From positions 192,001 through 256,000 of the forward strand of contig CAVSIV010000002.1 of assembly GCA_963728205.1 (NCBI GenBank): a stretch of DNA of 64,000 nt, read 5' to 3'. Position numbers and translations under genes: made by a program. Numbering within the stretch: the first letter of the stretch is position 1; each line of letters begins with the position of its first letter. This DNA comes from an uncultured Chloroflexia bacterium (GTDB taxonomy: Bacteria; Chloroflexota; Dehalococcoidia; UBA2979). Shown here piece by piece: positions 1 through 64,000 of this stretch. Under the pieces are notes generated by a model. It made no database searches. It had not been told where the DNA came from and worked only from the letters and a program-made list of their open reading frames with translations.

Positions 1-1087
1 TCGCCGCGTACTGAACGTCGCGCTGCTGCACGACGCCGGCGTGTGCGTGCGCACGATTGGGGGCCACCTCGAGGCCGGCGCGTGGGTCGCGGAGCGCTTC
101 GGGCTCGACGCCGGCGTCGGCGCGGCGATCCGCGCGACGCACGAGCGGTGGGACGGAAAGGGTCGCCCCGCGGAGCTCGCCGGCAGCGCCATCCCGATCG
201 AGGCGCTGGTGGTGAGCGCGGCGCACTGGGCGAACGACCACATCGAGGAGCCGGCGAACCCGCTGCGCGCCCGCGCGGCGCTGCAGCGCGCGCTCCCCGG
301 CGACCTGGAGTCCATCGTCGGCGCGCGCGTCACGGCCGCGCTGTGCTCGGTGCTGCGCGACGACCGCACGTGGATCGCGATGTGGGCGCCGGACCTGCTG
401 GCCGTCGTGGCCGCCGCCGGGGCGGGCGAGGGCAAGCCGTCGCACCGCAAGGTGGAGCGCGCCGCGGAGGCGATGGGCGAGGTGATCGACGCGGCCGTCC
501 GCGAAACCGGCCGCGCGCGACGCGTCGCCGAGCTGGCGAGCGCCATGGCGGTGGGGCTGGGGCTCGGTGCCGAAACGGCCCGCGCGCTCGGCATCGCGGG
601 CCACGTGCTCGACATCGGCCAGCTCGGCGTGCCGCGGCACATCACGGAGAAGCCGTCGATCCTGAGCGTCGACGAGATGGAGCAGATGCGCCGGCATCCC
701 GGGCTCGGCGCGCGCATGCTCGAGGCGGCGCCGGCGCTGGCGCCGCTCGCCACCTGGATCGAGGCGCACCACGAGCGGCCGGACGGCCGCGGCTACCCGG
801 GCATGCTCACCAACGGGGAGCTCGACCTGCCGCCGCGCATCCTCGCGGTCGCCGACTCGTACTGCGCGCTGCGCGCCGACCGGCCGTACCGTCCGGCGCT
901 CTCTCGCATCGAGGCGCTGTCGCTCGTGCGCGCCGGCGCCGGCACGCAGTTCGACCCGGGCGTCGTGGGCGCCCTGGCGTCGGCGGTGGACCGCTGCGAG
1001 TCGCGCTGGCGCCGCGAGGGCATCGCGCCGGAGTCCGACCGGCGTCGCCGGTCGACGGCGGCGCGCCGGTCGAAGCGATCGGCCTAG
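1..1087 (+). CDS. Tandem HD-GYP domain protein (5' end outside the window)
   Basis: Frame is open from base 2 (RRVLNVALLHDAG). Domain 1 has HD...HERWDGKGRP; domain 2 has GHVLDIG...HHERPDGRGYP...VADSY...DRPYR...GTQFDP. Confidence 0.85.
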   Translation, partial: RRVLNVALLHDAGVCVRTIGGHLEAGAWVAERFGLDAGVGAAIRATHERWDGKGRPAELAGSAIPIEALVVSAAHWANDHIEEPANPLRARAALQRALPGDLESIVGARVTAALCSVLRDDRTWIAMWAPDLLAVVAAAGAGEGKPSHRKVERAAEAMGEVIDAAVRETGRARRVAELASAMAVGLGLGAETARALGIAGHVLDIGQLGVPRHITEKPSILSVDEMEQMRRHPGLGARMLEAAPALAPLATWIEAHHERPDGRGYPGMLTNGELDLPPRILAVADSYCALRADRPYRPALSRIEALSLVRAGAGTQFDPGVVGALASAVDRCESRWRREGIAPESDRRRRSTAARRSKRSA

Positions 1088-1093
1088 CCGGCG

Positions 1094-1445
1094 CTAGATC
1101 CGCTCGAAGCGGTCGATCCCCAGCACGAAGACGATGGCGCCGCCGACGCGGACCTCGACGGGCTCGGCGCTGAAGCTGCCGTCGCCGAGGAACGGGAGCG
1201 TCTGCACGGGGACGAACTCACGGCGCGCGTGACAGACCTCGGTGACGACCGCGATCAGGCGATTCGAGCCGGTCCTCGGTGACCCCGCTGAAGATGGTGA
1301 CGTTGCCGCGGCGCAGGAAGCCGCCGGTCGACCCGACCTTCGTTGCGGGGAACTCCTCTTCGATCAGGCGCTCCATGAGCGTGTCGGCATCGGTGTCGGC
1401 GACGACCATCATGCACAGCTTCGTGGGATGCGCGGAGCCGGTCAC
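1094..1445 (-). CDS. darA: Cyclic di-AMP receptor, PII-like DarA/PstA (DUF970/YaaQ); apparent frameshift near 1262
   Basis: N-part [21 protein letters not shown]; after a frame change [15 protein letters not shown]...[22 protein letters not shown]. Both are signature DarA/PstA segments. Confidence 0.85.
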
Positions 1446-1609
1446 GCGGACGCGCCTTCTGTCGACGGCGGTGGCGTCGTGGGCGGCGGCGGCGTCGCCG
1501 GCGGCTCGGTTCCGACCAGCGTCGGCGCGTCGGCGCGTGTCGCGGAGACCAAGACCGCTGCGGTCACGCCAAGCGCAGCCCCAATCGCCAGCATGACGAA
1601 TCGACCCAT
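1442..1609 (-). CDS. Small (55 aa) single-TM or secreted Pro/Thr-rich protein
   Basis: GGAGGGAG RBS then [23 protein letters not shown]...[13 protein letters not shown]; stop overlaps the darA start (GTGA). Confidence 0.5.
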
Positions 1610-1825
1610 CCGCGCGCTCCCTCCGGTGCCCGGCCCCGCATCGCGAGGCGCGGCGTTCCCGACCGCCGCGGGCAGCATACTAACCCCGCCCCGGGGGGCA
1701 CGCGCCAGCACCGGCGCGCCCGCCTCGGGGCCCTCGACGATTCCTTGAGAGCAGTGGGGGCCGATGCTACGCTCGCGCTCCCGAACGACGCTCGCGCTCC
1801 CGCAGCGCCCCCCAGGGGAGACACC

Positions 1826-3203
1826 GTGACAGATACCCACGAGCCGGCCTCCGAGATGAAGGCCGACCTGGAGACGATGACCTCGCTCGCGAAGCGGCGC
1901 GGCTTCGTCTTCCCCTCGGCCGAGATCTACGGGGGCTTCGAGGCCACCTACGACTACGGCCCGCTCGGGGTCGCGATGCGCCGCAACATCCGCGATCTGA
2001 TGGTGGCGTGCGATGGTGCAGGAGCGCGGGGACATCGTCGGCCTCGAGGCCGCGATCATCAGCGCTCCCAAGATCTGGGAGGCGTCGGGCCACGTCGAGG
2101 TGTTCCACGACCCGATGGTCGACTGCCTGAACTGCAACGCGCGCCTGCGCGCGGACCACATCGAGAACAACACCTGCCCCGAGTGCGGCACGGTCGGCCA
2201 GTTCACCGAGCCCCGCAACTTCCACCTGATGCTGCGCACGCACGTCGGCCCGGTGGAGGACGCCGGGGCCACTGCGTACCTGCGGCCGGAGACGGCGCAG
2301 GGCATGTTCGTGAACTTCGAGAACGTGCAGCAGACGACGCGCAAGCGGTTGCCGTTCGGGATCGCGCAGATCGGCAAGTCGTTCCGCAACGAGATCACCG
2401 TGAAGCAGTTCATCTTCCGGACGCGCGAGTTCGAGCAGATGGAGATGGAGTTCTTCTGCCACCCGGACGACTCGATGCGCTGGCATGACTACTGGAAGCG
2501 CGAGCGGCTGCGCTGGCACTACTCGCTCGGCATCCGTCCGCAGCACCTGCGGCTGCGCAACCACACGGCGGAGGAGCTATCGCACTACTCGAAGGCGACG
2601 GCCGACGTCGAGGTCCACTACCCGTGGGGCTGGGGCGAGCTCGAGGGCATCGCCCATCGTGGCGACTACGACCTGACGCAGCACGCGAAGGCGTCCGGCA
2701 AGTCGCTGTCGTACTTCGACCCGGACACGAACGAGCACGTGGTGCCACACGTCGTGGAGCCGGCGGTCGGCGTCGACCGCATCATGCTCACGCTGATGAT
2801 GGACGCGTACGACGAGGAGACGCTCGAGAACGGCGAGACGCGCACGGTGCTGCGCTTCGCGCCGGAGATCGCGCCCGTCGCGGTGGCGGTGCTGCCGCTG
2901 TCGCGCAACGAGAAGCTGGTGCCGACGGCGCAGCGCATCTGGGACGTGCTGCGGCCGCACTTCCGCACGCAGTACGACGACGCGCAGTCGATCGGCCGGC
3001 GCTACCGGCGCCAGGACGAGATCGGCACGCCGCTGTGCGTGACGGTGGATTTCGAGACGATGGACGACGACGCGGTGACGATCCGCGACCGCGATACGAT
3101 GACCCAGGTACGCGTGCCGGTGAGCAGTCTCATCGAGGCCCTGGGCGCGCGCCTGGATGAGCTGCGGCCGCAGGTGCCGTCGCGCGACGAGATCGAGGTG
3201 TAA
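1826..3203 (+). CDS. glyQS: Glycine--tRNA ligase, alpha2 (homodimeric) type; apparent frameshift near 1998-2012
   Basis: [17 protein letters not shown]...YDYGPLG in one frame; [52 protein letters not shown] and [14 protein letters not shown] in the next. Confidence 0.95.
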
Positions 3204-3231
3204 CCTGGCCGCCGCCCGCCCCCGCCTGCGC

Positions 3232-4017
3232 ATGCTCCACACGTCCGACGTGCACCTCGGCGCCTACGACAGCGGCTCGATCGAGCTGCGCGAAGAGCTG
3301 CACGACACCTTTCGCCGCGTGATTGACGTCGGCCGGCGCGAGCGCGTCGATTTCATGGTGATCGCCGGCGACTTCTTCGACAACGCGCGGGTGCGCGAGG
3401 AGACGCTGCGCTTCGCGGCCGAGCAGATCGCGCGGCTCGAGCGGCCGGCGGTGATCGCGCCCGGCAACCACGATCACGTGGGGCCGGGGTCGGTCTACGA
3501 CCGCATCGACCTCGAGGCGGCGGCGCCGGGGCTGCGCATCCTGCGTGAGCCGGGCGGCGAGACCGTGCCCGTGGACGGCCTGCCGGTCGAGGTCTGGGGG
3601 CGCGCGCACACGGAGCAGGACCCGGCGTTCCGGCCGTTCGAGCAGATGCCCGAGCCGGGTGACGCGCCGTGGCAGATCGGCGCGGGGCACGGGCACTTCA
3701 TCCACCCGAAGGCGCTGCTGCACCACTCGTTCCACATCCGGCGTGAACACCTCCAGGCGTCGGAGCGCGACTACGTCGCGCTCGGCCACTGGGAGCAGCT
3801 GACGCGCGTGGCGGCCGGCGACCGCACGGTGGCCGCGTACTCCGGCGCGCCGGAGCCACTCGGGCACACGCGTGCGATCGGCGGACGCGTGCTGATCGTG
3901 GACTTCTACGAAGACGGGACCGTGCGCCTCACCGCCCATTCGGTAGAGGAGGCTCCGCCGATCGAGCACGACGACCTGCCGTTCCTCGAAGGACTGCCGC
4001 TCGCGGCGGACGCCTGA
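3232..4017 (+). CDS. Calcineurin-like metallophosphoesterase, SbcD/Mre11-like
   Basis: Motifs SDVHLG, AGDFFD, PGNHD, GHGH, ALGHWE, YSGAPE. Confidence 0.85.
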   Translation: MLHTSDVHLGAYDSGSIELREELHDTFRRVIDVGRRERVDFMVIAGDFFDNARVREETLRFAAEQIARLERPAVIAPGNHDHVGPGSVYDRIDLEAAAPGLRILREPGGETVPVDGLPVEVWGRAHTEQDPAFRPFEQMPEPGDAPWQIGAGHGHFIHPKALLHHSFHIRREHLQASERDYVALGHWEQLTRVAAGDRTVAAYSGAPEPLGHTRAIGGRVLIVDFYEDGTVRLTAHSVEEAPPIEHDDLPFLEGLPLAADA

Positions 4018-4018
4018 C

Positions 4019-4597
4019 GTGGCGGCGCCCGACGGTTTCGCGCTGCGGCGCGCATCGGTCGCGGACGCCGGCACGGTCGCCGACCTGCACGTGCGCTCGT
4101 GGCGCTCCGCCTACCGTGACTTCCTCCCAGCGGACTATCTCGCGGGACTCGACCCGGCCGCGCATGCCGCGGCGTACTGGACGCCGGCGCTGGCGCGCGA
4201 GGTCGGGCGGCCGATGGCGTATACGCGCCTCGCGACCGTCGGCGGTGTGCCGACGGGCTTCGTGTCGATCGAGGGGCCGGACGGCGTGCCGCCGCCCGAG
4301 GAGGCGCTGCCCGGGCACGGGTACGTGCACCACATCCACGTCGCGCCCGAGCGGGTGGGGACCGGGGTCGGCGCCGCGCTGTGGCGCGACGCGCTCGGCG
4401 CGCTTGCCGCTGCCGGGCTCGAGCGCGGGACGCTCGCGGTGTACGAGCCGAACGCGCGGGCACGCGCGTTCTACGAGCGCATGGGCTGGCGCGCCGATGG
4501 CTGGTCGATGGGGCGCGCGTTCCCCTCGGCGGGCGGCGGGGTGACGGTCTCGATGCTGCGGTACGCGGGGCCGACCGTCCAGAGCGGCGGCAGATAG
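4019..4597 (+). CDS. GNAT family N-acetyltransferase
   Basis: HVRSWRSAY, IHVAPERVGTGVGAAL (acetyl-CoA motif A), NARARAFYERMGW. Confidence 0.85.
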   Translation: MAAPDGFALRRASVADAGTVADLHVRSWRSAYRDFLPADYLAGLDPAAHAAAYWTPALAREVGRPMAYTRLATVGGVPTGFVSIEGPDGVPPPEEALPGHGYVHHIHVAPERVGTGVGAALWRDALGALAAAGLERGTLAVYEPNARARAFYERMGWRADGWSMGRAFPSAGGGVTVSMLRYAGPTVQSGGR

Positions 4598-4813
4598 GCC
4601 GCCGCGCCTATCGGCGGCGGCGTTCGCCGCCGGCCGCGTCGGCGGCGGCCGCCGCGCCTATCGGCGGCGGCGTTCGCCGCCGGCCGCGTCGGCGGCGGCC
4701 GCCGCGCCTATCGGCGGCGGCGTTCGCCGCCGGCCGCGTCGGCGGCGGCCGCCGCGCCTATCGGCGGCGGCGTTCGCCGCCGGCCGCGTCGGCGGCATGT
4801 CTGCCGCCGCTTG
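4597..4813. repeat. Four exact 50-bp tandem units with internal palindromes plus a terminal hairpin (REP/BIME-like)
   Basis: gccgcgccta recurs at 4601, 4651, 4701 and 4751; lies between convergent genes. Confidence 0.9.
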
Positions 4814-4828
4814 GGAAGGGACCCCGCG

Positions 4829-5302
4829 TCAGGCCCAGCGAGCGAGTTCGCGGTCGAGGTCGAGCGGCTGGACGATGGCGCGGCGGTCGTATTCGCCCCA
4901 CTGGTCGCGCGGCACCATCCACATCACCTCGAACTCGTTGCCGTCGGGGTCATGCCCGTAGAGCGACTTCGTCGCGCCGTGATCGCTCATGCCGGTGAGG
5001 GCGTCGAGCTCCGCGAGGACCGCCGCCGCGCGAGCGAGATCCGCGATGGCGGGCACTTCCCACGCCAGGTGGTAGAGACCGGTGGCGCCACGCGGCGGGC
5101 GCGGCGCGTTCGCGCCGACCGCGGCGAGCCCGAGGTCGTGGTGGTTGCTCGATCCCGGTGCGCGGAGGAAGGCCATCTGGCCGAACTCGCGGGCGATCTC
5201 CTCGAATCCGAAGGCGCGCTGGTAGAACGTCGACGCGCGGTCGAGGTCGCGCACGTAGAGCACGGCGTGGTTGAGGCGGGCGACGGGGATGGAGTCAGGC
5301 AC
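4829..5302 (-). CDS. VOC/glyoxalase family protein (catechol dioxygenase-like fold)
   Basis: LNHAVLYVRDL, NHHDLGL, GLYHLAW, DHGATKSLYGHDPDGNEFEV. Confidence 0.85.
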   Translation of the reverse strand: MPDSIPVARLNHAVLYVRDLDRASTFYQRAFGFEEIAREFGQMAFLRAPGSSNHHDLGLAAVGANAPRPPRGATGLYHLAWEVPAIADLARAAAVLAELDALTGMSDHGATKSLYGHDPDGNEFEVMWMVPRDQWGEYDRRAIVQPLDLDRELARWA

Positions 5303-5453
5303 TGGCGGATCCTCGGGTGGGGGAGACGATCGTACGACACGGCGGTCGGCCCGGTGCGTGAGCGGTGAGACGGCAGGGGTGGCCGGGTTGTCGGCGTCGA
5401 CCAGCGGGCCGGCGGCTCGCTGCTCGCCGGTGGCGTCGGTCGGGGGGACAACG

Positions 5454-5481
5454 GACGAGGCGCCCTCAGGGGCGCCTCGTC
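5454..5481 (-). terminator. Hairpin downstream of the ferredoxin gene
   Basis: GACGAGGCGCCC-tcag-GGGCGCCTCGTC, perfect 12-bp stem. Confidence 0.6.
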
Positions 5482-5508
5482 ATTCAACGGAAGACGGTGC
5501 AGCCGCGG

Positions 5509-5784
5509 CTAGGCGGGCACCTTGGCGCGCGCGGCGTCCTTGTCCTGGTACCAGAGGCGGTTGATCTCGTCGAAGAGCTTCTGGTCGTCCGGAACGTCGT
5601 CCTCGGCGAAGATCGCCGACACCGGGCAGGCCGGCTCGCACGCGCCGCAGTCGATGCACTCATCCGGGTCGATGTAGAGCATCTTGTCGACGCCCTCTTC
5701 AAAGTGGATGCAGTCGACCGGGCAGACGTCGACGCACGACTGGTCCATCGTGTCGATGCACGGCTGCGTGATGATGTAGGTCAT
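5509..5784 (-). CDS. fdxA: 7Fe ([3Fe-4S]+[4Fe-4S]) ferredoxin
   Basis: C-x7-CVDVCPVDC and [12 protein letters not shown] motifs. Confidence 0.9.
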
Positions 5785-5950
5785 ATCCGGGAGATTCCCT
5801 TCCGGCGCTTGCAGGTCCACGCCGGCGCGGATGCCGACAATCGCGGGTCAGCGGAACAGCGCGATTCTAGGGACGCGCTGCCGTGCGAACAACTGACCGG
5901 GTCACGGCGCCGCCGTCGGCGCCCGCCGGGGCTCGCGGCACGGGCGAGTG

Positions 5951-6445
5951 TCAGGACCCGCGCTCCCAGAAGCGCCAGCGCGACCGTTTGCGCGCGCTCT
6001 GCTCGGCGCGGGCCGATGCCGTGGCCTCGTCGAGCTGGCGCTGTGCCTCCGCGACGGCGGCGGCGAGGCGGCGGTTGAGCATCACCGCGTGCGTCACGAC
6101 GTCGAGCGCGATGCCCGGCTCCTCGGCCGACTCCGGGTAGAGCCAGGTCATCGTCTCGGTGAAGCGCGGCACGGCCGAGCGGCCGTTCGCCATGCCGTAC
6201 TGCTTGAGCTCGTTGGTCACGCCCTCCACGGCCTGGCTGAGCTTGAGGATCTGGAACGGCGAGACGTCGATCTCGACCACGGCCTGGGAGAGAAGCGGCA
6301 GCATGTCGTCGTGCACCTGCTGCAGGCCGAGGTCGTGTTTCTGGAGGGTCTCCGGGTTGACCTCCGAGCCGGGCCGGCCGAGGTGGTAGACGGTCGCCAG
6401 GTAGACGATCCGGGCGTCCTCGTTGCGGAGCTGGAGTCTGGTCAT
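5951..6445 (-). CDS. Hypothetical protein with C-terminal coiled coil and RWRFW tail
   Basis: Strong GC3 codon bias and protein-like composition. Confidence 0.7.
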   Translation of the reverse strand: MTRLQLRNEDARIVYLATVYHLGRPGSEVNPETLQKHDLGLQQVHDDMLPLLSQAVVEIDVSPFQILKLSQAVEGVTNELKQYGMANGRSAVPRFTETMTWLYPESAEEPGIALDVVTHAVMLNRRLAAAVAEAQRQLDEATASARAEQSARKRSRWRFWERGS

Positions 6446-6500
6446 GGCGACAGCGTACCGGACGCGCCCGCCGGCGGGCCGCGCGGCGCGGTGCTGCGCG

Positions 6501-7742
6501 TCAGACGAAGCGCAGCCAGGCCCACGTCAGTGCGAGCTGCGCGAGCGCCAGCGGGGCGCCGACGCGGGTGAACTCCCAGAAGCCGATGCGCTCGCCGAAC
6601 CGGCGCTCGGCGCCGTCGACGACGATGACGTTGCTCGCGGCGCCGATCAGCGTGAGGTTGCCGGCGAGCGTGCTGCCCGCGGCGAGCGCCATGCGCGCCG
6701 CGGTGCCGCCGGCGGCGGCGTGCAGCGCGGGGAGGTAGAGCGCGACGAGGGGCACGTTCGAGACGAGCTGCGAGAGCGCCGCGCTCGTGGCGAGGATGAC
6801 CGGCGTGCTCGCGACGCGCCCGCCGAGGTGCGCGACGACGTGCGCCGTGACGCCGGCGTGGTTCACGCCGCCGACGACGACGAACAGCGCGGCGAAGAAC
6901 GCGAGCGTCGCCCAGTCGATCCCGCGCACGAGGGCGAGGCGGCGCGGGCTGAGCGCGATGAGCAGCGCGGCGGGGACGAGCGCGATCGCGGTGAGCCGCA
7001 GGTCGAAGCCGCTGCCGGCGGCGACGAGCACGACGCGCGCGCCGACGAGCGCGAGCAGCAGCACGAGCGCCCACGCGGCGAGCCGCGCGAGAGCGGGGTC
7101 GCGGACCGGCGCGGGTGCGTGGACCAGCGCCTCGCCGTGGAAGTCGCCGCGAAACGCGACGCGCAGCGCGAGCCAGGTGAGGGCGAGCGCGCCGGCGGCC
7201 GGCACGGCGAGGTAGCGGGCGAAGTCGACGAAGGGGTTGGCGCCGCCGCCGGCGAGCGCGACGAGGAGGTTCTGCGGGTTGCCGATCGGGCTCGCGACGC
7301 TGCCGGCGGTGACGGCGAACGCGAGCGCGAGCAGCGTGAGGCGCGCCGGCACGCGGTGCGCGCGGGCGAGTGCGACGGCGACGGGCGTGCCGACGATGGC
7401 CAGCGTGTCGTTCATCAGCAGCGCCGACGCGACGCCGGCGCCGACGACGATCAGCGCGACGAGCCCGCCGACGCTCCGCGCGCGCCCGAAGAACCCGCCG
7501 GCGAGGCGGGCGAGGAGCCCGCTCTCCTCGAGCGCGCGCCCGAGCACGAACATGCCGAGGAGAAAGAGCATGACGTCGAGGTCGACGGCGCGCAGGGCGT
7601 CGACTGGGCCGATGCGGCCGGTGAGCAGCATCGCCGTCGCGCCGCCGACGAGGATCTGCCAGATCTGCAGGCGCAGCGTTCCGACCTGCCGCACGGCGAT
7701 CAGGACGACGATGGCCCCGAGGACGAGCAGCGCGACGGTCAC
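6501..7742 (-). CDS. ArsB/NhaD/CitM (IT superfamily) anion permease
   Basis: About 11-12 TM helices; SALLMNDT, SPIGNPQNL, SQLVSNVP, AGSTLAGNLTLIGAASN. Confidence 0.85.
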   Translation of the reverse strand: MTVALLVLGAIVVLIAVRQVGTLRLQIWQILVGGATAMLLTGRIGPVDALRAVDLDVMLFLLGMFVLGRALEESGLLARLAGGFFGRARSVGGLVALIVVGAGVASALLMNDTLAIVGTPVAVALARAHRVPARLTLLALAFAVTAGSVASPIGNPQNLLVALAGGGANPFVDFARYLAVPAAGALALTWLALRVAFRGDFHGEALVHAPAPVRDPALARLAAWALVLLLALVGARVVLVAAGSGFDLRLTAIALVPAALLIALSPRRLALVRGIDWATLAFFAALFVVVGGVNHAGVTAHVVAHLGGRVASTPVILATSAALSQLVSNVPLVALYLPALHAAAGGTAARMALAAGSTLAGNLTLIGAASNVIVVDGAERRFGERIGFWEFTRVGAPLALAQLALTWAWLRFV

Positions 7743-7835
7743 GCGCCGATCATCGGGGGCCGCGCGCTTACGTGGGCGGGATGGCGAGTGCCTCTGGCCG
7801 ACTCCGGCGTCGCCCGCGGCGCGGGCCCCGGGCGG

Positions 7836-8180
7836 CTAGGCGACGAGCGGCAGCCATGGTCCGACGTCGAGCCGGCGTCCGAAGTGGTCGAGCGCGAGGT
7901 GCGCGTCGCGTGCGTCGCACCGCGCGGTCACGGTGACCTGGGCGGCGGCGGCGTGCATCGCCGACCAGCGCGCCCAGGCGAAGCCGCGCTCGTCGGTGAC
8001 GGCGGAGGCGGTGACCGCGTGCGCGCGCGGCGCGAAGGTGGCGTCGCCGGTCAGCGAGAACGTGACCTGGGCGCCGGGGATCGCCCAGCCCGAGCCGTTG
8101 CGTACCGTCGCACGCACCACCCGCGCGCCCGGCTCGCCCGGGCCCGGCTCGATGTCGAACTCGATCGTGGCTTCAGCCAT
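7836..8180 (-). CDS. Small Ig-like (Big_1/invasin-type) domain protein
   Basis: ATVRNGSGWAIPGAQVTFS...AVTDERGFA...VTVTA pattern; GGAGGAG RBS. Confidence 0.55.
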   Translation of the reverse strand: MAEATIEFDIEPGPGEPGARVVRATVRNGSGWAIPGAQVTFSLTGDATFAPRAHAVTASAVTDERGFAWARWSAMHAAAAQVTVTARCDARDAHLALDHFGRRLDVGPWLPLVA

Positions 8181-8232
8181 CTCGCTCCTCCGCTCGTCCG
8201 CCGAGCGCGCGGCAGGCTAGGATGCGCGCCCC

Positions 8233-9003
8233 ATGATCAACAAGGTAGTCCCGACGTTCGACCAGGCCGTTGCCGACGTCCCCGACGGCGCGGTCATCCA
8301 CTTCGGCGGCTTCGCCTCGCCCTTCAACACGCCGAACCTGCTGATCGCCGCGCTCGCGCGGCAGGGCGCGACGGGGCTCACGGCCGTCTCGACGTGGATG
8401 GGGCTGGGCGAGGCGATGGATCGCGAGCGCGCGGCGTCGCTGGCGTCGCTGCTCGACTGGCCGGTCGATAGCTTCGACGTGGGGCGGCTCGCGGAGCTCG
8501 GGCGCATCCGGCACGCGGTCACATCGTTCCCTGTGGCGTCGTCGCCGCGGCAGCGGTCGCCGTTTGAGCACCGGCTGGAGGCGGGGGAGGCGACCGTGGA
8601 GGTGCAGGGCCAGGGCACGATCGCGGAGCGCATCCGCGCGGCGAAGGCCGGGATCGCGGCGTTCTACACGCCGGTAGGGCCGGGGACGTTCGTCGCGGAC
8701 GGCAAGGAGGTGCGCGACTTCGACGGCGTGCCGCACGTGCTGGAGCGCGCGCTGCATGCGGACTTCGCGCTGATCCGCGCGCGAGCCGCCGATCGGCACG
8801 GCAACCTCGCGTACCACGGTCCGCGCACGTTCAACCAGACGATGGCGGGGGCGGCGACCGTGACCATCGCCGAGGTCGACGCGGTGGTGCCGCTCGGCGC
8901 GCTGGAGCCGGACGCGATCCACACGCCGGGCGTCTACGTGCAGCGCGTCGTGGTGCGGCCGGCGACGCCGGTGGCGGCCGCGTCGTGGCGGGAGCCGCGG
9001 TGA
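8233..9003 (+). CDS. 3-oxoacid CoA-transferase subunit A (PcaI/ScoA-like)
   Basis: DGAVIHFGGF, QGTIAERIRAAKAGIAAFYTP, ADRHGNL, IHTPGVYVQRVV. Confidence 0.9.
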   Translation: MINKVVPTFDQAVADVPDGAVIHFGGFASPFNTPNLLIAALARQGATGLTAVSTWMGLGEAMDRERAASLASLLDWPVDSFDVGRLAELGRIRHAVTSFPVASSPRQRSPFEHRLEAGEATVEVQGQGTIAERIRAAKAGIAAFYTPVGPGTFVADGKEVRDFDGVPHVLERALHADFALIRARAADRHGNLAYHGPRTFNQTMAGAATVTIAEVDAVVPLGALEPDAIHTPGVYVQRVVVRPATPVAAASWREPR

Positions 9004-9668
9004 TGGCAGAGCGCCTCGACGAGCCGGTGATGGCGATGGTCGCCGCTCGTGAGTTCTTCGACGGGGCGGTGGTGAACCTCGGCATCGGGTTGCCGCTGCA
9101 GTGCGCGGACGCGGTGCCCGCGGGCATCGAGGTGGTGCTGCATTCCGAGCACGGGCTGCTCGGGTTTGGCGCGGTGGTGCGCGAGCCGGCGCGGGTGGAC
9201 CCGCTGGTGACGCAGGTGGGGAACCAGCCGGTGGAGGCGCAGCCGGGGATGAGCTTCATGAGCCACGACGAGTCGTTCGCGCTGGTGCGCGGCGGGCACG
9301 TCGATATCACCGTGCTCGGGGCGCTGGAGGTCGACCGGGAGGGCAACCTCGCGAACGCGCAGATGCCGGGGAAGGTCGCCGGGAACCTCGGCGGCGGGCC
9401 GGACCTCGCGGCGCGGTCACGGCGGTGCGTGGTACTGACGCACCACACGACGAGCGACGGGACCCCGAAGCTGGTGGAGCGCTGCACGCTGCCGATCACG
9501 GCGCCGCGGTGCGTGGACCGCATCGTCACGGACGTGGCGGTGATCGACGTGGTAGGCGGAGCGTTCGTGCTGCGCGAGGTGGCGCCGGGGTGGACGGTCG
9601 CGGACGTGCAGGCGATCACGGGGGCGCCGCTGGTGGTTGAAGGGGCGGTGGGGGAGATCCGGTTGTAG
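9003..9668 (+). CDS. 3-oxoacid CoA-transferase subunit B (PcaJ/ScoB-like)
   Basis: VNLGIGLP, catalytic SEHG (cf. SENG), RGGHVDITVLGALEV, GGGPDL; start overlaps the subunit A stop. Confidence 0.9.
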   Translation: MAERLDEPVMAMVAAREFFDGAVVNLGIGLPLQCADAVPAGIEVVLHSEHGLLGFGAVVREPARVDPLVTQVGNQPVEAQPGMSFMSHDESFALVRGGHVDITVLGALEVDREGNLANAQMPGKVAGNLGGGPDLAARSRRCVVLTHHTTSDGTPKLVERCTLPITAPRCVDRIVTDVAVIDVVGGAFVLREVAPGWTVADVQAITGAPLVVEGAVGEIRL

Positions 9669-9737
9669 CGCGACCGGCCGGGACGTGTGACCGGCGGGCG
9701 TTGCGCCCGGCGTTCGCCGCCGGGTTGGGCCGGTTGG

Positions 9738-12803
<3,066 letters not shown>

Positions 12804-12861
12804 GCGTCACCTCTGAAAGTTACGGGGGAGTGGGGCGGGCGGCGTCGATCCACATAGCATG

Positions 12862-12877
12862 TCGAACAGCCGTTCGA
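12862..12877. promoter_or_regulatory. LexA SOS box (Gram-positive/Chloroflexota type) upstream of uvrA
   Basis: Perfect palindrome TCGAAC-AGCC-GTTCGA about 60 bp upstream of uvrA, just downstream of a TACGAT -10-like hexamer on the minus strand. Confidence 0.85.
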
Positions 12878-12976
12878 TCATCGTATCGCCGCGAGCGGGG
12901 CGTCTCAAGGGGGAACAGGAGCGGGAAGGGGGGAACAGGACGCGAATCGGATCGGTGGCCGGCGCAGGAGGCCGGC

Positions 12977-13409
12977 TCAGCGGTCGTCGAGGGGGATGTC
13001 CTCGCCGGGGGGTGGGGGTTCGTCGTCGTCGGGTCCAAAGAGGCCGCGCAGCTCGGGGGGAAGCTCGCCGCCCATGGCCTCGATTCTGGCGCCGCAGCTC
13101 GGACTCGACCTGCTGCATCTGCTCCTCGGTGACGCCCATCTGCGAGAGCGTGTCGCGGAGCAGTCGCTGGACCTCCGCGCCATCACCGCGGATCAGCGCG
13201 TCCGCGATCTCGAGCTGTGTCTCGATCGCGCGGAAGCGTTCGCGGCGTTCCGTGGTGTTCTCGGTGGAGAGGATGGTGGAGAGCAGCTTGGTGAAGAGGT
13301 TGGCCGTGCGCGCGATGCGCACGCGCTCCTCGGGATCGGCCGGGAAGTCCCCGCGGATCGTGATCTGCAGGCCGGTGCGGGGGTCGGTGGCGCTGTATTC
13401 CTGGGCCAT
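12977..13409 (-). CDS. Hypothetical helical protein; apparent frameshift near 13085
   Basis: MAQEYSATDPRTGLQITIRG...ESELRRQ, continuing in another frame as IEAMGGELPPELRGLF...DDR*; AGGTGAG RBS. Confidence 0.6.
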
Positions 13410-13676
13410 CTCACCTGCCGAACGGATGCGGACGGTGGGGGCGCTGCGCCGTCGTGACGTAGTGCGCGGCGCTACTTCGATATCGTAGCGCCAAGCTGCA
13501 GGCGGGTCTCCCCGTCCGCGCCCCGGTGCTCCGGCGCCGCGGGACGCGGACAGCGGAGGCGCCGCCCGCCGTCGTCCGTGTGACTTGGTCTCCAGGGGTG
13601 CGGGAGGACGCCGCGATCGCCCGCTATGCTCCGTTGCGGAAGCCCGACGCTGCAGGGGCTGTGATCGAGGTGTGCG

Positions 13677-14357
13677 GTGGCCGCGCTGACGCTCGCCGAT
13701 CTGGTGCGCAACGGGACCATGTCGCCGTCGATCGCGGCCACGCTGGCGACCGCCGGCGAGGAGCGCCGGTCGATCCTGCTGATCGCGATCCCGCGCATGG
13801 CGGGCAAGACGACGACGATGCACGCCACGCTCGCCCACGCGCCGAGCGGCACGATGTTCCACCAGTTGTCGGAGGCGGCGGGGCCCGGGCTCGGGATCCC
13901 CGAAGCCGGCGACGGCGGCTACCTGCTGATGTCCGAGATCGCGCAAGCCTCGTTTGCCGAGTACCTGTGGGGCGAGCCAGTGCGCCGGGCGTTTGCCGCA
14001 CTCGAGCGGGGGTTCTCGCTTGCGACCGCGCTGCATGCCGGCGGGGTGGACGAAGCGTTCGACGTGATCTGCCGCAGCAACGGCGTCTCTGACGCCGACG
14101 CGGCGCGGATCGACCTCGCGGTGTATCTCAGGAGCATCGGTCCGTGGCGCGAGCCGTCGGCTCGACGTGTCGCGACGGTGCACGAGATCGTTGGTGTGAC
14201 CGGCGGTCGTCCGCTCACCCGGACGCTGCACCGCTGGGACGAGGCCGCGGATCGCTTCGACGACATCGAGGCGCCGGAGCGCGTCGGCTCCGCGGACGGC
14301 GACCTCGTCGCGTTGCGCGCGGCGTTCGAGGCGGCGGCGCGCGGCGGGCGCGGATAG
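13677..14357 (+). CDS. Stand-alone VirB11/CpaF/FlaI-like P-loop ATPase domain
   Basis: LTLADLVRNGTMSP, variant Walker A IPRMAGKTT, Walker B YLLMSEI, His-box TALHA, RRVATVHEI. Confidence 0.7.
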   Translation: MAALTLADLVRNGTMSPSIAATLATAGEERRSILLIAIPRMAGKTTTMHATLAHAPSGTMFHQLSEAAGPGLGIPEAGDGGYLLMSEIAQASFAEYLWGEPVRRAFAALERGFSLATALHAGGVDEAFDVICRSNGVSDADAARIDLAVYLRSIGPWREPSARRVATVHEIVGVTGGRPLTRTLHRWDEAADRFDDIEAPERVGSADGDLVALRAAFEAAARGGRG

Positions 14358-14369
14358 GCGCAGCGGGGC

Positions 14370-15095
14370 GTGTTCCCGATCCGCGACCTGGCGCCGACGC
14401 GTGTGTTCCCCGCCGTCACGCTGCTGCTGGTCGCCGTGAACGTCATCGTGTTCGTCGGCTGGGAACCGCTCACCAACGCGGGTGACCAGGCGGCGTTCCT
14501 CTACCAGCACGCCGCGATCGCGTGTGAGTTGACCACGGGCCACGCGCTCACCCTCGGCGAGTACCGGTCGGGTGCTTGTGCGGCGAGCGGCGTGGGGCCG
14601 GCGCTCTTCCCGGCGAAAGTGCTGCTGCTCTCGGTCGTGGTGTCGCTCTTCCTGCACGCGAACATCGTCCATCTGCTGGGGAACATGTGGTTCCTCTGGA
14701 TCTTTGGGAACAACGTCGAGGAGGCGTTCGGACGTGTCGCGTACGTGGCGATGTACCTCGTCGGCGGAATCGTCGCGACGCTCGGGTGGGTCGTCGCCAA
14801 CCCGACGAGCCTCGACCCGATGATCGGCGCGTCGGGAGCGATCGCCGCGGTGCTCGGGGCGTACCTCGTGCTGTTCCCGCGCAACCTCGTCGTGAGCCTG
14901 ATCGTGTTCTACGTCGTGCCGATCCCGGCGGTGGTGTTTCTCGGTCTGTGGTTCGTCGCACAGTTCGCGCTGGCACAGCCGGGGGTCGCATGGCAGGCGC
15001 ACGTCGCGGGGTTTGTCTTCGGCGTCGCGATCGCGCTCGTGTTCCGGCAGGCGCTGGTGCGGCGCGCGCGCCGCCCGGCGGCCGCGCGAGGGTAG
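14370..15095 (+). CDS. Rhomboid family intramembrane serine protease
   Basis: FLHANIVHLLGNMWFLWIFG, catalytic GASG, AHVAGF. Confidence 0.92.
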   Translation: MFPIRDLAPTRVFPAVTLLLVAVNVIVFVGWEPLTNAGDQAAFLYQHAAIACELTTGHALTLGEYRSGACAASGVGPALFPAKVLLLSVVVSLFLHANIVHLLGNMWFLWIFGNNVEEAFGRVAYVAMYLVGGIVATLGWVVANPTSLDPMIGASGAIAAVLGAYLVLFPRNLVVSLIVFYVVPIPAVVFLGLWFVAQFALAQPGVAWQAHVAGFVFGVAIALVFRQALVRRARRPAAARG

Positions 15096-15216
15096 CTCGT
15101 GACGACTCGCCGCCGTCCTGTTCACGTGGCCCGCGCCGGCCGCGCGGAAGCGGCACCCCGCGTGCCGGGCACGCGGGCGCCGGGTCGGCACAGCATCCAC
15201 GCCCGGCACGCACGAA

Positions 15217-15246
15217 GAAGGGGCCCCGCAAACGCGGAGCCCCTTC
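15217..15246. terminator. Hairpin between convergent rhomboid and SBP1
   Basis: GAAGGGGCcCCGC-aaac-GCGGaGCCCCTTC. Confidence 0.6.
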
Positions 15247-15268
15247 AGCCGGGAGCGGTGGGCTTCCC

Positions 15269-17080
15269 TTACGCGGTGAACCAGCGGAACGGCAGACCCT
15301 CAGTCGCGATGCCGTAACCGCGGGTCTGGATCACGCCGCGCACCTTCGACTGGTACGCGGTCCAGCCGGTGCCGGCGCCGGCCTGGCTGGGGACGTAGTA
15401 CATGTGCTCGTCGTTGATCTGCTGGATCTGGTAGATGTAGGCCTTCCGCTTCGCCTCATCCAGCTCGGCCTGCTGCTTCTTCGCCAGGTCCGTGATCTGC
15501 GCGTCGGACACGCGGCCGTGGTTGGCCGGGTCGTCGCCGAAGAGGCGGGGGAAGTAGCCGGAGACCTCCGGGAACGGCGTCTCGTACCCGAATGCCACAC
15601 CGTGGAAGTCGCCCCGGAAGGTGTGGGTGATGTACTTCGACGTGTAGTCCTCGGTGACGGTGTTCGGCTTGAGTCCGATGGCCTGCATGTAGTTCCCGAT
15701 CGCCTCGGCGATGTTGGTGAACGTCGTGCCGTAAACCGTCGGCGAGTAGTGGTAGTCGAACTCCGTGCCGTCGAGACCGGCCGCCGCGAGCAGCTTCTTC
15801 GCGTCGTCCGGCGTGTACTTGAAGTACTTTGCGCTGTCGCCCTGTTCCGAGGACTGGGGGTCCAGCCACCAGCGAGCGAAGCCCGCGGGGATCACGTTGT
15901 TCCAGGTCGTGGCGGGGCTGAGGCCCGCGGCCTGCAGCTTCTTCACGTTGTAGGAGAGGTCGAGCAGGGCGTCGCGGTCCTGGCACATCGAGATCGCCTG
16001 GCGGAAGCGCTCGTCGCGCCACGCCCCCTTCGGGTCCTGCTCCTCGGACGAGAAGTAGCAGTGCGAGAGCAGCGCCGACTGCGTGCCGAGCCACTGCACA
16101 TCCTGCTGCTGGCTGCGCAGCGTGAGGACGTCGTTGGCGTTGATGCCGGCCTCGTCGAGGTTGCCGGCCTGGAACTGCGCCAGTCGGTTGGCGTACTCCG
16201 GGATGATCGAGACCTCGACGCCGTCGGTGTAGGGCAGGCCCTTGACGACCCAGTCCGGGTTCTTCTCGTAGGTGAAGCCCTGGGACGGGGCGTAGTTCTT
16301 CATGACCCACGGCCCGGTGCCGATCATCTGCTGCTTCAGGTCGAACCCGCCGTCGGCCTCCTTGGGCAGGACGAACAGCTTGTTGGTGTCGGCGAGGTCG
16401 TCGAGGAAGTCGGCGCTCGGGAAGTCGAGCGTGAACTTCAGGGTGTGGTCGTCGACGGCCTCAACCTTGTTCCAGCCGGCGGACTTCACGAGTGAGGCGC
16501 CCGGGGAGTCCGCGCCGCTGAGTCGCTCCCAGGAGAAGACGACATCGGCCGAGGTCATCTCGCGGCCGTTGACGGGGGCGATGTTGTGGAACTTGACGCC
16601 CTGCTTGAGCTTGACGGTCCAGTGCTGGCCGTCGGTGGACTCGGCGCTCTCGGCGACGTCCGGCTCGACGCCGACGGCCCACGGGTTGGCACCGGCGCGG
16701 GCTGCGACCTTGTAGAGGCGGCTGTAGCTGAAGGCGGCCGTGCCCTTGGTGAGGAAGCTGAGGTTGCCGTACGGGTCGATGGTCGGCGGGTCGTTGGTGG
16801 TGACGTACCGGTAGGTGCCGCCGGTGTTCGGCTTGGCCGCCGCCGCCGTGCCCGCGGCGGTGGCCGCGGCCGTCGCGCTGCCGCCCGCCGCCTGCGTGGC
16901 GGCCCCGCCGGCCGGCGTCGCGGTGGCGTTGCTGCTGCTGCCGCAGCCGATCAGCGCCGCTCCGGCGAGCCCCGCGCCCGCGATACCCGTGCCGCGCAGC
17001 ACGGCGCGACGCGAGAGACCGCGCGTCCGCGCGACGCGGGCCCACGTGGACGCGCGACCAGTCGCGCTGTGGTCCGACAT
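15269..17080 (-). CDS. ABC substrate-binding protein, family 5 (peptide/nickel), Tat lipoprotein, copy 1
   Basis: SRRAVL Tat motif, LIGC lipobox, Ala/Thr linker, VKFHNIAPVNGREMTS, IGTGPW. Confidence 0.9.
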   Translation of the reverse strand: MSDHSATGRASTWARVARTRGLSRRAVLRGTGIAGAGLAGAALIGCGSSSNATATPAGGAATQAAGGSATAAATAAGTAAAAKPNTGGTYRYVTTNDPPTIDPYGNLSFLTKGTAAFSYSRLYKVAARAGANPWAVGVEPDVAESAESTDGQHWTVKLKQGVKFHNIAPVNGREMTSADVVFSWERLSGADSPGASLVKSAGWNKVEAVDDHTLKFTLDFPSADFLDDLADTNKLFVLPKEADGGFDLKQQMIGTGPWVMKNYAPSQGFTYEKNPDWVVKGLPYTDGVEVSIIPEYANRLAQFQAGNLDEAGINANDVLTLRSQQQDVQWLGTQSALLSHCYFSSEEQDPKGAWRDERFRQAISMCQDRDALLDLSYNVKKLQAAGLSPATTWNNVIPAGFARWWLDPQSSEQGDSAKYFKYTPDDAKKLLAAAGLDGTEFDYHYSPTVYGTTFTNIAEAIGNYMQAIGLKPNTVTEDYTSKYITHTFRGDFHGVAFGYETPFPEVSGYFPRLFGDDPANHGRVSDAQITDLAKKQQAELDEAKRKAYIYQIQQINDEHMYYVPSQAGAGTGWTAYQSKVRGVIQTRGYGIATEGLPFRWFTA

Positions 17081-17329
17081 ATCCAGTTCCCTCCTCCGTG
17101 GCGACGCGAGGTCTCATCGTGGCAGAGTGCCGGTCGATGCGACGGACCCTCGGACGCCGTCTGTAATGGATGGGCACGATTATGCCGGTGAATCGCACAC
17201 GGAATAGTGTCCGATATTACCGGACAGGTATGACATCAAATATGAGTCCAGGTGAGGCTGCGTCATCGTGCAGACACTGCGGCGCGCTGCGCCAGCGAGC
17301 GTCGCGGGGCCGTGATCGCCGGACACAGC

Positions 17330-17355
17330 GAAGGCCCCGCACCGGCGGGGCCTTC
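17330..17355 (-). terminator. Terminator hairpin after SBP2
   Basis: GAAGGCCCCGC-accg-GCGGGGCCTTC. Confidence 0.65.
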
Positions 17356-17380
17356 GGTCTCGTCGCCGCGAAGGCGACGG

Positions 17381-19180
17381 CTAGGAGGTGAGCCAGCGGT
17401 ACGCGAGCTCTTCGGTCGCCTGGCCGTAGCCGCGCGTCTGCTGCACGCCACGGACCTGCGACAGGTACGCGGTCCAGCCCGTGCCGGCGCCGGCCTGGCT
17501 GGGCACGTAATACATGTGCTCGTCGTTGATCTGCTGAATCTGGTAGATGTAGCCCTTCCGCTTGGTCTCATCCAACTCGGCCTGCTGCTTGCCCATCAGG
17601 TCCGTGATCATCGGGTCGGAGACCTTGCCGTGGTTGGCCGGGTCGTTGCCGAAGAGCCGCGGGAAGTAGCCGGAGACCTCGGGGAACGGCGTCTCGTAGC
17701 CGAAGGCGACGCCGTGGAAGTCACCCGTGAACGTGTGGGTGATGTACTTCGACGTGTAGTCCTCGGTGACGGTGTTCGGCTTGAGGCCGATGGCCTGCAT
17801 GTAGTTGCCGATCGCCTCGGCGATGTTGGTGAACGTCGTGCCGTAGACCGTCGGCGAGTAGTGGTAATCGAACTGTGTGCCGTCGAGACCGGCCGCCGAG
17901 AGCAGCTTCTTCGCGTCGTCCGGGGTGTACTTGAAGTACTTCGCGCTGTCGCCCTGGTCCGACGACTGGGGGTCGAGCCACCAGCGGGCGAAGCCCGCGG
18001 GGATCACGTTGTTCCACGTGGTGGCGGGGCTCAGGCCGGCAGCCTGCAGCTTCTTCACGTTGTACGAGAGGTCCAGCAACGCGTCGCGGTCCTGGCACAT
18101 CGAGATCGCCTGGCGGAAGCGCTCATCGCGCCACGCGGCTTTCGGGTCCTGCTGCTCCGATGAGAAGTAGCAGTGCGAGAGCAGCGCCGACTGGGTGCCG
18201 AGCCATTGCACGTCCTTCTGCTGGCTGCGCAGCGTCAGGACGTCGTTCGCATTGATGCCGGCCTCGTGCAGGTTCCCGGCCTGGAACTGCGCCAGTCGGT
18301 TGGCGTACTCCGGGATGATCGCGACGTCGACGGCGTCCGTGTAGGGCAGGCCCTTGACGACCCAGTCGGGGTTCTTCGTGAACGCGAACGACTGCGACGG
18401 GGTGTAGTTCTTCATCACCCACGGGCCGGTGCCGATCATCTGCTGCTTCGGCTCGAAGCCGCCGTCGGCTTCCTTCGGCATCACGTAGAGCTTGTTCGTG
18501 TCGGCGAGGTCGTCGAGGAAGTCGGCGCTCGGGAAGTCGAGCGTGAACTTCACGGTGTGGTCGTCGACGGCCTCGACCTTGTTCCAGCCGGCGGACTTCA
18601 CAAGGGAGGCGCCCGGCGAGGCCGGGTCGCTCAGTCGCTTGTAGGAGAAGACGACGTCGTCTGAGGTCATCTCGCGCCCGTTGACCGGCGCGATGTTGTG
18701 GAACTTGACGCCCTGCTTGAGCTTGACGGTCCAGTGCTGGCCGTCGGTGGACTCGGCGCTCTCCGCGATGTCGGGCTCGACTCCGACGGCCCACGGGTTC
18801 GCGCCCGAGCGGGCCGCGACCTTGTAGAGGCGGCTGTACGAGAAGTTCGCGGAGCCCTTGGTGAGGAAGCTGAGGTTCCCGTAGGGGTCGATCGTCGGCG
18901 GGTCGTTGGTGATCACGTACTTGTACGTGCCGCCCGTCTTCGGCTGCGCAGCCGCCGCGGTACCGGCCGCAGTTGCGCTGGCTCCGGCCGCGGCGGTGCC
19001 GGCCGACGCCGTGACGACAGGGGTGGCCGTCGCGTTGTTGCTGCTGCCGCATCCGATCAGCGCGGCGCCGGCGAGTCCGGCCCCCGCGATGCCGGAACTG
19101 CGGAGCAGGCTCCTGCGCGAGATCGCGCGCGATCTCGCCCTGGCCCAGGCGGTGTGCTGTCCGGCCCTGACTTCGTCCAC
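17381..19180 (-). CDS. ABC substrate-binding protein, family 5, Tat lipoprotein, copy 2
   Basis: SRRSLL, LIGC; highly similar to copy 1; GAGGAGGG RBS with GTG start. Confidence 0.9.
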   Translation of the reverse strand: MDEVRAGQHTAWARARSRAISRRSLLRSSGIAGAGLAGAALIGCGSSNNATATPVVTASAGTAAAGASATAAGTAAAAQPKTGGTYKYVITNDPPTIDPYGNLSFLTKGSANFSYSRLYKVAARSGANPWAVGVEPDIAESAESTDGQHWTVKLKQGVKFHNIAPVNGREMTSDDVVFSYKRLSDPASPGASLVKSAGWNKVEAVDDHTVKFTLDFPSADFLDDLADTNKLYVMPKEADGGFEPKQQMIGTGPWVMKNYTPSQSFAFTKNPDWVVKGLPYTDAVDVAIIPEYANRLAQFQAGNLHEAGINANDVLTLRSQQKDVQWLGTQSALLSHCYFSSEQQDPKAAWRDERFRQAISMCQDRDALLDLSYNVKKLQAAGLSPATTWNNVIPAGFARWWLDPQSSDQGDSAKYFKYTPDDAKKLLSAAGLDGTQFDYHYSPTVYGTTFTNIAEAIGNYMQAIGLKPNTVTEDYTSKYITHTFTGDFHGVAFGYETPFPEVSGYFPRLFGNDPANHGKVSDPMITDLMGKQQAELDETKRKGYIYQIQQINDEHMYYVPSQAGAGTGWTAYLSQVRGVQQTRGYGQATEELAYRWLTS

Positions 19181-19386
19181 TTCCAGTTCCCTCCTCGTGG
19201 CGGCGCGGCGCGGCCGTGATCCCGTGCGGGAGGCGGCGCCGTGACGCCGAACGTGATGGCGCGATGATTCGTTTTGTCATCGCATCACGGAATCTTGTCA
19301 TATGAACCATGAAACATACAACCTGTCTGTTGGTTCACACGCCGACGCCGCAGCCGCCTAGTCACGGGACGACCGCGGGGCAACGG

Positions 19387-19413
19387 AAAGGCCCCGCACG
19401 AGGCGGGGCCTTC
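19387..19413 (-). terminator. Terminator hairpin after SBP3 (paralogous to the one after SBP2)
   Basis: AAGGCCCCGC-acgag-GCGGGGCCTT followed by the same cggtctcgtcg flank. Confidence 0.65.
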
Positions 19414-19439
19414 GGTCTCGTCGACCCGGGGGCTGACGG

Positions 19440-21230
19440 CTAGCTGTTGAGCCAGCGGAGCGGCAGCTCCTCCGTGCCCTGGCCGTAGCCACGCGTCTGG
19501 AGGACGCCGCGCACCTGCGACTGGTACGCGGTCCAGGCGGTACCGGCTCCGGCCTGGCTGGGCACGTAGTACATGTGCGAGTCGCTGATCTGCTGGATCT
19601 GGTCGATGTAGCCCTTGCGCTTGGTCTCGTCCAGCTCGGCCTGCTGCTTGCCTATCAGATCCGTGATCTGCGGGTCCTTCACCTTCCCGTGGTTCGCCGG
19701 GTCGTCGCCGAAGAGCCGCGGGAAGTAGCCGGAGACCTCGGGGAACGGCGTCTCGTAGCCGAAGGCCACGCCGTGGAAGTCGCCCACGAAGGTGTGCGTG
19801 ATGTACTTCGACGAGTAGTCCTCGGAGACGGTGTTCGGCTTGAGGCCGATCTCGGCGATGTAGTTGCCGATGGCTTCCGCGATGCTCGTGAAGGTGCTGC
19901 CGTAGACGGTCGGCGAGTAGTGGTAGTCGAACTGCGCGCCGTCGAAGCCGCCGGCGGAGAGCAGCTTCTTTGCATCGTCCGGTGTGTACTTGAAGTACTT
20001 CGCGCTGTCGCCCTGCTCCGCGGACTTGGGGTCGAGCCACCACCGCGCGAAGCCGGCCGGGATGACGTTGTTCCACGTCGTTGCGGGGCTGAGACCCGCG
20101 CCCTGCAGCTTCTTCACGTCGTAGCCGAGGTCGAGCAGGGCGTCGCGGTCCTGCGCCATGGAGATGGCCTGGCGGAAGCGCTCATCGCGCCACGGCGCCT
20201 TCGGATCCTGCGCCTCCGGCGAGAAGTAGAGGAACGAGAGCAGCGCCGACTGCGTGCCCAGCCACTGCAGGTTCTTCTGGTTCCCGCGCAGCTGGAGGAC
20301 GTCGTTGGCGTTGATGCCGGCCTCGTCGAGGTTGCCCGCCTGCAGCTGCGCGAGGCGGTTGGCGTACTCGGGGATGATCGCGACATCGACGCCGTCGGTG
20401 TACGGCAGGCCCTTCACGACCCAGTCCGGGTTCTTCGAGTACTTGAAGGACTGGGACGGGGAATAGTTCTCCATGACCCACGGCCCGGTGCCGATCATCT
20501 GCTGCTTCGGGTCGAAGCCGCCGTCGGCCTCCTTCGGCATGACGAACAGCTTGTTGGTGTCGGCGAGGTCGTCGAGGAAGTCGGCGCTCGGGGCGTCGAG
20601 GGTGAACTTCAGCGTGTAGTCGTCCACGGCCTCGACCTTGTTCCAGCCGGCGGACTTCACGAGCGAGGCGCCCGGGGAGTCGGGGCCGGAGAGGCGCTGC
20701 CACGAGAAGAGGACGTCGGCCGACGTCATCTCGCGGCCGTTCACCGGGGCCTTGTTGTGGAACTTGACGCCCTGTTTGAGCTTGACGGTCCAGTGCTGGC
20801 CGTCGGTGGACTCGGCGCTCTCGGCGACGTCCGGCTCGACGCCGACGGCCCACGGGTTCGCGCCGGCGCGGGCCGCGACCTTGTAGAGGCGGCTGTAGCT
20901 GAAGGCGGCTGCGCCCTTGGTGAGGAAGCTCAGGTTGCCGTACGGGTCGATGGTCGGCGGGTCGTTGGTGATGACGTACTTGTAGGTGCCGCCGGTCTTC
21001 GCCTGCGCGGCGGCCGCGGTCCCACTGGCACCCGGCGTCGCGCTACCGCCGGCCGTGGATCCGCTCGCGGGTGTGGCGGTGGCGTTGGTGCTGCTGCCGC
21101 AGCCGATGAGCGCTGCTCCGGCGAGGCCGGCCCCCGCGACGCCCGAGCTGCGCAGCAGGCTGCGGCGACTGATCGTGTTCGAACGCAGGCGCGCCCAGTA
21201 CGACGAGCGCTCCGATCCGAGATCTGACAT
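19440..21230 (-). CDS. ABC substrate-binding protein, family 5, Tat lipoprotein, copy 3
   Basis: ATG at 21230 (MSDLGSERS); SRRSLL, LIGC; highly similar to copies 1 and 2. Confidence 0.9.
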   Translation of the reverse strand: MSDLGSERSSYWARLRSNTISRRSLLRSSGVAGAGLAGAALIGCGSSTNATATPASGSTAGGSATPGASGTAAAAQAKTGGTYKYVITNDPPTIDPYGNLSFLTKGAAAFSYSRLYKVAARAGANPWAVGVEPDVAESAESTDGQHWTVKLKQGVKFHNKAPVNGREMTSADVLFSWQRLSGPDSPGASLVKSAGWNKVEAVDDYTLKFTLDAPSADFLDDLADTNKLFVMPKEADGGFDPKQQMIGTGPWVMENYSPSQSFKYSKNPDWVVKGLPYTDGVDVAIIPEYANRLAQLQAGNLDEAGINANDVLQLRGNQKNLQWLGTQSALLSFLYFSPEAQDPKAPWRDERFRQAISMAQDRDALLDLGYDVKKLQGAGLSPATTWNNVIPAGFARWWLDPKSAEQGDSAKYFKYTPDDAKKLLSAGGFDGAQFDYHYSPTVYGSTFTSIAEAIGNYIAEIGLKPNTVSEDYSSKYITHTFVGDFHGVAFGYETPFPEVSGYFPRLFGDDPANHGKVKDPQITDLIGKQQAELDETKRKGYIDQIQQISDSHMYYVPSQAGAGTAWTAYQSQVRGVLQTRGYGQGTEELPLRWLNS

Positions 21231-21462
21231 GCGTATCCCTTTCCCTCTGGTTGCCCCGGCGTCCGTGTGGGCTACACGGTTCCCGAGGCGGGGTGCGAAT
21301 CCAATTCTCGGCGCCAATTCTCCGTGTGAATACGACGTCGTTCAATATCTGACGCGAAATATCGCATCACGACATTCAGTATATCTCTCGATATCTCTTG
21401 TGATTTTGCTGCAATGAATCACGGCTGCAATTACTGCAGCAGGGTGCGGGGAGAGCGTGCGG

Positions 21463-21969
21463 CTATGGTGCCGCGCCGTCCCATCGCTCCCAGTGCACGA
21501 GCGTGTCGAACGGCAGCCGGCGGTCGCCGCGCCCCTTCGCACGCCCGCCGCCGGGGTAGCCGAACGTGAGCGCCATCGCGACGACGGTGTTCGGCGGGGA
21601 GCCGAGCACTTCGCGCGCGCGGTCGTCGTGCTGGATGCCGACGGGGCAGCTCGCGATGCCGAGCGCCTGCGCGGCGATCATCATGTTCTGCGCTGCGCGG
21701 CCGGCGTCGAAGGCGCGGCTGCCCTCGTAGCGCACGATCGCGATGACGAGCGGGCTCGCCGGGAGATGCGTCGTGAAGTCGCCGCAGCTCGCGAGCGCGC
21801 GCTTTTGCTCCGGATCGCGGATCACGACGAAGCGGAGCGGCTGCTCGTTCTTCGAGCTGCCGGCCATGCGCCCGGCCTGGAGCAGCTGCCGGACGACGGC
21901 ATCCGGGATCGGTCGGTCGTCGTAGTCGCGGGTATCCCGCTTCGCGAGGATCGCGTCGTAGGCGTCCAT
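21463..21969 (-). CDS. Nitroreductase family protein
   Basis: AILAKRDTRDY, AGSSKNEQPLRFVV, DAGRAAQNMMIAAQALGIASC. Confidence 0.88.
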   Translation of the reverse strand: MDAYDAILAKRDTRDYDDRPIPDAVVRQLLQAGRMAGSSKNEQPLRFVVIRDPEQKRALASCGDFTTHLPASPLVIAIVRYEGSRAFDAGRAAQNMMIAAQALGIASCPVGIQHDDRAREVLGSPPNTVVAMALTFGYPGGGRAKGRGDRRLPFDTLVHWERWDGAAP

Positions 21970-22287
21970 GGGTGCCTCCGCTCGCTGGGCCGGCGGGTGC
22001 CGGTGGGTGCCGGTGGTGGTGCGTCGCGGGCTCGCCGCCATGACGAGTATGCCGTGCCCATCGCGCGTCCGCAGACCCCCGCAGCGCCCGCGGGCGAACA
22101 CGCGCGCGGTGCGGCCACTCTCAACGGCTTTGCGATGTTGCCGCGCATTGATCGTTCGATAGCTGACACGATCGCGCCGATACACTCGAAGTGTCTCCAC
22201 TGCGCGTGGGCGGCGCCGCCCTGCGGTCCGGTCACCGGCACGGGAGACATGGCGGTCTGGACGGACCGCCCGGCCCGGGGAGGCGGC

Positions 22288-23004
22288 GTGACAGCACTCA
22301 TTTCCGAACACACCCTCGCGGACAACGCGCTCCTCCACGGACTACCGGACGCGGAGCGGCAAGCGATCCGCGGGATCGTGCAGCCCATGCCACTGCACAC
22401 CGGGGATGTGGTCTTCGAGGAAGACGAGGAGATCGACGAGCTGCTGTTCCCGGTGCGCGGGGTGATCTCCGTCGTGACCGTGACGATGACGGGCGGCTCG
22501 ATCGAGGCGGCGCTCGCGGGCCGCGAGGGCGCGGTCGGCGTGGCGGCGCTGCTCGGGCACGCGTGCTCGCCGTGGCGCGGGCTGGTGCAGGCGCCGGGCG
22601 AGGCGCTGCGCGTGCCGGTCTCGCCGCTGATCGAGGAGGGCGGCAGTCTCCCAGTCCTGAGACAGCGGCTCCTGCGCTACGCGGGCGCGCTGTTGCAGGC
22701 GACGGCGCAGGCCGTCGCCTGCAACCGGTTTCACCACCTCGAGGAGCGAGCGGCGCGCTGGCTGCTGTCGATGTTCGACTCCGCCGAAGGCGATGAGATC
22801 CCGCTGACGCACGAATTCCTGTCGCTGATGCTCGGCGTGCACCGCCCGAGCGTGACGGTCGCGCTACGCGTGCTCGAGCGGGCGGGCGCAATCGAGCTGC
22901 ACCGTCGCAGCATCGTGCTGCACGACCGCGCGACGCTCGCGGCCGGCGCCTGCGAGTGCTACGCGCGCATCCGCAGCTTCTCGCGCGCGGTCATCCCGGA
23001 CTGA
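22288..23004 (+). CDS. Crp/Fnr family transcriptional regulator (C-terminal CECY subfamily)
   Basis: cNMP-type beta-roll (GREGAVG), ACNRFH, ERAARWLL, HTH LTHEFLSLMLGVHRPSVT, ACECY; GGGGAGG RBS. Confidence 0.88.
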   Translation: MTALISEHTLADNALLHGLPDAERQAIRGIVQPMPLHTGDVVFEEDEEIDELLFPVRGVISVVTVTMTGGSIEAALAGREGAVGVAALLGHACSPWRGLVQAPGEALRVPVSPLIEEGGSLPVLRQRLLRYAGALLQATAQAVACNRFHHLEERAARWLLSMFDSAEGDEIPLTHEFLSLMLGVHRPSVTVALRVLERAGAIELHRRSIVLHDRATLAAGACECYARIRSFSRAVIPD

Positions 23005-23068
23005 TCGCCCCGCCCGCGACGGGGCGATCGACGCAGGCCCGCGTGAGGTGCCCGCGAGCCCCGCCCGA

Positions 23069-23272
23069 TCAGCGTTCCCGCTGCCGCTGCTCCAGCCAGA
23101 GCTGCTCGGCGCGCGCGGCGTCTCGCTTGCGGCGCGCATAGCAGTCGGGACAGAGGTACGTGTGCTCGTCCCGAACGGTCGCCGGCATGCGGCCACAGGC
23201 CGCGCAGCGCGAGCCATCTCCGGGCGGCTCGAACGGACCGCCGGGATCCGGGAGGGAACGCGTCCCCGCCAT
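23069..23272 (-). CDS. Small Zn-ribbon protein
   Basis: CAAC...CPDC; AAGGAGG RBS. Confidence 0.55.
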   Translation of the reverse strand: MAGTRSLPDPGGPFEPPGDGSRCAACGRMPATVRDEHTYLCPDCYARRKRDAARAEQLWLEQRQRER

Positions 23273-23497
23273 CGCGGTGTCCTCCTTCGGTCTCTGCCGG
23301 TCGGGTGCGCAGCGGCGTGTGGGGACCGTATGGGCTGCGCCGACGCATGTCGGTCATTGACCGGACGGTGTACGGATCGTTGCAGAGTCGTCGCTTGACG
23401 CCGGTGTTCACCTGAAAAGGGGAGCGTGCTTCGCCTCCGCCCGTGCGCCGGGCGCAGGCGGGAGGTGACGCCCCGAGATCGGGGGACCAGCCGCGAG

Positions 23498-23971
23498 ATG
23501 TCCGACGGACCGCTCTGGCCGCTCGTCGTCTACTTCGCCCTCGCGCTGGTCGTGGCGGGCGGCATGCTCGGACTGTCGTACATCCTCGGCGAACGCCATC
23601 ACGCCCCCGCGATGGGCGACCCATACGAATCCGGCATGGAGCCGACGGGATGGGCCGGCGGCCGATTCGACGTCCGGTTCTACGTGATCGCGATGGCCTT
23701 TGTGATCTTCGACCTCGAGTCGATGTTCGTCTTCGCCTGGGCGGTCGCGCTGCGCCGCGCAGGCTGGTCCGCCTACCTCGAGATGACCGTGTTCATCGCG
23801 GTGCTCCTGGTCACGCTTGTCTACCTGCTGCGGGTCGGCGCGTTCGACTGGGGGCGTAACCGCCAGCGCGGGCGCGGTACGCCACTTGCGATCGCGCGCG
23901 ATCCCGGGGCGGGGGATGTCGGGCCACAGGGTGGGCCCGCAGGCCGACCGGCGCCGGAACCGCAGCAGTGA
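23498..23971 (+). CDS. nuoA: NADH-quinone oxidoreductase subunit A
   Basis: PYESG, FYVIAMAFVIFDLE, GAFDW. Confidence 0.93.
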   Translation: MSDGPLWPLVVYFALALVVAGGMLGLSYILGERHHAPAMGDPYESGMEPTGWAGGRFDVRFYVIAMAFVIFDLESMFVFAWAVALRRAGWSAYLEMTVFIAVLLVTLVYLLRVGAFDWGRNRQRGRGTPLAIARDPGAGDVGPQGGPAGRPAPEPQQ

Positions 23972-23983
23972 GGAGCGACGCCC

Positions 23984-24655
23984 ATGCAGACCCGGCTGAC
24001 CCGCCCCGGAGAGTGGCCGCCGCCCGCGACGAGTGAGCCGTCGCCGACGGGTGCGACCGGCGACGCCGTCGGCCCGCCCGACGGCGTGCTGGGCAGGGTG
24101 CTCGCGCTCGCGCGCCTGCAGGACCTCGTGGCGTGGGGCCGCAAGAACTCGCTGTGGCCGTTCAACTTCGGACTCTCCTGCTGCTTCGTCGAGATGGCGA
24201 CCAGCATCACCAGCAAGTACGACATCGCGCGCTTCGGCTCGGAGGTGATTCGCGGCACGCCGCGCGAGGCCGACGTGATGGTGATCGCCGGGACGGTGTT
24301 CCGGAAGATGGCGCCGGTCATCATGCGGCTGCACGACCAGATGATGGAGCCGCGCTGGGTCGTCTCGATGGGCTCGTGCGCCAACTCCGGCGGCATGTAC
24401 GACATCTACTCGGTGGTGCAGGGGGTCGACAGCTTCCTCCCGGTCGACGTCTACGTGCCCGGCTGCCCGCCGCGGCCGGACGCCTTCATGCAGGGGCTGC
24501 TGCTGCTGCGCGAGGCCGTGGGCACGGACCGGCGGCCGCTGTCGTGGATGGCCGGCCCGCAGGGGGTGGAGCGTGTGCCGCGCCGCTCGCAGCGCGAGCT
24601 TCGCCACGACGAGCACGTGCACGTGACGAACCTGCGGACGCCCGATCATGTCTGA
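23984..24655 (+). CDS. nuoB: NADH-quinone oxidoreductase subunit B
   Basis: [28 protein letters not shown]. Confidence 0.96.
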
Positions 24656-24699
24656 GCGCATCGGAGTGGCGCGCCGGGCGGCGGCGGCGGGCTGCCCGT

Positions 24700-24727
24700 C
24701 GCGTCGGCGGCATGCTGCCGCCGCTTG
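24700..24727. repeat. REP-like hairpin nearly identical to 4785-4813
   Basis: cgcgtcggcggcatg-ctgccgccgcttg versus cgcgtcggcggcatgtctgccgccgcttg. Confidence 0.7.
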
Positions 24728-24757
24728 CCGCGATGCCGGGGTTGCGAGCGCGGCGCG

Positions 24758-26560
24758 ATGACGTCGAGCCAGGCGCGCGGCGCGAGCCCCACCGCCCCCG
24801 AGGCGGCGCTCGACCCGGTGACATCGCCGGTGTTCACCGACCTGCGCATGCGCTTCGGCGACGACGTCGCGCGGCCGCAGCCCTCGAGCGGCGACGCGCC
24901 GGTGCTGTGGGTGGCGAAGGAGCGCGCCGGCGAGGTGCTGCGGTACCTCAAGCGCGAGGCCGCGCGGCCGTTCGAGATGCTGTTCGACCTCACGGCGATC
25001 GACGAGCGCACCCGCCAGCACCGCGACGGCCAGCCGCCGAGCGACTTCACCGTCGTCTACCACCTGCTCTCGCTGGACCGCGCGGAGGACGTGCGCCTGA
25101 AGGTGCCGCTGACGGGCGACGCGCCGTCGCTGCCGACGGTGACCGACCTCTGGCCGAACGCGAACTGGTACGAGCGCGAGGCGTGGGACCTGTTCGGGGT
25201 GCGCTTCGACGGCCATCCGCACCTCGCACGGCTGCTGATGCCGGAGTTCTGGGAGGGCCACCCGCTACGCAAGGACCACCCCGCCCGCGCTACGGAGCTG
25301 GGCCCGCTGTCGCTGCGCGAGGAGCAGGCGGCGGTCGAGCAGCGCGAGGCGCAGTTCCGGCCGGAGGACTGGGGGCTGGCGCGCCGCAGTGGCGACACCG
25401 ACTTCATGTTCCTCAACGTCGGCCCGCAACATCCCGGCACGCACGGCGTGCTGCGCGTGGTGCTGCAGCTCGACGGCGAGACGATCGTCGATGCGGTGCC
25501 GGAGATCGGCTACCACCACCGCGGCGCGGAGAAGATGGGCGAGCGCCAGTCCTGGCACACGTACATCCCGTACACGGACCGCGTCGACTACCTCGGCGGG
25601 GTGATGAACAACCTGCCGTACCTGCTGTCCGTGGAACGCATGGCCGGCATCGCGGTGCCGCCGCGCGCCCGCGTGATCCGCGTGATGCTGTGCGAGCTGT
25701 TTCGCATCGCCAGCCACCTGGTGTGGTACGGGACGTTCGCGCAGGACGTCGGCTACCTGTCGCCGGTCTTCTACACGTTCACCGACCGCGAGCGGATCCT
25801 CGAGATCATCGAGGCGATCTGCGGCGCGCGCATGCACCCCAACTGGTTCCGCATCGGCGGCGTGGCGCAGGACCTGCCTGAGGGCTGGGAGCGCCTCGTG
25901 GGCGAGTTCCTGCGCGACTTCCCGGCGCGGCTCGACGAGTACGACCGCATCGTGATGCGCAACCGCGTCTTCCAGTGGCGCACGAAGGACGTCGGCGCGG
26001 TCAGCCTCGAGGAGGCGATCGACTGGGGCTTCACCGGGCCGATGCTGCGCGCGTGCGGCCTGGAGTGGGACGTGCGCAAGCGCCGGCCGTACGCCGGCTA
26101 CGACGAGTTCGAGTTCGACATCCCGACCGCCGAGGACGGCGACTGCTACGCGCGCTCGGTGGTGCGCGTCGAGGAGATGCGGCAGAGCCTGCGCATCATC
26201 CAGCAGTGCCTCGACCACATGCCGTCCGGTCCGTACAAGGCCGACCACCCGCTCGCCACGCCGCCGCTCAAGGACCGCACGATGCACGACATCGAGACGC
26301 TGATCACGCACTTCCTCAGCGTCTCGTGGGGCCCGGTGATCCCGCCCGACGAGGCCGAGGTGCTGGTCGAGGCGACGAAGGGGGTGAACAGCTACTACCT
26401 CGTGAGCGACGGCAGCACGCTGCCGTACCGCGTGCGCATCCGCGCGCCGTCGTTCCCGCACATCCAGGCCGTGCCGCTGATGGCGCGCGGCGGGATGATC
26501 CCGGACCTGCTCGCGATCCTCGGCAGCATCGATTTCGTGCTCGCGGACGTGGACCGCTGA
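24758..26560 (+). CDS. nuoCD: NADH-quinone oxidoreductase fused subunit C/D
   Basis: [22 protein letters not shown], then [23 protein letters not shown], ending LADVDR, all in one uninterrupted ORF. Confidence 0.96.
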
Positions 26561-26561
26561 C

Positions 26562-27029
26562 GTGCTGACCGCCGACGAGCGTCGCGAGATCGAGGAGGAG
26601 ATCGCCGCGCTACCCGCGGCGGCAGTCGGGGACGATCGAGGCGATGCGCATCGTGCAGCGCCACCGCGGCTGGGTGTCCGACGAGGCGCTCGCGGACATC
26701 GCCGAGCTGCTCGAGATTCCGCTCGCCGAGCTCGACGGCATCGCGACCTTCTACAACCTGATCTACCGCCGGCCGGTCGGCCGCCACGTGCATCCTGCTG
26801 TGCGACAGCATCTAGCTGCTGGGTGATGGGCTATTCCGCCGTCCGCGCGGCGATCCGCGATGCCCTCGGCGTCGACCTCGGCGGCACCACCGGCGACGAC
26901 CGCTTCACGTTCCTGCCCAGCGTGTGCCTCGGCGACTGCAACCACGCGCCGGTGCTGATGGTCGACGAGGACCTGCACCGCGACGTGAGGCCCGACGGCG
27001 TGGGCGCGGTGCTGGAGCGCTACGAGTGA
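26562..27029 (+). CDS. nuoE: NADH-quinone oxidoreductase subunit E; compensating apparent frameshifts near 26615 and 26812
   Basis: MRIVQRHRGWVSDEAL...IATFYNLIYRRPVGRH in an alternate frame; CDSI-SCWVMG; CLGDCNHAP. Confidence 0.88.
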   Translation: MLTADERREIEEEIAALPAAAVGDDRGDAHRAAPPRLGVRRGARGHRRAARDSARRARRHRDLLQPDLPPAGRPPRASCCATASSCWVMGYSAVRAAIRDALGVDLGGTTGDDRFTFLPSVCLGDCNHAPVLMVDEDLHRDVRPDGVGAVLERYE

Positions 27030-27042
27030 GGGGCGAGGGCTG

Positions 27043-28332
27043 ATGGCGCTCGACGACCGTCCGCTGACCGGGCGCATGCGGCCCGACGGCGCGCCGCTGT
27101 TCATCGACGACTACGAGGCGGCCGGCGGCTACCGGGCGCTGCGCAAGGCGCTCGGCACGATGACGCCGCGGGAGGTGCTCGACACCGTGAAGGCGTCGAA
27201 CCTGCGCGGCCGCGGCGGCGCGGGATTCCCGGCCGGCATGAAGTGGAGCTTCGTGCCGATGGGCGACGACGCGCCGCACCCGAAGTACCTGGTCGCCAAC
27301 GCCGACGAGATGGAGCCGGGCACGTTCAAGGACCGCCTGCTGATGGAGCAGGACCCGCACCAGCTGATCGAGGGGATGATCATCGCGGCCTACGCGATCC
27401 AGGCGGACGTCGCCTACGTCTTCCTGCGCTGGGCGTACCGCGTCGCGGCGCAGCGGCTGGAGCGCGCGATCGCGGAGGCGTACGAGCGCGGCTACCTCGG
27501 TCGCGACGTCCTCGGGTCGGGCTGGGGGCTCGACCTCCACCTGCACATCAGCGCCGGCCGCTACATGTGCGGCGAGGAGACGGGGCTGCTCAACGCGCTC
27601 GAGGGCAAGCGCGCGAACCCGCGGGCGAAGCCGCCGTTCCCGCAGGCGAGCGGCGCGTGGGGCAAGCCGACGGTCGTTAACAACGTCGAGACGCTGTGCA
27701 ACGTGCCGCACATCATCGAGCGCGGCGCCGACTGGTTCCTCACGCTCAGCCACACCGGCGACGGCGGCACGAAGCTCTACGGCGCGAGCGGCCACGTGAA
27801 GCGACCCGGGGTGTGGGAGCTGCCGCTGGGCACGCCGCTCGGCGAGCTGCTGCACGAGCACGCGGGCGGGATGCAGGACGGCTACCGGTTCCGCGGCCTC
27901 CTGCCCGGCGGGGCGTCGACCGACTTCCTCACGGCCGATCACTTCGACCTGCTGATGGACTTCGACTCGCCGCCGAAGGCGGGAAGCCGGCTGGGCACCG
28001 GCACGATGATCGTGCTCGACGACCGCACCTGCCCGGTCGGCTTCACCGAGAACCTGATGCACTTCTTCGCGCAGGAGTCGTGCGGCTGGTGCACGCCGTG
28101 CTGGGCGGGGCTGCGCTGGGTCGACGAGATCCTGGTGCGCATGGAGGCCGGTCGCGGCATCCCCGACGACATGAACCGGCTGCGTCAGCACGCCGGCCTG
28201 CTCACGCCGGGCAATACCTACTGCGCGCTCGCGCCCGGCGCGCAGGAGCCGCTGCAGAGCGCGCTCAAGTACTTCGAGGAGGACTTCGAGCGCCACATCC
28301 GCGAGCACGCCTGTCCGTGGGGGGAGCGCTGA
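27043..28332 (+). CDS. nuoF: NADH-quinone oxidoreductase subunit F
   Basis: LRGRGGAGFP, NADEMEPGTFKD, YMCGEET, ESCGWCTPC...YCALA. Confidence 0.97.
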   Translation: MALDDRPLTGRMRPDGAPLFIDDYEAAGGYRALRKALGTMTPREVLDTVKASNLRGRGGAGFPAGMKWSFVPMGDDAPHPKYLVANADEMEPGTFKDRLLMEQDPHQLIEGMIIAAYAIQADVAYVFLRWAYRVAAQRLERAIAEAYERGYLGRDVLGSGWGLDLHLHISAGRYMCGEETGLLNALEGKRANPRAKPPFPQASGAWGKPTVVNNVETLCNVPHIIERGADWFLTLSHTGDGGTKLYGASGHVKRPGVWELPLGTPLGELLHEHAGGMQDGYRFRGLLPGGASTDFLTADHFDLLMDFDSPPKAGSRLGTGTMIVLDDRTCPVGFTENLMHFFAQESCGWCTPCWAGLRWVDEILVRMEAGRGIPDDMNRLRQHAGLLTPGNTYCALAPGAQEPLQSALKYFEEDFERHIREHACPWGER

Positions 28333-31084
28333 TGCCGCGCATCACCGTCGACGGCCGCGACTACGAGGTGCGCGAGGGGCAGCAGCTGCTGGAGGCGTGC
28401 CTCGACGCTGGGCCTCGACCTGCCGTACTTCTGCTGGCATCCGGCGATGGGGTCGGTGGGCGCGTGCCGGCAGTGCGCCGTGAAGCAGTTCCGCGACGCC
28501 GACGACACGCAGGGGCGACTCGTGATGGCGTGCATGACGAACGCCGCCGACGGAACGCGCATCGCGATCGAGGACGCCGAGGCGCCGTCGAGTTCCGCGA
28601 GATGGTGATCGCGTGGCTGATGATGAGTCACCCGCATGACTGCCCCGTCTGCGACGAGGGCGGCGAGTGCCACCTGCAGGACATGACGGTCATGACCGGG
28701 CACACGTACCGGCGCTACGAGGGCCAGAAGCGCACGTTCCGCAACCAGGACCTCGGCCCGTTCGTGAACCACGAGATGAACCGCTGCATCCAGTGCTACC
28801 GCTGCGTGCGCTTCTACGACGACGTCGCCGGCGGCGGCGACCTGCGGCCGTTCGACCTGCACAACACCGTGTTCTTCGGGCGGGCCGACGACGGGGTGCT
28901 GGAGAGCGAGTTCGCGGGCAACCTCGTCGAGGTCTGCCCGACGGGCGTGTTCACCGACAAGACGCTGAAGCAGCATTACACGCGGAAGTGGGACCTGCAG
29001 ACCGCGCCGTCGGTGTGCCAGCACTGCGGCGTCGGGTGCAACACGATCGAGGGCGAGCGCTACGGGTCGCTGCGGCGGGTGCTCAACCGCTACCACCACG
29101 ACGTCAACGGCTACTTCCTCTGCGACCGCGGGCGCTACGGCTACGAGTTCGTGAACGGCGACGACCGGCTGCGCCGGCCGCAGGTGCGCACGTCGCGCGA
29201 GGCCTCCCCGGCGGAGGCCGGCGCGGCCGACGCCGTGGCCCACGCGGCGGGGTTCGTACGCGCGGCCGGGGCGGGACGCGTGATCGGCATCGGATCGCCG
29301 CGCGCGTCGCTCGAGGCGAACTGGACGCTGCGCGCGCTCGTGGGGGCGGAGCACTTCTACGGCGGCGGTGAGCCGCGCGAGCAGGCGCTCGTCGCGCACC
29401 TGCTCGGCGCGCTGCGCGCCGGGCCCGCGCCGGCCGCGTCGCTGCGCGACGTGCGCGAGGCGGACGCCGTGCTCGTGCTCGGCGAGGACCCGACGAACGC
29501 CGCGCCGATGCTCGACCTCGCGCTGCGCGAGTCCGTGCGGCAGGCTCCGCTGCGGCGGGCGCGGGCGGCCGGCATCGAGGGCTGGAACGACAAGCCGCTG
29601 CGCGAGTTCATCCAGGACGACCGCGGGCCGCTCTTCATCGCCACGCCGCAGCCGGTGAAGCTCGATGCGCTCGCGACGGAGACGCTGCGCGCCGCGCCGG
29701 ACGACGTCGCGCGGCTCGGCTTCGCGGTGGCGCATCGAGCTCGACGGCGCGGTCGCGGGCGTGGCGGACCTCGACGGCGAGGGGTTCGCCCTCGCGTGGC
29801 GGATCGCCGGCGCGCTGCGCGACGCGGAGCGGCCGCTGGTGGTGGTCGGGCCGACGCTCGGGAGCGCGGCGGTGATCGACGCCGCGGCGAACGTGGCGCG
29901 GGCGCTGTGCGCGGCCGGGCGGCCGGCGCGGCTGTGCGCGGTCGCGCCGATGGCGAACAGCTTCGGGCTCGCGCTGCTGGAGCCGCGCCCGCTCGACGCG
30001 GCCTTCGCGCGCGCCGACGCCGGCGCCGTGGGCGCGGCAATCGTGCTCGAGGCCGACCTCTTCCGCGCGGCGCCGCGCGCGGCGGTGGAGCGCTTCCTCG
30101 TCGCCGCAGAGCGGGTGATCGCGCTCGATGCCGTGCGCACAGGCGTGACCGACGCGGCCGGCGTCGCGCTGCCGGCCGGCGCGGTCGAGGAGTCCGGCGG
30201 CACCTTCGTGAACCACGAGGTCCGCGCGCAGCGCTTCTTCCAGGTGTATGTGCCCGACGAGCCGGTCCGCGCGTCGTGGCGCTGGCTGCTCGACCTCGCG
30301 CCCGCGTTCGGGCGCGACGCCGTCGCGCGCTGGACGGGCCTCGACGACGTGATCGACGCGCTCGTGGCGGATGAGCCGGCCCTCGCGCCGGTGCGCGAGA
30401 TCGCGCCGCCCGAGCGCTTCCGCATGCCCGGCGGCCAGCGCGTCGCGCGCCAGCCGCAGCGCTACAGCGGCCGCACCGCGATGCGCGCGAACCGCGAGAT
30501 CCAGGAGCCGGCGGCGCCGGCCGACGTCGACGCGCCGATGGTGTTCTCGATGGAGGGCAGCGCGCAGTGGCCGCCGTCGCTGACGCCGCGCTACTGGGCG
30601 CCGGGGTGGAACTCGGTGCAGGCGCTGAACAAGTTCCAGGAGGAGATCGGCGGGCCGCTGCGCGGCGGCGACCCCGGCCGGCGGCTGGTCGAGCCGCGGC
30701 GGATCGAGTCGTCCGCCTACCGCGGCGAGCCGCCCGCGGCGTTCGCCGCGCGCGACGGCGAGTGGCTGGTGGTGCCGCTGCCGCACATCTTCGGCAGCGG
30801 CGAGCTGTCGTCGCGCGGGCCGGCGATCCGCGCGCTGACGCCGGCGCCGTACGCCGGCGTGGGCGACGCGGACGCGCGCGCGCTCGGCATCGACGACCGC
30901 GTGCGCGTCGCGGTACGCGTCGGCGAGCAGGCGTGGGAGCTGCCGGTGCGGCGCATCGCCGGCCTGCCGCGCGGGGTGATCGGGTTGCGCGGTCGGCCTG
31001 CCCGGCATGGACGGACCGGCCGGCCTGCCCGCATGGGGGACGCTACGCGCGCTCGGCGCGGGGGCGCCGGGGGACGCCCCGTGA
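28332..31084 (+). CDS. nuoG: NADH-quinone oxidoreductase subunit G; several apparent frameshifts (~28409, ~28583, ~29730, ~30988)
   Basis: [39 protein letters not shown]7 CQHCGVGC...[19 protein letters not shown], spread over several frames. Confidence 0.9.
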
Positions 31085-32041
31085 TCGGGGACGTCGTCAA
31101 GCCGCTCGTGATCGTGCTGATCGTGCTCGGCGGGACGCTCCAGGTCGCCGCGTTCCTGATCTGGGTCGAGCGCCGCCTGCTCGGGCTGTGGCAGGACCGC
31201 TACGGACCGAACCGCGTCGGGCCGTTCGGCCTGCTCCAGCCCCTCGCCGACGCGATCAAGCTCTTCGCGAAGGAGGACTGGGTCCCGCCCTTCGCCGACC
31301 CGGTCGTCTTCATCGCTCGCGCCGGCGATCGTCGTCGTGACGTCGCTGCTCGTCTTCGCCCTGATCCCGATGGGCACCGGCATCCAGGTTGCCGACCTGA
31401 ACATCGGGCTGCTGTTCTTCCTCGGGATGTCGTCGCTCGGCGTCTACAGCGTCGCGCTCGGCGGGTGGGCGTCGAACAGCAAGTACTCGCTGATCGGTGG
31501 GCTGCGGTCGGCCGCGCAGATGCTGTCGTACGAGGTTTTCATGGGCCTCTCGCTGATGGGCGTGGTGATCCTCGCGGGGTCGTTCTCGTTCGCGCGGATC
31601 GTCGAGGCGCAGGGGGCATCTGGTACTGCATCCCGCAGTTCGTCGGGCTCGTCGTGTTCATGACGGCCGGGCTGGCCGAGGCGCGGCGCCTGCCGTTCGA
31701 CCTGCCCGAGGCCGAGAGCGAGCTGGTCGGCGGGCTTCCACTCCGAGTATTCCGGCGATGAAGTTCGGGATGTTCTTCGTCGGCGAGTACGTCGGCGTGA
31801 CGCTGATCTCCGCGCTGATCGTGACGCTCTTCTTCGGCGGGCCGCGCGGGCCGTTGCTGCCCGGCGATCGCCTGGTTCGTCGGCAAGACCTTCGTGCTGA
31901 TCGGGTTCTTCGTCCTGATGCGCGCGTCGTTGCCGCGGCCGCGCTACGACCAGCTCATGAACCTCGGCTGGCAGCGTGCTGCTGCCGCTGTCGCTGCTCA
32001 ACCTGCTCGTGACCGGCGCCGTCGTGCTGGCGATGGGTTAG
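31081..32041 (+). CDS. nuoH: NADH-quinone oxidoreductase subunit H; multiple apparent frameshifts
   Basis: [67 protein letters not shown]. Confidence 0.9.
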
Positions 32042-32050
32042 GGGGCCGCG

Positions 32051-32568
32051 ATGCTGAGCGTCGTCGACACGGTCTGGCACGTGCTGCGGCACACGTTCCG
32101 CCGCCGCCAGACCGTGCAGTACCCCGACGAGAAGGCGTACCTCGCCGCCGCGCTGGCGCGGCCGCATCGTGCTGTCGCGCGACCCCGACGGCGAGGAGCG
32201 CTGCGTCGCGTGCTACCTGTGCGCGGTCGCGTGCCCGGTCGACTGCATCGCGCTGCAGGCGACCGAGGACGAGACCGGGCGCCGCTACCCGGACTTCTTC
32301 CGCATCAACTTCTCGCGCTGCATCTTCTGCGGCTTCTGCGAGGAGGCGTGCCCGACCTATGCCATCCAGCTCACGCCCGACTTCGAGATGAGCGAGTACG
32401 AGCGGCCGAACCTGGTCTACGAGAAGGAGGACCTGACTGATCGACGGGCCGGGCAAGTACCCGGACTACAACTTCTACCGCGTTGCGGGGCTGGAGATCG
32501 GCGGCAAGGACACGGGCGAGGCCGAGCGCGAGGCGCCGCCGACGGACGTGCGGCGGCTGCTGCCGTGA
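32051..32568 (+). CDS. nuoI: NADH-quinone oxidoreductase subunit I; apparent frameshifts near 32145 and 32437
   Basis: [12 protein letters not shown] and [12 protein letters not shown]; E. coli-like tail [15 protein letters not shown]. Confidence 0.92.
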
Positions 32569-33057
32569 CCGACGCTGTTCTGGGTCGCGGCCGCCATCGC
32601 GGTCGTCTCGACGGCGATGGTGCTGGTGCAGCGCAACGCGATCCACGGGCTGCTGTACCTGGTGGTGTCGCTGCTCGCCGTGGCGCTGGTGTTCTTCGCG
32701 CTGGGCGCGCCGTTCGTCGCAGCGCTCGAGGTGATCATCTACGCCGGGGCGATCATGGTGCTGTTCGTCTTCGTCGTGATGGTGATCAACGTCGGTGTCG
32801 AGGGGGCGCGCATCGACGCCGGCCTGCTGCAGCCGACGGCGTGGATCGGGCCCGCTGTGCTCGCGTCGCTGCTGCTCGCGGCGCTGGTCGCGGTGCTCGT
32901 GCGCGGCGGGCCCGGCGTGCACGGTGCCGGCACGGCGATCGCGCCGACGGACGTCGGGCTCGCGCTGTTCGGCCGCTACCTGCTGGGGGTGGAGCTCGCG
33001 TCGCTGCTGCTGCTCGCGGGGCTGGTCGGCGCGTATCACCTCGGCCGGCGCGAGTAG
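32565..33057 (+). CDS. nuoJ: NADH-quinone oxidoreductase subunit J (start codon out of frame by one base)
   Basis: [39 protein letters not shown]. Confidence 0.9.
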
Positions 33058-33072
33058 CGGGCGGGGGCGGCG

Positions 33073-33378
33073 ATGCAGACGGCGGCCGACTACGGGCTCT
33101 TCCTCGCGACGATCCTCTTCGCGCTCGGGCTGCTCGGCGTGCTCTTGCGGCGCAACGTGCTGTTCATGCTGCTCTCGATCGAGATCATGCTGAACGCCGC
33201 AGGGCTCGCGTTCGTCGTGGCCGGCGCGCGCTGGGCGCAGCCCGACGGCCAGGTGATGTTCCTGTTCGTGCTCGCGATGGCCGCGGCCGAGGTGGCGGTG
33301 GGCCTGGCGCTGGTGCTGCAGCTGCTGCGGCACTTCGGGACGCTCGACGTCGACGCGGCGAGCCGGATGCGGGGCTAG
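33073..33378 (+). CDS. nuoK: NADH-quinone oxidoreductase subunit K
   Basis: [26 protein letters not shown]. Confidence 0.95.
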
Positions 33379-33380
33379 CG

Positions 33381-35266
<1,886 letters not shown>

Positions 35267-35270
<4 letters not shown>

Positions 35271-36835
35271 TCGCCGCGTGGCTCGTCGGCGTGCTGATCG
35301 GCAGCGGGCTGATCGCCTGGGCGATCGGCGGGCGCGCGCCGCGCTGGTCGCGGCTCGTCGCGCTCGCCGCGATCGGCGGCGATCTCGTGCTGCTCGCGGG
35401 GTTCTGGGTCGTGCACTGGGGCGACCTCGGTGCCGGGCCGGTCGCGAGCGCGGGCGGCGGCGGGGCGTGGCTGACCGAGGCGAACTACGCCTGGATCCCG
35501 CAGCTCGGCATCAGCGCGCACGTCGCGGTCGACGGCTTCAGCCTGCTGTTGCTGCTGCTGACGATGCTGCTCGGGCTCGTCGCCGTGCTGATCTCGTGGC
35601 GCGAGATCGACCACCGCGTCGGCTTCTTTCACCTCAACGTGCTGTGGGTGCTCGCCGGGATCGTCGGCGTGTTCACTTCGCTCGACCTCTTCCTCTTCTA
35701 CTTCTTCTGGGAGCTCATGCTCGTCCCGATGTACTTCCTGATCGCGATCTGGGGGCACGAGCGGCGGCACTATGCGTCGATGAAGTTCTTCCTCTTCACG
35801 CAGGCCAGCGGCCTGCTGATGCTCGTCGCGATCCTGGCGCTGGTGTTCGCGCACGCGGCGCAGACGGGGCAGATCACGTTCGACTACGAGGCGCTGCTCG
35901 GGACGCCGCTCTCCCGGCTCACCGCCACGCTCGCGATGCTCGGCTTCTTCGCGGCGTTCGCGGTGAAGCTGCCGGCCGTGCCGTTCCACACGTGGCTGCC
36001 CGACGCGCACACGGAGGCGCCGACCGCGGGCAGCGTGATCCTCGCCGGGCTGATGCTGAAGACCGGCGCCTACGGGATGATCCGGTTCCTGGTGCCGCTC
36101 TTCCCGAAGGCGGCGCTCGACTTCGCGCCGGTGGCGATGACGCTCGGGGCGATCGGGGTGCTGTACGGCGCGCTGGTCGCGTACTCGCAGCGCGACTTCA
36201 AGCGGCTGGTCGCGTACACGAGCGTCGGGCACATGGCGCTGGTGATGCTCGGCATCTTCGCGTGGAACCGGCTCGCGCTGCAGGGCGTGGTGATCATGAT
36301 GGTGTCGCACGCCATCAGCACCGGCGGGCTGTTCGTGATCGCCGGGCAGTTGCAGGAGCGGCTGCACACGCGCGACATGGACCGCATGAGCGGCTTCTGG
36401 GGCGCTGCGCCGCGCATGGGCGGCTTCACAATGCTGTTCGCGATGGCGACGCTGGGCCTGCCGGGCCTCGGCAACTTCGTCGGCGAATTCCTGATCCTGG
36501 CGGGGGCCTACCAGGCGGGGATCGGGCTGGCCGCCGTCGCGGCGGCGGGGATCGTCGCTGCGACGATCTACTCGCTGCGACTGGTGCAGCTCACGTTCCA
36601 CGGGCCGCAGACCGACGTGCCGCAGCCGGCGGACCTGTCGTGGCGCGAGGGGCTCGTGCTCGGCGGGATGGCCGCGGCGATCATCGCGGTCGGGTTCGTG
36701 CCGCAGCCGCTGCTGCGGACGTCGGAGGACGGCATCGCGCGCGCGCAGCAGGTCGTCGCGAGCGCGCGCCAGTCGACGAGCGCGGCGGCCGCGCCGGCGC
36801 CGGCGGCGGTGCGCGCGAAGGGCGGCGGGCCGTGA
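35267..36835 (+). CDS. nuoM: NADH-quinone oxidoreductase subunit M
   Basis: [45 protein letters not shown]. Confidence 0.96.
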
Positions 36836-38283
36836 CCGGCCCGCAGTTCGTCGCGCTGCTCCCGTGGACCGTCCTCGGCGCGACGGCGACGCTGCTGCTG
36901 CTGTACGTCTCGCTCGCGCGCCACCACGCGTCGACCGCCGCGCTCACGGTGGTGGGGCTCGTCGCGGCGTTCGCGCTGCTTCCCGTCGCCGCGCTCGCCG
37001 ACACGCCCGCGGTCACGCCGCTCTTCCGCGTCGACCGCTTCGCGCTTTACTACACCGGCGTGCTGATCGCCGCGGCGACGGCCGTCGCCGTGCTCGCCTA
37101 CGGCTACCTGCGCGACCGCGAGTCCCACCCCGAGGAGTTCTACGTCCTGCTCGTCGCGGCGACCGCGGGGGCCGCGGTGCTGGCCGCCGCGGATCACTTC
37201 GCGTCGTTCTTCCTCGGGCTCGAATTGCTGAGCGTCTCGCTCTACGCGTTGATCGCGTACCCGCGCAGCAGCGCCGCGGCGGTCGAGGCGGGCATGAAGT
37301 ACCTCGTGCTCGCCGCCGTCTCGTCGGCGTTCCTCCTGTTCGGCATGGCGCTGGTCTACGCGGAGCTCGGCTCGATGCAGTTCGAGCAGATCGCGCAGGT
37401 GGTGGCCGGCTTCCCCGGGAGCGTGCCGGCGACGCTCACGCTGCTCGCCGGGCTGGCGCTGCTCGTGGTGGGGATCGGTTACAAGCTCGCGCTCGTGCCG
37501 TTCCACATGTGGGCGCCCGACGTCTATGAAGGCGCCCCGCTGCCGGCGACGGCCTTCGTCGCGACCGTCTCGAAGGGCGGCGTCGTCGCCGTGCTGCTGC
37601 GCTTCTTCACGCTGATCGACTTCCGTCAGTACGGCGTGCTGTTCGCCGTCTTCGCGGTCGTGGCGGTGGGGTCGATGGTGGGCGGCAACCTGCTCGCGCT
37701 GCTGCAGTCGAACGTGAAGCGCATCCTCGCGTACTCGTCGGTCGCGCACCTCGGGTACCTGATGGTGGCGTTCGTCGCGAGCGGCGGGCAGGCGCTGACG
37801 GCGGTGGCGTTCTACCTCGCCGTGTACGTCGCGGCGTCGCTCGGGGCGTTCGGGGTGATGACGCTGCTGTCCGGGGCCGAGGGCCGCGAGGCGGATCGCG
37901 TCGATGACTATGCGCACCTCTTCTGGCGGCACCCCGGGCTGGCGGCCGCGATGACGGCGTCGCTGTTCTCACTGGCCGGCATCCCTCTGACCGCGGGGTT
38001 CGTGGGGAAGTTTTACCTGGTGCTGGCGGGCGCGCAGTCGGCGCTGTGGTGGCTCGTGGTGGTCCTGGTGCTGTCGTCGGTGATCGGACTTTTCTACTAC
38101 CTGCGGATCATCGTCGCGATGTTCCGGGAGGTGCCCGCGGGCGAGTCAGACGCGCCGCGGCGGCCGGCACCGGCGCTCGCGGGTTCGCTCGCGCTGGTGG
38201 TGGTGATCGGCGTGGTGATGTGGCTCGGGGTGTACCCCTCGCCGTTCATCCACGTGGTCCGCGCGCTGGCCGCGACGCTGTAG
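36832..38283 (+). CDS. nuoN: NADH-quinone oxidoreductase subunit N
   Basis: [52 protein letters not shown]. Confidence 0.96.
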
Positions 38284-38361
38284 CGCGCCGCCCACGGCTG
38301 GCTGCCCGGCGAACGGCGCCGTGCGAGCGGGATGAGCGGGCCGGCGCGGCCATACGGAACG

Positions 38362-38397
38362 CGAGGCTGCTCAGCCCGCTGACGCGGGCCGTTCGCC
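38362..38397 (+). repeat. REP-like element (GCCCGC-tgac-GCGGGC core), copy A
   Basis: cgaggctgctcagcccgctgacgcgggccgttcgcc; matches the two copies at 43389-43505. Confidence 0.7.
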
Positions 38398-38428
38398 AGA
38401 GTGCGGCACCCGGGAAGATGATGGAGAC

Positions 38429-40108
38429 ATGTGGACGCTGACCGGCTGGGGCCGGTCGAACCGCGTGGTCGTGCGCATCGCGTGGGCGCTGGCGCTGGTC
38501 GCGCTCGTCTCGGCGGCCATCGCCGCGGCGCGCACGGTCACCAGCGCGTCGAACGTCGCCATCGTCTACGTGGTGGCCGTGCTCGCCGCAGCGGTGACGG
38601 CGGGGAGCGCGGCGGCGGTGGCCGCCGCCATCGCGTCGTTCTTCGCCTACGACCTCTTCTTCATCGCGCCCCACTTCGCGCTCACCGTCGCCGACCCCGT
38701 CGAGTGGGTGAACCTTGCGCTGCTGCTCACGACCGGCATCGTGACGGGGCAGCTCGCCGGGGTCGCGCGGCGGCGCGAGCAGGAGGCGCGCGCCGGCGAG
38801 CGCGACGCCGTCGTGCAGTACGAGGTGGCGCGTGCGCTGGCGGACGACGACATCGAGCGCGCGCTGCACACGGCGGCGGCGGTCCTGCGCGAGGCGACGA
38901 GGGTCGAGGCGGTGCTGATCCGCGCGCAGGTCGGCCCGCGCGACCTGTCGGCCGCCGCGGGCGACCCGCGCGCGGCGCAGCAGCTGCTGCGCTCGGGGCG
39001 GCTGGGCGCCGGCCGCGTGCTCGGCGAGCCGCGCGGCGAGGAGCGCGGCGCCTTCCGCGCGCGCCGCTGGGTCGGGCTGCGCCCGCCCCGGCTGCGCAGC
39101 GCCCCGGCGACGACGCCGGCCTCCGCCGCGCGCGCGGCCGGGCGGCGCTTCGATCACGTGCGCATCGCGTCGGCGCGCGGAGCGGAAGGCTGGATCTCGC
39201 TCGCCTCCGGTCCGCGCGCGGAGTTCTCGGTGGCCGACCAGCGCTTGCTCGCTACCGCCGCCGCGCAGATCGGACAGGCCGTCGACCGGGCGCGCCTCCA
39301 CGCCGACGCCACGGAGGCCGAGGTGCTGCGGCGTGCCGACGACCTCAAGAACGCGCTCCTGAACACGGTCTCGCACGACCTGCGCACGCCGCTCGCGTCC
39401 ATCGTCGCGTCGGCCGACAGCCTGCTCCAGGGCGACGTCGCCTGGTCCGACGGCGATCGCCGCGAGTTCCTCTCCGCCATCGCGGACGAGGGTCGCCGGC
39501 TCGACCGCATGGTCCGCCACCTGCTCGACTTCTCGCGGGTGCAGGGCGGCGCGCTGCGCATCGAGCCCGAGTGGCGCGACCTCGCCACGCTCGTCGCCGA
39601 CACGCTCGACCGGCTCTCCGAGCACGCGGCCGGGTACCTCGTGGTCGCGGACCTGCCGGCCGACCTGCCGCCGGTGCGCATGGACGCGATCGCCATCGGC
39701 GAGGTGATCGGCAACCTCGTGGAGAACGCGGTGCGGCACACGCCCTCCGGCACCGAGATCCGGCTCTCGGCGTCCGTCCTCCCGGCCGGGGAGAGCGGCG
39801 GCGGGCCGGCGGTCGAGGTCGCGATCGCGGACGACGGCCCCGGCATCGCCCCGGAGGCGCTCGCCCATCTCTTCGACCCGTTCGCCGCGGCGGAGCGCGG
39901 GCGCGGCGGGCAGGGGACGGGGCTCGGGCTTGCTGTCGCGCGGGCGCTCGTGGAGGCGCACGGCGGCGCGATCACCGCGGCGAACGGGTCGGGCGGCGGA
40001 GCGCGCTTCGCCTTCCGCATCCCGCTCGACCCGGCCCCCGGCGACCCGGGTGCCCCGCCGCCTGCCGGCCACCCGGCCGCCGCGGCGCCGAAGGCGGCCC
40101 GTCCGTGA
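38429..40108 (+). CDS. kdpD: KdpD-like sensor histidine kinase lacking the N-terminal KdpD/USP domains
   Basis: DUF4118 4-TM block (FAYDLFFIAPHFALTV), GAF, SHDLRTPL H-box, NLVENA, DDGPGI, GTGLGL. Confidence 0.85.
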   Translation: MWTLTGWGRSNRVVVRIAWALALVALVSAAIAAARTVTSASNVAIVYVVAVLAAAVTAGSAAAVAAAIASFFAYDLFFIAPHFALTVADPVEWVNLALLLTTGIVTGQLAGVARRREQEARAGERDAVVQYEVARALADDDIERALHTAAAVLREATRVEAVLIRAQVGPRDLSAAAGDPRAAQQLLRSGRLGAGRVLGEPRGEERGAFRARRWVGLRPPRLRSAPATTPASAARAAGRRFDHVRIASARGAEGWISLASGPRAEFSVADQRLLATAAAQIGQAVDRARLHADATEAEVLRRADDLKNALLNTVSHDLRTPLASIVASADSLLQGDVAWSDGDRREFLSAIADEGRRLDRMVRHLLDFSRVQGGALRIEPEWRDLATLVADTLDRLSEHAAGYLVVADLPADLPPVRMDAIAIGEVIGNLVENAVRHTPSGTEIRLSASVLPAGESGGGPAVEVAIADDGPGIAPEALAHLFDPFAAAERGRGGQGTGLGLAVARALVEAHGGAITAANGSGGGARFAFRIPLDPAPGDPGAPPPAGHPAAAAPKAARP

Positions 40109-40803
40109 CCGTCACCCCGGGCGCGCGCGTCCTCGTCGTCGACGACGAACCGGCGATCCGGCGCGTCGTGCGCCTCAACCTCGAGGCGCGCGGCTACCAG
40201 GTCGAAGCGGTGGAGGACGGTGCCGCCGCGATCGACCGCTTCTACCGCTGGCGGCCCGACGTCGTGCTGCTCGACCTCGGCCTGCCGGACATCGACGGCG
40301 TCGACTTCATCGCGCGGGTCCGCGAGGCGAGCGCCACGCCGATCGTGGTGCTGTCGGCCCGCGCGGCGGAGCGCGACAAGGTGTTCGCGCTCGACGCCGG
40401 CGCCGACGACTACCTGGCGAAGCCCTTCGGCGTGGACGAGCTGCTGGCGCGCGTGCGCGTCGCGCTGCGGCACGCCGTGCGGCCGCCGGGCGGCGCGGCG
40501 GCGGCGCTCGCCGCCGGCGATCTCGCGGTCGACCTCGAGGCGCGCCGGCTGACGGTGCGCGGCGAGGAGGTGCGCCTCACGCCGACCGAGTGGGACCTGC
40601 TGAAGGTCTTCGCCGCCAACCCCAACAAGCTGATGACCGACCGCGCGCTGCTGCGCGCGGTGTGGGGGCCGGAGTACGGATCCGAGAACCACTACCTGCA
40701 CGTGTACGTCGCGCGCCTGCGCAAGAAGATCGAGCGCGACCCCGCGCACCCGCGCACGCTGATCACCGAGCCGGGCGCGGGTTACCGCTTCGTCGTGTCC
40801 TGA
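40105..40803 (+). CDS. kdpE: KdpE-like OmpR-family response regulator
   Basis: VLVVDDE, LLDLGLPD, GADDYLAKPF, YLHVYVARLRKKIERDPAHPRTLITEPGAGYRF; GTGA-coupled to kdpD. Confidence 0.9.
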   Translation: MTVTPGARVLVVDDEPAIRRVVRLNLEARGYQVEAVEDGAAAIDRFYRWRPDVVLLDLGLPDIDGVDFIARVREASATPIVVLSARAAERDKVFALDAGADDYLAKPFGVDELLARVRVALRHAVRPPGGAAAALAAGDLAVDLEARRLTVRGEEVRLTPTEWDLLKVFAANPNKLMTDRALLRAVWGPEYGSENHYLHVYVARLRKKIERDPAHPRTLITEPGAGYRFVVS

Positions 40804-42854
40804 CGTTCGCGCTCGCCGGAGCGCCCGGACTCGACCTCGGCCCCGAGGTGCGTGGGCACGTCGACGACGATCGTGTTCGCGCGGAAGAACAGGTGCACCT
40901 TCAGCCGCAGCGCCGCCTGGTTGTGCAGGACGTACTGCCAGAAGTGCCGCGGCACGAACTCCGCGAGCACGATCACGATGGACCGGCGCGGCTCGGCGGC
41001 GCGCAGCGCGTCGATGTATGCGAGAAGCGGCGGGATCAGCGACCGGTACGGCGACTCGATGATCACGAGCTCCGGGCCGAGGTCCCACTCCGCCCAGCGC
41101 TGCTTGAACGCCTCGGTCTCGGTGGCGTCGTCGCTGACGTGGACGACGGTGGGGTGGTCGCTCATCGACTGCGCAAAGCGGACGGCGCGCAGGGCGGAGC
41201 GGTCGAGGCGGCTGATCGGCGCGATCACGTGGGTCGGCGCCTCGACGGGGAACGCGTCCGGCTCGTCGACCGTCATCGCGGTGCGCACGCCCTCGTAGTG
41301 GCGGTGGATGGCGATCATGATCGCCATCAGGATCGGGATGAGCAGCAGCACGACCCACGCGCCGAGCGCGAACTTCGACGCGCCGACGATCACGGCGACG
41401 ACGCCGGTGGCGGCCGCGCCGACGCCGTTCACGGCGGCGCGCCGGCGCCAGCCGCGGACCTCGGCGCGTCGGCGGTACCAGCGCTTCACCATGCCGGCCT
41501 GGCTGAGCGTAAAGGCGATGAACACGCCGACCGTGTAGAGCGGGATCAGGTTCGTGACGCTCGCGTGGAAGATGATCAGCAGCAGCACCGCGAGCGCGGT
41601 CAGCACCATGATCCCCGTGCTGAACGCCAGCCGGTCGCCGCGGTACTGGAACTGGCGCGGCCAGTAGCCGTCCCGCGCGAGGATGCTCGACAGCCGCGGG
41701 AAGTCCGAGTAGCCGGTGTTCGCGGCGAGCACGAGCAGCACCGCCGTCGAGATCTGCACGAGGTAGTGGAACGGTGACCCGTCGCCGACGAGCACGGCCG
41801 CGAGCTGGCTGATCACGGTCGTCTGCTCGGTGGGGTCGGGGACGATGCCGATGTGCCCGGCGAGGAAGCTGATGCCGATGAAGATCGTCGTAAAGAAGGT
41901 GGCCATCAGGATCAGCACGCGCTGGGCGTGCTTCGGCTCGGGCGGAGCGAAGGCCGGGACGCCGTTGGAGACGGCCTCGACGCCGGTCAGGGCGACGGAT
42001 CCGGACGAGAACGCGCGGAGGATGAGCACGAGCCCGAGCGCGCTGACGGCCTGGTCCGGCACGTACGCCGCCGGCGGGACGTAGGCGGGCAGCGAGCCCG
42101 TCGCGAAGCGGAAGAAGCCCACCGCGAGCAGCCCGAAGATCGCGACCAGGTAGACGTAGGCCGGCGCCGCGAAGATGGTGCCGCTCTCGCGGACGCCGCG
42201 CAGGTTGCCGAGGCAGATCAGCAGCACGAACGCCACCGCGAGCTCGACGCGGTCGGCGAACAGCACCGGGAAGATCGACGTCAGCGCGGCCACGCCCGCC
42301 GCCACGGACACGGCGACCGTGAGCACATAGTCGGTGAGCAGCGACGCGCCGGCGACGAGGCCGGGGATCGGCCCGAGGTTGTCGCTCGCGACGATGTACG
42401 AGCCGCCGCCGGTCGGATACGCGGCGATGGTCTGCTGGTAGCTCGTCACGACGATGATCAACACCAGCACGATCGCGATCGTGATCGGCATCGTGAACAC
42501 GAGCGCGCCTGCGCCGGCCAGCACCAGGACGCGCATGATCTCCTCGGTCGCGTACGCCGAGGACGAGATGTTGTCGGAGGCGAACACGGCGAGGCCCTTG
42601 ATGGTGCCGATGCGCTCGTGGATCTCCATCTCGTTCGGCAGGCGCGCGCCGACCAGGCGGCGCCATGCGCCCTCGATCGCGCGGCTGAGGCGCGAGCCCC
42701 GCTGGAAGACGCCCTCGGTCGCGACGAGATGGCTCTCCTCGCGGCGCTCGAACTTGCCGAGGAACGGGCGCAGGACGCGGATGTAGCGGTTGCCGGGCAG
42801 ACGGCCGCGCCGCTCGCGGTGCGGCGCGGTGTGTGGGGCGCGGTGATCGCTCAT
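40782..42854 (-). CDS. kimA: KimA/YdaO-like K+/H+ symporter (KUP-related APC fold, c-di-AMP-regulated family)
   Basis: FASDNISSSAYATEE, YPTGGGSY, LLTDYVLTVAVS, ALTGVEAVSN, IPLYTVGVF, C-terminal SPYRS...LHNQAA cytosolic domain. Confidence 0.85.
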   Translation of the reverse strand: MSDHRAPHTAPHRERRGRLPGNRYIRVLRPFLGKFERREESHLVATEGVFQRGSRLSRAIEGAWRRLVGARLPNEMEIHERIGTIKGLAVFASDNISSSAYATEEIMRVLVLAGAGALVFTMPITIAIVLVLIIVVTSYQQTIAAYPTGGGSYIVASDNLGPIPGLVAGASLLTDYVLTVAVSVAAGVAALTSIFPVLFADRVELAVAFVLLICLGNLRGVRESGTIFAAPAYVYLVAIFGLLAVGFFRFATGSLPAYVPPAAYVPDQAVSALGLVLILRAFSSGSVALTGVEAVSNGVPAFAPPEPKHAQRVLILMATFFTTIFIGISFLAGHIGIVPDPTEQTTVISQLAAVLVGDGSPFHYLVQISTAVLLVLAANTGYSDFPRLSSILARDGYWPRQFQYRGDRLAFSTGIMVLTALAVLLLIIFHASVTNLIPLYTVGVFIAFTLSQAGMVKRWYRRRAEVRGWRRRAAVNGVGAAATGVVAVIVGASKFALGAWVVLLLIPILMAIMIAIHRHYEGVRTAMTVDEPDAFPVEAPTHVIAPISRLDRSALRAVRFAQSMSDHPTVVHVSDDATETEAFKQRWAEWDLGPELVIIESPYRSLIPPLLAYIDALRAAEPRRSIVIVLAEFVPRHFWQYVLHNQAALRLKVHLFFRANTIVVDVPTHLGAEVESGRSGERERQDTTKR

Positions 42855-42860
42855 CACTCG

Positions 42861-42948
42861 ATTGTCGCGGCGGGGGGCTCAACAACGGCTCAACAACCGA
42901 TGTCGCCGCCGTCCGTTGACACGCCGTTGAGCCGCGGCCGTCGAGACT
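42861..42948. promoter_or_regulatory. Bidirectional promoter with two oppositely oriented 11-bp-period direct-repeat pairs (putative KdpE boxes)
   Basis: GGCTCAACAAC x2 (42876-42897) and CCGTTGAC..CCGTTGAG (42913-42931). On each side the proximal TTGAGC lies exactly 10 nt before a -10-like hexamer (GACAAT on minus, GAGACT on plus). Confidence 0.65.
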
Positions 42949-42996
42949 GAGCGGGCGCCGGAGGGGCCGGCGCATAGAGAGGCACGGGCGCACCCG

Positions 42997-43431
42997 GTGG
43001 ACGTGAGCTGGCTCGGTCGCCGGCTGATGCGGCGCGCCACGCCGGCGCGGCCGTCGCTCGGCGGCGACGCGGACGCGTGGGCCGACGCGTTCGCGAGGCT
43101 GTCGCGTGATGCGCTGACGTGGGAAGTGGCGGGCCGCCCCGCGGACCGCGCCGGCGCCTACGCGTGGGAGTACAGCGTGCGCCGGCGCGGTGCCGTCCCC
43201 GCCGCCGCCTACGGCGCGACGAAGATCGCGCAGCGGCTCGATGTCGAGGAGCTGCTCGAAGTGGAGCGCGCCGCACGGCGCGGCATCCGCGAGGGTCGCT
43301 GGATCATCGTGCCTGGCTCCGCCGAGTGGTCGCTCGAGCGCCAGGCGTCGGTCGCGCTCGGCGTGCAGCTCGCGTGGCCGGACGCGGACGCCGCGGGGCC
43401 GCTCTGTCACGAGGCTCGCTCAGCCCGCTGA
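42997..43431 (+). CDS. Hypothetical protein divergent from kimA
   Basis: 144-aa ORF with host-like codon use and protein-like composition (AYAWEYSV, RWIIVPG); no recognised family. Confidence 0.55.
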   Translation: MDVSWLGRRLMRRATPARPSLGGDADAWADAFARLSRDALTWEVAGRPADRAGAYAWEYSVRRRGAVPAAAYGATKIAQRLDVEELLEVERAARRGIREGRWIIVPGSAEWSLERQASVALGVQLAWPDADAAGPLCHEARSAR

Positions 43432-43505
43432 CGCGGGGCCGTCGCCGCGGGTCCGCTCTGACGACGAGGCTCGCTCAGCCCGCCGACGCGGGGCCGTTCG
43501 CCGCG
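43389..43505 (+). repeat. Two tandem ~55-bp REP-like units (copies B and C)
   Basis: gaggctcgctcagcccgc[t/c]gacgcggggccg at 43411 and 43466. Confidence 0.75.
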
Positions 43506-43512
43506 CCCCGAG

Positions 43513-44808
43513 CTAGATTTCGCGCAGCGTGCGCCAGAACAGCGTGATGCCGACGAAGCAGAGGAAGCACGTCCCCGTGAATGCGCCGACGCCGATCTGC
43601 GGGCCGAAGTGCGTGATCGCGAGGCCCATGGGCAGCGCGCCCAGCGGCGACACGCCGCCGGCCATCTGCCACGCGGCCATCCCGCGCCCGCGCATGTCCT
43701 CGCGCACCAGCAGCAGGAACACCGTCGTGTTCAGCGCGGTGGCGAAGCCGAAGAAGATGCCCGCCGTCGTCAGGAAGCCCAGCGACAGGAGCAGGGCATG
43801 CGACTGCGTGAACGCGGTCACCAGGCCCATGTACCCGGTGAAGCCGATCAGCATGAACAGCCCGCGCCGCCGCACGTCCCCGATGTACGCGAGCAGGAAC
43901 AGGCCGATCGTCGACCCGAGCCCGATCGTCGCGACGAGCAGCCCGTAGCCTTGCGAGCCCGCGTGCAGCACGCGTGACGCGAAGATCGGCATGAACGACA
44001 CGTACGGGTAGACGAGCAGCGCCGTCATGAAGTTGATGACCATCAGCCCGAGCAGCTGCCGCTCGCGCGCGAGGTAGCGAAAGCCGTCGGCGAGGTCGGC
44101 GAACGGCTTGCGGCCGGTGGGGATCGGACGCCCGCTGCCGGGACCCATCATCGCGGTGGCCCCCGTCGCGATCACGCGCATCACGGCGACGAAGACGAAC
44201 GGCGTGCTGATCGAGATCGCCGCGAGCACGCCGGCGAGCGGCGGCCCCGCGATGCGCGCGACGTTCTGCGCGAGCGAGTTCATCGCGACGGCGTTCGACA
44301 GCGTCTCCTCGGTCGAGATGTCGAAGACATACGCCTGCCGCGCCGGCTGGTTCATCGCCATCGTGATCGAGCTGATGACGGCGAAGACGTAGACGTGCCA
44401 CACCTGCACGGTGCCGGAGAGTACGAGCACCGCGATCGCGATCGATTGCAGCGCGCCGAAGAACGTGGCCACGACCATGATCCCGCGCCGCGAGTAGCGG
44501 TCCGCGAGGATGCCGCCAATCGGCGTGAGGAGCAGCGAGAGCATGCCGCCGACGAACGCGACGCCGCCGAGCTGCGCCGCCGACCCGGTGAGGACGAACA
44601 CCAGCCAGGACAGAGCGATCTGCTGGCCCCACTGGCCGAAGCCGACGGCGATCGAGCTGAGGGTCAGGAAGCGGAAGTCGCGGCTCTCGAACGACGCGAA
44701 GGTGCGACGCCACTTCGACGTGACGGGAAGGGCCGCGATGGGGGTGGCGGGCGTCGCCGGGTCGCCGGGAGACGCATCCTGGTGCGGGGCGGCCGGCGAG
44801 GGACTCAC
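43513..44808 (-). CDS. MFS transporter (MFS_3/DUF894-like)
   Basis: 12 TM helices; GGILADRYSRR, NQPARQA, LVREDMRGR. Confidence 0.88.
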   Translation of the reverse strand: MSPSPAAPHQDASPGDPATPATPIAALPVTSKWRRTFASFESRDFRFLTLSSIAVGFGQWGQQIALSWLVFVLTGSAAQLGGVAFVGGMLSLLLTPIGGILADRYSRRGIMVVATFFGALQSIAIAVLVLSGTVQVWHVYVFAVISSITMAMNQPARQAYVFDISTEETLSNAVAMNSLAQNVARIAGPPLAGVLAAISISTPFVFVAVMRVIATGATAMMGPGSGRPIPTGRKPFADLADGFRYLARERQLLGLMVINFMTALLVYPYVSFMPIFASRVLHAGSQGYGLLVATIGLGSTIGLFLLAYIGDVRRRGLFMLIGFTGYMGLVTAFTQSHALLLSLGFLTTAGIFFGFATALNTTVFLLLVREDMRGRGMAAWQMAGGVSPLGALPMGLAITHFGPQIGVGAFTGTCFLCFVGITLFWRTLREI

Positions 44809-45064
44809 GGGACTCCTTCGTGTCGGACGAGGCTAGTCGATCGCCGCGGTGTGATCCGCTGAGCCGCCGCGACCGTCTACGCGGGCGGTCGCGGGTCGCC
44901 GGGTTGGGGCCGCGCCTCGCTGCGCAACCATCCTGAAGGTTCGCTGAAAAAACGTGCCGTGTGTATGCGCGGGCCTTGTCGCGCGCGCATCCCACGCGTT
45001 ATCCAGCCTTCCATCCACGAGTCCACGTTTGTGTTGGACGCTGTTTCGCGCACCCGGAGGGGGG

Positions 45065-46534
45065 ATGCCGGTGGCGGCCCTGCAGTCGGCTCGAGTCCAC
45101 CGAAGCGGCTGGCAAGACCTGTTCATCAAGCGGGAGCTCGACTACATCCCGCGCGGTGGCGATCGCTACTTCATGCTGATCGTGAAGGCGCTCGCCGGCT
45201 TCCTCGGCACGATGAGCATCAGCGTGGGCGCGGTCGCCCCACTCATCGTGAAGTCCGAGCACTTCAGCACCGTCGACTATGGCCACATCGTCGGCGTGGT
45301 CGGCATCGTTGCGGCGTTCATCGCGATGTTTGCCGCGCACCTCGCGGACCGGTTCACGCGCATTCGCATCCTGCTCTGGGGCATGCTCCCGCCCCTCGCG
45401 ATCCACTTCGTGATCGCCTTCATGCCCGACGGCCGGCCCGTCGAGTTCGTGCTCCTCTACGCGATGATGGCGTGGACCGAGGCGATGGCGGTCGTGGTCG
45501 TGTCGGCGCTGCTGCGCGACTTCTCTCCGCGCGCGAACCGCTCGGTGGCCGTGGGCCTCGTGACCGTCGGCACGCTGTCGGCGAACTGGGCGGCGACGTT
45601 CAGCGCCGGGCGGCTGCTCGAGCGCGTCGGCACGTGGCAGCACATGTTCTTCGTGTTCGGCCTGATCTCGATCGGCTGCTGGCTCGTGCTGTGGGTCTTC
45701 GGCCGCGAGCCGTCGAGCGGCTACCGTGCGCAGATCGTCCCGTCGCTCGAGCACCTCGACCAGGTGCAGAGCCGCGCGCGCGAGCTCGAGAGCCAGGGCG
45801 TGCACGTCGAGAGCTTCTGGGGCTTCATCCGCAGCGACTGGCGCCTGTGGCTGCTGGCGCTGGGCCAGGGCCTGTTCCTCTTCGGCTACATCACCTTCGT
45901 GGCGTTCGGGCCGCTGTTCACGGTGCAGGGCTTCCACCAGTCGCCGCAAACGGCGGCGGCGATCACGAGCTGGATCTACGCGTCGATCATCGTGTTCCTG
46001 ATCCTCGGCGGCATCGCGTCCGACTGGCTGCGGATGCGGAAGCTGCTCGGCGTCGTGTTTACGACGCTCAGCGGGATCGGGCTGATCGGGCTCGGGCTCT
46101 CGGTGGGGCACCACCTCGGGCAGGGGCAGATCATCCTGCTCTACGTCGTGATCGGCGCGGTGATGGCGACGATGTGGTCGCCGACGAACGCGCTGTTCTC
46201 GGAGAACGCCGAGGACATCGCGGCGACGCGCCAGACGACCGCGTTCGGCGGGCAGGGCGTCGTGACGCGGGTCGTCGACCAGGCGTGGATCTTCTTCGCA
46301 CCGTCACTGCTCGCGGGCCACGGCTGGGGCGCGATCTGGGTCGTGACGGGCGTCGCCGCGCTGGCGGCCGCACCGATCATCGCCTGGTGCCGCGGGCCGT
46401 GGGGGCGGTTCTCGGTCGACGACCTCGAGACGCGCGCCGCGGCCGCCTGGCAGCAGGCGATCGAGGGGGAACCGGGGCCGGGCGCGCCGATGGCAGGCGT
46501 GGCCGCGCCCGGGGACGTCCCCGCCGGCGACTGA
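45065..46534 (+). CDS. MFS transporter
   Basis: AHLADRFTRIR motif A, GGIASDWLRMRK, 12 TM helices; GGAGG RBS. Confidence 0.85.
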   Translation: MPVAALQSARVHRSGWQDLFIKRELDYIPRGGDRYFMLIVKALAGFLGTMSISVGAVAPLIVKSEHFSTVDYGHIVGVVGIVAAFIAMFAAHLADRFTRIRILLWGMLPPLAIHFVIAFMPDGRPVEFVLLYAMMAWTEAMAVVVVSALLRDFSPRANRSVAVGLVTVGTLSANWAATFSAGRLLERVGTWQHMFFVFGLISIGCWLVLWVFGREPSSGYRAQIVPSLEHLDQVQSRARELESQGVHVESFWGFIRSDWRLWLLALGQGLFLFGYITFVAFGPLFTVQGFHQSPQTAAAITSWIYASIIVFLILGGIASDWLRMRKLLGVVFTTLSGIGLIGLGLSVGHHLGQGQIILLYVVIGAVMATMWSPTNALFSENAEDIAATRQTTAFGGQGVVTRVVDQAWIFFAPSLLAGHGWGAIWVVTGVAALAAAPIIAWCRGPWGRFSVDDLETRAAAAWQQAIEGEPGPGAPMAGVAAPGDVPAGD

Positions 46535-46621
46535 TTGCGGCCGCGCACGTCGGCTGGCGGGGGGCGCACCGGGACCGGAGCGGTGCGCCCCTCCGGCTGT
46601 TCGGACGGGAGCTGTTGCGGG

Positions 46622-47311
46622 ATGACCTACATCACGCCGGAGCAGGCGCGCGACTTCTACTCGCGCGTCGGCCGCTGGCAGGACACGCAGGCCTTCTATG
46701 AGCGCAGCGCCGTCGCCGCGATGCTGGCGCACGGCGCGTTCGGCGATGCGCACTCCGTCGCGGAGCTGGGGTGCGGGACGGGGAAGCTCGCCGCCGAGCT
46801 GATGGGCCGGCTGCCGTCCGATGCGCGCTACGTGGGGATCGACGTGAGCCCCGAGATGGTGCGGCTCGCGACGGAGCGGCTGCGGCGCTGGAACGACCGC
46901 GCCGAGGCGCGGGTCAGCGACGGCGACCTGCGGTTGCCGGTCGCCGACGGCGCGTGCGATCGCGTGGTTTCGACGTACGTGCTCGACCTGCTGAGCCCGG
47001 CCGACGCGCGTGCCGCGACCGCCGAGGCGGCGCGCGCGCTCGCGCCCGGGGGGCTGCTCTGCCTCGTCAGCCTCGCCGCCGGCGCCGGCGGCGTCGCGGG
47101 GCTCGTCTCGCGCGCCTGGCTGTGGACGTGGGCGCGCCGGCCGGGGCTCGTCGGCGGGTGCCGGCCGATCCGCCTGGAGGACACGATCGACGCCGGGGCG
47201 TGGGACGTCGTGCACCACGAGGTCGTGGCGCCGTTCGCGGTCGCGTCCGAGGTGCTGATTGCGCGACGCCTGCCGGCCACCATGCCGAGCGCGGAGGACG
47301 TGGGAGGCTGA
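46622..47311 (+). CDS. Class I SAM-dependent methyltransferase
   Basis: VAELGCGTG, YVGIDVSPEM, RALAPGG. Confidence 0.88.
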   Translation: MTYITPEQARDFYSRVGRWQDTQAFYERSAVAAMLAHGAFGDAHSVAELGCGTGKLAAELMGRLPSDARYVGIDVSPEMVRLATERLRRWNDRAEARVSDGDLRLPVADGACDRVVSTYVLDLLSPADARAATAEAARALAPGGLLCLVSLAAGAGGVAGLVSRAWLWTWARRPGLVGGCRPIRLEDTIDAGAWDVVHHEVVAPFAVASEVLIARRLPATMPSAEDVGG

Positions 47312-47391
47312 GCCGTCGCTCGCGCGGGCGCGGTCCGATACGCTGGCCGCTCGCCCGCGTCCGCCACGTGCTCCGAGCAGGCAGGGAGTCC

Positions 47392-48096
47392 ATGCAGCCA
47401 GTGCACCCCGAGAGGTCCCCGCACGGCCGGCGACGGGGTGCCCGCGCGCGGCGCGCCGCGGCGGTCGTCGCGCTCGCCGCGGCGGCCGCGCTCACGCTCG
47501 CTCTGGCCGCCGCGTGCAGCGGCGCGGGCGGCGCGACCGCTACGCCGGCGGGCGCCGTCGACGGCACGACCCACGCCGTGACGACACCCGCCGCGGCTGC
47601 GTCGGGGACCCCGGTGCCGATGTCGACCGCCGCGGCGCCGTGGCCCGCGCCGGCGAACGCCGTGAGCCACATCACGGCTGCCGGCCTGCCCGCGCTCGGC
47701 GGCGAGCAGCTCGCCTACCACGTCCATGCCCACCTCGACCTCGTCATCGAGGGAAATCCGCAGGTCGTTCCGGCCGGGATCGGCATCGACCTCCAGCGCC
47801 AGCTGATCTCGCCGCTCCACACGCACGACACCAGCGGCATCATCCACATCGAAGCCGCCCACCCCGCGACGTTCACCCTTGGCCAGCTCTTCATCGAGTG
47901 GGGCGTCCGTCTCGACGCGAAGTGCGTCGGAGGCTACTGCGACGGCCCCGACCAGCAGGTGCGTGCCTACGTGAACGGCAAGCCATTCCCCGGCGACCCC
48001 CGCACGATCGCGCTGACCTCCCACGAGGAAGTTGCGATCGTGGTCGGCGCGCAGCGTGACATCCCGTCCTCGTTCGAGTTTCCCGCCGGCGACTGA
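47392..48096 (+). CDS. Lipoprotein with a His-rich putative metal-binding domain
   Basis: LAAAC lipobox, Ala/Thr linker, [22 protein letters not shown]-x4-C. Confidence 0.7.
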
Positions 48097-48187
48097 CGGG
48101 TTCGGCCTCACCGCTCCTGCTCGCCACCTCCACGCGGGGCGTCTTCACTTCGCCGCGTACTCTCGATCCGCACGGGAAGGCGCAGCG

Positions 48188-49843
48188 ATGGAACCGAGTC
48201 CACTGGCGGGCCAGCCGCCGCCGGAGGCGATGCTCGACAACATCCCCCGGCTCGTGACCGCCTACTTCACGGAGCACCCGGACCCCACCGACCCGGCTCA
48301 GCGCGTGCGCTTCGGGACGTCCGGGCACCGCGGGTCGTCGCTCGACGGCACCTTCAACGAGCGCCACATCCTCGCGATCACGCAGGCCATCTGCTGGCAG
48401 CGACGCGAAGCCGGCATCGACGGCCCGCTGTTCATGGGCATGGACACGCACGCGCTCTCCGAGCCGGCGCTCGCCACCGCGCTCGAGGTGCTCGCCGCGA
48501 ACGGCGTCGACGTCATGCTCGCGGTTGACGACGACTACACGCCGACGCCGGCGGTCTCGCACGCCATCCTCACCTACAACCGCGAGCGGACGAGCGGCCT
48601 CGCCGACGGCATCGTGATCACCCCATCGCACAACCCGCCGCGCGACGGCGGATTCAAGTACGACCCGCCGAGCGGCGGGCCCGCGGACACGGCGGTCACC
48701 GCACGCATCGAGGAGCGCGCGAACGCGCTGCTCGCCGACGGCCTGCGCGGCGTCGAGCGCATGCCACTTGCGCGCGCACGCGGCGCGGCGACCACGCACC
48801 GCCACGACTATCGCGACGCCTACGTCGGCGATCTCGGGGACGTCGTCGACATGGAGGCAATCCGCGCGGCCGGCGTGCGCATCGGCGTGGATCCGCTCGG
48901 CGGCGCCGGCGTCCGCTACTGGCCCGCGATCGCCGAGCGTTACGGGCTCGATCTGGAGGTCGTGAACGGCGCCGTCGATCCGACGTTCCGCTTCATGACG
49001 CTCGACTGGGACGGGCGCATCCGCACCGACCCGTCGTCGCCGCAGGCGATGGCGCGCCTCGCGCCGCTGCAGGAGCGGTTCGACGTCGCGCTCGCGGCGG
49101 ACGCCGACCACGACCGCCACGGAATCGTCGCCCACAGCACCGGCCTGCTCCCGCCGAACCACTACCTGGCGACCGCCATCGCCTACCTCTTCGCGCACCG
49201 CCCCGCGTGGGCGCCCGGGACGGCGGTCGGCAAGACGGCCGTGAGCAGCAGCCTGATCGACCGCGTCGCGGCGAAGCTCGGTCGGCGGCTCTACGAGGTG
49301 CCGGTCGGCTTCAAATGGTTTGTGCCGGGGCTGCTCGACGGCTCGATCGGCTTCGGCGGCGAGGAGAGCGCCGGCGCATCGTTCCTGCGCATCGGCGGCG
49401 ACACGTGGACGACGGACAAGGATGCGATCGCGCCCGGGCTGCTCGCCGCGGAGATGACCGCGCGCGCCGGCCGCGACCCGGGCGAACTGTATCGCGCACT
49501 GACCGAGGAGCTCGGCGAGCCCGACTACGACCGGATCGACGCGCCCGCGACGGCCGAGCAGCGCGCGCTGCTCGGCAGGCTGTCCGCCGAGCAGATCCGC
49601 ATCACCGAACTGGCCGGCGAGCCGATCGAGGCGATCCTGACGGCGGCGCCGGGCAACGGCGCCGCGCTGGGCGGCGTGAAGGTGACCGCGGCGGGCGGGT
49701 GGTTCGCCGCGCGCCCGTCGGGCACGGAGGACATCTACAAGATCTACGCGGAGAGCTTCCGCGGCGGGGACGTCCTCCGCCGGATCCAGGAGCAGGCGCA
49801 GCACGTCGTCGACGGCGTCCTGCGCGGCGCCGGGGCCGGCTAA
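48188..49843 (+). CDS. pgm: Phosphoglucomutase (glucose-1,6-bisphosphate-dependent)
   Basis: [42 protein letters not shown]. Confidence 0.96.
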
Positions 49844-49844
49844 C

Positions 49845-50056
49845 GGCGCACGGCAGGCTTCAAGCCTGCCGCGCAGGAACGCGTCACCGGCCCGACCGCT
49901 GTCCTCGACGCCGACTGCGTCCGCGTCCTGTCGGCGTCGTGTCTGCCGCCGCGTGGCTGGCGGCGCCAGGTGTGGCCCGCTCCCGCACGAGGTGGCAACG
50001 GCGCGCCCGCGAGAGCCGGTCACCAGCCACGGCCGGCCTGAAGCCGGCCGTGCGCC
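49845..50056. repeat. Inverted pair of palindromic REP-like elements (REPIN-like) between convergent genes
   Basis: ggcgcacggcAggcttcaagccTgccg (49845-) and, on the reverse strand, ggcgcacggcCggcttcaggccGgccg (-50056). Confidence 0.65.
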
Positions 50057-50141
50057 CGGCCGCATGCCCCGCCCGGCGCGGCCCCGGCGGGGGTAAGTCG
50101 CCGCCGGGCCCGCGGCCCAGTGGCCCGCGGCTGCGCCGGGC

Positions 50142-51020
50142 CTACCGCCAGGCGCGGCCTTCGTCGCCGTCGGGGACGGCGATCGCGAAGATGCCGCCGA
50201 CGGCGCGCTCCAGCCAGGCCGTGCCGCCGGCGCGGTCGAACGCGAGGAGGAGCGGATCCGTCAGCCAGCGCAGGTGGTCGGGCGGGGCCGCGATGCCCTC
50301 GAACTGCGGGCCGAACCCGCGGGCGCGCGCGACGAGCTCGGCGCGGTAGACGAGCCCGCCCAGCGTGTGCGCCTGCGCGGCGACCTCGCGATCGCGTACC
50401 GGGAAGGCAATCGTGTCGGCCAGCCACGCGGGGAAGTGCCAGCGCAGCGCCAGCGACCCCGCGAGCTCGGACTCCGGGAATCCGAAGACGTGCTGCACCG
50501 CCGCCCCGAGGCTCGTGTGCTCGGCCTCCGCGATGCTCACCGCCCGGCCGAAGGCGTCGGGCGCGTACCGTGCGAGCACGAGGCGGCCGATCGTCGAGAA
50601 GAAGGCGGCGGGGAATGCCTCGCCGGCGTGCGCGCGATCGAGCCCCGCGCCGACCATCGCCAGCGCGCCGACCGCAATCGCGTGGTTCCAGAACATGAGC
50701 CGGTCGAGGTGCGGGGTCGGGCCGTCGAGTGCCGCAATCGTCGTGGCAGCGAGCGCCGAGGCGAGTACCGGCGAGCGCCCCATGCGCGCCGCTCCTTCGG
50801 GGATGCTGCTGAAGCGCTGCCCGAAGGGCGAGTCCTCGAGCCGCCGCATGCGCCGGGCGAACCGCTCGTCAGTGGGCTGCAGGATCTCGACGATGCGCTC
50901 GACGGCGTCGGGCGCGTCGGCGCGCACGGTCAGCAGCGCCGCGGCATGGCCGCACACGGGATGCTGCTCGATGACGAGGTCGCTCAGGCGCTGCAGGGTG
51001 TCCGTGCCCGGTCGGCCCAC
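50142..51020 (-). CDS. HDOD domain protein (degenerate HD)
   Basis: SSIPEGAARMG, FWNHAIAVG, AFPAAFFSTIGRL (HDIG replaced), LRWHFP; AGGAG RBS. Confidence 0.75.
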   Translation of the reverse strand: MGRPGTDTLQRLSDLVIEQHPVCGHAAALLTVRADAPDAVERIVEILQPTDERFARRMRRLEDSPFGQRFSSIPEGAARMGRSPVLASALAATTIAALDGPTPHLDRLMFWNHAIAVGALAMVGAGLDRAHAGEAFPAAFFSTIGRLVLARYAPDAFGRAVSIAEAEHTSLGAAVQHVFGFPESELAGSLALRWHFPAWLADTIAFPVRDREVAAQAHTLGGLVYRAELVARARGFGPQFEGIAAPPDHLRWLTDPLLLAFDRAGGTAWLERAVGGIFAIAVPDGDEGRAWR

Positions 51021-51187
51021 CGAGGCTCCTCTCCGCGTGCGCGCCCCGCGACACGTCCCACCGCGGCCGTGACGGTTCCGCGGATACACACAGACCGTAT
51101 CCACGCGTGCGCGCAAGGGAGCGCGTCAGATCACGTATACGTTCTGGTACGTCACACACGGACGCGGCGGGTCGACCGCGCGCCGCG

Positions 51188-53504
51188 TCAGCGGTCCGCG
51201 CGCGACTCGGCATGCTCGCCCGTGGAGGTGGCCTCGTCGGCCTCGTCGACGAGCATCGCGGGAAGCGAGACGTGGAATGTCGTGCCGCGACCCGGACCGG
51301 CGCTCTCGGCCCAGACGCGGCCGCCGTGCGCGGATACCAGGTCGTGCACGATCGAGAGACCGAGGCCCTGGCCCTGCACCGTGCGGTCGTCGGTTGCGCG
51401 ATACGAGCGCTCGAAGATGCGGTTGAGCTCGTGCGCGGGGATGCCGCTGCCTCGGTCGCGCACGCTGAGCAGTGCTTCGTTTCCGCGGCCGGCTGCGAAG
51501 AGCTCCACCGGTCGATCGGAGGACGAGTACTTGGCGGCGTTCTCGAGCAGGTTGTCGAGCACCTGCCCGAGCCACGCGCGATCGCCCATGATGGGCGGCG
51601 CCGGCGCGACGGTGACGCGCAGGTCACGATCCTCGTGCGCCCCGCGGAAGCGGGCGGCCGCCTCGTGCACGAGGTCGGCCGGGTCGAGGATCGCGCGGCG
51701 CGCGGGGACCACGCCGCCGTTCGCACGCGAGGCATCGACGAAGCCCTCGATGATCTCGTTCAGCCGCTGTACCTGGTCGTTCACCACGCCGAGGTGCCGC
51801 TCCATGATCCGGCTGTAGCCGAGCACCGAGGTCAGCGGCGTCCGCAGCTCGTGGCCCATCGTCGCGATCAGGTCTTCCTTCGCCTGCAGCGCCTGCCGCT
51901 CGCGGGTGATCTCACGCAGCGCGATCGTCTGTGCGCCCGGCTCCACGGCATCGAGCGGCATCGCGACGACGACGAACGTGCGCGCCGGGTCGCCGACCTG
52001 CAGCTCCTCCGGCAGGGCGCGCGGATCGAGCGTCGCGGGGTCGACGTCGAGCGCCCGGAAGGCCGCGTTCGAGCGGATGGGACGGCGGTCGTCGCCCAGC
52101 ACGAGCAGCGGCACGGGCGCGGCATCGATGGTCGTGCGCAGGCGTCGTCGCTCCTCGGCGAGCCGCTCGACGGCGCGGCAGCGGCGGACGGCGGGGGTGG
52201 CGAGCGCGCAGAGGGTTTCGAGCCACGCGCGCTCCTCGGGCTGGAGGCCGCGTTCCTCGCGGTCCATCAGGAGCGCGAGGTCCGACGCGAGCCGGCGGGT
52301 GACGGGCGCACGCTCGGGATCGGCCGGCCCCGACCAGTGGTGCTCGCCGGCAATCGTCTCGCCGGAGGCGCGGTCGACGACGGACGCGCGCGCCGAGAGG
52401 GCCTGTCGCGCGGCGGAGGCGACGGCGGCGACCGCGACGGTGAGCGCGCTCGTGCCGGCGAGCGCGGCGGCGGCGTCGCGGAGCACCGACTCGCGGCGGA
52501 GCGCCTCGCGCACGGCGGCGTGATCATCGGCGCGGGCAAGCACCTCGCCGGCCCACGTCACGAGCGCGGACACGCGCGCGCGGACGTCGGCGGTGAAGCG
52601 GTCGCCGGGTGCCGGGCCGAGCGCGAGCACCGCGCGTGACGGAGCGCCGGCGGGCCCGAGCGCGGCGACGAGCACCGTTTGCAGATCCGGGTTCACGTGG
52701 GTCTCGGCGAAGACGTCCGGCCGCTGCTCGAGCGACCGCACGATCGCAGGACGCAGATCCGCAGTGGAGATCGCCGCGGCCTGCCCGTCCACGGCGGCCG
52801 ACGCGAGTGCGCCGGAGTCCCGAATCCCACCACCACAGTCGCGCGGCCGGCGTGCCGGCGAGCGTGCGGGCCGCGCGCGCGACGGCGGCGGCGACCGCGG
52901 CGCGATCGAGGTCGCCCGCGAGGTCGCGTCCGGCGTCGGCCGCGGCACGCCAGGCCTCGGTCTGCAGCGTGCTCGCGTTGAGGCGTGAGGCGGCCCAGGT
53001 GAGGAGCGCGCCGATGCCGGTGACCGCCGCGGCGGCCCACGCGGCGGCGGTCCACGGCGGGGTCAGCGCGCCGTCGGCGACGAGCGGCGCCGCGGCGGTG
53101 ATCGCGGTCGCGCCCGCGAGCCCGGGGAGTGCGAGCACGGTCGCCGCGCGAGCGACCGCGGCGCCGGCGGGCACGGCGATCGCGACCGGCAGGAGGTAGA
53201 GCGTCCAGAGCGGGAGGGATGGCTGAGCCCCGGCCGCGATGCCCGCGCTCACGAACAGCACGTCGAACACCGCGCCGACAAGCGGCGCGCGACGGCCCAG
53301 CCGCGCATCCACCGCCGGCAGGCCGAGCACGAAGGCGAGCGCGATGTAGCCGGCGATGACCGCCGCGATCGCGCCGAGCGCCGGCGCGTTCGCGCCGGTC
53401 GCGACGGCCCCGCCGCCGAGGGTCGCGAGAAGCGCGCGGCCCCACCAGGCGAAGCGGCGCGTCGGCAGCTCGACGACGGAGCCGCGGAAGGGGGAATCGC
53501 GCAT
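51188..53504 (-). CDS. Membrane sensor histidine kinase (TM-GAF-PAS-HisKA-HATPase); apparent frameshift near 52820
   Basis: N-terminal TM helices in ORF 52524-53651; GHELRTPL, NLLENAAKYS, DRGSGI and GQGLGL in ORF 51188-52948; GAGGAGG RBS. Confidence 0.82.
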
Positions 53505-53825
53505 CTGACCTCCTCGAGCTCCCGCGCGCCCGGCGTGCGGACGCGCGACGCGCCGAGGTCCCGGCGGGTCCCACCCGTCGTCGAGCATACGACCAGCGGT
53601 CGCGCGCTCGGGAACCCGGGCGGGCGGGGCGGCGGCCTGCGTGTCGCTCATCGATCGCTCCCGTGCCGGTGTCCTACCAGGGCGTCCGGCAGCAGGTAAA
53701 CGTCTGCGAGGGTTGCAACGTTGAGAAGCGTGGCGGGCGCACGTGGACCGGCAGGGGATTGCGACGGGCGGGGACGCGCTACCCTGTGCACCGACCCTGG
53801 GCGGGGATGAACCCGGGGGTTGTCA

Positions 53826-54127
53826 TGTTCTCGTCCGACCGGCTGCTGTCTTACTACGTGCGCAGCGCCCTGCCGTTCGTCTCGGGGCTCGCGTTCGGCC
53901 TCTACCAGGACCGCCTGCACTTGCCGCTGGCGGTGATGGTGGTGGTGGGCATGGTGCTCGTCGTCGTGGGTCCGCTCGCTATCCAGACGGTGCTGGCGCT
54001 CGTGGTCGACGCGTTGCGCGGGGGACCGCAGGACGGCGCGGCGCAGGGACAGCCGCCGGCGCTCGTCGACTACCGCCGGCCGCCCCAGCAGCCCACGGAC
54101 CTGTTCCGCCGGGGATCGCGCCGCTAG
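53826..54127 (+). CDS. Small two-TM hypothetical membrane protein
   Basis: MFSSDRLLSYYVRSALPFVSGLAFG...hydrophobic helix; start uncertain. Confidence 0.5.
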
Positions 54128-54942
54128 TACAACTCCGCCGCCGCGGCCTCGAGCGCACGACGCTCGTCGGCGTCCATCGGCTCGTACGTCGTCGCCGTTG
54201 CGACGTTGTCGTGGATGCGGGACGGGTGGCGCGCGCCCGGGATGGCGACCGAGACGGCGGGATGTGACAGGACATAACGCAGCAGGTTCGCCGGAGTCAG
54301 GATGCCGGCCGTGCCGTCGGCGAGGCGCGTCCGCATCACGCTCGTCCGGCCCGAGCCGCCGAGCGGGCGCATCACGATCGCGCCGACGTCGTGCTGCGCT
54401 GCGAGGTCGAGCAGCGGCGCGCTCTCGGTGAAGAAGGCCGAGTACTCGATCATCACGGTGGCGAATGCGTCCGACGTGATGATCTCGCGGGCGATCTCGA
54501 GGTGGTGCGTCGACGCGCCGATGTGCCTGATCAGGCCGCGGTACCGGGCGATCTGGAGGCCTTCGAGCGCGCCGTCCTCGCCCATCACCGCCCGCCACGC
54601 GTCCCACGTCGAGACGTCGTGCAGCTGGTAGAGGTCGATCGCCTCGACGCCGAGCATGCTCAGGGAGCGGTCGACGTCGCGCTGGCTGCCGTCGGCGGTG
54701 TGGCTGAAGGTCTTGGTCGCCACGTGGAAGTTCGCGCCGCCGCGCTCACGCACCACCTGGCCGATCATGAACTCGCTGCCCTCGTACTCACGGGCCGTGT
54801 CGACGAAGTCGATGCCGGTGTCGAGGGCGGCGCGCAGCGTGTCGGGACCGTCGGGTGAGGTAGGCGTGTCCATCGCGCCGAGCCCGAGCTCGGTGACTGC
54901 CAGGTCGGTGCGGCCGAGGCGTCGGCGTTGTAGCGCGGGCAT
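54124..54942 (-). CDS. Aldo/keto reductase
   Basis: RRLGRTDL, FVDTAREY, ATK, DLYQLH (D-Y-K-H tetrad), VAIPG. Confidence 0.9.
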   Translation of the reverse strand: MPALQRRRLGRTDLAVTELGLGAMDTPTSPDGPDTLRAALDTGIDFVDTAREYEGSEFMIGQVVRERGGANFHVATKTFSHTADGSQRDVDRSLSMLGVEAIDLYQLHDVSTWDAWRAVMGEDGALEGLQIARYRGLIRHIGASTHHLEIAREIITSDAFATVMIEYSAFFTESAPLLDLAAQHDVGAIVMRPLGGSGRTSVMRTRLADGTAGILTPANLLRYVLSHPAVSVAIPGARHPSRIHDNVATATTYEPMDADERRALEAAAAELY

Positions 54943-55218
54943 CGGCGAACTCCTCTCGGCGACCGGAGCGGCCGCGCTTCGCTGATACATGTGCAGGTCA
55001 GCGCACGTGGTGCTGCGGCGTCAAGCGCCCCCCGTCGCTCACCCGCCGTACATGCGCGAGTCGCGTCGAGAGCGGCCGAGGAACACTGTCACAAACCCGC
55101 AACCCCATATGCGCGAGCGTCATTCCTCTGTCACGGGTCACGCCGTAGGGTCCCCCGTACCGCTTCTCTGGCCCGTCGTCATTTCGCCGTCGTCTCGCAC
55201 CGTCGAAGGGGGTCGCCT

Positions 55219-55692
55219 GTGCGTGCCCAGGAGCACCGGCGTCTCAGCCGTCGGGCCGTGCTCCGGCTCGGATCGCGGCTGTCGCTGGTCGCCGCGTTCG
55301 GCGGCGCGATGGCCGGGTGCGAGGCGGGTGGGGAGACGGCCCCCGGCGTGATCCCGGGCGGCTCGCCCACGCCGGACTTCGCGGGCAGCCCGACGGCGGT
55401 GCACATGACCGATCAGCGCCGGTTCGACCCGCCGTCCGTGCGGATCCGGAAAGGGGCGCAGATCACCTGGATCAACTCGTCGAACATCGCGCACACCGCC
55501 ACGGACGACCCGTCGATCGCGCTCAAGCCGGAGGACGCGATTCTCCCGGGCGGCGCGCAGCCGTGGGATTCGGGGCTGCTGCAGCCCGGCGATCGCTGGA
55601 CGCGGCAGTTCACGGTGCCGGGCGACTACACGTACTTCTGCGTCCCGCACGAGAGCAACGGGATGATCGCCCACATCACGGTGACGCCGTGA
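55219..55692 (+). CDS. Blue-copper cupredoxin (plastocyanin/auracyanin-like), Tat lipoprotein
   Basis: SRRAVL, MAGC lipobox, AHTAT, YFCVPHESNGM type-1 Cu ligands. Confidence 0.88.
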   Translation: MRAQEHRRLSRRAVLRLGSRLSLVAAFGGAMAGCEAGGETAPGVIPGGSPTPDFAGSPTAVHMTDQRRFDPPSVRIRKGAQITWINSSNIAHTATDDPSIALKPEDAILPGGAQPWDSGLLQPGDRWTRQFTVPGDYTYFCVPHESNGMIAHITVTP

Positions 55693-56699
55693 CGCGCGCG
55701 CGACGCTGGTCCCGGCGCGTGGCACACGTCGGCGCGGTCCTGCTTCCGGCGCTGCTGGCGGGGTGCGTGCAGAACGGCCAGGACGCGCTGAAGCCCGCGG
55801 GCCAGGGTGCGCGCGTGATCGCGCCGGTCGCCTGGACGATGTTCGGGATGGCCGCCGTGATCTTCCTCGGCGTGATGGCGCTGCTCGCCTGGGCGCTCTT
55901 CCGTCCGCGCGGCGAGGGGCGCCGCGGCCTCAGCGACCGCTCGAGCCACGGGCTCGTGATCGGCGGCGGGTTCGTCCTGCCCATGATCGTGCTCCCGATC
56001 CTGATGGGCATCCTGATCGGCACACTCCGCACGCTCAACGGCCAGAGCCGCACCGACGCGCTCCAGGTCACCGTCACCGCGCACGACTGGTGGTGGGAGT
56101 TCGAGTACCCCCACGAGCAGGTGACGACCGCCACCGAGCTGCACATCCCCGCGGGCCGGCCGGTCGTGATCACCGGGACCTCGGCCGACGTCATTCACTC
56201 GTTCTGGGCGCCGGCGCTCCACGGCAAGATCGACATGATCCCCGGCATCCAGAACTCCATCCGCATCGAGGTCGACCAGCCCGGCACCTACCGCGGGCAG
56301 TGCGCGGAGTTCTGCGGGACGCAGCACGCGCACATGGCGTTCTGGGTGATCGTGGACAGTCCCACCGACTTCGCGGCGTGGATGAAGGCACAGCAGCAAC
56401 CCGCGGTGCAGCCAGACAGCGACAGTGCGCGGCGTGGCGAGCAGGTGTTCACGCAGGGTGTCTGCGCCGCGTGCCACACCATCCGCGGCACCTCCGCCCA
56501 CGAGAAGGTCGGTCCCGACCTCACGCATCTGCAGTCGCGCACGGAGCTGGCCGGCGGCGTCTTCACGAACTCGCGGTCGGCGCTCGGGACGTGGATCACG
56601 TCGCCGCAGGCGATCAAGGCGGGCGCGAACATGCCGCCGACGGTCTTCTCCTCGGCCGACCTCAAGGCCTTGCTCGACTACCTGGAGTCGCTGAAGTGA
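55689..56699 (+). CDS. ctaC: Cytochrome c oxidase subunit II with fused cytochrome c (caa3 type)
   Basis: LAGC lipobox, WWWEFEY, DVIHSFW, CuA CAEFCGTQHAHM, CAACH...NMP. Confidence 0.95.
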   Translation: MTRARRWSRRVAHVGAVLLPALLAGCVQNGQDALKPAGQGARVIAPVAWTMFGMAAVIFLGVMALLAWALFRPRGEGRRGLSDRSSHGLVIGGGFVLPMIVLPILMGILIGTLRTLNGQSRTDALQVTVTAHDWWWEFEYPHEQVTTATELHIPAGRPVVITGTSADVIHSFWAPALHGKIDMIPGIQNSIRIEVDQPGTYRGQCAEFCGTQHAHMAFWVIVDSPTDFAAWMKAQQQPAVQPDSDSARRGEQVFTQGVCAACHTIRGTSAHEKVGPDLTHLQSRTELAGGVFTNSRSALGTWITSPQAIKAGANMPPTVFSSADLKALLDYLESLK

Positions 56700-56712
56700 T
56701 CGGGGGGCCGCG

Positions 56713-58629
56713 ATGACGACGACGACCGCCGCCCAGCGGCTCGAGCGGCTGTGGGAGACCCCGCGCGAGATCGCATTCCAGCTCGCGACCGTCGATCACA
56801 AGTCGATCGGCCGGCGCTACATCGTGACGGCGTTCGGCTTCTTCCTCGTCGCGGGGCTGGCGGCGATGACGATGCGCGTACAGCTGGCGCACTCGGACCT
56901 CGCCGTGCTCGACCCGGAGACCTACAACCAGTTCTTCTCGATGCACGGCACGATCATGATCTTCCTGTTCGCGACGCCGATGAACTCGGGGTTCGGGAAC
57001 TACTTCGTGCCGCTGATGGTCGGCGCGCGCGACATGGCGTACCCGCGCCTGAACGCGCTGTCGTACTGGGTCTTCCTGTTCTCGGGGCTCTTGCTGCTCG
57101 CGAGCATGGCGCTGGGCGCCGCGCCCGACGACGGCTGGTTCAGCTACTCGCCGCTCAGCGCGTCGGCCTACTCGCCCGGCGTGAACCTCGACTTCTGGGC
57201 GTTGTCGCTGATCTTCCTGAGCATCGCGACCACCGCCGGCGCGGTGAACTTCATCGTGACGATACTCACGCTGCGCGCGCCCGGCATGACCGTGAGCCGG
57301 CTGCCGCTGTTCTGCTGGGCGATCCTGTCGACGTCGTTCACGATCCTCTTTGCGCTGCCGCCGCTGACCGCCGGCAACGTGATGCTGGTGCTCGACCGCC
57401 TGATCAACACCCACTTCTTCGACGCGAACAACGGCGGCAACCCGCTGCTCTGGCAGCACCTGTTCTGGTTCTTCGGGCACCCCGACGTCTACATCATCTT
57501 CCTGCCGGCGATCGGGATGGTGTCGACGGTGATCCCGGTCTTCGCGCGCAAGCCGATCGTGGCCTACACGTTCGTCGCGCTGGCGACGGTGATGACCGGG
57601 TTCATCTCGTTCGGCGTGTGGGTGCACCACATGTTCGCCGTCGGGCTGCCGCAGCTCTCGGTCGCGTTCTTCGGCTCGGCGAGCATGATGATCACGATCC
57701 CGAGCGCCATCCAGATCTTCGCGTGGATCGCAACGATCTGGGGCGGGCACCAGGTGCGATGGCGCACGCCGTTCCTGTTCATGGTCGGGTTCATCGTGCT
57801 CTTCGTGATCGGCGGCCTGAGCGGCGTGATGTTCGCCGTGGTGCCGTTCGACTGGCAGGTGACCGACACCTACTTCGTCGTCGCGCACTTCCACTACGTG
57901 CTGCTCGGCGGCGCGGTCTTCCCGATCTTCGGCGGCCTCTACTACTGGCTGCCGAAGATCACCGGCCGGATGCTCAGCGAGAAGCTCGGGCACCTCAACT
58001 TCTGGCTGATGTTCATCGGGTTCAACCTGACGTTCTTCCCGATGCACATCCTCGGGCTCGAGGGCATGCCGCGCCGCGTCTACACCTACCCGGCCGGCAT
58101 GGGCTGGGACGGCCTCAACCTGACGTCGACGATCGGCGCGTTCGTGCTCGCGGTCGGCGTGCTCGTGTTCATCTTCAACTACTTCTGGAGCCAGGTCTTC
58201 GGCGAGCCCGCCGGCGACAACCCGTGGGAGGCCGACTCGCTCGAGTGGGCGGTGAGCTCTCCGCCGCCTCCGTACAACTTCCTCGCCATCCCGGAGGTCA
58301 TCGGCCGCAACGGCATCTGGGATGACCCCGAGCTGCCCGCGCGCATCCACAACCCGAGCGGACGCCTCGCCCAGCCCGGGGGCGAGATCCACGAGTCGCT
58401 GCAGACCACCACGCTCGACGCCGAGGAGCACCGGCGGCTCGAGATGCCCGAGGACACGCTGTGGCCGCTCGTCCTCGGCTTCGGGCTGCTGCTGGCGTTC
58501 GGCGGCGTGCTGCCGGGGCTGTGGCCGGTGCGCGTGCTCGTCATGGGCACCGGCGTCGCGATCGCGCTCTGGGCGCTGGCGTCGTGGATGTGGCCGAAGA
58601 CGCGGCTGCTGGAGGAGGACGAAGAATGA
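56713..58629 (+). CDS. ctaD: Cytochrome c oxidase subunit I (A family, variant)
   Basis: SMHG, DMAYPRLN, WFFGHPDVY, WVHHM, AHFHYV, GMPRR. Confidence 0.96.
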   Translation: MTTTTAAQRLERLWETPREIAFQLATVDHKSIGRRYIVTAFGFFLVAGLAAMTMRVQLAHSDLAVLDPETYNQFFSMHGTIMIFLFATPMNSGFGNYFVPLMVGARDMAYPRLNALSYWVFLFSGLLLLASMALGAAPDDGWFSYSPLSASAYSPGVNLDFWALSLIFLSIATTAGAVNFIVTILTLRAPGMTVSRLPLFCWAILSTSFTILFALPPLTAGNVMLVLDRLINTHFFDANNGGNPLLWQHLFWFFGHPDVYIIFLPAIGMVSTVIPVFARKPIVAYTFVALATVMTGFISFGVWVHHMFAVGLPQLSVAFFGSASMMITIPSAIQIFAWIATIWGGHQVRWRTPFLFMVGFIVLFVIGGLSGVMFAVVPFDWQVTDTYFVVAHFHYVLLGGAVFPIFGGLYYWLPKITGRMLSEKLGHLNFWLMFIGFNLTFFPMHILGLEGMPRRVYTYPAGMGWDGLNLTSTIGAFVLAVGVLVFIFNYFWSQVFGEPAGDNPWEADSLEWAVSSPPPPYNFLAIPEVIGRNGIWDDPELPARIHNPSGRLAQPGGEIHESLQTTTLDAEEHRRLEMPEDTLWPLVLGFGLLLAFGGVLPGLWPVRVLVMGTGVAIALWALASWMWPKTRLLEEDEE

Positions 58630-59234
58630 GCACCGACACCAGCCTGCTCACGCGCCCGCGGCGCAAGTCCGACTTCGCCGGGAAGCCGCTCGGGTGGTGG
58701 GGCCTCGTGCTGTTCATCGCCACCGAGGGCACGCTCTTCGCGTCGCTGCTCAGCAGCTACTTCTACATCCGGTCGGGCGCCGTGCACGGCTGGCCCCCCG
58801 ACGGCATCAAGATCCCCGAGCTCACCTACGTGCTGCCGGCGACCGTCGCGCTGCTGGGCAGCACGGTGCCGGCCATCGTCGCAGAGCAGGCGATGAAGCG
58901 CGGCCGCCGCGGCTGGGTCCAGATCGCGCTCGCGGCGACGATGCTGCTCGGCGCGATCTTCCTCGCGCTCGAGGGCTGGGAGTTCGCGCATTCGGAGTTC
59001 GGCCCGCAGCGCGACGCCTACGGCTCGCTCTTCTTCACCATCATCAGCTTCCACGCCATGCACCTCATCGTCGGGCTGCTGATCCTCGCGTACCTCCAGG
59101 CGCGGCTGCTCGCCGGCCACTTCACGGACGAGGCGCACGAGGCGCTCTCGAACGGGACGCTGTACTGGCACTTCGTCGACGTCGTCTGGATCGCGGTCTT
59201 CACGACCATCTATCTCTCGCCGAGGTTCGGATGA
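58626..59234 (+). CDS. ctaE: Cytochrome c oxidase subunit III
   Basis: FIATEGTLF, YGSLFF, FHAMHL, YWHFVDVVW. Confidence 0.93.
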   Translation: MSTDTSLLTRPRRKSDFAGKPLGWWGLVLFIATEGTLFASLLSSYFYIRSGAVHGWPPDGIKIPELTYVLPATVALLGSTVPAIVAEQAMKRGRRGWVQIALAATMLLGAIFLALEGWEFAHSEFGPQRDAYGSLFFTIISFHAMHLIVGLLILAYLQARLLAGHFTDEAHEALSNGTLYWHFVDVVWIAVFTTIYLSPRFG

Positions 59235-59641
59235 GCGCGATGTCCGATCCGCCGCACGCCACCCGCGAACGGTCCTTCGTCGACGTCGACCTGCCGTCGC
59301 CGTGGCTCCTGCTGTTCGCGCTGATGGGCGGGCCGCTCGCGTGGGCGGGTGCACTGATGGCGAACTACACGGTGTCGTCGCAGACGTGCGCGAACGGCTG
59401 GCGCGCGCCGCACCTGCTGATGGCCGGGATCACGATCGCGGCGTGCGTGATCTGCGTGGCGTCCGGGCTCGCGGCGATCGTCGCGTGGCGGGCGGTGCCC
59501 GACGTCGAAGGCGCGGCGGTGTCGCGCGCGCGCTTCATGGCGCACGGCGGTCTGATGTTGAGCGCGCTCGGGCTCCCGCTGACCGTCTTCCTGATCGTGC
59601 CCGCGGTGTTCCTGCAGATGTGTGCGACGGGCCATGTGTAG
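59231..59641 (+). CDS. Three-TM membrane protein of caa3 operons
   Basis: GGPLAW..., conserved Cys, RARFMA; translationally coupled on both sides. Confidence 0.7.
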   Translation: MSAMSDPPHATRERSFVDVDLPSPWLLLFALMGGPLAWAGALMANYTVSSQTCANGWRAPHLLMAGITIAACVICVASGLAAIVAWRAVPDVEGAAVSRARFMAHGGLMLSALGLPLTVFLIVPAVFLQMCATGHV

Positions 59642-60617
59642 GGCACGCCTGCGCGGACGGCTCGTCGCGGCGGGGGCCGTCGCGACCGCCGCGCTCGCGG
59701 CGGCGCCGGTGGTCGCGTTCGCGCACGCCGGCGGCGCGGCGGCCGGCGGCGCCGACGTGGCGACGGCGCTGCGCACGTGGCCGTGGAGCGACGGCGCCGC
59801 GGTCGCGCTGCTGCTCGGCGCGCCGTACGCGGTCGGGCTCTGGCGGCTGCGCGGGGCCGCCGGCGCGCGGGGGCGCGCGTCGTGGGGCGACGCGGCGTAC
59901 CTGGCCGGCGTGGCGGTCGCGGCGCTCGCCGTCGGCACGCCGCTCGACGGCATGGGCGACGCGGTCTTCTCGATGCACATGACGCAGCACCTGGTGCTGA
60001 TGCTCGTCGCCGCGCCGCTCCTCGCCGCCGGCCGTCCCGCGGCCGTGCTCGCCTGGGCGCTCCCGCCCGCGGCGCGCCCTGCCGTGCGCCGCGCGCTCCG
60101 GCCGCGGGCCCCCCGCCGCGCGTGCCGGGCGCTGACGCGCCTGCCCATCGCCGCGACCGTCTTCACCTGCCTGCTCTGGGCCTGGCATGCGCCCGCGCTG
60201 TTCGACGCGGCCGTCGCGCACGACGCCGTGCACGCCGTCGAGCACGCCTGCTTCCTCGGCTCCGCCTGGCTCTTCTGGCACGCCTACTTCCGCGAGGCGC
60301 TCGGGGGCGGCAACCGCGCGGCCGGCGCGCTCACGGCGGCGTTCCTCGTCGCCGCGCAGGCGAGCGTGCTCGCCGCGCTGCTCACGTTCTCGGCCGCTCC
60401 GTGGTACGCGCCGTACGCGACGCCCGTCGCCGGGTGGCCCGCCGGCCCGCTCGCGGACCAGCAGCTCGGCGGCCTGCTGATGTGGATCCCGTCGAACCTC
60501 TTCTTCATCGGCGCCTCGGCCGCCGCCTTCCTGCTGTGGATCCGCGCCGCCGAGCGCGACGCCCGCCGCACGCCGCCCGCCGGACGCCCGGCGGCGACCC
60601 GAGGGGAGGTGACCTGA
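59634..60617 (+). CDS. ctaG: Caa3-type CtaG cytochrome c oxidase assembly factor
   Basis: [36 protein letters not shown]. Confidence 0.88.
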
Positions 60618-61156
60618 TGGCGGACCAGTCCGCCCGCCGTCCGGACGACGATGTCGTTAGCCGGCGCCGATTCTTCGAGAAGCTTTCGATCGGGCTCGGC
60701 GCGCTGGCCGGGACGATGGTCGCCGTGCCCGTCATCGGATACGTCTTCGGGCCGTTCCTCAGGCCGGCCCCCTCGGCGTGGCGGCCGGTGGGGAAGGTCG
60801 ACGACTTCACGGTGGGAAAGACCGTGGAGGTCACCTACGACGACCCGGAGCCCGCGCGCTGGGCCGGCACGACCGCGCGCTCCGGCGCCTGGCTGCACCG
60901 CGTGAAGGGTGAGGAGTTCGTCGCGTACTCGATCCACTGCACGCACCTGGGGTGCGAGGTGCGCTGGATCGCGTCGGCCGAGCTGTTCATGTGCCCGTGC
61001 CACGGAGGCGTGTACTACGCCAACGGCGTCGTGGCGGCCGGCCCGCCGCCGCGGCCGCTCGTCCAGCTGCGCGTGCGTGTGAACCAGGGGCAGGTCGAGA
61101 TCCAGACGCACGCCGTGCCGATCACGGGCGGCCGCTTCCGGGAGGTGAGCGGCTGA
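60617..61156 (+). CDS. qcrA: Rieske Fe-S subunit of a menaquinol:cytochrome c reductase
   Basis: Tat [27 protein letters not shown]. Confidence 0.93.
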
Positions 61157-62589
61157 TGTTCCACCGCGTGCGCCGCCTGACCTGGGACGTCGGCACGTGG
61201 CTCGACGACCGCGGGGGCTTCTCGAAGGCCCTGGGGCCACTGCTCAAGCACCGGGTGCCGCCACAGCTCGGCGGCCGCGCCGGCTGGATGTACGTGCTCG
61301 GCGCGTCGGTGCTCACGGTCTTCATCATGCAGGTCGTCACCGGCATCGCGCTGGCGATGATCTACGTGCCCTCGCCGAACGCCGCCCACGAGAGCCTGAA
61401 GTTCATCGACTCGCAGGCCCCGCTCGGGCACTTCATTCGCGGCATGCACTTCATCGGCGCGTCGTTCATGGTGGGGCTCGTCGCCATCCACATGGCGCGC
61501 GTGGTGCTGACGGCCTCGTACAAGTTCCCCCGCGAGCTGAACTGGCTGACGGGCTCCGCGCTGCTGATGCTTACGCTCTTCATGGCGTTCACGGGGCAGA
61601 TGCTGCGCTGGGACCAGGACGCCATCGGGTCGGTGCTCGTCGCTGCGGACCAGATGGGCCGCATCCCGCTGATCGGCGGCTCGCTCGCGAACTTCGTCTT
61701 CGCCGGCCGCAACATCGGCGCCTCGACGTTGACGCGGTTCTTCGTCTACCACGTGTTCGTCTTCGCCGGCCTGATCATCCTGATCGTCACCCTTCACCTG
61801 TACCTCGTGATCCACAATGGCGTCAGCGAGCCGCCGCGGTCGGGGCGCAAGGTCGACCCGAAGACCTACCGCTCCTGGTACCACTCGATGCTCGAGCGCG
61901 AAGGCCTGCCCTACTTCCCCGATGCCGTGTGGAAGGAGGTCGCGGTCGCCGTCGTGGTGATCGCGGCGATCATGGTGCTGGCGTGGGCCGTGGGCCCCCG
62001 CCCGCTCGGCGATCCGCCCGACCCGACGGCGGTCACGGGGAACCCGCGTCCCGACTGGTACATGGTGTGGATCTACGCGATCCTCGCGAAGACCCCGCAC
62101 GTGGCCGAGGACTGGGTGATCGTCGGTCTGCCGCTGGCGGCGGTCGTGACGCTGATCGCGGTGCCGTTCGCCTTCCGGGGCGGCGAGCGCAGCCCGTTCC
62201 GGCGGCCGTGGGCCCCGGCGATCGTGCTGTCGATTGCGCTAGTGGTCGGCGGATTCTGGTGGATCGGGCGCATCGCGCCGTGGTCGCCGATCTTCGACGC
62301 GCCGCCGCTGACGCCGGAGCTGGTGGGGGCGTCGTCGGGGCCGGTATGGGAGGGCTCGCAGGAGTTCTACGCGCGCGGCTGTCTGTACTGCCACAAGGTG
62401 AACGGCGACGGTGGTGTGCGCGGGCCGGATCTCACCCACGTGACGAAGCGGCTGACCGACGCCGACATCCGCGCGCGCATCCTCACCGGGCCGCCGGGCA
62501 TGCCGTCCTACGCGAACATCCTCACGCCCGAGCAGGTCGACTCGATCCTCACGTTCCTCAAGGCGCAGGACGCACGGCACCCGCAGTGA
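61156..62589 (+). CDS. qcrB: Cytochrome b (b6 + subunit IV) fused to a monoheme cytochrome c
   Basis: RGMH..IH, YH-x14-H, PDWY Qo motif, C-terminal CLYCH...GMP. Confidence 0.92.
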   Translation: MFHRVRRLTWDVGTWLDDRGGFSKALGPLLKHRVPPQLGGRAGWMYVLGASVLTVFIMQVVTGIALAMIYVPSPNAAHESLKFIDSQAPLGHFIRGMHFIGASFMVGLVAIHMARVVLTASYKFPRELNWLTGSALLMLTLFMAFTGQMLRWDQDAIGSVLVAADQMGRIPLIGGSLANFVFAGRNIGASTLTRFFVYHVFVFAGLIILIVTLHLYLVIHNGVSEPPRSGRKVDPKTYRSWYHSMLEREGLPYFPDAVWKEVAVAVVVIAAIMVLAWAVGPRPLGDPPDPTAVTGNPRPDWYMVWIYAILAKTPHVAEDWVIVGLPLAAVVTLIAVPFAFRGGERSPFRRPWAPAIVLSIALVVGGFWWIGRIAPWSPIFDAPPLTPELVGASSGPVWEGSQEFYARGCLYCHKVNGDGGVRGPDLTHVTKRLTDADIRARILTGPPGMPSYANILTPEQVDSILTFLKAQDARHPQ

Positions 62590-62620
62590 CGTGCCACGGC
62601 CTGCGGACGAGGAAGCGGTC

Positions 62621-64000
62621 ATGACCGGCGTCGCGCCAGCGGAGGCTCAGCGCTCGATCGGCGACTACGCCGTGATCGGCGACTGTCGCAGCGCCGCGCT
62701 GGTGTCGCGCGACGGCTCCGTCGACTGGCTCTGCCTGCCGCGCTTCGACAGCAGCCCCGTCTTCGGCGCCCTGCTGGCGCCGACGATCGGCGGGCGGTTC
62801 GCGGTGACCGTGCCGGGGGCGACCGTCGAGCGGCGCTACCTCCCCGACACGAACGTGCTCGAGACGACGTACGCGACGCCGTCGGGGCGGTGCCGTGTGC
62901 TCGACGCGATGACGGTCGGCGATGCCGCGGAGGTGGACCGCGTCGACTGGCCGGAGCGCGAGCTGCTGCGCGTGGTCGAGTGCCTGGAGGGCAGCGTGGA
63001 GGTGCGCGTCGAGTGCGCGCCGCGCGCGGACTTCGGCCGGTCCTCGGTCGCGATCGAAGACCGTGGCGCGCTCGGCCACTGGTGGCGCGCCGGTCCGGGT
63101 GCATGCGCGATGCACAGCGACCCGCCGCTCGTGCGCACGGGCAGCGGGCGGCTCGCGTCGACCCGGCGGCTCGACGCCGGAGAGCGGTGGCACCTCTCGC
63201 TCGTCTATGCCGAGGACGCACCGGCGACGATCCCGCCGCTCGGCGACGCCGCGCGTGAGCGCCTGGCGGCGACGATCGGCTGGTGGCGCCGATGGAGCGC
63301 CGCGCGCACGTACGACGGCCCGTACCGCGAGCACGTCATGCGCAGCGCGCTGGCGCTGCGGCTCCTCATCTACGCGCCGTCCGGCGCGATCGTGGCCTCG
63401 CCCACGACGTCGCTGCCGGAAGGCATCGGAGGCGAGCGCAACTGGGACTATCGCTACGCGTGGCTGCGCGACGCGTCGTTCGTCGTGCGCGCGCTGCTGC
63501 GCCTCTCGGCAGACGACGAGACCGAGTCGTTCGTCAGCTGGCTGCTCCACGCGACACGGCTCACGCAGCCGCACCTGCGCGTGCTCTACGACGTCTTCGG
63601 ACGCGAGCCGCCGGCGGAGCGCGAGCTCGCGGGGCTGCCGGGCTTTCGCGGCTCGCGCCCCGTGCGTGTCGGCAACGCCGCCGCGCAGCAGCTGCAGCTG
63701 GACGTCTACGGCGAGGTCGTCGACGCCGTCGCGCGCTGGGGCGAGCGCATCCAGCGCTACGACCGGCAGGAGTCGAAGGTGCTCGACGGCATCGGGAGGC
63801 TAATCACGCGCATCTGGGACGAGCGCGACGCCGGCATCTGGGAGGTCCGCTCGTCGCCGCAGCGCTTCACGCTCGGCAAGGTCATGTGCTGGGTCGCGCT
63901 GGACCGGCTCGTGCGACTGCACGACGACGGCCTGATCGACGTCTCCGTCGACGCCTTCCGCCGCGCGGCGGACGAGATCCGCGACGCGGTGGAGCGCCGC
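62621..64000 (+). CDS. Glycoside hydrolase family 15 (trehalase/glucoamylase-like), 3' end outside the window
   Basis: Absent from the ORF track because it has no stop. MTGVAPAEAQRSIGDYAVIGDCRSAALV..DWLCLPRFDS, SPTTSLPE, RNWDYRYAWLRD, QLDVYGE, GIWEVR. Confidence 0.92.
   Translation, partial: MTGVAPAEAQRSIGDYAVIGDCRSAALVSRDGSVDWLCLPRFDSSPVFGALLAPTIGGRFAVTVPGATVERRYLPDTNVLETTYATPSGRCRVLDAMTVGDAAEVDRVDWPERELLRVVECLEGSVEVRVECAPRADFGRSSVAIEDRGALGHWWRAGPGACAMHSDPPLVRTGSGRLASTRRLDAGERWHLSLVYAEDAPATIPPLGDAARERLAATIGWWRRWSAARTYDGPYREHVMRSALALRLLIYAPSGAIVASPTTSLPEGIGGERNWDYRYAWLRDASFVVRALLRLSADDETESFVSWLLHATRLTQPHLRVLYDVFGREPPAERELAGLPGFRGSRPVRVGNAAAQQLQLDVYGEVVDAVARWGERIQRYDRQESKVLDGIGRLITRIWDERDAGIWEVRSSPQRFTLGKVMCWVALDRLVRLHDDGLIDVSVDAFRRAADEIRDAVERR

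Follow-up and report, generated by a model that had tools for sequence, protein, structure and literature searches.

A potassium-limitation module that uses a split-type KdpD and KdpE to regulate transcription of the transporter gene kimA, instead of that of kdpFABC, is the probable reading of a block of genes within a 64,000-nucleotide stretch of DNA from an uncultured Chloroflexia bacterium (the window). The block encodes a short KdpD, a KdpE-like regulator and a KimA homologue (Table 1); the neighbourhood is conserved in relatives, the kimA promoter has a box in common with kdp operons, and Kdp, Trk and Kup genes were not found in the assembly. The proposal comes from comparative sequence analysis. 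Textbooks and annotation pipelines treat KdpDE as a switch dedicated to the Kdp pump, and to our knowledge control of kimA is known only via c-di-AMP. Control of kimA by KdpDE was not found in the titles and abstracts of the literature searched, which was without subscription journals and supplements.

Table 1. Features of the kdpD-kdpE-kimA block, in positions of the window
Feature	Positions	Strand	Length, basis or remark
short kdpD	38429..40108	+	559 aa; ORF ends and Pfam/NCBIfam domains
kdpE-like OmpR-family response regulator gene	40105..40803	+	232 aa
kimA homologue	40782..42857	-	691 aa
putative KdpE box, 11-bp direct repeat	42876..42897	-	pattern and matrix search
-10-like hexamer GACAAT of kimA	42861..42866	-	sequence reading
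mirrored second repeat pair and -10-like GAGACT	42913..42948	+	pattern; matrix 12.6 bits
orfX, orphan 144-aa ORF	42997..43431	+	divergent from kimA
REP-like intergenic element copy	38369..38388		blastn

The gene set, its coordinates and the overlap of kimA with kdpE are as the preliminary description gave them. The first 4 nt of kdpE are also the last 4 of kdpD, and kdpE and kimA are convergent, their stop-proximal ends sharing 22 nt (40782–40803, by ORF ends). Because of the convergent orientation the three genes do not form an operon in the window, and it is relatives and the box that link kdpDE to kimA. The nuo operon lies upstream of kdpD, with 146 nt between the end of nuoN and the kdpD start. 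The block is bracketed by copies of a REP-like element with 29 matches in the genome, other copies being at 43396–43460 and 43464–43497. NuoN of the window is only 35–37% identical to NuoN of same-genus genomes, and thus the affiliation of the contig is uncertain; nuoN synteny in these genomes, tried as a check for insertion, was uninformative at this level of identity. The orphan orfX has a GC3 of 0.90, matches no Pfam or NCBIfam family and has one homologue in a search among 5.8 billion proteins; it is a possible second target of the regulator.

The kinase has the architecture of the C-terminal half of KdpD: four transmembrane (TM) helices (DUF4118), a GAF-like domain and a DHp/CA core. Pfam places DUF4118 at residues 18–121, HisKA at 307–374 and HATPase_c at 419–534. 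The best NCBIfam model is KdpD, with 217 bits against a cut-off of 1123 and only profile positions 627–886 of 895 matched. The helices lie at 7–33, 40–58, 60–78 and 90–136 of the structural model (pLDDT 79); among PDB entries the core matches KdpD 6LGQ_C best, and the TM part has a match in KdpD 2KSF. The phospho-accepting histidine, by sequence, is H316, which is invariant in an alignment of 22 sequences together with N433, G498 and G500. Of the earlier wording, ‘TM-GAF-kinase only’, the TM part and the kinase core stand. The GAF domain has no Pfam match in the window kinase at E <= 0.01, and a GAF-like domain is suggested by Pfam GAF matches in 17 of the 22 aligned orthologues and by an alpha/beta domain predicted at 142–259 of the model, where residues 192–237 are a low-confidence 46-residue insert.

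Pfam detects neither the KdpD N-domain (PF02702) nor Usp in the kinase protein, which is the histidine-kinase half of a split KdpD and not a full-length KdpD. Within the kdp operons of relatives of the same class, the KdpD-N/Usp half is a separate gene. The ‘N-truncated’ KdpD, previously taken for a local oddity, is the form that a split KdpD normally takes in this class.

The regulator has Response_reg and Trans_reg_C domains (Pfam), and the phospho-acceptor, by sequence, is D57. Its best NCBIfam model is KdpE, at 238.6 bits and below the cut-off of 325, and its closest solved relative in the PDB is E. coli KdpE (215 bits vs 164 for MtrA, the next family). The recognition helix is HYLHVYVARLRKK. 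Residues listed as contacting DNA in E. coli KdpE are R193, R200 and T215 (PMC3264566); the latter two are kept as R206 and T221, whereas R193 corresponds to H199. A histidine at this position is common to the kdp-linked regulators of the clade to which the window regulator belongs.

Residues 66–671 of the permease align with residues 7–605 of the 607 in B. subtilis KimA (E 3.5e-140; PDB 6S3K), the C-terminal cytosolic domain of this KUP-family K+/H+ symporter homologue included. Residues given for the K+ site and gate of KimA are D36, Y43, D117, T121, S125, T230, E233 and Y377 (10.1101/2023.07.05.547876). By hand mapping on the alignment all eight are kept, as D95, Y102, D176, T180, S184, T291, E294 and Y441, and they are invariant in an alignment of nine sequences. 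The claim that the permease keeps the K+/H+ residues, made from the strings SDNISSSAY, TDY, GVE and PLY, is borne out, and all four strings are present. The true start of kimA is likely the ATG at 42854. There is a second KimA paralogue in the genome; its neighbours are a HAMP-type system that is not KdpD-like, and these were left out of the counts of linkage between two-component systems and kimA.

Neither KdpA nor KdpC has a match in the whole assembly (4.1 Mb, 89% complete, 5.6% contamination), which leaves room for a kdp operon in unassembled DNA; the absence of kdpFABC from the window, as read earlier, has its parallel in the assembly as a whole. The only match to the KdpD N-domain in the assembly is sub-threshold, at 20.4 bits, and is an ABC ATPase. 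The assembly search also found no TrkH or Kup, and the only other importer match is the second KimA paralogue. A situation in which kdpFABC and a KdpD-N gene elsewhere carry the KdpE boxes, which the preliminary description had set against its own reading, was not found in this assembly.

The gene pairing recurs among relatives. A search for the kinase in 301 genomes of the class, taking the best four candidates per genome, gave matches in at least 55 genomes and at least 63 match rows; of 63 rows, 22 were left out (21 matches to the kinase half only, and the unpublished genome G260), and the remaining 41 rows represent 40 places that were examined. The short kdpD-kdpE pair is beside kimA in 19 of the 40 places, in tandem in 13, divergent in five and convergent in one, the window. 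In nine places it is beside kdpABC and a separate KdpD-N/Usp gene. A full-length kdpD is present in kdp operons in three places, neither kimA nor kdpABC adjoins in five, and in four the contig is too short to tell. Among the 19 KimA-linked genomes, KdpA was found in three and not found in 16. Outside the class, a scan of all phyla found a DUF4118 kinase and a regulator adjoining kimA in 8 of 79 KimA loci: Limnocylindria-like (three), Anaerolineae (two), Gemmatimonadota, Acidobacteriota and Dormibacterota. One Eremiobacterota locus (L053), with a kinase and a partial regulator converging on kimA, was left uncounted, with 35% identity over 154 residues.

A tree of 45 kinase rows shows KimA-linked and kdp-linked kinases interleaved. 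For example, the KimA-linked L158 is sister to the kdp-linked L151 (support 98), and the starred branches of the tree force at least four changes of the KimA label. The interleaving indicates that KimA-linked kinases are KdpD orthologues and do not constitute a separate paralogue family. The window kinase, on a long branch (length 1.0), is within a starred clade of 21 rows, of which 11 are KimA-linked members of the class, three are KimA-linked from the all-phyla scan, six are kdp-linked and one is on a short contig. It nests among kinases linked to kdp operons, and its top identity, 47%, is to one of these (L131).

The promoter of kimA offers a second line of evidence. The putative KdpE box is an 11-bp direct repeat, GTTGTTGAGCC twice, situated 9 nt upstream of the -10-like hexamer GACAAT, which is itself 6 nt before the ATG at 42854. 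No -35 consensus was found at this promoter, and a scan found no sigma-70 consensus promoter there. The spacing of hexamer and ATG suggests that the kimA mRNA is leaderless or near-leaderless; if transcription starts at the ATG, the box would span about -43 to -22. Another locus (L029) likewise has GACAAT-6 nt-ATG, and box-9 nt-GATAGT occurs before a kdp operon (L146). The pattern TTGTTGA-N4-TTGTTGA is found once in the 4.1 Mb genome.

A box matrix was trained only on 13 boxes that precede kdp operons in seven other genomes (training range 21.0–32.9 bits). With this kdp-trained matrix, the kimA box, at 27.6 bits, is the top match in the genome, the sole one in the training range and the only position at or above 20 bits; the next match has 19.8. 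The pattern TT[GAT]A..N..TT[GAT]A with an 11-bp period is found only at the kdp operon promoter in seven kdp-linked loci. Over 138 loci (1.65 Mb) all eight non-training matches of at least 20 bits precede a same-strand kimA, by 39–756 nt, and they fall in seven loci linked to a two-component system. Among KimA-linked loci the box is present only in part: the strict pattern is in 5 of 12, and the matrix finds seven loci. In kdp loci the strict pattern GTTGA-N6-GTTGA is within 450 nt upstream of kdpA in 1 of 11 (L159, with a full-length KdpD); kdp promoters are farther from kdpA, at 470–1015 nt upstream, with a receiver-only gene and small ORFs in between, and boxes are seen there when the whole intergenic region is read. 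Small ORFs also lie between box and kimA in relatives, and these match no Pfam family except for a weak Usp match (L124, E 0.0086). The 42860–42950 stretch, singled out earlier for a KdpE binding assay, does contain the predicted kdp-type KdpE box. The functional tie of the two-component system to kimA is thus upheld by adjacency in three gene orders and by a kdp-type box in the kimA promoter.

A mirrored pair, CCGTTGAcacgCCGTTGAgcc, is at 42913–42933, and 9 nt further on is the -10-like GAGACT (42943–42948), facing the divergent orfX. TCAACGG-N4-TCAACGG occurs once in the genome, and with its low matrix score the pair is a weaker call than the kimA box. The pair may serve as a second KdpE site or as the distal site of the kimA promoter.

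Boxes and recognition helices appear to go together. Regulators with the helix of the window regulator pair with (G)TT[GAT]AG boxes, and those with the helix H[VL]LRTY.NQLRAKL pair with CTGAC/CTTAC repeats, the latter motif having been read by eye only. Both pairings hold before kdp and kimA alike.

The c-di-AMP riboswitch (RF00379) has no match in the window, as previously stated for ydaO; its five matches in the genome are all elsewhere, and Rfam over 37500–44500 gives noise only. Of 10 Bacillota KimA loci, six have a c-di-AMP riboswitch immediately before kimA, vs none of 11 Chloroflexota loci linked to a two-component system. It is plausible that a two-component system stands where Bacillota have the riboswitch at kimA. 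Of the earlier idea that one has replaced the other, the tie of the two-component system to kimA is supported by adjacency and box, and the replacement itself is plausible. Eleven residues are listed for the c-di-AMP pocket and its coupling in B. subtilis KimA: R337, V457, L461, P479, V506, H579, N580, Q581, S582, Y118 and N237 (PMC10284832). Hand mapping finds nine of these identical in the permease (R401, V524, P547, V574, H645, N646, Q647, Y177 and N298) and two changed (L461 to M528 and S582 to A648), and a diadenylate cyclase gene is on the same contig as kimA. The suggestion that c-di-AMP input is kept on the transporter is therefore a plausible one.

We infer binding, activation, signal and a leaderless start of the kimA module as follows. 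The TM/GAF part of the kinase would sense low K+, H316 would be phosphorylated, and the phosphate would pass to D57 of KdpE. Dimers of KdpE~P may then bind the 11-bp direct repeat, which lies where a -35 element would be expected, and bring RNA polymerase to the promoter; the resulting kimA transcript is probably leaderless. The kdpDE genes have no box and are probably transcribed from their own promoter, and c-di-AMP probably still limits the activity of KimA.

Alternatively, KdpE bound at the repeat could be a repressor of kimA that occludes the promoter in its phosphorylated state, or KdpE could regulate both kimA and orfX. The box abuts the -10-like hexamer, a position from which a bound protein can block polymerase, and the mirrored repeat faces orfX. 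This is nevertheless unlikely: the same box-9 nt-(-10) layout is found before kdp operons of relatives, KdpE is the kdp activator in every studied case, and the lack of -35 and sigma-70 consensus matches at kimA is typical of activator-dependent promoters. Less likely still is an incidental neighbourhood, in which the targets of the pair are other genes (for example its own or the nuo operon) and the repeat belongs to another OmpR-family regulator or is functionless. The box could in principle be read by a different regulator of this family; the genes are convergent, kdpD begins shortly after nuoN, and the HAMP-type system beside the second KimA paralogue shows that such adjacency can arise with other systems. 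However, the pairing is repeated in the class and in other lineages in three gene orders, the box was defined on kdp promoters and has its sole genomic match in the training range at kimA, and the top genome list of the matrix has no box of 14 bits or more upstream of kdpD or nuo.

Transporters that act as co-sensors with a kinase exist in other systems, and here many genomes have the genes of both membrane proteins side by side. The preliminary description suggested that KimA might be a physical partner and co-sensor of the short KdpD that covers for the missing N-terminal half. This part of the reading was not sustained, and its probability is placed lower again. In this class the N-half has a gene of its own, which goes with kdpABC, and the same kinase orthologues serve kdp operons with no adjoining KimA. 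Section 8 of PMC11018627 describes the N-half as a serine kinase that acts on KdpB and proposes K+-sensing sites in the TM/GAF part of KdpD. As no KdpB was found, a missing half that acts on KdpB needs no replacement. Finally, Pfam and NCBIfam label the permease only as AA_permease_2 or amino acid transporter, and one could take it for an amino-acid or other APC transporter and the module as unrelated to potassium. The near full-length alignment with KimA, cytosolic domain included, and the conservation of all eight K+ site and gate residues make this very improbable.

Control of kimA by the split KdpD and KdpE, the preferred reading, leads to a broader proposal that is somewhat favoured on present evidence. 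The TM-GAF-kinase half of KdpD and KdpE may be a portable K+-limitation cassette that has switched several times between the Kdp pump and KimA as target and carried its box along. On this reading, the KdpD-N/Usp half is also not found in lineages in which the pump is not found, and there KimA would be the inducible importer, under KdpDE for transcription and under c-di-AMP for activity. If so, the failure to find both together would count as natural-history evidence that KdpD-N/Usp has a role confined to KdpB, and ‘KdpDE’ would no longer imply ‘Kdp’ in several soil phyla. If the wiring holds, a Kdp pump could no longer be predicted from annotated KdpD/KdpE in Chloroflexota or in some Acidobacteriota, Gemmatimonadota and Dormibacterota, and KUP-family transporters would gain a second mode of control, by a sensor kinase. 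Joint loss of KdpB and the KdpD N-half would also allow the recently proposed serine-kinase role of the latter to be tested comparatively. In addition, the helix/box pairs (His-type with TTGAG, Arg-type with CTGAC/CTTAC) would form a small natural data set on drift of specificity in the OmpR family with target function constant. The box at 42876–42897 makes the claim that KdpE acts at kimA directly testable by EMSA.

Among known systems, the split KdpD surveyed by Silberberg et al. (2024) consists of a KdpD/Usp serine-kinase chain and a TM/GAF/DHpCA histidine-kinase chain; section 8 of that paper (PMC11018627) covers species with an annotated Kdp pump only. The window kinase corresponds to the histidine-kinase chain, and in relatives the KdpD/Usp chain is the last gene of kdpABC. 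Unlike the surveyed cases, the histidine-kinase chain and KdpE are here beside KimA, and the pump and the KdpD/Usp chain were not found. B. subtilis kimA, which is under the ydaO/c-di-AMP riboswitch, encodes a transporter of the same family that binds c-di-AMP, with most of its c-di-AMP residues kept here; it differs in that no riboswitch precedes the window kimA, for which a two-component system is proposed to control transcription.

In pho promoters, which are activator-dependent, the pho box bound by PhoB replaces the -35 element. The kimA promoter is similar in that a direct repeat of the OmpR/PhoB type with an 11-bp period is in the -35 place beside a -10 hexamer; the regulator subfamily and the signal differ, and the resemblance is one of mechanism only. 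In E. coli, the KdpE box lies further upstream of the -10 and does not abut it as the putative box does here. There are further differences from E. coli KdpDE-kdpFABC: the target is kimA and kdpFABC was not found in the genome, and the window kinase is without KdpD-N and Usp domains. The two systems nevertheless have the same kinase core, TM domain and regulator families, KdpE being the best solved relative of the regulator. [quoted passage not shown] Its half-site is GC-richer, TTGAGC vs TTTATA/TTTACA in E. coli, and the recognition helix has a histidine in place of R193.

The preliminary description of a short kdpD and a kdpE that converge on kimA, with an overlap of 22 nt and with the K+ residues kept, is confirmed by domain and family matches, open reading frame ends and residue mapping. 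The three genes (see table), all intact, lie in a window of 72% G+C and follow a plus-strand nuo operon that ends near 38283. The top NCBIfam model of the kinase is KdpD, covering only the C-terminal portion of the profile, and the best PDB match is the KdpD kinase core 6LGQ_C; the KdpD TM domain 2KSF matches as well. A GAF domain has no direct Pfam match, and orthologues and a structural model point to its presence. The kinase is divergent (branch length 1.0) and carries an insert at 192-237. The regulator scores 238.6 bits to NCBIfam KdpE, under the cut-off of 325, and its nearest solved structures are those of E. coli KdpE (215 bits vs 164 for MtrA). The permease aligns with B. subtilis KimA (607 residues) from residue 7 to 605 (E 3.5e-140) and keeps each of the eight residues that excerpts of 10.1101/2023.07.05.547876 give for the K+ site and gate; these were mapped by hand on a pairwise alignment, and the columns are invariant in a nine-sequence alignment.

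Features of the module, its surroundings and related loci (window coordinates unless a locus is named)
Feature	Position	Strand	Remarks
NuoN	36838-38283	+	35-37% identity to top NuoN in three same-genus and two same-family genomes
REP-like element, ~34 nt	38369-38388; 43396-43460; 43464-43497		29 blastn matches in genome
Short kdpD	38429-40108	+	559-aa histidine kinase; DUF4118, HisKA, HATPase_c (Pfam)
kdpE-like gene	40105-40803	+	OmpR-type regulator; top NCBIfam model KdpE
Terminator-like hairpin, T-rich tail	40731-40752	-	30-50 nt beyond kimA stop, within kdpE coding sequence
kimA	40782-42857	-	691-aa permease; full-length similarity to B. subtilis KimA
-10-like GACAAT	42866-42861	-	9 nt after repeat, 6 nt before ATG at 42854
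Direct repeat GTTGTTGAGCC GTTGTTGAGCC	42897-42876	-	Putative KdpE box, read from sequence upstream of kimA
orfX	42997-43431	+	144-aa orphan; coding-like GC3 0.90, no family match
Second KimA paralogue	G000:C1:223801-225822 (L129 4793-7213)	-	47% identity; long N-terminal extension in open frame
Small ORF at kimA loci	L029 7388-7729; L030 7253-7573; L038 10063-10386
Small ORF upstream of kdpF/kdpA	L130, L132, L146
Receiver-only gene between kdpE and kdpA	L132, L134, L136, L146, L047, L162		~120 aa

Related genomes show how widely this arrangement is spread. The nearest KimA relatives are, by their titles, Chloroflexota MAGs (Limnocylindria and the like). KimA matches are found in 17 of 41 related genomes, and in four of these a window-like kinase and regulator adjoin kimA, in tandem in G040, G031 and G025 and divergently in G028. 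The kinase query matched 55 of 301 genomes of the class (63 match rows, with only four candidates per genome scored). Surroundings were fetched for 41 rows, representing 40 places; 21 rows with the kinase half only and the unpublished G260 were left out. In this survey the short pair adjoins kimA at 19 of the 40 places (13 tandem, 5 divergent and the convergent window), with kdp genes also adjoining in G203. Nine places have the pair next to kdpABC, with KdpD-N/Usp as a separate gene after it, three have a full-length kdpD inside kdp operons, five have the pair beside neither target, and four are on contigs too short to tell. KdpA is present in three of the 19 KimA-linked genomes (G028, G203 and, as fragments, G246) and was not found in the remaining 16. 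Seven of the eight genomes with split kdp-linked pairs also carry KimA elsewhere, without the box. Outside the class, a DUF4118 kinase and a regulator adjoin kimA in 8 of the best 79 KimA loci of an all-phyla scan, in Limnocylindria-like bacteria, Anaerolineae, Gemmatimonadota, Acidobacteriota and Dormibacterota.

Several loci depart from the simple layout. In L152 (G203:C41) kinase, regulator and kimA stand in tandem and run convergently to a kdp cluster with KdpD-N/Usp at its end, which places the two K+ importers and the two KdpD halves inside 8 kb. Often kimA is present as tandem duplicates or in clusters (L048, with up to three copies, L049, L051, L057, L090, L096 and L102), and in L049 the pair has one kimA on either side. 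In the KimA-adjacent kinases of L115, L116 and L058 (Gemmatimonadota, Acidobacteriota and Dormibacterota) HisKA follows DUF4118 directly, leaving no space for GAF; the gene order in L115 is regulator-kinase-kimA.

For 45 kinases, leaving out L146 and L047 (reading frames broken in extraction) and the short L140, a maximum-likelihood tree was built with three full-length KdpD proteins as root. KimA-linked and kdp-linked kinases interleave, and L158 (KimA) and L151 (kdp) pair as sisters with an SH-aLRT of 98. The starred clade of the window kinase has 21 rows. Fourteen are KimA-linked, 11 of them from the class and the other 3 from the scan of all phyla; 6 are kdp-linked, and the last is on a short contig. 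Because of this interleaving, and because starred branches force at least four changes of the KimA label, the tree argues that the KimA-linked kinases are orthologous to the histidine-kinase half of split KdpD, and that this half has changed its target more than once. The split form itself is already published, from a data set confined to species in which a Kdp pump is annotated; according to the same paper, the N-terminal half is a serine kinase that phosphorylates KdpB, and K+ sensing is assigned to TM/GAF (PMC11018627). Absence of the N-terminal half is therefore expected where KdpB is not found, and the earlier suggestion that KimA serves as co-sensor in its place is not called for.

KdpE~P probably activates kimA from the predicted box, which would occupy the place of the -35 element. 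TTGTTGA-N4-TTGTTGA occurs once in the 4.1-Mb own genome, and the looser [GCT]TTGA-N6-[GCT]TTGA eight times, two of these upstream of kimA. In seven kdp-linked loci from other genomes, TT[GAT]A repeats of 11-bp period are confined to the kdp operon promoter. Two pairs spaced 32 nt apart are usual, and the proximal one lies 9 nt ahead of a -10-like hexamer. A weight matrix was built from 13 sites of these seven loci alone (training range 21.0-32.9 bits). On the own genome its single match inside that range is the kimA repeat, at 27.6 bits, and the runner-up has 19.8. On 138 fetched loci (1.65 Mb) it gives 18 matches of at least 20 bits. Ten are training sites, and the other eight all sit 39-756 nt upstream of kimA on the same strand, in seven loci linked to a two-component system (the window, L030, L038, L049, L133 with two, L135 and L141). 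The strict repeat pattern precedes 5 of 12 kimA genes adjacent to such a system vs 2 of 89 others; of the two exceptions, one kimA is immediately upstream of the kinase in L049 and the other is on a 2.3-kb contig. The regulators have two types of recognition helix, each paired with its own repeat before kdp and kimA alike: HYLHVYVARLRKK, with His at the E. coli R193 position, goes with (G)TT[GAT]AG repeats, and H[VL]LRTY.NQLRAKL with CTGAC/CTTAC repeats, this second motif being read by eye only.

A promoter scan found no sigma-70 consensus promoter before kimA. The layout GACAAT-6 nt-ATG is repeated in L029, which suggests that the kimA message is leaderless. Where the genes are in tandem, the box is placed after kdpE and before the target gene, and kdpDE would therefore have its own promoter; in the window, the unit of kimA plus box is inverted relative to kdpDE. 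The region has two terminator-like sites, vs 0.7 ± 0.9 in shuffles.

Small reading frames accompany the boxes. Divergent from kimA, orfX has a single homologue among 5.8 billion proteins, at 62% identity. A GTTGA repeat in mirrored orientation precedes it, again spaced 9 nt from a -10-like hexamer, GAGACT. An unannotated ORF of ~100 aa, with the common stretch ..LA..LA.EY.L......VR..R and no Pfam family, lies between box and target at kimA and kdp loci alike, and could be an unrecognised regulon member. The kdp operons of the class start directly after the box with a receiver-only gene, then one or two tiny membrane ORFs, then kdpA.

KdpA, KdpC and TrkH were not found in the own assembly (6 contigs), and its completeness of 89% and contamination of 5.6% qualify this statement for the Kdp and Trk genes. 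The sole match to the KdpD N-domain there is an ABC ATPase at 20 bits, and the single, sub-threshold match to the Kup model is on the second KimA paralogue. The genes divergent from that paralogue encode an OmpR-type regulator and a HAMP-HisKA kinase, which are not KdpD-like. The module was not found in three same-genus genomes (KimA query) or in 16 same-family genomes (kinase query). It is patchy in distribution, and may have been acquired in the own genome. The adjacent nuo operon may be a divergent second copy, or the contig may be of different origin. REP-like copies bracket the kdpD-kdpE-kimA-orfX block and might mark a rearrangement or insertion boundary.

Conclusions on the module are comparative throughout. 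All of its parts are already known; the novelty lies in how they are wired, how the module is spread and the box it carries. The literature searched, at title and abstract level, yielded no account of kimA being controlled by KdpDE. [quoted passage not shown] The preliminary description had a two-component system replacing the riboswitch, with the c-di-AMP input staying on the transporter. Its statement that the window has no ydaO riboswitch holds: the own genome has three matches above the cut-off and two slightly below, all outside the window. Protein-level control of KimA by c-di-AMP remains plausible, because 9 of the 11 pocket and coupling residues named in excerpts of PMC10284832 are kept and a diadenylate cyclase gene is present on the same contig. 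The riboswitch contrast with Bacillota is direct: of 10 Paenibacillus, Cohnella or Brevibacillus loci, 6 have a c-di-AMP riboswitch immediately before kimA, against 0 of 11 kimA loci linked to a two-component system.
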